The notes beneath the pieces were generated by a model. It ran no database searches and was not told where the DNA came from. It was given only the letters and a program-made list of their open reading frames with translations. From Octopus vulgaris (Eukaryota): 64,000 bases of DNA. Each line of letters starts with the position of its first letter. Positions within the stretch are counted from its first letter, which is position 1. A program made the position numbers and the translations under genes. This document shows, in pieces, positions 1-64,000 of this stretch. Where the stretch lies: the NCBI GenBank assembly GCA_951406725.2, contig OX597836.1, positions 37,262,001 through 37,326,000 on the forward strand. The letters are read 5' to 3'.

Positions 1-90
1 TAAGAAATAAATATGTGCTGGGGAAAAGATGAGATTAACTCAATGACTAATATTAATTTAATCATATCAGGAATGACGGGATGCATATTT

Positions 91-126
91 GGCTACGTTT
101 CACTATTATTAGACCTCTTCAGAGAA
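91..126 (-). ncRNA. Degenerate minimal hammerhead ribozyme-like motif
   Basis: Minus strand reads CTGAAGA-ggt-cta-ataa-tag-t-GAAA-cg-TA. Core boxes are intact but stem I pairing is poor. Confidence 0.3.
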
Positions 127-573
127 ACATAGACTTCTCTATATTTGTCGAAGTAGTAAATTGAGAATGTTTCAGAAAATGAATTAAAAAATTTACAGTT
201 ATGGTAGACTAGAAGACGTATAAAATTTAGCATATTTATAAAATGCACAAATCCTTATAATAAATTAAGTCAGCTTTTAACAAAAATTCTTTGTATTGCA
301 AAATGATGTCTCGTTCATTAATTTCATTGTTACTGCTTCTTGTAATTATCATCTGCATTTCTATTAGTTACTCGGTTAAATTTTAGTGCAAGTTACACTT
401 CAGAAATGCGTTTAAATGTTTCAAAAAATAAGCTTTCATACGTTTATTCAAAATCAATATTGATTCAGTACAATTTCTGATATTTTTTTCATATCATCCG
501 TTTACGTAAATGTTCTTAAGTATAATTTGATTTTGTGCAAAAAATTAAAATATACAAAATCTATTTTGTCATC

Positions 574-712
<139 letters not shown>

Positions 713-1070
713 CGAATCGGTTCTTTGAGAAATCTAAAATTTTAGCAATCACCAGCCTACAGAGAGTTAAACGAAAAAAAAGCTACCTGTTGCATATATG
801 AACTCCATTGAACTTACAGCTTTTTGCAAGAACTTATTCATTTTGAAGCTAAAACTTGAAAAAAATGTGTTTGAAGAATTTTTTTTTCTTTTTTTCATCT
901 TAATTCTGTTATTCTATTATTCTTTAATTTCCTGCTGAACAAACAGCAAATGGAAATGAAATATTCATGAGATAGCAACCGGATTTCAGAATTTTTAAGG
1001 AAAGGTATAATCGATGATATTCACACCTTTTCTCAGTGGAACATTATCGTATTCTTTCTTGACGCTGTAA

Positions 1071-1275
1071 CTGATTTCAAATTTTGTTACAATGCCACCA
1101 ATATTTATCGGAGCCGAGAAAATCAATTACATCAAGCCTCCTGTTTAATTGGTACTTAAGTGACCGATCCCGAAAGGATTAAAAGCAAAGACGACCTCAG
1201 CTGCCTGTAAACTCAGAACATAAATATTCGGGAGAAACGTCACGAAGCATTTTCTCAGGCTCGAAAACGACTTTT
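1071..1275 (-). mobile_element. Diverged copy of SINE family C
   Basis: Contains a degenerate ggtactt..gatcccgaaaggattaaaagcaaagacgacctc...aactcagaac block shared with 1485-2045. Confidence 0.65.
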
Positions 1276-1484
1276 CCAGAGTTTTGTCTCATTAATAATA
1301 TTCATATTTTTTTTAATTTTAGAACAACACCGGCAATCTTTTAGAGGAAAAGCAGTTATTTGATTACATTGATCCTGTCCTTATGGGTATTTTATTTTAT
1401 CGTCCCTCGAGTGATGAAAAGTAAACTTGATGGAAAGAGCCGGAAGAAAAGCCGCTAAGCATAAAGTCCTGCACCGTAACGATT

Positions 1485-2045
1485 CCTATTTCTTTATTGC
1501 CCACAAGGGGCTAAACATAGAGGGGACAAACAAGGACAGACAAAGGAATTAAGTCGATTACATCTATCCCAGTGCGTAACTGGTACTTAATTTATCGACC
1601 CTGAGTGGATGAAAGGCAAAGTCGACCTCGGCGGAATTTGAACTCGAAACGTAACGGCAGACGAAATACCTATTTTTTTACTACCCACAAGGGGCTAAAC
1701 ATAGAGGGGACAAACAAGGACAGACAAACGAATTAAGTCGATTACATCGTAACTGGTATTTATTTAATCGACTCCGAAAGGATGAAAGGCAAAGTCGAAC
1801 TCGGCGGAATTTGAACTCTGAACGTAGCGGCAGACGAAATACCTATTTCTTTATTACCCACAAGGGGCTAAACACAGAGGGGAGAAACAAGGACCCAGGG
1901 GCGTAACGGTACCTAATTTACCGATCTCGAAATGATGAAAGGCAAAGTCGACCTCGGCAGAATTTGAACTCAGAACGTAACGGCAGACGAAAGACCGCTA
2001 ATCATTTCGCCTGACGTGCTAATGATTCTGCCAGCTCGCCGCCTT
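1485..2045 (-). mobile_element. tRNA-derived SINE family C, trimeric body (~180-bp unit x3)
   Basis: Head GGCGGCGAGCTGGCAGAA (A-box-like) and GAGTTCAAATTCC (B-box-like) on the minus strand. Central GCCTTTCATCCTTTCGGGGTCGATAAA..AGTACC block resembles the Meta/MESC SINE domain (from memory). More than 12 related copies occur in the window. Confidence 0.85.
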
Positions 2046-2463
2046 CTTGCCATTATAATCGCAGTGAAACTGTAACAGTTCTACTGGAAATTGTATCCAC
2101 ATAAAACATCGTTTACCAAATGCGATCTAAAATTAAAATATAGATATCAATAACGACGTATAATATGTTTTCATGAAAACTAATTATTAATTCAGTTCAG
2201 ATTTATTTGTTTAGTTTCATTTTAAATAAATTACCATAATTATGGATGATGCATTAAAAACTACTTTATAAATTATTCATGTTTATTACAAAAAGATAAT
2301 CAGGGCAAAATTGTGCTTAAAATAAACAATATACGAATGTGTGACTTTCTGTGATGATGTAGAGTTTACAAGGTTAGAACTTTTCAATTATTTAAGTTCG
2401 TATTGAGTGTTTTCCTTCAAATCCGTTCAGCTGGCGTGGAAGGCCACAGCATACAGTTGCCGA

Positions 2464-3030
2464 TTTATTTCTTTATTGCCCGCAAGGGGCTAAACATAGA
2501 GGGGACAAACAAAGACAAAGGGATTAAGTCGATTACATCGATCCCAGTGCGTAAATACTACTTAATTTATCGATCCCAAAAGGATGAAAGGCAAAGTCGA
2601 CCTCGGTGGAATTTGAACTCAGAACGTAGCGGCAGACGAAATACCTGTTTCTTTACTACCCACAAGCGGCTAAACACAGAGAGGACAAACATGGACAAAC
2701 AAACGGATTAAGTCGATTATATCGACCCTCAGTGCATAACTGGTACTTATTTAATCGAACCCGAAAGGATGAAAGGCAAAGTCGACTTCGGTGGAATTTG
2801 AACTCAGAACGTAGCGGCAGACGAAATACCTGTTTCTTTACTACCCACAAGGGGCTAAACACAGAGAGAACAAACAAGGACAGACAAAGGGATTAAGTCG
2901 ATTATATCGACACCAGTGCGTAACTGGTACTTATTTAATCGACCCCGAAAGGATGAACGGCAAAGTCGACCTAGGCGAAATTTGAACTCAGAATGTATAG
3001 ACGGAAGAAATGTCGTTAAGCATTTCGCCC
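2464..3030 (-). mobile_element. SINE family C, trimeric body, 5'-truncated
   Basis: Three tandem ~180-bp units near-identical to 1485-2045. Confidence 0.85.
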
Positions 3031-3057
3031 TTAGTTCTAACAATAAATCAATGTACA

Positions 3058-3549
3058 CATTGGTTTAAAATTTTGGCACAAGGCTAGCAGTTGTGGGCGA
3101 GGGGCTAAGCTGATTATATTGATCCAAGTGCTCAACTGGTACTTAACTTATATTGATCCAAGTGCTCAACTGGTACTTAATTTATATTGATCCAAGTGCT
3201 CAACTGGTACTTAATTTATATTGATCCAAGTGCTCAACTGATACTTAATTTATATTGATCCAAGTGCTCAGCTGGTACTTAATTTATATTGATCCAAGTG
3301 CTCACCTAGTACTTAATTTATATTGATCCATGTGCTCAACTGGTACTTAATTTATATTGATCCAAGTGCTCAACTGGTACTTAATTTATATTGATCCAAG
3401 TGCTCAACTGGTACTTAATTTATCGACCCCGAAAGGATAAAAGGCAAAAATCTACCACGGCGGAATTTGAACTCAGAACGTAATGATGGACCAAATGCTA
3501 TTAAATGTTTCGCCCGGCCTACCAACGATTCTTCCAGCCCGCCGCCTTA
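3058..3549 (-). mobile_element. SINE family C monomer containing an internal minisatellite
   Basis: Head at ~3549 and tail ttttggcacaaggc at ~3070, with the internal segment amplified. Confidence 0.8.
3115..3423. repeat. 34-bp minisatellite, 9 copies (TATTGATCCAAGTGCTCAACTGGTACTTAATTTA)
   Basis: GATCC recurs at 3121, 3155, 3189, 3223, 3257, 3291, 3325, 3359 and 3393, with no spacers. Confidence 0.95.
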
Positions 3550-3616
3550 AAATCAATATGCATGTTAACTGATGGTGGTCAATATCGGGAATTATGTAGT
3601 GAACTGCAACAGATTA

Positions 3617-3767
3617 CTTAGCGGTTTGGCAAAAGGGACCAATAAAATAAGTACTGGGCTTACAAAAGAATAAGTCCCAGGGTCGAGTTGCTCGATTAAA
3701 GGCGATGCTCCAGCATGGCCGCAGTCAAATGACTGAAACAAGTAAAAGAGTAAAAGAGTAAAAGAGA
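3617..3767 (+). mobile_element. 3' half of SINE family B
   Basis: ttagcggtttggcaaaa...ccagcatggccgcagtcaaatgactgaaacaag(taaaagag)n, same as the 3' end of 37504-37881. Confidence 0.85.
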
Positions 3768-3933
3768 TTGGATAGCTTCGTACACTGTGGATTTTGGGTA
3801 GGGCTGAAGTTTCAGGACGAAACCATCCCCAATCTTTTTACTAGATAAAAAGGAAAATGTTTTCCACTCAGACGATGGATCAGACTGGAAAGCTGAGCAG
3901 GAAACGAATTGTTTGAAGCGTAAAGCAATTGGT

Positions 3934-4297
3934 TGGAAGCACTCCGTCGGTTACGACGACGAGGGTTCCGGTTGATCCGATCAACGGAACAGCCTGCTCG
4001 TGAAATTAACGTGTAAGTGGCTGAGCACTCCACAGACACGTGTACCCTTAACGTAGTTCTCGGGGATATTCAGCGTGACACAAAGAGTGACAAGGCCGGC
4101 CCCTTTGAAATACAGGTACAACAGAAACAGGAAGTAAGAGTGAGAGAAAGTTGTGGTGAAAGAGTACAGCAGGGATCACCACCATCCCCTGCCGGAGCCT
4201 CGTGGAGCTTTAGGTGTTTTCGCTCAATAAACACTCATTACGCCGGGTCTGGGAATCGAAACCGCGAGTCCGCTGCCCTAACCACTGGGCCATTGCG
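3934..4297 (-). mobile_element. tRNA-derived SINE family A, near full length
   Basis: Reverse complement of 59712-60093, with A box TGGCCCAGTGG and B box GGTTTCGATTCC. Confidence 0.9.
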
Positions 4298-5129
4298 TAA
4301 AACAATATAAGTAAGAACTATCGATGTCAGATATTGTCTGGTGTTGGGATGACAGGTGCATTTATTGCTCAGCTACCGCTTATTACAACCATATAAGCAT
4401 GAAGAGCAAACGAGGATGTCTCTATGTGGTCACTCGACTTACTAAACATAGCAATCAAGTCTCTTGCAAATCACATTGTACACTTTTAGAAATAGGCAAG
4501 TTGGATAATGCAAACTTACTAGACATAGCAGTCGAATCTCTTTAAAATCACATCGTAGAGATTTTTAAAGTCATTTTGGATAATGTAGATTTTTTATATA
4601 TACAAGCCAAATCTCTTTCAAATCTCTTTGTGCTCTTTTAGAATTAGACATCGGATAATGTCGGTCTTCCTAACGAAACAGCCACGTCTCTATTTCAAAT
4701 TACGTCGTACAGGCTTAGAATTAGGTACGTTGTATAACATATTCCTGGATTCCCTGAACATACTAAAAAAAGTAGAATGATCACAATGGCTACATGCTTT
4801 AATAATACAGTACTTTGATCCATAAATACAACATGAAGATATATTGTGAAGCCCATTCTTAACACTGTGTGAAACATGTGTGTGATCAGTGAACATACTA
4901 ATAGGTTTTAGTATTTAATTCTCTTTAAACACGAAACTTGTAGCTTAAGACATTTGTGCGAATTCATAGCATGGTTTTCATAGAAACGTTTTAATATTCT
5001 ATTTTCGTTCGTTGTAAATTAAAGTCCAAGAAAGTAATTAATTGTAAATTATGCTTCTGTTTTCCACTTTATATGATAATAAGGAATACTACCGGGATAA
5101 AAACAAATGATTGTTTTTATATTTTTAAT

Positions 5130-5420
5130 TACTCAGTATTTTGAATGGCAACTGGAAAGTAAGATTAGGTTGGAAACCAACAAAATTCCTCTCCCAGTAA
5201 CATTTATTATTCCCAGAGTATAAGATTCGAAGATGTTTCGCTCAATCATGAATACGAAATAGTGTCTTCTCTTAAAATAGGGTGTATAAACGTGCGCAGC
5301 TAGGGTTCGGTAAGGAAGCAAGCTTGATACCGTGACGATCTCAGGTCGCAGAGATTGGATATTGCTACAGAAACAAGACTGAGTAGAAAAGAGCAACTAA
5401 AAGAAAGACGGAAATTATTC
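5130..5420 (+). pseudogene. Non-LTR retrotransposon APE-endonuclease N-terminus remnant
   Basis: Manual translation from ~5265 gives SLKIGCINVRS*...LRSQRLDIATETRL, matching the xNVxG...xETxL motifs of LINE endonucleases. Stop codons are present. Confidence 0.5.
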
Positions 5421-5479
5421 AGGGACACCTTCTGCATGAAAAACGAATAGAAATATCTGAGATAACTTATCATTCTTCA

Positions 5480-6270
5480 GCTAAAGCACTCTCCAGTAGT
5501 AATGTTGGTAGAGGATATCAACTCCTTGTTTTTCTAAAATACACCATAAATGTTCAATAATATTGAGATCTGGGGACTGTGGTGGTTAGATAAGATGTCC
5601 AACTTCACTAGAATATTTCTCATGCCATTTAGTAACAAAATTTAGCTGTGTGAATTGGTGCATTTTCATCCTGAAAGATTGCGTTTCCCTTCGGAAAGTT
5701 CTGCAACTGTAGGTTGACTTTGATCAGATAAAATGCTTAAATAGTCTTCACTATTAATTCTGCCACGAAGAGAAACCATTTGGCCGGCGGATTTGCAAGA
5801 TATAGCACCCACCACCACCACATTATCACAGATCCTCCTCCATGTTTAACAGTTAAAAAAAGTCAGTCTGGGTCAAGTGTTTCTTTTCTCTGTATTCACA
5901 CGTATACTTGACCGGTGATTGGGTTTTACTATAGATTTCTACTCCACTCTAAATGCTTTGCAACGTTTCGTTTTGAAAGTTGTGGTTTTCTGATTGTATC
6001 TCTCCCGTGAAATCTGGCTTTGTGCAGAAACTGGGTTCCCGAGGTGGTCATTAAGCTCTGCAATAATTTTGGTAGCTATACTTTAGTGATGCTTTCTAAC
6101 AATTCGCGTAAGAGTCCGACGATCCCTTTCTGAAAGTTTTGGTATTTTTCCGGAGTTTCGTTTCGAAGAGAAGGTGTTTCTCTCTTTCTCAAAGCTGTCA
6201 TTATTTTCGAGACAATAATTCTTGATACACCAAACATTTTTGCTTTTTGTCTTCTCCATTCATGGATGAA
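5480..6270 (-). mobile_element. Decayed Tc1-family transposase
   Basis: Minus-strand translation gives TVKHGGGSVIM..GAISCKSAG...GRINSEDYLSIL...FQDENAPIHTAK, with frameshifts. A related copy lies at 56667-56980. Confidence 0.85.
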
Positions 6271-6289
6271 GTAATGGATAATAGTGCAA

Positions 6290-6838
6290 GTAGGCAGTTA
6301 TGCTACAGTGAGTAGAAAAAGCCTGTCAGCAGAGCTACTGCTAGTCTGTGAAATAGAGGTTAAAGACAAGAATTTCAAGAAGTGTAACGACTCGTTGGAA
6401 AAGGAGGGAGACTGTCTTAGGCTGACGCCTCCCAAATAAGTTATTGAGAATACCGAGAAAAGAACTATCATCTACAGAACGTTAAACATAGCAACGAAGA
6501 AAGTAGAAATAGCAGCGACGGAAGCGGTAGAGGAGTGTTTGGGAGGAGAGGTGAAGGAATGTACCACGTTCTACACCAGAAGACGGAAGTTCGGCACGGT
6601 AGAGGTGCGCTTTGTAAAAGAAAATGAAGCAAAGAAATACTCCACTGTGGCATTGAGATCAGCTGAGTAGGCACTACCGCCTACTTACTGTGACAAACGT
6701 GCGGCTAGGGTAAGGATGAGTAGAGTTCCCCCTGAAATTGACGAGGCATGCTGGTGGCAGCCATACTCTACCATACGGAGGAAGATGAGGAGGTTTTGAA
6801 AGTGTCCAAAACTACGGAGGTGAACTGGTGGGGATGTG
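6290..6838 (+). pseudogene. Probable decayed non-LTR retrotransposon ORF1 fragment
   Basis: GC-richer coding-like segment (RRKFGTVEVRF...ARVRMSRVPPEIDEA) with stops. The assignment is inference from context next to the APE remnant. Confidence 0.35.
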
Positions 6839-7418
6839 TATATATATACGTAAATGTAGAACGATGAAATGAGAGCTCATCACCGCGTTCGTGGATATTT
6901 TCTTTATTTGTGAATTATGGCTAAATTGTTTTCATGTTAAGAATAGTAGGAAAATATCCAAATATCTTAATTTTTCAAGCCGATGACATGGTGAAAGGAT
7001 TTCACCTCCATTTCGTTTAGTTCACGGGACATCTCGGAAATTCGTGTAAATGAAACGATGAAACAATGAATCGAAAGATGTTTCTTTAGAAGGCATTCTA
7101 CAACCAAACATACATAAACTCTAAGGGTATATTTTTCCCTCTGAAGAGATTATGGTCAGAAATATGAATTTAATTTTTAATTAATTTCACAGTGTATATT
7201 TGAAACAGCTGTAAGGGATAATGATCGATTTCTTGCTGATCATAAACTCTTATTAACTTCAAAATCTCCAATTTCTATTGAAATCTCCGCATGAATATAA
7301 ACTACAGTTTATATACAAACCTATTATTTTAAGGAAATCTATTCTCTCAAAATTTTAGGTATTGAACTAGTATTTTCTTGAAAGACATGAGGCTAAAATA
7401 ACCTCAAACTGAATTCTA

Positions 7419-7571
7419 TATGTGTATGTATGTAAATGTATGTATGTATGTATGTACGTATGTATGCATGCATGCGTGTATGTATGTTTGTATGTATGTA
7501 TGTATGTATGCATGTATGTATGTATTTATGTATGTATGTATGTATGTATATATACATATATATATATATAT

Positions 7572-7617
<46 letters not shown>
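7419..7617. repeat. (TATG)n/(TA)n/(TG)n microsatellite
   Basis: Directly visible; source of spurious ORFs. Confidence 0.95.
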
Positions 7618-7619
<2 letters not shown>

Positions 7620-7710
7620 ATAGGGACAGGTTACAAAAAAATCAAAAGACGAAAACAGGTGGTGTACAAAACAAACAGATGTTAGTTTAACGCTCAGGAA
7701 TAGAAAAAGT

Positions 7711-7746
7711 CTTTTGCGTTTCGAGCCTACGCTCTTCTACAGAAAG
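7711..7746 (-). ncRNA. Degenerate minimal hammerhead motif in a short Penelope-like terminal repeat
   Basis: Minus strand reads cttt-CTGtAGA-a-gagc-gtag-gctc-GAAA-cg-cA-aaag. Stems I and II pair, but the core has A6>U and U16.1>C. Confidence 0.5.
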
Positions 7747-8501
7747 GGATGCAGAAAAAACAAGGAGAGAAACAAGAAGAGAAAAGAATGTGTGTAGTGG
7801 CTAACGATCAATATATATGTATATATATATACATATATATATATATAGAGAGAGAGTGGGGAGAAGGGGAGACAAACAGAAAGTCTTATATATTTTATTG
7901 GTTATCGCGTGGGATCATGTGTATCCGTTTTCGTGTGTATATTTGTGTGTATTGCACATATGTATGGTTGAAAATGTGAGTAATTGTGCCTCTTCTTGTT
8001 TACTATTATATACTTTGAGCTGACATTCAAAGTAGAATATCAATTTCAGTTTTCACTCAACGGATATCTAGTCGGAAGATTTTTGAAATATCGTAATCCC
8101 AGGCAGGGAAATATGAAAACTTTTTTTTGACAGACAGACATGTCTAGGTCCATTACAACAGCAGAAATGTAATTCCACTTTGGAGAATTTCAAGAGCAGT
8201 TAGTATTCTTCATCCATTACTACAGATTATAGAAGATACATAAATACTAATATAAAGTCACATGCTTTTAAGGATCATTTCTTAAGTATGATACGCGACG
8301 ACGCTGCTAATATATTTAGATATATAATGATATGTAGAAGCACATAAAATATAAATAAATATACATATATATGTGTAGATAGAGAGAGGGGGAGATATAT
8401 CCATTGATACATATATACTTACATGTATATACATATTTATATATGTGTGTGAGTGTGTGTCTAAGTACGTATATATTCATATATATGTACATATACACGT
8501 A

Positions 8502-8560
<59 letters not shown>

Positions 8561-8812
8561 TGATAGAGAGAGAGGGGAGATATATCCATTGATACATGTA
8601 TATACATATTTACATATATATGTGTATGTGAGTGTGTGTATATGTACATATATATTCATATATATGAGCATATATATGTATGTATTCATTTAGCTGTCCA
8701 TCTACACCTATCTATATATATATATGTATATTTATGCATATATGTCTATGCACATGTATATATGTGTATCTATATATCTATCTATCTATCTATATGTATG
8801 TGTGTATGTAAG

Positions 8813-8843
<31 letters not shown>

Positions 8844-9175
8844 TGTGTGTGTATGTGTGTGTGCGCGCCACTCTGATATAGTTCTGATGCTTTTACTTCA
8901 GATAATTTACTTCAAACATATATCCATCTTTTTGTGTCCAGATACACACACACACACACACGCACACACACACACTCACACACAGACACACATATACATA
9001 TACACACGTATTTACTTCAATTGCAAGTTTCGAAGTAAGTAGAATGCTTTCAATCTTAATACTCAACACATTATACTATAAGTTGACTCTAAAACAGTAC
9101 ACACAAGTACACACTCATATACATACACGCATGCAGGCATACATACATACATTCATATATATACGTATGCACGTG

Positions 9176-9212
<37 letters not shown>

Positions 9213-9410
9213 TGTTTATTTTATATACGTATGTACGTATATATTATATATATATTATATTGTTATATATATATATATATATATTGTTTATTTTGTTTAT
9301 CGCTCGCATATAACCATTATTTAAAAGGACCAATGAAACAAAACCATTTTTAGAAGAGTATCGTTTAGCTGGTTTTGATCAAATTGTTATCTCGGTTCTA
9401 TTTTAACAAA

Positions 9411-9450
9411 ACTGTCCGACGAACGGGAACGTGAAACTCCGAGTAGCAGC
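9411..9450 (+). ncRNA. Type I hammerhead motif (U4C core variant)
   Basis: ctgt-CcGACGA-acg-ggaa-cgt-GAAA-ctc-c-gag-TA-gcag; all three stems pair. Confidence 0.6.
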
Positions 9451-9691
9451 TTAAGGCGATGGCCGCATGGAGCTAATCAGCGACAGCTTTAGGACTTATA
9501 TCTATAAGACTGCCATATTAATATGGCGATAACAATTAATTTCCAGTAACGCTGCCGTAATCTCTTTTAGAGAGACTTAGTAATTTTAATATTTCTATCA
9601 TTGAAAACAAGTGGATGTATTCCACCGAAACTAGGTAAATAAAGTCTTCGAACAGAGACGATCAGTAGCGACACCTGCTGGATCTGACTAC

Positions 9692-9734
9692 GCTACATTG
9701 ATAAAGGGCAACTACCCTGAAACGCGTCTGTAGC
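9692..9734 (+). ncRNA. Type I hammerhead ribozyme, U3-A8 covariant core
   Basis: gctaca-TTGATAA-aggg-caacta-ccct-GAAA-cgcg-TC-tgtagc: 6-bp stem I, 4-bp stem II, palindromic stem III, GUC site. Confidence 0.8.
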
Positions 9735-9902
9735 TGTCTGACTGGCAGTGTGAAGCGGCTGACCTCCCTTGTTCGAAGGTTATAATGGACGCAGTTTGTG
9801 TGTCAAATAGCTAGCTTAAGGCGATGGCCTTATGGAGATAATCAGCGACAGCTTTAGTCTTATATCTATAAGACTGCCATATTAATATGGCGATAACAAT
9901 TA

Positions 9903-9936
<34 letters not shown>

Positions 9937-10969
9937 TTGTATGTTTTGCTTTATGTATTTCTTCCCATGCATATTTTACACATATATACATGAATGATAG
10001 ACTTCTGGAAAGTTTCACAGATTTTTACAGTTCCAGTGATGGCTTGGATATGTAGTATTCGAATCAGCTTTCTTATTTCTACTTTTGGGAAGCCAAATTT
10101 CTCAAAATTTCTATTTAGGGACCAATAATTACGGGTATAGTCCTGAACTTGTAATCTGGATAGAGTAACTATAGATTTCTCTATATTTGTATGAATGTAT
10201 CTATGTATGTATCAACGTACGGATGTATATATGTATATATGCATGTAAGCATGTATATATGTATGCATGCATAAATGTATGCATATATGTATGCATGTAT
10301 TTATGCATGTATTTACGTATGCATACATGTATGTATGTTTGTATGTACGATGTAAGCATGTATGTATGCATGCATGCATGTATGTACGTAAGTATGTATG
10401 TATATGTGTATGTAATTGTACATTTGTGCGTGACGTTTGTGTTTCTCCCCACCATCGAGAGACAAAATGTGCTGCTTTATTTAAACCCCCATAATTTAAC
10501 GGTTCAGCAGAAGACACTGATAAAATATTTGCCAGGTTTTCAAAAATAATAATTAATTCGATTCAACCCTTCAAGGCGGTGACCCAGCGTGGCCGCAGTC
10601 CAATGGCTAAAACAAGTATAATATAAAGACGAGCTATATGTACTACCACACAAGCTACGGTATTACATATTCTAAATTTGGAACTATACAGAGATGGTTA
10701 GCCTTCCATATTTTTTAATGGCCGCAGCTCTCGGGTCATAACTAATTAAAGAGATAAAACACATATATGTGTGTGTGTTCGTGTGTGTGTGTGCGTACGT
10801 GCGTGTGTGTGTACGTACGTGCGTGTGTTTATGCGTGTAAGTGTGAATGAAAATTATTGTAAATCAAAACTGCCGTAATACACACCAACCTCGTCCGGAT
10901 CGCCTTCATCCCATTGAAAATAATAACAATTCAAGTAAAATAATTTCGAGTTTCTCGCCACAGAATGGG

Positions 10970-11640
10970 CCATTGCACAAATTTGTAAATTACTTTACTA
11001 AAGCACTGATTATATGGTTTCCCCTTTAGGAATTAGCTTCGTACGTATGAATGAACGCAAAGCCATTGACGAACGAGGATTATGGGAAGTAAAGGCTGCG
11101 GACTATAACGTCTGATTCAATCATTACGCCATTAAACAGATATTCTCCCATCTCAAGCGACAACTTGGAAAATAATTCGAAAGATAGATATCTCTAAGTT
11201 CGATATGTATTCCGATTAGTGATAATGTGTTCGACAAAAGCAGCATAAAAGTGAAAGAAATACAATTATAACAGGCAAATCTTACAACGAAATTAAGTTA
11301 TGTCTCTTCTGACAATCAACGCTTCCCAAAGTCTTCATCTAAAACAGACTACATTGATAAAATCATATCATGCTTGGTCACTTGTGATGGTGTCTTCAAG
11401 ACAAAATTGGAATCTTCAAGACAGAATTGTTCAAATATAAAACTTCAGAAACGAGAAACCAAGGAATTTCGCGGTGCAATATATTTGCGCTTGGCAAATT
11501 ATTTTTGTGCTTGTTCTCTATCGAATACATCAGCTTTATTGCTTGCACAATAACTGCATCATCTCGGTTGTCACTTTTATTAACTTTTAATAAATGAATG
11601 GTGCTCTTTAGAATATATTCTCAAGTTTCTTTTGATCCAA
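10970..11640 (+). repeat. Copy 1 of a diverged ~670-bp direct duplication
   Basis: Collinear with 12866-13514, sharing the anchors ccattgcacaaat, ttaggaattagcttc, ctgacaatcaacgcttcccaaa, cttcagaaacgagaaaccaaggaat and tttgatccaa. Confidence 0.85.
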
Positions 11641-11663
11641 AGAGATTGTCTTAATATATCAGC

Positions 11664-11750
<87 letters not shown>

Positions 11751-11756
11751 TGTAAT

Positions 11757-11833
11757 TATTATTTGAGGGAATATAAATCCCAAATTACAGAGAAAAAAAT
11801 TCAATTTAGAAATACTAAATCAAATTTCACACA

Positions 11834-11875
<42 letters not shown>

Positions 11876-12010
11876 GAAAAAAACACCTTTCATCAATTCA
11901 AAATGAACAATTAAATTACACCATGTAGAAAATTATATATAATCGAAATATTAAAATTAAAATAACAATAAAATTTCAATGAGTAAGTAAATTGCAAAAC
12001 AATAATAAAA
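11757..12010. mobile_element. AT-rich interspersed repeat fragment (Penelope-like terminus?)
   Basis: Nearly the same sequence occurs at 27821-28063, and both sit at microsatellites. Confidence 0.6.
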
Positions 12011-12031
12011 ACGTATATATATATATAAATA

Positions 12032-12120
<89 letters not shown>

Positions 12121-12252
12121 AAAATAGTAAAGTGTGAAAAAACGACAGAAGGCTTAAATGTTAAAAGATATATATATTTGTGTCAAAATGTCTGGAGAAT
12201 ATTGGAAAAATTTTTTTCCTTTCCTTAAAATGACATAATTTTTAAATTTTTA

Positions 12253-12292
12253 AAGAAATTACCGGTTTCGCGTGTAGCTTTTCAAATTTCTT
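12253..12292 (-). ncRNA. Type I hammerhead ribozyme, U3-A8 covariant core (minus-strand copy)
   Basis: Exact reverse complement of 12418-12457. Confidence 0.75.
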
Positions 12293-12417
12293 GTGACATT
12301 ATGTTTAAGCGATTATCTCCCCTACACCGGAAAAAATCACTCACTACCTCCCCTTATTTAGAAATCTCCTGGAAATAAAAACAACGATAAATCCATGCAA
12401 TATAAACATAATGTCAC

Positions 12418-12457
12418 AAGAAATTTGAAAAGCTACACGCGAAACCGGTAATTTCTT
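12418..12457 (+). ncRNA. Type I hammerhead ribozyme, U3-A8 covariant core
   Basis: aagaaat-TTGAAAA-gc-tacac-gc-GAAA-ccgg-TA-atttctt: 7-bp perfect stem I, palindromic stem III, GUA site. Confidence 0.75.
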
Positions 12458-12633
12458 TAAAAATTTAAAAATTATGTCATTTTAAGGAAAGGAAAAAAAA
12501 ATTTTTCCAATATTCTCCAGACATTTTGACACAAATATATATATCTTTTAACATTTAAGCCTTCTGTCGTTTTTTCACACTTTACTATTTTCTTATATAT
12601 TCACCCACGTGCTTTACCAAACAAACTTTCTTA

Positions 12634-12671
<38 letters not shown>

Positions 12672-12672
12672 G

Positions 12673-12790
12673 TGGAGCGCAATGGCCCAGTGGATAGAGC
12701 AGTGGACTCGCAGTCGGAAGATCGCGGTTCAATTCCCAGACCAAGCGATGTGTGTGTTTATTGAGCGAAAACACCTAAAAACTCCACGAA
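12673..12790 (+). mobile_element. SINE family A, 3'-truncated (tRNA-like head)
   Basis: gcgcaatggcccagtgg...cggttcaattcccagacc...gagcgaaaacacctaaa matches the 59712 copy. Confidence 0.85.
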
Positions 12791-12865
12791 ACTGCTGTCA
12801 TAGTGCCAAAATTGGAAACCAATATACTTAAATAATCCCACGTATATCATTGTCATATAATAGAC

Positions 12866-13514
12866 CATTGCACAAATCTGTGAATTATTTCCCTATATGG
12901 TTAGCCTTTAGGAATTAGCTTCATGGCTATGACGGAGATACCATTGACAGATATTAACAACGAAAAGGTTTGGATGCGTAATATTACTATTGATTCAACC
13001 TTTGCGCCATATGAGACTCATTCTCGCATTTCAAGTACTGGTTTGGACAGGAATTCAAAAGATAATATCCCTAAGTTTGATATGTATCGCGAATATTGTC
13101 AGAGTTCAACGAAAGCAGCATAAAAGTACAAGAAATATAATCTTAGCAGAGACAGCTCTTAACAACCGAATCAATTTCTGTCCACTCTGACAATCAACGC
13201 TTCCCAAAATCTTAATATACTAAATTGATAGAACACACTACATTGATAAAATTATATCATGTTTCGTCCCTTGTGTTGGTATCTTCAGGTCAAAATAGTT
13301 GAAATATAAATCTTCAGAAACGAGAAACCAAGGAATGAGGTGGTACACTTTATTTGCGTTTCGCAAATTATTTTGTGCTCATTCATTTTTCGAATTCATC
13401 AATTTTCCTGTTTACCAACAAAACTCTACCAACATGGCTGTCACTTCTTTCATTGTTTACTAAAAATTAAAGGTTTTGGCTTTTGGTATACTTTCGCAAG
13501 TTTCTTTTGATCCA
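12866..13514 (+). repeat. Copy 2 of the diverged ~670-bp direct duplication
   Basis: See 10970-11640. Confidence 0.85.
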
Positions 13515-13605
13515 ACGTGTTTGCCTCCGTGTATATGTTATTTTATTCATTTATTCTTTCGTATGTTTCGGCGGCAATAAGGCCATGGTAATGCTGGAGC
13601 GCTGC

Positions 13606-13690
<85 letters not shown>

Positions 13691-13695
<5 letters not shown>

Positions 13696-14077
13696 TAGAG
13701 ACAACCACTATTATGCAAATCAAACAAAGATTAGCCAATACATAAAATAATTTATATAAATTTAGAAATTTAACAATTATAAATAACCACTACGATCGTT
13801 TCATGTCTTGTTTCAGCACATCTTTGAGACATTCTTCAGGTGGTTTCAAAACCTTCTTGGCGAGTTTTAAACTATGAACTCATAGTTATTTATAATTGTT
13901 AAATTTCTAAATTTATATAAATTATTTTATGTATTGGCTTAAGTCTTTCTTTGTTTGATTTGCATAATAGTGGTTTTGTCTCTAATTTAATATAATATAA
14001 TATTTTACTATAAAATTGGATTCAATCCTAAATCTGATTTTTCCTGTAAATTTGGATTTATTCCCTAATATTTATTA

Positions 14078-14085
<8 letters not shown>
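13691..14085. mobile_element. (TA)n-embedded element with ~100-bp inverted arms (Penelope-like)
   Basis: 13691-13787 pairs with 13885-13989 with a few indels; a hammerhead lies in the loop and (TA)n flanks both sides. Confidence 0.8.
13785..13845 (-). ncRNA. Canonical-core type I hammerhead ribozyme
   Basis: Minus strand reads aaccac-CTGAAGA-atgtct-(18 nt)-agacat-GAAA-cgatcg-TA-gtggtt. All stems are perfect and the site is GUA. Confidence 0.9.
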
Positions 14086-14117
<32 letters not shown>

Positions 14118-14757
14118 CAAACAACTGCGTTAAAATTCGAATTTCTGAAATTTATAACTCCAGGCTCCGCAGCCCACTTGAAATTTTGAATAATTGGTGA
14201 AAAATTAGTCTATAACACGTTTGACGTTACTCATTTGATTTTTTTTATATCCAGTAATACGTATTAGTTTTCTTTTGTGAAATCCCTTGAGCACAAGCGT
14301 GTCAAACTCTAAAGCTCTTCAATGTATATCTTTAGGCTCCACAATGCACTTGAAAAATTTCGAAATTATGTGAAATAGATAGACATTCGAATTTTCTTTA
14401 TTACTTTCAATAATAGGTCACCGAATATTTGTGTTACATGAGGTCTAGATTACACACATGTGTAGCAAGTGAACACCGAGTATATAGTGCGTGTGTTTTC
14501 ATTGGCTAAACTGGCAACGTGACTATCCCTAAATACAACAATAGTAAAAAAAATATATTCGTGTTCCAGTGATATATAAGCCCATGAGTGACTATCAATG
14601 TAAGCAAGTGTGCGTGTATGTGTGTGTGTGTATGTATATGTTTGTACTGTGTATTTTTTGTGCATCAATGGACGTAACTAAATATTATTGGCCATGAATG
14701 TGTCTGAGTTGTATTACCTTCACAACGTCATTGCTGTCGAGGGTTTAATTAATTTCC

Positions 14758-14972
14758 TATTGGTTTCAAATTTCAGGACGCTAACAGCCAGTTCAGTGGG
14801 AGGGCACTTGTCAATTACATCGACATCAGTATTTCACGGGTACTTATTTTATCCACCCCGAAAGGGTAAAAGGCAAAGTCGACGACAGCAGAATTTGAAC
14901 GCAGAACTTAGCGACGGACGAAATGCCGCTAAGCATTTTGTCTGGCCTGCTAACGATTCTGGTAGCTCACTG
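14758..14972 (-). mobile_element. SINE family C monomer (diverged)
   Basis: Contains gtacttattttatc...cccgaaaggg..aaaggcaaagtcgac...gaatttgaac. Confidence 0.75.
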
Positions 14973-15054
14973 CTGAGCATTCCCATAGAAAATATATATT
15001 TCAGACTATTTGGGATATATACTGTCAAGTACATCTGCATCAAACTATTTAACT

Positions 15055-15093
<39 letters not shown>

Positions 15094-16520
15094 AGTGAGG
15101 GGAGAGAGAGAAGATAGTGAGGGGAGAGAGAGTAAAGCACAATTGGAAAGACATATCCATTATTTCCTTTCAAATACACCATTGAATGTTCATTCTAAGT
15201 GTGACACAATCCAGGTGGTAGGCAGATAGATACATATTTTCAGCGATAAGATTTACGTGTTGAAATTATGAATGGAAGTGTTTCTTATCCAAAGTTCACG
15301 ATAAAAGCCTACGTTGGTAGTTTCTTTCTATATACATTCCATTTTATCATAAGAAAGTTTGATGATTCTAAACAAAATGTCTACCAACCATTATCTATCT
15401 TTGTTATATGATATATCAAAGTTCAAAAATATCTTAATTTAAATGTCTGATTAATCAAAAGATATTTCACTCTTCTCCTAATTTAAAAAGACGCCATACA
15501 AATGCAATGGTGCCTTTGTGCATTGTTATATGACGTATAACCGGAAGCCAGATGACAAAACGGTTGATAATGACGATGGGCAGTGGTTTAGATTGCTAAA
15601 CTGTATTATAGAAATGTAGAATTAGAAAGTTTTCTTCTCGTTTGAAGATTGAATAATTCGCCATAAGTTAAATTCTCTGTAGCATACATACATGCTTAGT
15701 TTGCTAAAAAGATCTAATTCTGAGACACAGAAAACAGCTGACAATTCGTAAATATTTATCAACGTTCCTTAATGAATGTATTTACTTGCAGGAACTAATA
15801 AATATGACAATATATCATTCGAAGTGCGCAAAATGAAAATTAGTTTTTGAAACATTCCCATTTCAAAACAGCTAACAATTCATGAATAGTTTCATTTCCT
15901 TCAGATGAACGTTGCAAAGATGAAATATGAAGCGCAATGAAACAAACATTTAGTCTAAAAACTTAAGATTTCTTTTGCTTATCAATTTACGAGCAAATAA
16001 GGTCATAAACGTTATTTCATTTCCTGTGGACTCGTTTAGCCTGATAAAAGATTCATACAGGCTTCCATAATAAAATATCTCTACAAACATAAAATATTTT
16101 GATAGTTCACTTACTAAATTCTACACAAATGAACAGGCATCTGTCCGTTGATGTTCAAACAGCTAGAAACTTCCTTTAAATTACGACAAGCGTCCGAACT
16201 AAAGTCATACTACATTTGGTAATGTACTTCTAAGAACATTTAGCGCTCATCGTGTTCCTCATGGTTGTAATGGCTTTGAGCATAGTTTAGCGTATGTCTG
16301 GTCTAGGGCTAATTAATAACAATATGCTTAATAAACAGCTCTGTTGGATAACTTAACCTTCGAAACATCGGAAAAATTGACCTCAGATCGCATCATATAT
16401 CTCTAACATACATAATTATTAATCCTTAACATACAAAAATTGCGATAGCCACGGTTTGATCGCTGTCATGCGACAAAACAGAGTAATTTCCAAATATTAA
16501 TAATATACTTATTAAGAGAT

Positions 16521-16706
16521 AAGGCGGCCAGGCGAAATGCATAGCGGCATTTCGTCTGCCTTTACGTTCAGAGTTCAAATTTCTTCGTGGTCCAATTTGC
16601 CTTTGATCCTTTCGCGGTGTATAAAATACGTACCAGTTCAGCACTTGGATCGATGTAATCGATTTACCTTGGAACTTGCTGGCTTGTGTCAAATTTGAAA
16701 TCAATA
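16521..16706 (+). mobile_element. SINE family C monomer (diverged)
   Basis: ggcgaaatgcatagcggcatttcgtctgcc...gagttcaaatt...gcctttgatcctttcg. Confidence 0.75.
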
Positions 16707-16889
16707 TATTAATTAATAGACAGCTTGCAACCGATTGTAGAATATAAATTGGTCTGTTCGTTAGATAGCATGGAAAATATATATTATATGCCTAAAATAA
16801 TTAGCATATCCCTAAAATAATTAACATATCCCTAATATTAATTATCTAAGGATGCCATCTGACTCTGTGTTAAATATCCTTAAATATCA

Positions 16890-17075
16890 TTTCTATTATA
16901 AGCACAAAGACTGAAATTTTGTGGGAGGGGACTAGTCCATTACATCAACCCCAGTACACAACTGGTACTTAATTCATCGACCCCGAAATGATGAAAGGCA
17001 AGGTTGACATCGGCGGAATTTGAACTCAGAACGTAGCAACAGGCGAAATACCGCTAAGCGTTTCGTCCAGCGTTG
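16890..17075 (-). mobile_element. SINE family C monomer
   Basis: Shares the core with the other family C copies. Confidence 0.75.
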
Positions 17076-17299
17076 CCAGGGCTTTGGAAAGTTCACTATG
17101 AAATGTGTTTGCGGCGATATAAATAAGAGCGATTTCGCTTAATGAACAACACTCGAGTTGTCTGATGGTTTAGATAATATAAATTTGTATTGAAATCTGC
17201 TGAAGACAACTCACTGATGTATGATTGACTAGAGCTCGCCATTTCGCACTTAATTGAGGTGCAATTAAACGGTGAGACAGCCGGGTGCAAATGCTAATC

Positions 17300-18689
17300 A
17301 ATCATTCACACAGTTTAGGCATGCTTGTGAAACTGCACAATCCACATACAGTAGGCGTTAAAATTTAACCCTGGGTTAAATCTTGCTTTCTTGGTTAGGA
17401 GTGTGAAATGACGCCAAAGTTCAAAGAAAAAATTTAAGTCCCCATTCCACATTTAATTGTGGTGTAATATCATGGGGAAGACAACCGGGTGCAAAATTAA
17501 ATTCGATCATCCTAAAGTTAACTAAAAAAGCTAAAGTTTAGTCAGCGGGATTTTAAAAATCGCTATTCCATTTGTAGGGCATGAGTAACCGATACGTCAA
17601 CTTTCGTTTAAGTGGTCTATTATTTCCACAGGTTAAAATACTTTGCTACGACCATACTATGAACTTTAAAAGTGGTCCAAAGGGGCTCACTGCCCTCCCT
17701 AGGAGGCTTCCTTGCAGAATTCAAGTGATAACAAATGTGCGGTACTTTATCTTATAGCAGGCAATAATCATAATAAACTCCCGAGGTTCTGATGGTGTGT
17801 TATTGTGGCAGTTTAAACTATTATGGGTTAATGATTTAGGCTCATTGTCCCCGTGGGGGTCCTCTTACTGAACTGAAATGAAAGTAGATGCGCCTCACTG
17901 TATATTCGTCCGTAGTTTAATGAATAACAGCTGGGGTCGAAATTCATCTTATGGCACTACCAATTATCGAAGCTATGAACCGTTGCTGCATTTCAATAGG
18001 TCAATTGAATAAATGACTCGCCTTTGCTTGTTCTGTGTGTAGACAGTGTCTTGAACATCATCTTTAGGCAATGAGTGACCGATGTGTCCCGTAAAGTTAA
18101 TATCGAACGTAGACTTTAAAAATTATCATGTACTAATACAGTGTTAAAGTGAATTTCAATAGATAAGTCGAAGTGGATTACTTCCACCCCACCCCGGGGT
18201 CTCCTTGATAAGTTCAAATAAAAATTCATGTGGTCACCTTCCTCTGTGTGCCATAGGTAATCAATACGTCTCGTTTCTTGAAAACAAAACACCAACTCAA
18301 GCAGTTGTGACGTTTTGTTGCATTGACGGTATCAACTTCAACATTCATCAAAATCGGTTTACTGCCCCCACAAGGGGTTTCATACCTGAATTTCTGCGCA
18401 AATGTATGCCTGCTATTTTATTTGTAAGCCATAAGCAAAAAAAAGAATTTTGGTAAAGATGGAAGCAAACTGCAGGAATCATCGGGCCTTTATGCAGTAG
18501 TACTGCAGACTCCAGGAGAGTGACTTAAGAGGGGTATCTGCTCCTGGGGGCGGTACAATCGATGTACGGGAAAATAAAATAATCTACGACGCGTAACAGG
18601 ACTTCAGAAACCTATGTATGAAATTTGGTGCAAATCGATTGTAAAATGTAGAAATGCATGCAGTTACACAGACAGACAGACATCTTCTG

Positions 18690-18692
<3 letters not shown>
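17300..18692 (-). mobile_element. Highly decayed Helitron-like element (Pif1-type helicase traces)
   Basis: Minus-strand traces PCGGSKPILMNV (cf. PGGTGKTFL), PMAHRG and PGCLPH. The terminus at ~18690 has the ctgtctgt microsatellite and atcgatttgcaccaaattt motif typical of non-autonomous Helitron ends. Evidence is weak. Confidence 0.4.
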
Positions 18693-18738
<46 letters not shown>

Positions 18739-18746
<8 letters not shown>

Positions 18747-18833
18747 GTGAAGGGAAGAAATGGAGCTGAACGAAGATTCTACAGAATTCTTCAATTATTC
18801 GTTCAGCTCCATTTCTTCCCTTCACTAAATATA
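18739..18833. repeat. 36-bp perfect inverted repeat at the edge of (TA)n
   Basis: atatttagtgaagggaagaaatggagctgaacgaa pairs with ttcgttcagctccatttcttcccttcactaaatat across a 23-nt loop. Confidence 0.9.
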
Positions 18834-18978
18834 TTAAACTTCAATTATCCGCGCTAAGGCACGGTTGCGACACCCCATGGTCGTAACTTCAACCGTGTTT
18901 TTTCTGTTGTGATTTTTGCTACCCAGGTATCGGTTAAATTTTGAATAATCCGTAACAAGATAATTCATTTATCCATTT

Positions 18979-19037
<59 letters not shown>

Positions 19038-19208
19038 TGTATCAATAATACAGTGATTGTTTCTTGTCAGGAACAAAAAGATTAATAGGACTGCTATAGA
19101 AGTGCTCTATTGGAAGAGACAAAAATATCAAAGTAAGGTTAAAGAACAAACAAATGCAAGGTCATATGTATATATACATACGTCCATACATACACACACA
19201 CATATATG

Positions 19209-19278
<70 letters not shown>

Positions 19279-19619
19279 GAATAAATATATATTTGTGTAT
19301 GCATAAACATACATGCACACATGAATATATATTTACGCATAGATGTGTGAGGAGGGTTTTTGTACGCATATGTATACAAACACATCTATACATACACACA
19401 CTCACCCATATATATATATATATATACATATATAAATATGCACATATACGTACCTTCAATTGTAGTTGAAAATTATTGTTTCCCATGAATTCCGTAAAAG
19501 GAAAACGACAAAAAATTGAAAAAGATGTAACTCGAAACGACATACTTTAGAGTGTTATCTGCATATGTGTTCGTGTTCGTGCGTTCGTGTGTATCTGTGT
19601 GTGTGTGTCTGTGTGTATG

Positions 19620-19645
19620 TGTGTGTGATAGTGTATAGAAAGAAG

Positions 19646-19719
<74 letters not shown>

Positions 19720-19755
19720 CAGATAGATAGATAGATAGATAGTGTGTGATAGTGT

Positions 19756-19819
<64 letters not shown>

Positions 19820-19832
19820 TGTGTGATAGTGT

Positions 19833-19888
<56 letters not shown>

Positions 19889-19933
19889 TGTGTGATAGTA
19901 TATAGATAGATAGATATATATATATATGGATAT

Positions 19934-20013
<80 letters not shown>

Positions 20014-20040
20014 GTAGGTAGATAGATAGATAGATAGATT

Positions 20041-20093
<53 letters not shown>

Positions 20094-20150
20094 TGTGTGA
20101 TAGTGTATAGTGTGTAATAGTATATAGATAAATAGATAGATATAGACGTA
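19620..20150. repeat. (GATA)n tract with recurring gtgtgtgatagtgtata interruptions
   Basis: Directly visible higher-order repeat. Confidence 0.95.
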
Positions 20151-20468
20151 GATATATACACAGCGATTGAGAGAAGAGAAGAACTAAATGAATGCCATAT
20201 ACATTACCCAATGTAAACTATGATGGATGAGTTGAATAATGATATAAGTTCGGTGACAGATAAGTAGATCCATATTTTCATCGAAGTTACAGATAAGATG
20301 TGTTTAAATTTTCAAAGAACCTCAGGAGTATGGACATATTTCTTATACATACTTCATGATAAACAGCCTGCAGGCTGTTTCTTTCTATGTTCATTATTAA
20401 TTGTCGTAGCATTATGATTTTCGACAAGATAGTCTATTGCTTATCGCTTTATAACATCTGAATAGCTG

Positions 20469-20768
20469 AGCGTGGCTTAGTGGTTAGGGTAATCGGCTCA
20501 CGGTCGTAAGCTCATGAGTTCGATCCCTGGCGGTTCTTTGTGTCCTTGAGCAAGATACTTTTTTTTCGTGTTGCCTCGATCTACTCAGCTGGCAAAAATG
20601 AATAGTACTTGTATTTTCAAGGGCCAGCTTCATCACATGCCGTGTCGTGTTGAACCTCCCAAAGAACTACCTTAAGGGTACGCGTATTTGCACGTCAATT
20701 TCCCGAGGAGGCTGTTCCGTTGATCGGATCAACTGGAACAGTCATTGTCGTAACCGGCGAAGTACCAG
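20469..20768 (+). mobile_element. Diverged SINE related to family A
   Basis: tRNA-like head (tggcttagtggttagg...gagttcgatccc) and 3' end ggctgttccgttgatcggatcaactggaac...gtcgtaacc. Confidence 0.8.
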
Positions 20769-21345
20769 TAAAATGTTGCCATAGAAACTGGGTTGCTATG
20801 CTTAAGGCGTTAACTTTGTAATTATGTGGTCATGGGTTGAGTGCCACTGCACAATACCTACAGCGGACACTGTCTATCAGAGTCTTAGTTTTACCCAAAT
20901 CGATTGGATAGTACTTCTCATTGAATTGAAGATGTAACCTTTTATCAGGTTTATAACTAATATAAATACTAACCCGACGCAACGCGACCTCTTCAAAATT
21001 CGCTCCATTTCTGACATTCCACCCTTGGCTGCAAGATTGGAGATATCAATTTGTCTGACGCTTGCTAACCGTATATCTCAAATAACCTGGAAAATAATCA
21101 TGAGCGCTGCATTTTGTCGTAAAACTAAAAACTGTAAAAGAGTTGAGGTCAGCTCCCTGCAGACTAATTTCCTGATCTGAAATCGATTCCAGATTAAATT
21201 AAATTCAGAATCAATGACATTCTAATCATCTTTCTATGCTCATTAATGTAACAGGCTCTTTCATTACACATAACGGGTATTGTTCTTATGCCAAAAAACA
21301 ATGTGCATTAATGATTTGAACTTATGGTAATCTCTCTCTCTCCTT

Positions 21346-21386
<41 letters not shown>

Positions 21387-23304
21387 CCTTCTCTCTCTCC
21401 TTTATTTCTCTACCTCTCCTTCTCTCTATCTCTCTCTTTCTCTACGTTCGAAAATTCTAAAAGTTTTTTTTTTTTCAGTAAATTTAAATCAATTTCATCC
21501 AATTAGATTTAACTAATGAAAGTAACTAAAAATAACTTTTCCATTTAAAGTCTATTAAAGCTAATCAGATCTGACTTCTATCAGTCGTAATGAAACTCAT
21601 TAAGAAGATTGTTAAGAAAGAATATGCCTGCTTTGATTTCAGCCAGCATGTGCGTTGTATTCTATTTCCTCTATTAATCTATCGATACATTATGCAATGA
21701 ATGAGCCGATAAACAATTATCAATAATTATCTTTTATTTTTATTTCTCAACGTTCAGTTGTTTGTTGAGAAGTATAGTTCAACAGCCAAACAAACCTATC
21801 ATTTCTTATAATTTAAAAGCTATTTGCCAACTCCTAAAGAAACCCTCACTTCAGTCACTAGAATTTGTTGCTTCCAAATAATTACGTTTCTAATGACAAT
21901 TAGAATCGTTCTACAGGGCAGTAACGAGAAATGCTAAATTTCTACTTTTCCGAAGAATTAAATCTATAATTCAACATCCAGCAAATCCCTTATACTCTGT
22001 GCAAATGATGCAAAATTCTTAATGGTCTATTTTCCTGCTATTTATCTCATACTCCATTTCTCTTCAGTATTTTCCTTTCGTGTTATCGTGACACCTATTA
22101 GTTAATATCTGTGCTTAACTTGACAGGTTGAAATAACTACACCTTATATACCATTGTTAATTTACCTCTCGAGTTAGTCCCAGATTGTTAAGCCTATAGA
22201 TGGGATTTCATGTTTCGTAACGGATATTCAGTAGGCAGTGGAATTGATTTATTGAACAAATAAGTATCATGTACTCAAACCTCTGCTTTCTCGTTCTCTT
22301 ACTACTTAAGTCTCTAATTTGGTCTTCACCGTTATATTATATAGCATTTCCAACAGATACAGGTAGAGATAGACAATTCATCATTTGATAAATTGATTTC
22401 TCATCGAGTTTCCCATGTTCTCAACAGCTTGTTAACCTATTTAAGCATCGGATCAAATTAGTCGCTCCTTTCAAAATTGATCTAAACTGAAATGTCGAAG
22501 AGTATTTTATAAATGGCTTTTGTAATGTCCATACGTTTATCTACAGTAATATTACTTGTAGTATTGCTATTTCCTCAGAGGAAGATAGTTATACTCCTGG
22601 CAAATCGACAACACCATTTAGTTTCGATTTAATCTTCATTTAATTTCAAATCTTTAGAGAGTAATTTTTGTTACAAACCCCCAATAGTTTGACCTGATTA
22701 ACGACACCACTTCGATCTTGAGTACCTTTGTCAAAATCCAGTTTGTTGCCCAGACTTGGACCAACTCTCCTGTCTAATGATACCTTTTCATTCATAGCAA
22801 ATCCCGGAATAGGTAACTCATGCTCCCTATTCTCCCCTTAATAATCCCTAGATAATATATTCAGATTATTTCATTTGTTCTCCATTAAAATTGCACATTG
22901 AGCAACTAAATAGTTCTGTATTTCGGGAGCTATGAAATACGTAGCTTTTTGTTAGTAGAACTCGAAGTAGATAAAGCTATGAATAAAAGCGTCTAGGATA
23001 CTTTGTTTTAAATAACCCTTAGATGGAACAGTTACTACCAGTATCATCCGGATGAATTTGTTCAAACATTAACTTCAGAAACTTATCTTGCATCATGCGT
23101 TGCGCCGTGAAACGAGGAGAAGGAGTTCTGCCGTAGCCCAGGCTATGCTTCAGTGTTCAACACTAATTATATACAAATCTATATTCTGTGTTTATACGCA
23201 ATATTATCGAGGACAGAAAAAGAAGGGCAATCAGTACCTAACTATCTATAGATATATCTAGTAAAACTGCAAAATCCTGAAATAAACCAGTTCACACACC
23301 ACTA

Positions 23305-23713
23305 CTCTCTTTTCTCTTTTACTTGTTTCAGTTATTTGACTGCGGCCATGCTGGAGCACCGCCTTTAGTCGAGCAAATCGACCCCGGGACTTATTCTTTG
23401 TAAGCCCAGTACTTATTCTATCGGTCTCTTTTTTGCCGAACCGCTAAGTGACGGGGACGTAAACACACCAGCATCGGTTGTCAAACAATGCTAGAGGGAC
23501 AAACAGAGATACACAAACATATACATACACATACATACATATATATACATATATACGACAGGCTTCTTTCAGTTTCCGTCTACCAAATCCACTCACAAGG
23601 CATTGGTTAGCCCGAGGCTATAGCAGAAGACACTTGCCCAAGATGCCACGCAGTGGGACTGAACCCAGAACCATGTGGTTGGTAGGCAAGCTACTTACCA
23701 CACAGCCACTCCT
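23305..23713 (-). mobile_element. tRNA-derived SINE family B, full length
   Basis: Reverse complement of 37504-37881, with an internal TA/CA microsatellite. Confidence 0.9.
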
Positions 23714-23990
23714 GTATACCAAACCCAAAAGATTCCCTGTCGCTTAATTCAATATGCTTGTTTATTTACCCGTAACAGTAGGTGGTAGGATAGCCATCAA
23801 TATAGAACATAAACAACAGCAACGAAGACTTAATAGAATCGTTACTACAACACTTTACCTTTTTAATAGACACATTGCTGGATTTCGGCCCAAAAATCCT
23901 TATTGCTAACTTCGAGAACTGTTAGTTTGCAAAGCGAAGTCATACGGAGATATAGTATAATGACGCAGCCATAAGACAGGGAAATGTATC

Positions 23991-24527
23991 AAAATGTATT
24001 ACGTTTCTATCAAATATTTAATGAAGATAGGGCGATAAGCACGTCGACGAAGGAGCATCTGTGATGTCACCCGATCTGCTAGAAATAGTTATTAGACTTC
24101 ATCTAACACCTAGATTATCACTACCACCTTTACATGGTTCTTTGGCGCTCTTCATGAAAAAATACTTTTAGCAAACTATCGGATCAGTTCTCTAAAAATA
24201 GCAAAGTTTAAAAATAGCTTCCTTCCTGTCTCAACCCTGAAACTGAATCCCAAAGATCATTAGAGCTGCGCTACCTCACTTCCCTAAGTCATTGAAAATA
24301 TATCCTGCTCTTTTAGAAAGTGACTCATTGGATGTGGTAAACGGAATGGTCGTGGTAGAAAAAGTTTTGCCAGTAAAATGTATTACGTTTCTATCAAATA
24401 TTTAATAAAGATATGGCGATAAGCACGTCAACGAAGGAGCATCTGTGATGTCACACGATCTGCTAGAAATCGTTATTGGACTTCATCTAACACCTAGATT
24501 AGCACTAGAAAAGGTTTTGCCAGTAAG
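23991..24527 (+). repeat. ~132-bp local direct duplication (23991-24123 / 24375-24507)
   Basis: Near-identical copies. The second is flanked by the repeat tagaaaa(a/g)gttttgccagtaa at 24356 and 24506. Confidence 0.9.
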
Positions 24528-25244
24528 TCTATAGGTCTAACAAACAGGTAAAGTGTTGTAGCAACCATTCTATTAAGTCATTATTACTATTGCTTATGCG
24601 CTATATTGATGGCTGTCCTGCCATCTACTGTTACAGGTTTACTCTTCCAACTTTCGTTCTAATTTCTTGAAGTTTAAAACTCAATGATATAGAAGACATC
24701 TTTCATATCAAAAGTTTTCTCTTTCAGTAAAACTAGAAAATACGTCTTATTACGATCAAATGACTATTCCTTCCTTCAGTAAAAATATTTCCCTATATTT
24801 TTCTCTTTAATCTAATATATTTAGATACGATCTCTTAAGTTAGCACGGCACAAACTATGCAAATTCTCTCCACTGTAAGATCTAATGCAATTTCATGCCA
24901 CCATATTTCCAAAGCGATATCTCAACTGCTTTGTACCAGCTGCAAATAGTTGCTTCTCTCACGTTCTTTTCGTTTGCATATGAGTGAGGAATGCAATCCT
25001 TTGCGAATAGCCAACCAATCATGAAACGTGACAGAATAGTTTTATTTTTCTGTGAGCGAGGAAATTAATTTTATATACACATGTGCGTGCCTCTGTGTGT
25101 GAGTATGTCTGTCTGTATACACACATATACATACATAAATAATACATACATACGAACACATACACATGCATGAATGTATGTATGTATTATTTTTCCAGTC
25201 TAGTCTTATGAACTGTGGTTTATCAACATTGATTTCATCTTATA

Positions 25245-25298
<54 letters not shown>

Positions 25299-25337
25299 TA
25301 TATAGATATATAGATATAGATATACATATATATGTAT

Positions 25338-25386
<49 letters not shown>

Positions 25387-26014
25387 ATGACATTATGGCC
25401 TTCACCTGGTATGTGACTTTTCTGATGACGTTTCATCCTTTAGTTTTTTCCTCTTCTTTTCACTCGTTCTGTCTTCCTGGTGATCTTATTAAGACATATC
25501 GATTTCTCTAAGTGCGAAGCTTGCAACTATACAACCTAATGTATTTCGAGTTATCTCGTCATACGCGTTGAAGGCACATGAACTAGCAATTAGGCTCTAA
25601 CGCTCATAAGATCATGGGTTCAATTCCTACATCAGGTGACGTATTATGTCTTCAGCTTTCAATTCCTACATCAGGTGACGTATTATGTCTTCAGCTTTCT
25701 TCGGTCCGCTCAGCTGGAAACCTCAGACGGTCTAATGCTCTTGCAAATTCTTTCTTTTTCTAACAGATATTTCTTCGATTTCACGTTAGCACAATATGTG
25801 GAATGGACGAAAGAGTGTCCTTATCTGCACTTAAAATAATCAGCTTGCGTGCTGCCATGGTATTCTTGTCTTTAAATGACGGACCTTGGGTAGCCAAGGA
25901 ATGACCAGTCGCTTTCATATATATATATGCATGAGTGCGAACATATAAATTTACGTCTGCATTTGCAACGCCCGGTATCAGTGCTAGTGTATATATATAT
26001 ATATATATATATAT

Positions 26015-26227
26015 AATTGCAGCGTGGAAGGTGTGCAGCGTGGAAGGTGTTTGTAAGCCATTTAAGAAACACACAAAAGCCGTTCGATTCACTTCAACAT
26101 TTAAGTTTAATTTGTCGAAATATTTTCGTCACTTTAAGACCGCGACCTGTTCACTGACAAAGCACGGATTTTTGTCAGTGAACAAGTCGCGGTCTTAAAG
26201 CGACGAAAATATTTTGACAAATTAAAC
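26015..26227. mobile_element. (TA)n-flanked element with 57-bp inverted repeat carrying paired hammerhead motifs
   Basis: 26105-26161 pairs with 26171-26227 (3 mismatches). Confidence 0.75.
26171..26221 (+). ncRNA. Type I hammerhead-like motif with G3-C8 swapped core (mirror copy at 26111-26161 on the minus strand)
   Basis: tttgtca-GTGAACA-a-gtcgc-ggtcttaaa-gcgac-GAAA-atat-TT-tgacaaa: 7-bp stem I, 5-bp stem II, palindromic stem III. Confidence 0.65.
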
Positions 26228-26420
26228 AAATGTATGTATATATATATATATATCATATTAAGGGCTAGCTCTTTGCCTTATGTCTAAATATAAATAAATG
26301 AATATATCTAAAGGGAATAGTTAATAAACTTTTCCCTTATGAGATTTTTCACGCTAACTACTTGATAATTTATTATAAAGATTTTATCGTATATCTGTGT
26401 ATATGTGTGCGTGTAGTCTA

Positions 26421-27698
26421 TATCAAGCTATTCCATAAGTAATGTCCGGATTTCAAATATGAAAAAACAACTTATCAAATCTGACACTTTAGTGACTTAA
26501 TCGTCAATATAGTTTTGAGGATTATCTATGACATCTTTCCATCAACTTATAAGCTTTTTTAATCCCATTAGTGAAAGACTCTTTCGGTTTCGAAGAGAAC
26601 TCTGATAGGTCAGTGTCGGCTTCCTCAATTGTTTCGAGAGTTAATCCATCCAAATGATTCTGTAAACTACGGAACAAATGGTAATCTGAAGGAGCAAGAT
26701 CTGGGGAATAAGGCACATGAGCAATTTTCTGCCAGTCAAGTTCTTCGATCTTCTGGACGTGAGCTTTGCAGTGAGAGGTCTTGCACTGTCCTGGTGAAAC
26801 ATCACTCCTAAAGCAGGCCTTTTCCCGTCAAAGCAGCATCCAAACACTTTAATTGCTGACAGTAGATGTGAGCATTGATTGTTGCATTAATTGGTGGCAA
26901 CTCAAAGTGGCTCACTCCTTTGAAATTCCACCAAACGGAGAGAAGAACCTTCTTCTCATAGAATTCCATTTTCGGTTGTGGTTGGGCTTTTTCCTCTTCA
27001 CCAAATCAATGTTAACAATGCTTATCATTTTTATAAAAAAAAAAGATATTTTTCATCACTGATCACCAGTCTATCTAAAAAGGGCGAGATGAGTTCACGA
27101 GAACGCAGGGAAGATCTGATATTCACTCGGGATTTGCAGCTGACCTGAGACAAATCATGAGACACGCATTTTCCGATTTTGGGGACCTTTCCAAGAAGAT
27201 AGCAGTCAATAGTTATATGGCTTGAACGAAGTTGCTTGCCAATTTTTCAACTCAAACAGCTTTATCTCTTTCTAAATTCCACTGAAAGGAGCTTGTCATC
27301 AAACTCAATTTGAGGTCCTTTTTGGGCCTCATCATCAAGGCTGAAATCTCCACTTCTCAATTTTACAAGCCGAGCTGACTTTTGCAGGTTCTTTCATTCG
27401 GGCACTCTTCTTCATACTCTGAGTGAATATTTCGAGTGTCTTCAGATGCAGAATCCTCTTTCTTAAATTTTTAAAACATTATGTACCTCAAATGCTCCTT
27501 AGACACATTCATGTTTGAAGAGCTATAATTAGTGAAATTTCAATTAGATTATCGTGCAAAATGAAATTTAAATAGTTTAGATATGTTCAAATACATTTAA
27601 ATATGACTCGATGCTATTACAATTTTCTAAAGTACTGGTAAGGCGTTTGCAAATTGAAAATATAAAAGTCCGGACATTACTTACGGGATGACCTGATA
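26421..27698 (-). mobile_element. Full-length decayed mariner (DD34D-type) transposon
   Basis: TIRs tatcaagctattccataagtaatgtccgga / tccggacattacttacgggatgacctgata, ~1.28 kb. ORF fragments HQDSARP and PYSPDLAPSDYHLFRSLQNHL are frameshifted. Confidence 0.92.
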
Positions 27699-27775
27699 GA
27701 TTCAATATAGGTAGAATCAACAGAAAAAGTACTCTACACAGTGAGATGAATATATATATATATATATATATGATA

Positions 27776-27820
<45 letters not shown>

Positions 27821-27826
<6 letters not shown>

Positions 27827-28063
27827 TGAGGGAATATTAATCCTAACTTACAGGGAAAAATTCAATTTAGAAATACTAAATCAAATTTCACACAATATAA
27901 TATATATATATATAAATATTAGAAAAAACACCTTTTATAAATACAAAATGAACAATTAAATTACACCATCTAGAAAATTAGATATGATAGAAATATTAAT
28001 ATTAAAATAACAATATAATACCGATGAGTAAGTAAATTGCGAAAAAGGTGGGGTTTTTTCTAA
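27821..28063. mobile_element. Second copy of the 11757-12010 repeat, with a short inverted terminus
   Basis: Shared sequence; attagaaaaaacacctttt (27918) pairs imperfectly with aaaaaggtggggttttttctaat (28042-28063). Confidence 0.6.
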
Positions 28064-28065
28064 TT

Positions 28066-28095
<30 letters not shown>

Positions 28096-28096
<1 letters not shown>

Positions 28097-28505
28097 CTCT
28101 TACATGCTTTGGTCTTTGATCTGCAATCATGCTGGCGCACCACAATAATGGATTTTATTCAACGAATCGACACAGTTACATATTTTTTAAGAGCCTCGTA
28201 CATATCGGTCACTTTTGCACAACCGATAAGTTACGGTGCCGTAAACAAACACTCACCGGTTGTCAAACGTTAGTGTGCAACACGAATACACACACACACG
28301 TGTGCGTATGTGTGTGTGTATCTAAATACGTATATATATGTGTATACGTCAGGCTTCTTTTTGTTTCCGCCCCAAATGCACAAGTCATTGGTCGGCCTTG
28401 GACTACAGTAGAAGAAACTTGTCTAAGGAGCCTCACAATGGAACTGAACACGGTACCATGTGATTCAGAAGCAAGCTTCTTACCACAAAATCACGCCCAC
28501 GCCTA
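28096..28505 (-). mobile_element. Diverged SINE family B
   Basis: Contains ggcttctttttgtttccg...ggaactgaacacggtaccatgtg...cttaccac. Confidence 0.7.
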
Positions 28506-28649
28506 TATACAATTGTGTGAGCGTGTGTGTGGGTGGGAGGCGTGTCTGTATTTCAGTAGAGTGCAGTATGTTTCAGTTTTAACCTTATGAAACAAATGTT
28601 AAATATAAGTTAGAGAATATGAAGTTAATCGATAGAAATTGAGGACTTG

Positions 28650-29145
28650 AAGGTAGACGAAAGTGATGAGAAGGAGGGGGCAGTAGGAAGCGAAGAAGGA
28701 GGGAGAATGGGTGAGAAAAATAAAAGAGAATGAGGGGAAGGGGGAAGGAGAAGATGAAGAAAAGAGAAGACGAAGAAGAAACGAAGAAAAGGAGAAAGAA
28801 GAGGAAAAGGAAAGAGAAGGAGAAGAAAAGAAGGCAGAAGCAAAGATGATGCACATAAAAGAGAAGGAGTGGAAGGTGAAGGAGAAGACGAAGAAACGAA
28901 GAAAAGGAGAAAGAGGAAAAGGGAAGAGGAGAAGGAGAAAAGAAGGAAATAAGAAGAGAAGAAAGGAAGGTAAAGAGAAGAAAAGAAGGTGAAGGAGAAG
29001 ACGAAGAAACGAAGAAAAAGAAGAAGATAAAGGAGGAAAAGAGAGAGAAAAGAAGGAAAAGCAGGAGGAAAAGAAGGAAAAGGAGGAAAGGAAGAAGAAG
29101 AAGGAATAGAAAGAAAAGAACGGGAGGTGAAAGAGTTGGAGGAGT
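28650..29145. repeat. Purine-rich (GA/GAA) low-complexity tract
   Basis: Recurrent gaaggagaagacgaagaaacgaagaaaa units. Confidence 0.9.
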
Positions 29146-29477
29146 TAAATTATGTACGGCGAGAATCTACTGGAAGTATAATTATTATGAAACAGAAGTG
29201 ATTATGTCAGTTGTGTTAACTTGGTTCCATTAGGATGTTTCTACAATTAGAAAAGGTAAAATATTGTAATTATACGTTTAAGAATCTCACAGTAAAAATC
29301 AAGAGAAAAAGAGGAAAGGTTGAGCGGAAGGAAAGAATGTAAGGGAAGAGAATAAAGGGTGTTTAAAGAAGTTATATAACATAATATCAAAAGTAACTCA
29401 GAAAACAAAGGAAAAATCCTAACAGCAGTATTTCTTCTAATACTTCTGCTAATTATATTAGCAGTATAGGTAATAAT

Positions 29478-29815
29478 CCTTTCTACTATAGGCACAAGGC
29501 TTCAAATTTGGAGGGAGGGGCAGTCGATTAGGTCGACCACAGTACGCAACATCGGTGGAATTTGAAATCAGAACGTAACGACAGACGAAATACCTATTTC
29601 TTTACTACCTACAAGAGGATAAACACAGAGAGGACGAACAAGGACAAACAAACGGATTAAGTCTATTACATCGACTCCAGTGCGTAACTGGTACTTAATT
29701 TAATCGACCCCGAAAGGATGAAAGGCAAAGTCGATCTCGGCGGAATTTGAACTCAGAACGTAGCGGCAGACGCATTTCACCCGGCGTGCGAACGTTTCTG
29801 CCAGCTCGCCGCCTT
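29478..29815 (-). mobile_element. SINE family C, dimeric
   Basis: Head ccagctcgccgcctt at ~29815, with the same internal unit junction at ~29590. Confidence 0.8.
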
Positions 29816-30426
29816 AACCAGTATCGGTAATAATAATTCTTTCTGATTTAGCCACAAATCAATTTTACTAAAAGCCATTTTGAGGGAATGGTCATGTTGA
29901 TTGCGTCGACCCCGGTACAACACTAGTTCTTTATTTTGTCGACTTAAATGGATAAATGTTAAATTTGACTTGGTGTTGTTTCGACATAATTCTATTGTTG
30001 AATGCAAGACCAATATACAAGGCATTAGTCTTCATCTCCTCTTTTCAGTTGCAGCTTGGGAATATATCACGCATTGCTTTCTCGTTTTTGTTTTTTAACT
30101 ATGATAAGGATTATGATTTGAGGCATATTCGGATTTTGCTTTTAGCGTGTCGAGCAAATTTGTAAACTTTCTCCCATTCGTTCATAAGTAATCAGGAATC
30201 AGCCATCATAGGTTCATCAGGAGAAAATGATTAGCGAAGTTTTGTCCATCATTAACATCTTAGTTCAAATTCTCTAAAGGTCGATTTTACCGTTCATTCA
30301 TTGGAGGTCGGTAAAATAAGTACCAGTTGAGTATTGAGTGTCGACGTAATCGACCTACCTCTTCCCCCTGAAATTGCTGGCCTTGTGCCAAAATTTGAAA
30401 CTAATATTTGTAGTTTGCTATCTTAT

Positions 30427-30475
<49 letters not shown>

Positions 30476-31849
30476 TCTGGGGAACATTTATGTTCATCTG
30501 GTTACCAGTAATGAAAATACAACCCATCTGAGGTAAATGCCAGGCAGCAAGTAGAGGTATCGATACCACTACTCGACAACTTGGGGAGACGTCTTATCTC
30601 AGACTGATAAATACTATGTGAGGGGAATTAAGTTGACACAGAACTGTGCGGATACTTGTCGAAAAGATCCTTCCTATCTTGAAATCCTTCACTTAATACG
30701 TCACCCAATCTAACACCATCACCAGGATCCTGGGCCAATTTATCGGTGGCTCCTTAGTTACAAGCAACTGATCTAAGTTTCCCATCTGAGAACGGTCTAA
30801 GAATCAATTCCTCTTTTCATATCAGTGATGGAGGTTCTGAAATGGTGGTTATGTCTACTTCTGTCACTCTCACTAAAACCAATACAAAACAAGTAGACCT
30901 CATTGAACAATAGCCGCAGACATGATTATATTTCTAAATCTTTACAGGAGCAATTAAGTGCAATGTCTTCACATAGTACCAAAAAGTTTAATTCATATTC
31001 TACAAATATGTTTTTGTTTACCAGTATACGTCATGCGCAGTAATATTATAAAAATTGAGATAGAATTTTGACAATTAAAATTTTCTTCAGGCAAATTAAA
31101 ATTTTCAAATGGTATTTATATGAATCCAATATACTGGCGTAGACATAGAGTAAGTATGATTTTATTTGTGCGTGTAACTGCGTATGGGAGGCGAGTGGGA
31201 AAATAAAACATGAATAGAATCTGAACATTTCTTCTCAAATCTGACAGTGAGACCAAAACTTTTTTTTTAACAAAAGGGAAAGCAATTTTCTTAGCTGAAT
31301 GTCTTTTATTCATGGGAACCTAACATTTATTTTGTTTACTGCTGCAATTTTTGCTAAGGAGCCATCAGAGTTGCTAAAGTTATCTCAATACAAAATTACA
31401 AACTTGAATTAAGTCTTTGAATACCCCACAAAATAAAGAAAGCTGTCTAGAAAGTTAAATAGTAATGTATTCAATAGAATAGAAGATATTCTGTTGCAAT
31501 GTCATGAAAATACATCTTTCATGCAATCGCCTTGTCAAATACGAAAATACAACGAAATATTTGACAAGATACCTAAACTTCTTTATTGAAATCTAAATCA
31601 ATAGTAGCAGTATAGAAATTAGAACTGTCTTTTAAACATAACTTGGAATGAATCATTTTGTCATTTCTGTTCTTTATTTTAGTTTTTAAATGTTTTTTTT
31701 TCTATTCTCCATTTCGTTAACTGAAAACTATGTATAGCTGCAATGTCTACAAGTAAATTAGTAAGTAATTTTGTGTTGCACTGAATTTATTCGAGCGGGC
31801 GAAGTTATATTTTCTATTGATAGTGTACTAACAAAAGTCATTAGTTATT

Positions 31850-33830
31850 TCTATGTTGTGCGAGAGTACGATGCCTCCTGGCAAAAATGGAACTTAACAA
31901 AAAATGAGGAGGACGATTTTATAAACTACGCCGGAGTAGTCAACTGTATGTGCGAAAATGTCAAACTCCAGGATCTCACCCAGGGCATGTTCAAATCACT
32001 TACCTTCGTGCAAGGACTTGTAGCACCAGAAGATAGAGAAATTCGGGCAAGGATTCTCTCGAAAATGAAGCAAGTAAACCAGGATTTATTTCTACAGACC
32101 ATCGAAGTAGAATGTCTGACTATGGGGAATCTTAAACATGATATTTAAAAAAATACAACATAAAGACTCTGCAAAAATTGAAGTGTGTCGTCCGGGAAGT
32201 ACAATAAAAAAGTGTCAGGGCCCCAATCCGTTTTATGGTTGTGGAGGTCTACACTACAAAAATGATTGGCTGTTTTAAAATAGAAAGTGCTATAGCTGGG
32301 AGAAGCTGGGATGCAGGAGTTCTCATTATAGATCAAGACTACGTTATAGAACATAGAAACTTCTAAGGTGTTTTCAGAGGAGAGTAATTGCGACAGAAAA
32401 ACAAAATTCATGCACGTAAAAATAAGTGATGTGAATACCAAGTTACAGTTAGACACAGTTAGTGACATTTCCATTATAAATGCCGATACTTAGCGAAAAA
32501 TTGGTAAACCGAGTTTACATAAAACAGTGGAAATATGTGGTGGTGTAACGGTCGATAAATTACATTTCATGGGCAAAATATTTTTCGATGTCGCATTTCG
32601 AGGAGAGACACACGAAGCAAAATTATTCAAAGTATTTGACAATAAATACACACAGAGGATTGTACAGATACACAAGATTACCTTTTGGATTAAAGTTTGC
32701 ACCAGAAATACTCCAGCTAATCATGGATATTATGTTGACTGATTGTGAATTTGCAATCCCGTACTTGGAGAATATTTTGATCAAGGGTAATTCTCGTGAA
32801 CAAGATTTGGAACACATAAAATCTGTGTTTAAGAAAGTTAAACCTTTCGGGTTCACTTTGAGGGAAGAAAAATGTGAATTATTTCTACCCCAATTTAAAT
32901 ACTGAGGGCAAATAATTGATAAAAATGGCAGACGTCCTGAACCATTGAAAGCAGACACAAGGAATATGCCTGCGCCGACAAATATTCCAACTCTACAAAC
33001 ATTTCTGGGATTGGCAAACTATTTTCAAAGCTACATTCCTAATATGCACAAGTTAAGGGCTCCATTGAACGACTTATTAAAAAAAAGAGGTAGAATTTGT
33101 CCGCTGAATGCCAGAACACGTTTTGAAGAAATAAAAAAAATTCTTATCTCAAACCTGTCCTTAGTACATTACGACCCAGAAATGGACATCATTGTGGCGT
33201 CTGATGTTTACGAAAAACGTATTAGGTGCAGTTCTATTTCATAAATACGAAGACGGAAGTACAATACCAGTGGTTCATGTTTCCTGCTCGCTAATAGCAG
33301 CAGAGGAGAGGCCCTAGCAATTATTTTTGCAGGTTGCTGCTTGGCGGAAGGTTTTCTTTTTTTATGGTAAAAAGACTATAGACTTTTGCTGTCGATTTAT
33401 GGATTTTAGAATGGGTTACCGACAGATTCTGCAAACCGCCTGCAAAGCCGGAGTGTAATATTACTAAATTATTATTTCAAAATGCAATATATTCCATCTA
33501 AAAAAATCTGTCAAGCAGACTGCCTTTTGAGATTAATTCCAAAAAATATGGAACCACTAGAAGATACAGTTATAGCTGCAAGCAGAAAGTGGAATTAAAT
33601 GTGTTATGAACTTTAAACAAGAACTACCAGTAACTACACAGGATATGAGAACGAAAGCTCTAACTTATGAGTATATTACCGAAATAAAAGAAGGCTAGGC
33701 AGATGGCTTTGTTATCAGAAATATTGGAAGTATGGTGTATCTAACTAAAGGCTCACGCAGTGAACATAACAGGCATATGACCCAACTAAAGAAGTGGCAT
33801 TCCCAAATCCAATACCAGTAAAAGGGAATG
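31850..33830 (+). mobile_element. Decayed, internally deleted Ty3/Gypsy LTR-retrotransposon gag-pol remnant
   Basis: Protease motif LQLDTVSDISII (~32443); RT YTRLPFGLKFAPEILQ...PYLENILI (YLDD degenerate); FLGLANYF; RNase H DIIVASD. Many stops and frameshifts; no LTRs seen. Confidence 0.9.
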
Positions 33831-34218
33831 GGAAATCATCCACGAGTTGTAAAATAATCATGACATCACAATCAAGGAAGCAGATATGGGTAATACTGCT
33901 GTAAATACTGAACAGTATATATAAAGGCGAAAATCCTTTAGAAGAGCAGAAGACCTGCCGTCAAACAGCCACAGCTGGTTGCCGGCATCTTTTTCTCTTC
34001 TTATAAACGATTTTATCATGGCTGGTAGCCGGTAAATTTTTCTGCCCCTAAAAGGATTTCATCACAGCTGATGGCAGGCAAATTTTTCTTCTCTTATAAA
34101 GGATCTTATCCTTTGTATTTACTGCTCGGTATTTACGTATTGAAAAAAATTTTTTTTTACCTGTTCTTCAAGACTTCAATAACTAACTCATGTTTGTTTC
34201 TATATGACGTCATATATA

Positions 34219-34269
<51 letters not shown>

Positions 34270-34299
34270 ATATATACATTATATATATATATATATTTA

Positions 34300-34344
<45 letters not shown>

Positions 34345-34721
34345 AATATATATACATTATATACATTATGTATATATATATATACATATATATGCACAAA
34401 TATAAGAATATATACATGCAAGTGTATACATATACATACATGTGTGTATGTATGTTTGTATCTATCTATTTATCTATCAATCTCTCCATCTCTCTCTCTC
34501 TCTCTCTCTCTTTATATATATATATGTGTGTGTATGTGTGTGTGTGTGTGTGTGTGTACATAATTATTCTTTAAAATGTATAGACAAAATACATCCTGTA
34601 TTACAGAAATAAATCTTTTCTCTGATAAGTTGGAGAATGTATATATGTAAAACATATGCCACTGTAATTATCAGGGATACAATAGCATGTCTGAATTTGT
34701 AAAACGATTCAGATCATAGTG

Positions 34722-34767
<46 letters not shown>

Positions 34768-35002
34768 TTATATTTATATTTACTTATATGTATATTTTCT
34801 TTTTTATACATGTTCTACTTATTATACAACATCACTCTTTTATGTACATTTTTTTATGTATATTCCTTTATGTACACTGATTTGTTCTGCTTTTTTATGT
34901 TTAACCCTACAGTCTCTTATATGGTGGTTTAATAAAGTATGTGATTGAGTATTATCTGGTAATTGATATTTGATGTAGATGTATTTCTCCATTTTCTTAT
35001 CT

Positions 35003-35047
<45 letters not shown>

Positions 35048-35555
35048 ACACACGCACATCACGCACATCACGCACACACACCCATTCAAATATGTATGTA
35101 CATATATACATACAAACGTAATTTCTAGAAATTCAACAACTGATATTTTTCCTCTTCAGGACATTCGTTTTTGAAATATCACTTCTGCTTAATTTGTTTA
35201 TAATAAAAATTCCCATCACTAGTATACCGCAAAAATTGAATATTTTTTGTGGCTTCTATATTTCGCCAGTTTGTCTATAAAAATGAACTTGATACATCGT
35301 TTTGGAACGTCTGTTTCCTTTTTTTTTTTTTTCAATATTTACTTTTCATATAATAAAGTCTCTGGGAAAGATATGCAATAACTTCCAGTATCAAATCAAA
35401 ATATGCATTTGATCACACACCTGGCTAGGAGGCTTGTCTAAGATGACGGAGAACTACAATATGCAAAACAACTGTTATTGTTTCAAAGAATTGACCTAAG
35501 AAACCCAAATTTGGAAATATACTTTGTTATGTTTTCTTTTGTTATTATAGTGGAA

Positions 35556-35585
35556 ACTAGCAGATGTACCCGGCGTTGCCCGGAA
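35556..35585 (-). mobile_element. Helitron-type 3' terminus
   Basis: Minus strand ccgggcaacgccgggtacatctgCTAGt: GC-rich subterminal motif plus CTAG end. A similar end occurs on the plus strand at ~25965-25988. Confidence 0.55.
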
Positions 35586-36140
35586 TGTTAGCAGCATAGT
35601 TTGAGCTGATCTATGTATACAGTTATAATATCCAAAGATGTCTGAAAATTTTAAAAAAGGGCAAGTTTGTTGTTGTTTTTTTTTCCCTGAATTAAAACGT
35701 CAGATTTATTGCACACATTGTATGGCAACATGTCTAGAATTTGACCATGAAATTTAAGCAGAGTTACTAATATGATAAGTAAGCGCACACAAAACAAACA
35801 AAAAAATACCTCACTCTTTAATCAAAACGAGATCTGTCATATAAATTGTTCATTGTTGCTCACTGAGGTGACTCAGTCCACACAATATTCTGCTTTATAT
35901 GGAAAGACAAAAAGTAACAGCAGTATTCTAGGTAATACTCTGCAAGGAGAGAAAAATGGGGATCTTAAAATCCAGAGGCTCATCCTGCGGAGTATGTCAA
36001 CAATTTTGTTGATGTGAGCTCTCCAGCTAATGTTCGTGTGAACAATTATTCCTTAGTCTCTAATATTAATGACCTGTGGGGACATAGTATTTCGTTATGT
36101 AACGATAATATACTACAAAGTACTTTAAACGTTTTTATAA

Positions 36141-36187
36141 GTCAGTACTGATGAAAGGTCAAAAACTCCTGAAATATGTCACATTAG
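36141..36187 (+). ncRNA. Hammerhead-like motif, canonical core, weak stem I
   Basis: CTGATGA-a-agg-tcaaaaact-cct-GAAA-tatg-TC. Confidence 0.45.
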
Positions 36188-37293
36188 CCCATTACTCATC
36201 TTTCATCTTCGATCTCATTCTTGTTTGCATCAGGCTGTGCTGACTATAATTTCTTTAGCAAATCTCTACAGATGACCTTAACAGGTAACTGCTAATAATT
36301 TTAGATGCCATGTGTTATTCTCCAGAGAGAAAACAGTTTGGTTGATTGAGAATATATTTTTTCAGATTTTCAGATTTTCCCTAAATTAACCGCAATCATG
36401 TTTGCCTTCCGCCTATTGACTTACTGCCTCTAGATCAGACAGGAGGTTTCTTTTTCAGTCTTGTTCTCTAAATTTTGAAACCAATTTGTGAGAATGTGAG
36501 TATGTATGCCTATATGTATCTTCAACATATATTTCAAAAGAAAGCTATTCACGGAATTTGAATGAGCGTGAGTGTGTGTACGTGCACATATATGTATATC
36601 TAGCATATATTTCAAAGGAGAACTATTCATATATGCATATGTGTGTGTATGTCTGTGAGGGTGTATATATACATATGTGTCTTTGTGTCTGTGTGTCTGT
36701 GCCTGTGTATCTTTATATAGAGAGATTGCTTGCTTCAGTGATTGATCGAACGATTTATTTCATAGCAAATATAACATTTTAAGTTACGTGTACTTTAAGA
36801 ATTGTATTTATTATCTTCTTAAAATATGGTCAGATGTTATAATATTCGCATCTCAGAGAACATTCAATATATATTCATATGAATTGTGTGCGCGCTTGTA
36901 TATATATATATATATTCAAAGAGAGAGATCGACAGACAGACGGAGCAACATACAATCAACATAAATATTGCTATATACTTTAAAGTCTATAGTTTTTTAT
37001 GCAATGAATCACGCAAGTAATCCGAAATCTGATGTATGTCATCTTTATCGAAATTTTGCCAATAATTTTATCCTAAATATATAACAAATATATTCGGTAC
37101 CATTTTATCACTGCACTTGTGCTGTGTAAAAGATTAAACAAATAGACGTTTACACACATATGTGCGCAGGCAGATGTGCAATCACACACACATAAATAAT
37201 GTACTGTTCCCTGATAGACAATTCAACAAAAAAGTACTACATCTGGTAAGGGATAAATATCATTTATTTAAAGAACACAAGACATGTCTATAA

Positions 37294-37350
37294 GTTCTAC
37301 TGATAGTTTCATATGTTGAGAAATATCATAAGCATATATTCATCAGACAC
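37294..37350 (-). ncRNA. Hammerhead-like motif, canonical core
   Basis: Minus strand reads gtgt-CTGATGA-at-atatg-(17 nt)-catat-GAAA-ct-atc-ag-TA-gaac; stem I is imperfect. Confidence 0.5.
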
Positions 37351-37503
37351 AAATCACATATCATAATGAACTAAAAAAATATTGAATCAGAGAAAAAATG
37401 CGAAAAAGCTAAACAAGCAGCATATATGAAACAAGTTTCTTCTGTTATTGAATTTTTTTTAGTTCGTTGTGGTTTTCTGCTGAAACTACAAATATATATA
37501 TAT

Positions 37504-37880
37504 GGAGTGGCTGTGTGGTAAGTAGCTTGCTAACCAACCACATGGTTCCGGGTTCAGTCCCACTGCGTGGCATCTTGGGCAAGTGTCTTCTGCTATAGCC
37601 CCGGGCCGACCAATGCCTTGTGAGTGGATTTGGTAGACGGAAACTGAAAGAAGCCTGTCGTATATATGTATATATATATATATGTATGTGTGTGTTTGTC
37701 CCCCTAGCATTGCTTGACAACAGATGCTGGTGTGTTTACGTCCCCGTCACTTAGCGGTTCGGCAAAAGAGACCGATAGAATAAGTACTGGGCTTACAAAG
37801 AATATGTCCCGGGGTCGATTGCTCGACTAAAGGCGGTGCTCCGGCATGGCCGCAGTCAAATGACTGAAACAAGTAAAAAG

Positions 37881-37881
<1 letters not shown>
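37504..37881 (+). mobile_element. tRNA-derived SINE family B, full length
   Basis: Head ggagtggctgtgtggtaag...gggttcagtccc (A/B-box-like) and tail gactgaaacaagtaaaa; about 10 copies in the window. Confidence 0.9.
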
Positions 37882-37952
<71 letters not shown>

Positions 37953-38048
37953 TATAAGAGAGTTACCACTATGTGGATAGTTAAGCCACTTGGTGTTAAA
38001 TTGATGGTATTATTAAATTAATATCAAATTTTTCACCCTCATTTATAA

Positions 38049-38124
<76 letters not shown>

Positions 38125-38510
38125 TATCACCACTTGAAAGTGGATACTGTGTTAGAATACACAGTACTTCAATATTTACCATGAGAGCATTTCTCGTTTG
38201 GCTTTGTGGTGAATATAGGCACTCATGTTTCCACTACAAGAGTTAATTTAACTAAATACAACCAAAATAATAATAATAATGAGTAGGTTTAAACACATGA
38301 ACAAAATAAACAAAAACAAATAACAGGAACGTATATATACAGGAGATGCAAATGTTACAGGCACTCCCCCCCACACACACACTAACTAAACATAGACACA
38401 CATAGAGGTATACGCATGCGCAAACGAAGGCACATACAATGGGAATACAAAATACAAAATGGCTGACGGTTAGTAAGGAGAGACACACAAATAAGAAAGA
38501 AGAAAGCAAA

Positions 38511-38555
38511 GGACCACTGATGAGGTCACAGAAGTATGACGAAAGAACTCTGGCC
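38511..38555 (+). ncRNA. Canonical-core type I hammerhead ribozyme
   Basis: ggacca-CTGATGA-g-gtca-cagaagta-tgac-GAAA-gaac-TC-tggcc: stem I of 5 bp with one bulge, stem II of 4 bp. Confidence 0.75.
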
Positions 38556-38643
38556 GAAATAAGATTAAGATTAATGTAAAAAATAAATAACGCTGAAGCA
38601 AATTAACACCAAACTGGCAAAATGACCATTCCTAAATACAACA

Positions 38644-38694
<51 letters not shown>

Positions 38695-38695
<1 letters not shown>

Positions 38696-39003
38696 CCTCG
38701 GATCACCAAATTCTTGGGAGTAGATTTGGCAGACGGAAACTAAAAGAAGCCCGTCGTGTATATACATGTGCCTCTGTGTATGTGTATGTGTGTGTGCGTG
38801 TGTGTGTCTTTGTGCCCGTGTTTGTTCCCTGCAAGCACCTGACACCCGTTCTTGGTTTGTTTACGTCCTCGAAAAATAAGGGTTCAGCAAAAGACGATGA
38901 TAGAATAAGTACCATGCTTGAAAGAAATAAATACTAGAGTCGATTCATTCTGTAAGTCGCTGCCCCAGCATTGCCGCACTCTAATGACTGAAACAAGTAA
39001 AAC
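38695..39003 (+). mobile_element. 5'-truncated diverged SINE family B
   Basis: gatttggcagacggaaactaaaagaagcccgtcg...gactgaaacaagtaaaa. Confidence 0.75.

Positions 39004-64000: not shown

What the first reader, a model, noticed from the sequence alone, without database searches (positions are those of the whole stretch)
13691..13989. Textbook hammerhead in the loop of a TA-embedded inverted repeat
Seen: the best-formed ribozyme in the window (6-bp stem I, 6-bp stem II, CGATCG stem III, GUA site, intact core), on the minus strand at 13785-13845. The inverted arm begins at the distal end of stem I, within a few bases of the predicted cleavage site (~13791). Inference: the inversion breakpoint may be tied to the cleaved RNA end.
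Basis: partly seen in the sequence, partly recalled or inferred. Interest (0 to 1): 0.7.

Follow-up and report, generated by a model that had tools for sequence, protein, structure and literature searches.

The report
Penelope retroelement copies stopping at ribozyme
This is one of about 6,000 short, mostly head-to-head copies of a known kind of jumping gene; across its relatives the copied ends pile up at the predicted cut site of its self-cutting RNA, which likely means the ribozyme cuts or blocks the RNA during copying, although this particular copy turns at the RNA's start.

Summary
The hammerhead (minus strand, 13845-13785, predicted cut 13791/13790) and the inverted repeat are real. It is a short copy of the pLTR (terminal repeat) of a Hydra-clade Penelope-like retrotransposon: 5,968 exact tail matches genome-wide, and sister copies with intact 838-852 aa RT/GIY-YIG ORFs. 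Inverted arm, tail, hammerhead, intron and (TA)n target are all described for this group. The breakpoint test is positive at family level: of 110 arms ending between +45 and the ribozyme interior, 63 end at -3..+12 of the cut (nulls 16-19%) and 11 end further in, while 107 of 217 arms read through. A second sample is weaker (rate ratio 2.9). Spliced arms stop at a second wall, the transcription start, often with an extra G; the ribozyme wall shows no such G. In this copy the symmetry centre is the transcription start, and one arm carries the uncut ribozyme, so cleavage does not cause the inversion. Cleavage versus polymerase stalling is unresolved. The scan noted similar ends in other genomes, with mixed verdicts.

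The parts
13608..13692 (.). Left (TA)n target microsatellite
   Evidence: 99 of 103 short ends and 118 of 120 tails in the family abut TA runs
13693..13880 (-). Short-end arm: copy of the spliced pLTR RNA from the inferred transcription start (13880) through the intact ribozyme to the fixed short end (13693)
13853..13880 (-). 28-nt exon 1, joined at 13853/13852 to the ribozyme exon; the GT..AG intron (about 1-1.4 kb) present in long copies is precisely absent
13785..13845 (-). Type I hammerhead, palindromic 2-bp stem III, predicted cut 13791/13790
   Evidence: core and stems kept while loop II varies 13-68 nt in 107 distinct family variants
13881..13884 (.). Junction: one non-genomic base (G on the RNA strand, likely cap-templated or fold-back) plus 3 nt mirroring exon 1; joins the right arm through a 3-nt microhomology
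   Evidence: against L034
13885..13989 (+). Long arm, mirrored part: starts at +3 of the cut, lacks the ribozyme
13990..14082 (+). ~90-nt tail found on one arm only; in full-length copies it runs on to the ORF start about 80 nt later
14083..14115 (.). Right (TA)n target microsatellite

Best explanation
This is a short head-to-head copy of the pLTR of a Hydra-clade Penelope-like retrotransposon, likely made when the element's protein nicked a (TA)n run and reverse-transcribed the sense RNA from two fixed internal start points, and the family's arm ends pile up at the ribozyme, likely because some template RNAs were already self-cut. Shown: family, copy number, ORF link, fixed outer ends, intron loss, the wall at the transcription start, the excess of ends at -3..+12. 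Inferred: each cDNA runs toward the RNA 5' end (cap, retained intron, or cut end), is trimmed by 0-12 nt, and the two ends are joined by microhomology or short templated filler. Both arms usually come from one RNA species. In this copy the left arm came from uncut spliced RNA, and the right arm's +3 end fits either a cut template or a trimmed join.
For: Family: 284 exact ribozyme matches and 5,968 exact tail matches, controls 0. ORF link: 5 of 20 fetched RT loci (L365-L367, L369, L374, with L368 and L371 similar) read acceptor-ribozyme-short end-tail-ATG-ORF; unit length about 6.2-6.8 kb. The window's right arm matches L150 at 195 of 198 nt, and L150 continues upstream into endonuclease-coding DNA. 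RNA intermediate: 61 spliced arms, none more than 29 nt beyond the donor; a non-genomic G precedes +1 in 15 of 25 distinct arms, or 10 of 20 without fold-back joints. Wall: 63 of 110 ends at -3..+12; 27.0 per 1000 nt at risk, against 5.4 downstream and 2.0 inside; null share 16-19%. It holds for long arms only, without fold-back joints, after collapsing duplicates, and in non-inverted copies. The best change-point is -2/-3. No G precedes any of 11 ends at 0..-2, arguing against a second capped start. Arms are concordant for read-through (31/39/17, Fisher 1e-8) and for splice state (24 spliced, 8 intron, 2 other donor, 0 mixed among the 34 classifiable of 53 pairs).
Against: Only 2 ends lie exactly at 0; 53 of the 63 lie at +3..+12, and ends at -1/-2 (9) outnumber ends at 0 (2) more than chance A/TA matches would give. 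Pooled loci show 10 further ends at -4..-8, which a cut template cannot give. The chromosome-1 sample gives rate ratio 2.85 (p=0.004) with no end at -3..+3 and four at -4..-7; one subfamily group (19 arms) shows no excess. Bin limits were chosen after seeing the data. Half of the arms read through. For the anole element, cleavage was not needed in vitro and no RNA reads ended at the cut (PMC11167929). Cleavage itself was not tested here. No intact ORF with exactly the window's pLTR subfamily was among the 20 loci fetched.
Confidence: 0.55

Rival explanations
1. Same element and insertion route, but the wall is reverse transcriptase stalling at the folded, uncut ribozyme (stem I, then the 8-bp stem III duplex of a dimer whose 3' edge is at -2).
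For: Ends at -1/-2 exceed ends at 0, and a tail of ends runs to -8, inside the stem III palindrome. Change-point -2/-3. Self-duplex -12.0 kcal/mol. Low in vitro activity is reported for such ribozymes (PMC4209133).
Against: Half of the arms pass the whole ribozyme and few stop at stem II (3 ends at -4..-20 in the main set). Trimming at the ribozyme wall resembles trimming at the true RNA 5' end (14 of 50 versus 10 of 63 at the wall, p=0.16). By my reading, about 7 of the 10 ends at 0..-3 have their A or TA explainable by partner or filler bases.
Confidence: 0.27
2. The pile-up is a sequence effect: joints or later deletions of the palindrome centre avoid the GC-richer ribozyme and land in the first AT-rich stretch.
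For: Many joints use AT-rich microhomology or local palindromes (14 fold-back joints). Microhomology weighting alone depletes the ribozyme interior.
Against: The same nulls put most ends at +13..+45 (ratio 0.2-0.5 against 1.75 observed). The excess persists in copies with no inverted arm.
Confidence: 0.12
3. A second capped transcription start lies at the cut site, so the wall is an ordinary RNA 5' end.
For: The bases at the cut resemble the real start (pyrimidine-A-G-T), and notes on other genomes reached a cap reading.
Against: 0 of 11 ends at 0..-2 have the extra G seen in 15 of 25 arms at the real start.
Confidence: 0.04
4. The element is a MITE-type DNA transposon whose inverted repeats happen to hold a ribozyme.
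For: Inverted repeats, high copy number, TA flanks.
Against: Unequal outer ends, variable inner joints, precise intron loss and linkage to an RT ORF.
Confidence: 0.02

Closest known systems
Hydra clade of C-terminal EN+ Penelope-like elements (PMC8557442: passages, section 11, supplement parts 2 and 57)
   Same: RT plus C-terminal GIY-YIG; DKT, CxCx5C, CxxC and CxH motifs; the RT N-terminal region follows the Fig. S7 Hydra rows (compared by eye); type I hammerhead; (TA)n insertion; 5' inverted copy (noted there for Penelope-13_HM).
   Different: About 6.3 kb rather than under 3 kb, with a ~3.5-kb region after the ORF holding two splice donors; KWK in place of RWK; asparagine-rich insert; ~90-nt tail. 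Protein and ribozyme differ from the listed Hydra-1_Obim.
Inverted-pLTR-plus-tail insertions of Penelope elements (PMC3846280, passages; PMC8557442 Fig. 2 legend)
   Same: Head-to-head inverted 5'-truncated pLTR, tail on one end, palindromes and microhomology at the joint, N-rich ORF insert.
   Different: Tail there is 30-40 bp. That paper favoured self-priming on an antisense template; here spliced arms, a start-site wall and an extra G point to the sense RNA.
Poseidon PAc of the green anole (PMC11167929, parts 1-2 of 4 of the main text)
   Same: Two internal RT start sites defining the tail; both DNA strands cut and extended at AT-rich sites; hammerhead in the pLTR.
   Different: There the ORF starts in stem II, whereas here the ATG is about 270 nt downstream of the ribozyme. 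No trace of cleavage was found there in RNA reads; here genomic ends pile up at the site.
Metazoan minimal type I hammerheads and non-LTR retrozymes (PMC4209133 passages; PMC6765202 passages; bioRxiv 10.64898/2026.07.22.740005 part 1 of 5)
   Same: Type I fold, short palindromic stem III, dual ribozymes on opposite strands 100-700 bp apart.
   Different: Dispersed inverted copies, not tandem arrays; G10.1-C11.1 is absent in all 107 variants.

Membership tests
Type I hammerhead ribozyme | Core CUGANGA / GAAA / UH with three stems | tested here: met
Type I hammerhead ribozyme | Usual G10.1-C11.1 pair | tested here: not met
   A-U here; AC, AU, UA, UU, AA, AG across 107 variants. A common feature, not an obligatory one (my knowledge).
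Type I hammerhead ribozyme | Self-cleavage | not testable with these tools
   no assay; only contigs were available for RNA
EN+ Penelope-like element | Single ORF with RT and C-terminal GIY-YIG next to the pLTR | tested here: met
   L365: YRDD at 360, VVY..YIG at 711, in sister copies; this copy itself is non-coding. Pfam and PDB gave no significant hit, so the domain call rests on motifs.
EN+ Penelope-like element | pLTR with hammerhead and intron; copies both spliced and unspliced | tested here: met
   61 spliced, 24 intron-retaining, 6 other-donor arms of 107
EN+ Penelope-like element | Inverted 5' copy and one-sided tail | tested here: met
   101 of 129 copies have an inverted arm; tail ~90 nt
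Hydra clade | DKT, CxCx5C linker, CxxC and CxH around the conserved E and N | tested here: met
Hydra clade | RWK motif | tested here: inconclusive
   KWK at residue 44
Hydra clade | (TA)n insertion | tested here: met
Hydra clade | Placement in the RT phylogeny | not tested
   no tree built; eye comparison with supplement Fig. S7 only
Hydra clade | Generally under 3 kb (a tendency, not a defining trait) | tested here: not met
   6.2-6.8 kb repeat unit
Non-LTR retrozyme | Tandem units each with a ribozyme | tested here: not met
   single ribozyme in a dispersed inverted copy; no such array

The most novel reading that the evidence does not exclude
Thousands of tiny insertions form a fossil record of in vivo hammerhead cleavage in a Penelope-like element: the 5'-OH product is reverse-transcribed beside capped, spliced and unspliced sense RNA, both arms are primed from the two nicked target strands on one RNA species, and the ribozyme acts as a 5'-UTR switch that turns transcripts into short non-coding templates.
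Probability: 0.45. Interest if true: 0.7.

Novelty: new member of a known kind. Interest (0 to 1): 0.52.

Why it matters
PMC8557442 calls the function of Penelope hammerheads unclear, and PMC11167929 found cleavage dispensable in vitro and invisible in RNA reads. A genome-wide pile-up of copied ends at the predicted cut, with an internal control at the transcription start, makes the question testable with one family that has intact ORFs. The same data favour a sense RNA template over the antisense self-priming idea of PMC3846280. I found no paper reporting such a pile-up (searches; open-licence library only; PMC5785218 was not held). The locus itself is an ordinary dead copy.

Tried and rejected
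Rfam at gathering score: no hit. Pfam and PDB sequence searches of the ORF: nothing significant. Homologue search: 19 hits at 30-56% identity, 18 unnamed. RNA evidence: no RNA holder listed on record; four runs laid were contigs only and cannot show ends. An ORF starting at the AUG in stem II, as in PAc: stops after about 20 codons (read), and the real ATG lies about 270 nt downstream. Two independent RNAs paired through the stem III palindrome as the usual source of the two arms: disfavoured by 0 mixed splice states in 34 classifiable pairs, though the 17 mixed read-through copies, 7 with the short arm ending at -3..+12 (p=0.03), leave room for it. CGAUCG to CAAUUG (70 and 18 of 107 variants) keeps the palindrome but can arise by CpG decay, so I count it as weak covariation. 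Private-variant sharing between arms was uninformative (43 mismatches in 4,873 nt; 28 of 69 long arms have an identical other copy). The first mapping was redone because one subfamily lacked a ribozyme-bearing reference. Sequence look-up in earlier findings gave only unrelated hits.

Full report
Observation. The minus strand at 13845-13785 holds a type I hammerhead with 6-bp stem I, 6-bp stem II, palindromic CGAUCG stem III and a GUA site, cut predicted at 13791/13790. The descriptor hits once in the window and never in 300 shuffles. It is not a strong monomer: A-U at 10.1-11.1, 2-bp stem III, hammerhead fold 4 kcal/mol above the MFE, no Rfam hit. The arms 13693-13787 and 13885-13989 differ only by gaps. 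The right arm goes on for about 90 nt to the TA run at 14083, so the element is 13693-14082.

Family. The 2.8-Gb genome holds 284 exact matches to a ribozyme pattern and 5,968 to a 21-nt tail pattern, with reversed-pattern controls at 0. Copies are two pieces of one unit set head to head, with fixed outer ends (short end, tail end) in TA runs and variable inner joints. Across 107 distinct ribozyme variants the core, the stem I CCAC/GUGG pairing and the stem II UGUC/GACA pairing are mostly kept while loop II varies from 13 to 68 nt (the search pattern itself fixed the core).

Parent element. Long copies keep a GT..AG intron that is precisely missing here at 13853/13852. Upstream of it, several copies run into an endonuclease-coding end. 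An RT search returned 150 scored places of 5,762 candidates. Of 20 fetched, L365-L369, L371 and L374 read acceptor, ribozyme, short end, tail, then an ATG and an 822-852 aa ORF; where a second pLTR was seen it lies about 6.2-6.8 kb on. The protein has KWK, DKT, YRDD, CxCx5C, GIY-YIG-type, CxxC and CxH motifs, matching the Hydra clade text and alignment of PMC8557442, but it is not the listed Hydra-1_Obim. These intact copies carry a sister pLTR; the window's own type is tied to the ORF by truncated copies such as L150 (195 of 198 nt). The host is probably a cephalopod (inference from the one named homologue).

Breakpoint test. I sampled by an outer-end pattern blind to the ribozyme: 100 of 132 matches and 30 of 30, giving 129 loci and 231 arms; 14 short arms ending beyond +45 were dropped. 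Of 217 arms, 107 pass the whole ribozyme. Of the other 110, 36 end at +45..+13, 63 at +12..-3 and 11 further in. Simulated uniform or microhomology-weighted joints give 16-19% in that bin. The excess holds for one arm per copy, without fold-back joints, after collapsing 2 duplicate joints, and in copies without an inverted arm (6 of 7 truncated among 27). The best change-point is -2/-3. The bins were set after seeing the data. A second sample (95 tail matches in 91 chromosome-1 loci, 131 arms, 37 dropped as ending beyond +45) gave 15 ends in the bin, rate ratio 2.85, p=0.004 for 75 arms, none at -3..+3, and no excess in a 19-arm subfamily group.

Internal control. None of 61 spliced arms passes more than 29 nt beyond the donor, which defines a 28-nt exon 1 and a start at window 13880. 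A non-genomic G precedes that start in 15 of 25 distinct arms, as a cap would give (inference), and in 0 of 11 ends at 0..-2 of the cut. Splice state agrees between the arms in all 34 classifiable pairs of 53, and read-through is concordant, so both arms usually copy one RNA species.

This copy. The left arm is spliced, holds the uncut ribozyme and ends exactly at the start site. The centre is identical to that of the symmetric copy L034. The right arm joins at +3 by a 3-nt microhomology. So the symmetry centre is the RNA 5' end, and the +3 end is one more member of the ribozyme wall, not proof in itself.

Mechanism (inferred). Following the anole element (PMC11167929), the protein would cut both strands of a TA run and start cDNA at two internal sites about 90 nt apart. 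Each cDNA runs to the cap, into the intron, or to the ribozyme, is trimmed, and the two are joined. Cleavage is my preferred cause of the wall (0.55). Stalling at the folded dimer is the main rival (0.27): ends at -1/-2 outnumber ends at 0 by 9 to 2, and 10 more reach -4..-8 in pooled loci, part of which were sampled with bias.

Comparison. Inverted pLTR, tail, intron, ribozyme and TA targeting are known (PMC3846280, PMC8557442, PMC4209133, PMC6765202). I found no report of a pile-up of copy ends at the cut; subscription papers, PMC5785218 and bioRxiv supplements were not visible. Unchecked notes of this scan describe similar ends in other genomes with mixed verdicts.

Verdict: new member of a known kind, with a well-powered but not decisive clue to an open question; interest 0.52.

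Noticed in passing
window 38511-38560 (+): A second hammerhead-like motif (CUGAUGA core, 4-bp stem II with G-C next to the core, short stem I), unrelated to this family by sequence.
   Followed up: no
window 13288 and 122 (minus strand cores): Degenerate CUGAAGA...GAAAC motifs, possibly pLTR remnants of other Penelope-like families.
   Followed up: no
window 12112-12217 and 12495-12600: Perfect 106-nt inverted repeat, 277 nt apart, between TA runs; possibly another inverted retroelement end.
   Followed up: no
window 27808-27938 (-): Diverged (73%) fragment of this family's short end and tail.
   Followed up: partly
L150, L156-L161, L302, L329, L379: A second, upstream splice donor about 200 nt after the ORF stop is spliced straight to the ribozyme exon in some copies, so two pLTR introns share one acceptor.
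   Followed up: partly
L365-L369, L374: Several near-identical full-length copies with intact 838-852 aa ORFs suggest recent activity of a sister subfamily.
   Followed up: partly
L018, L249, L254, L321: Fragments of a different Penelope-like ORF with a CxxC-type linker lie next to several copies, consistent with shared TA targets.
   Followed up: no
L035, L075: Unrelated 170-210 nt sequence captured between two complete arms.
   Followed up: no

Follow-up and report, generated by a model that had tools for sequence, protein, structure and literature searches.

The question raised by this locus is whether a short hairpin in the genome of Octopus vulgaris, both arms of which resemble hammerhead ribozymes with an unusual core, is a unit in its own right, and whether its arms are able to cut RNA. 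It lies in a window of 64,000 nt (assembly GCA_951406725.2, contig OX597836.1, positions 37,262,001 to 37,326,000 of the forward strand), which is the whole stretch of DNA that was analysed and to whose first letter, as position 1, the coordinates below refer. An initial annotation of the window had described 57-bp inverted arms, each made up almost entirely of a hammerhead fold with the core GUGAACA and the pair G3-C8. Hammerhead numbering and core roles are used here in their standard form, in which pair 3-8 positions the general acid. An inverted-repeat comparison of the window recovered the arms as described (57 nt, 95% complementary, separated by a 9-nt spacer), and the hammerhead-type motif with this core was found again in each of them by sequence and by a cross-family alignment. 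The features of the locus, with element positions counted from a fixed 5′ site (+1), are the following:

25990 to 26015, no strand: left-flank (TA)n target, from sequence.
26016 to 26161, minus strand: left arm, in which the 5′ end of a Penelope-like element (PLE) is present as an inverted copy that spans about +17 to about +147, the short 3′ end.
26044 to 26064, minus strand: start of the PLE reading frame in the left arm (ATG at about +116; coordinates approximate).
26105 to 26161: left 57-nt arm of the inverted repeat.
26111 to 26161, minus strand: mirror hammerhead motif of the left arm (G3 at 26154, C8 at 26149, U17 at 26118).
26161 to 26227, plus strand: right arm, a PLE copy that begins at about +7 in element RNA coordinates, followed by (TA)n.
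26171 to 26227: right 57-nt arm of the inverted repeat.
26171 to 26221, plus strand: hammerhead motif of the right arm, minimal type I, assigned by sequence, alignment and pair counts, with putative cleavage.
26171 to 26177 with 26215 to 26221: stem I of the right-arm motif.
26186 to 26190 with 26200 to 26204: stem II of the right-arm motif.
26208 to 26213: palindromic stem III of the right-arm motif.
26178, 26183, 26185, 26205 and 26214: G3, C8, inserted A, G12 and U17 of the right-arm motif.
26214/26215, plus strand: predicted cut in the right arm.
26233 to 26252, no strand: (TA)n on the right flank, from sequence.

Each arm, followed from the centre outward, opens with a 7-bp stem I and the core GUGAACA, after which an inserted purine leads to a 5-bp stem II whose closing pair is G10.1-C11.1; then come GAA, a palindromic stem III of 6 nt and, last, U17. 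In the left-arm motif, position 1.1 (26117) is C and the first pair of stem I is broken. The left arm extends past 26105 to about 26016, like other copies of the family, carries an internal duplication of 16 nt (26018–26049), and contains a frame start homologous to the N-terminus of a sister-family ORF. In the right arm, the outer part (the remaining pLTR and the tail) is gone after about 26227–26233. For the hairpin, the folding energy is -83/-86 kcal/mol, at a z of about -19; 0 of 200 shuffles equalled it. No hammerhead family appeared among the 150 Rfam matches listed, out of 160 at E up to 1; those listed were microRNA entries and were rejected as microsatellite-driven. Elsewhere in the window there is a perfect 39-nt tandem duplication (25619–25696), a stretch at 26522–26827 (minus strand) that we take, by its motif, to be a broken fragment of a mariner-like transposase, and, presumably, broken pieces like a Ty3/Gypsy polyprotein at 31765–33244 (plus strand).

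A DNA search of the genome (2.8 Gb, rich in (TA)n) yielded 1,690 first-look candidates, 40 of which were scored. An exact pattern with positions 3, 7 and 8 left free matched 3,045 arms of the family to which the hairpin belongs (family A), and an exact pattern for the pLTR end gave 6,233 matches, with 0 matches in the controls for both. For an unbiased sample, 70 places were taken from the pLTR-end match list (the first 30 and 40 of the 70 others listed), all of them on one contig (C1), and 66 loci were left after the removal of 4 overlapping duplicates. These comprise 31 head-to-head pairs, 34 solo copies and 1 other arrangement. The inverted arms of other copies reach far past 57 bp and end at about +147 or +205, and in the sample all 31 inverted pairs combine a short with a long 3′ end. 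By a loose test, flank duplications of at least 8 nt were present in 27 of the 66 loci, many of them within TA runs; they vary in length (8–14 nt), and the hairpin junction varies from copy to copy. Other arrangements were also seen: multiple direct repeats of the unit's first 55 nt at an inverted junction (L050, 1259–1809), three direct unit copies 2.6–3.5 kb apart with no PLE ORF (L129, L130; the copies in L130 carry G3.A8), and one hairpin insert on contig C1 that has multiplied as part of a bigger dispersed repeat (L075, L091–L095).

At the other end of the unit, 39 of the 98 sampled arms start at 0 to +7, 3 extend upstream past the reference, and loose ends heap up at +1 in three contig runs. 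These copy ends point to a putative RNA start site at +1. We also considered an intron acceptor at this position and set it aside as less likely, as the short copies have no common upstream exon and no joint was seen; a start site fits the fixed 5′ end better than splicing does. The base preceding +1 at 27 ends was G in 11, a templated C in 11, T in 3 and A in 2; several of the Gs belong to the partner arm, and G was found in 4 of 5 clean solo cases. An untemplated G thus often stands before the fixed 5′ end (+1, L133 8162), as would come from a copied cap, a hint that is confounded by partner arms. Coding constraint from a small upstream ATG was dismissed, since its frame shifts between loop-length subfamilies.

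The parent of the hairpin copies is a Penelope-like element with RT and GIY-YIG domains. Additional upstream sequence is held by 508 copies, and 4 of the 30 upstream-extended copies that were fetched lead into the GIY-YIG domain of one family. Locus L133 encodes 530 aa with the RT motif YVDD, a CxxxCxxC linker and also a C-terminal GIY-YIG (PF01541, 23.1 bits vs. a cut-off of 22.6), a piece on which Pfam RVT_1 had no match at E 0.01, and locus L146 holds a 1025-aa frame between inverted pLTRs. The features of EN+ PLEs are present: a single ORF with RT and C-terminal GIY-YIG, a 3′ pLTR with an inverted, 5′-truncated partner, and a tail on one end that is made of the ORF's first codons. The ATG at +116 opens a stretch of 31 codons, stopping at the tail, that matches the N-terminus of the 1312-aa ORF in the sister family. 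A direct 5′ pLTR leading into the ORF was seen in sister family B (L149), the fetched family A copies being 5′-truncated. The best named protein relative (52% identity) is labelled as octopus. A second, different RT and GIY-YIG element lies beside one family A copy (L131, 1927–4365).

The same anatomy is given for PLEs in the parts of PMC8557442 and PMC3846280 covered here. By features alone, family A resembles the Neptune/Nematis EN+ elements of PMC8557442, with which it shares the C-terminal GIY-YIG, the CX2-5CxxC linker that precedes it, (TA)n targets and the inverted 5′-truncated partner with a tail, although its tail measures about 56 nt against the 30–40 reported there. Similarly, in PAc of Anolis, a Poseidon element (Frangieh et al. 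2024, PMC11167929), the pLTR end and tail are the ORF start, the two internal sites at which RT starts correspond to family A's short and long ends, the targets are AT-rich, and the hammerhead is near the 5′ end of the RNA. Poseidon, unlike family A, is described without the CX2-5CxxC linker, and the ATG of PAc lies within stem II, whereas that of family A is about 56 nt past the predicted cut. The window hairpin lies where two inverted PLE 5′-end copies of about 150 and 205 nt meet, and its locus is an ordinary dead PLE insert, truncated and mutated. The hairpin had initially been treated as a meaningful unit, a view that is not supported, the layout being the usual inverted-pLTR insertion of PLEs, present in 31 of the 66 unbiased loci. 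Because its two motifs lie on opposite strands, any transcript has one arm antisense, so the hairpin cannot be two ribozymes; in a transcript through the locus the duplex would win, so that no action is expected of the window copy.

The genome-wide collection of copies that had been proposed as a check shows that G3-C8 is the state of the family and not a product of decay, being kept in about 89% of the 3,045 arms (241 arms without C8, 90 with C8 and without G3, 11 with both changed; the counting patterns differ by one flanking letter). The canonical C3-G8 was found in 0 of the 11 doubly changed arms, and a looser canonical pattern gave 0 matches. Family A thus departs from the literal C3 and G8 consensus and keeps a Watson-Crick 3-8 pair, and its triplet, UUU, conforms to the NUH rule. 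Positions U4, G5, A6, A9, G10.1, C11.1, G12, A13, A14, A15.1 and U16.1 are each conserved in at least 89% of the arms compared (66–82), the lowest being C11.1, which lies at a CpG (68/76). No core change reaching 3% was seen in four runs labelled A–D, which are possibly of the same species. The mismatch G3.G8, which a hand count found in 48 of the first 100 of the 241 non-C8 arms, outnumbers C3.C8 (12/90) about tenfold. This excess (L260–L289 and the non-C8 list) is scattered across subfamilies; an ancestral G8 subfamily was considered and rejected, as the G8 copies have no common diagnostic sites.

Related families show from which state this pair was derived. Sister family B has 57% RT identity to family A, and families C, D and E gave 1,645 pattern matches, of which 30 loci were read; B, C, D and E all carry C3-G8 at the same place in the pLTR, with the same inserted G. 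In an alignment of 17 hand-picked rows from five families, in which the core is ungapped, pair 3-8 is CG in 12 rows and GC in 5, the GC rows all belonging to one family, and pairs of stems I, II and III also vary on both sides. Stem cells are paired in 97.3% of cases vs. 21–47% in slid controls, while the count of covarying pairs was matched by 60 of 500 shuffles, a test inflated by related rows. The annotation had named a family consensus without paired stems as the result that would speak against it; stems I, II and III pair and covary across families, and this covariation supports a predicted three-way junction with stems I and II. Among more distant metagenome relatives (7 loci, 33–37% identity), L325 carries C3-G8, L321 U3-A8, and the near-identical L323 and L324 C3-G8 with G12 lost, all four with a palindromic stem III and U17; 4 of the 7 loci had no usable downstream motif or were a duplicate locus. 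Family A comes out as sister to the B–E clade, with its C3-G8, at supports of 98 and 100, and the metagenome rows fall outside, in a tree built from 180 columns of the endonuclease region (11 rows, some partial). Since sisters and outgroups have C3-G8 or U3-A8, G3-C8 was derived once, on the family A branch, as a compensatory swap in one event. On that branch, along which the protein diverged by about 50%, 11 of the 13 conserved positions of the core have kept their base, and the two that changed are the partners of one pair, with pairing restored.

Two further details of the arms look different when seen across the families. The stem II difference (gcgac vs. gtgac), said to keep pairing through G-U, is present, and it carries no evidence of selection because it is a CpG transition found on both strands across the family. 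The C that had made the cleavage triplet seem ambiguous is likewise present in the minus copy, as a change at position 1.1; the proposed UUC register fails, since C17 of the older B and C copies falls in the column of U17, which sets the register as UUU. Family B itself contains many near-identical 1312-aa ORFs, with a long Asn-rich insert in the N-terminal part (L148), as in rotifer PLEs, and it drifts off the hammerhead consensus as it gets younger (L148, 6883–6935; L230–L259; L296, L318), from A9 with C17 to A9C and then to C17U in the newest copies. In its youngest subfamily, 96 of the first 100 matches, out of 3,214, carry A9C, while U17 is seen in the newest copies; with A9C fixed there, active families evidently can fix uncompensated core changes.

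Indirect traces of cutting were sought in the copy ends. None of the 98 unbiased arms starts at +59 to +62, and starts at +60 occur in 2 of 54 partner arms from other sets, one of them explained by microhomology. Modelled from +1 onward, the RNA makes stems I and II at probabilities of 0.6–0.95 and leaves stem III unformed; the modelled dimeric fold has -28.8 kcal/mol, vs. -28.2 for two monomers and -32.7 for another dimer. Runs X15, X16 and X23 recovered nothing, and in the contig runs X7 and X11 the RNA nature is guessed, contigs being unable to show ends. Engineered C3G/G8C changes partially rescue cleavage, also in a protein-dependent PLE hammerhead (PMC11167929, PMC8495972, as far as covered here), and a G3-C8 variant is mentioned in the covered part of PMC3884650. 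By analogy with these, the family A motif probably cuts RNA, weakly.

Taken together, we consider it probable that two short PLE 5′-end copies meet head to head in the hairpin and that their G3-C8 hammerheads would be weak cleavers, acting as a dimer or with the element protein. Starting from what was observed (the family anatomy, the parent ORF, a G3-C8 that is fixed, and relatives that have C3-G8 or U3-A8), we propose the following course. The RNA would start at the fixed site, 23 nt before G3, and the element protein would nick both strands of (TA)n DNA. Reverse transcription would then begin at two internal sites, at about +147 and +205, both within the opening 31 codons; the two cDNAs would extend to the 5′ end of the RNA, where they would be linked into an inverted pair with a short and a long arm. 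Cutting by the motif would fall after U17 (+59), between cap and ATG, and also at the downstream pLTR of tandem transcripts; uncut RNA would be the source of inserted copies. The window copy is a decayed insert in which the duplex would block the fold.

An alternative with the same PLE origin holds that the motif is a catalytically dead or near-dead relic in a lineage with no need of cleavage, where drift would have fixed G3 and C8 and any retention of the fold would serve protein binding or structure; we see it as a real possibility, short of probable. It would accommodate the fixation of A9C in the most active sister subfamily, the excess of G3.G8 arms and the lack of sampled copies starting at the cut site. 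Cleavage also appears dispensable in vitro, where hammerhead mutants of PAc insert unaffected (PMC11167929, in the part covered), and Naiad PLEs thrive without hammerheads (PMC8557442, likewise). A relic would not, however, be expected to leave 11 of 13 positions intact and change just the two partners of one pair so that they pair again, a pattern for which a post hoc estimate of chance is about 1/78 × 1/3.

It is quite unlikely that the hairpin is itself a functional RNA, whether as the precursor of a microRNA or siRNA or as an antisense switch keeping the ribozyme off. The duplex is indeed very stable, and one run of guessed RNA nature (X11) has extra T>C and A>G changes of the kind double-strand editing gives; yet the junction differs among copies, 34 of the 66 loci are solo, the window copy is truncated and mutated, and the layout is a known product of PLE insertion in the covered parts of PMC8557442 and PMC3846280. 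The changes in question lie at L133 8140–8400 and number 11 T>C and 3 A>G at a threshold of 2%, compared with DNA-like runs that have 2 and 1, respectively, at 3%, an excess that possibly stems from A-to-I editing of hairpins. That the unit is a MITE with a chance likeness to a hammerhead, as its long inverted arms, thousands of copies and lack of a hammerhead among the 150 Rfam matches listed out of 160 might suggest, is highly improbable and is refuted by the solo copies and by the arms' being contiguous with an RT-GIY-YIG ORF, to which are added unequal arms, variation at the centre and not the ends, flank duplications of variable length (8–14 nt) and covariation across families.

Closest to the family A motif are the minimal type I hammerheads described from metazoan PLEs (Cervera and de la Peña 2014, PMC4209133, in the parts covered here). 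Like those, the family A motif lies in the pLTR and has an extra nucleotide separating position 9 from 10.1, G10.1-C11.1 and a short palindromic stem III that implies dimers; U17 is frequent there as well (in Fig. S3, a hand count gives about 24 of the 56 rows), and inverted pairs on opposite strands are also noted. By analogy, the family A motif would be expected to work like such a hammerhead, with catalysis predicted. It differs in pair 3-8, for which the 56 rows of Fig. S3 contain 53 C3-G8, 2 U3-A8, 1 U3.G8 and no G3, and the descriptor given there could not have found G3-C8. The core of PAc is also C3-G8, with G3-C8 as an engineered rescue only, whereas in family A it is natural (PMC11167929, in the part covered). 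Natural 3-8 covariation is also reported by Perreault et al. 2011 (PMC3088659), but section 8 names only U3-A8, and the covered part of PMC13282606 contains no mention of hammerheads.

The initial annotation had described G3-C8 as known mainly from engineered mutants and could name no natural precedent. A large survey of PLE hammerhead variants, reportedly made by Lunse et al. in 2017, could hold G3-C8. That survey, Przybilski 2007 and Hammann 2012 lie outside the literature examined, within which no natural G3-C8 was found, in support of that statement for this literature, and family A apparently presents a hitherto unreported, family-wide natural compensatory variant. More tentatively, and with considerable doubt, it might be the first natural active G3-C8 hammerhead, in a clade of PLEs that would have tuned its ribozyme down (G3-C8 in family A; A9C and C17U in the sister) into a protein-gated switch uncapping its own mRNA, and searches with CUGANGA fixed would miss entire classes of these variants.

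For the biology of these elements, the short-plus-long pairs (31/31) and the pile of 5′ ends provide genome-scale support for internal initiation of PLE reverse transcription. The only natural 3-8 swaps in the literature examined are to U3-A8, which makes the G3-C8 of family A the third Watson-Crick form in nature, and, polarised by sister and outgroup families, it argues for selection on the fold in a PLE. Family A and its sisters thereby constitute a natural variant series that is ready for assay.
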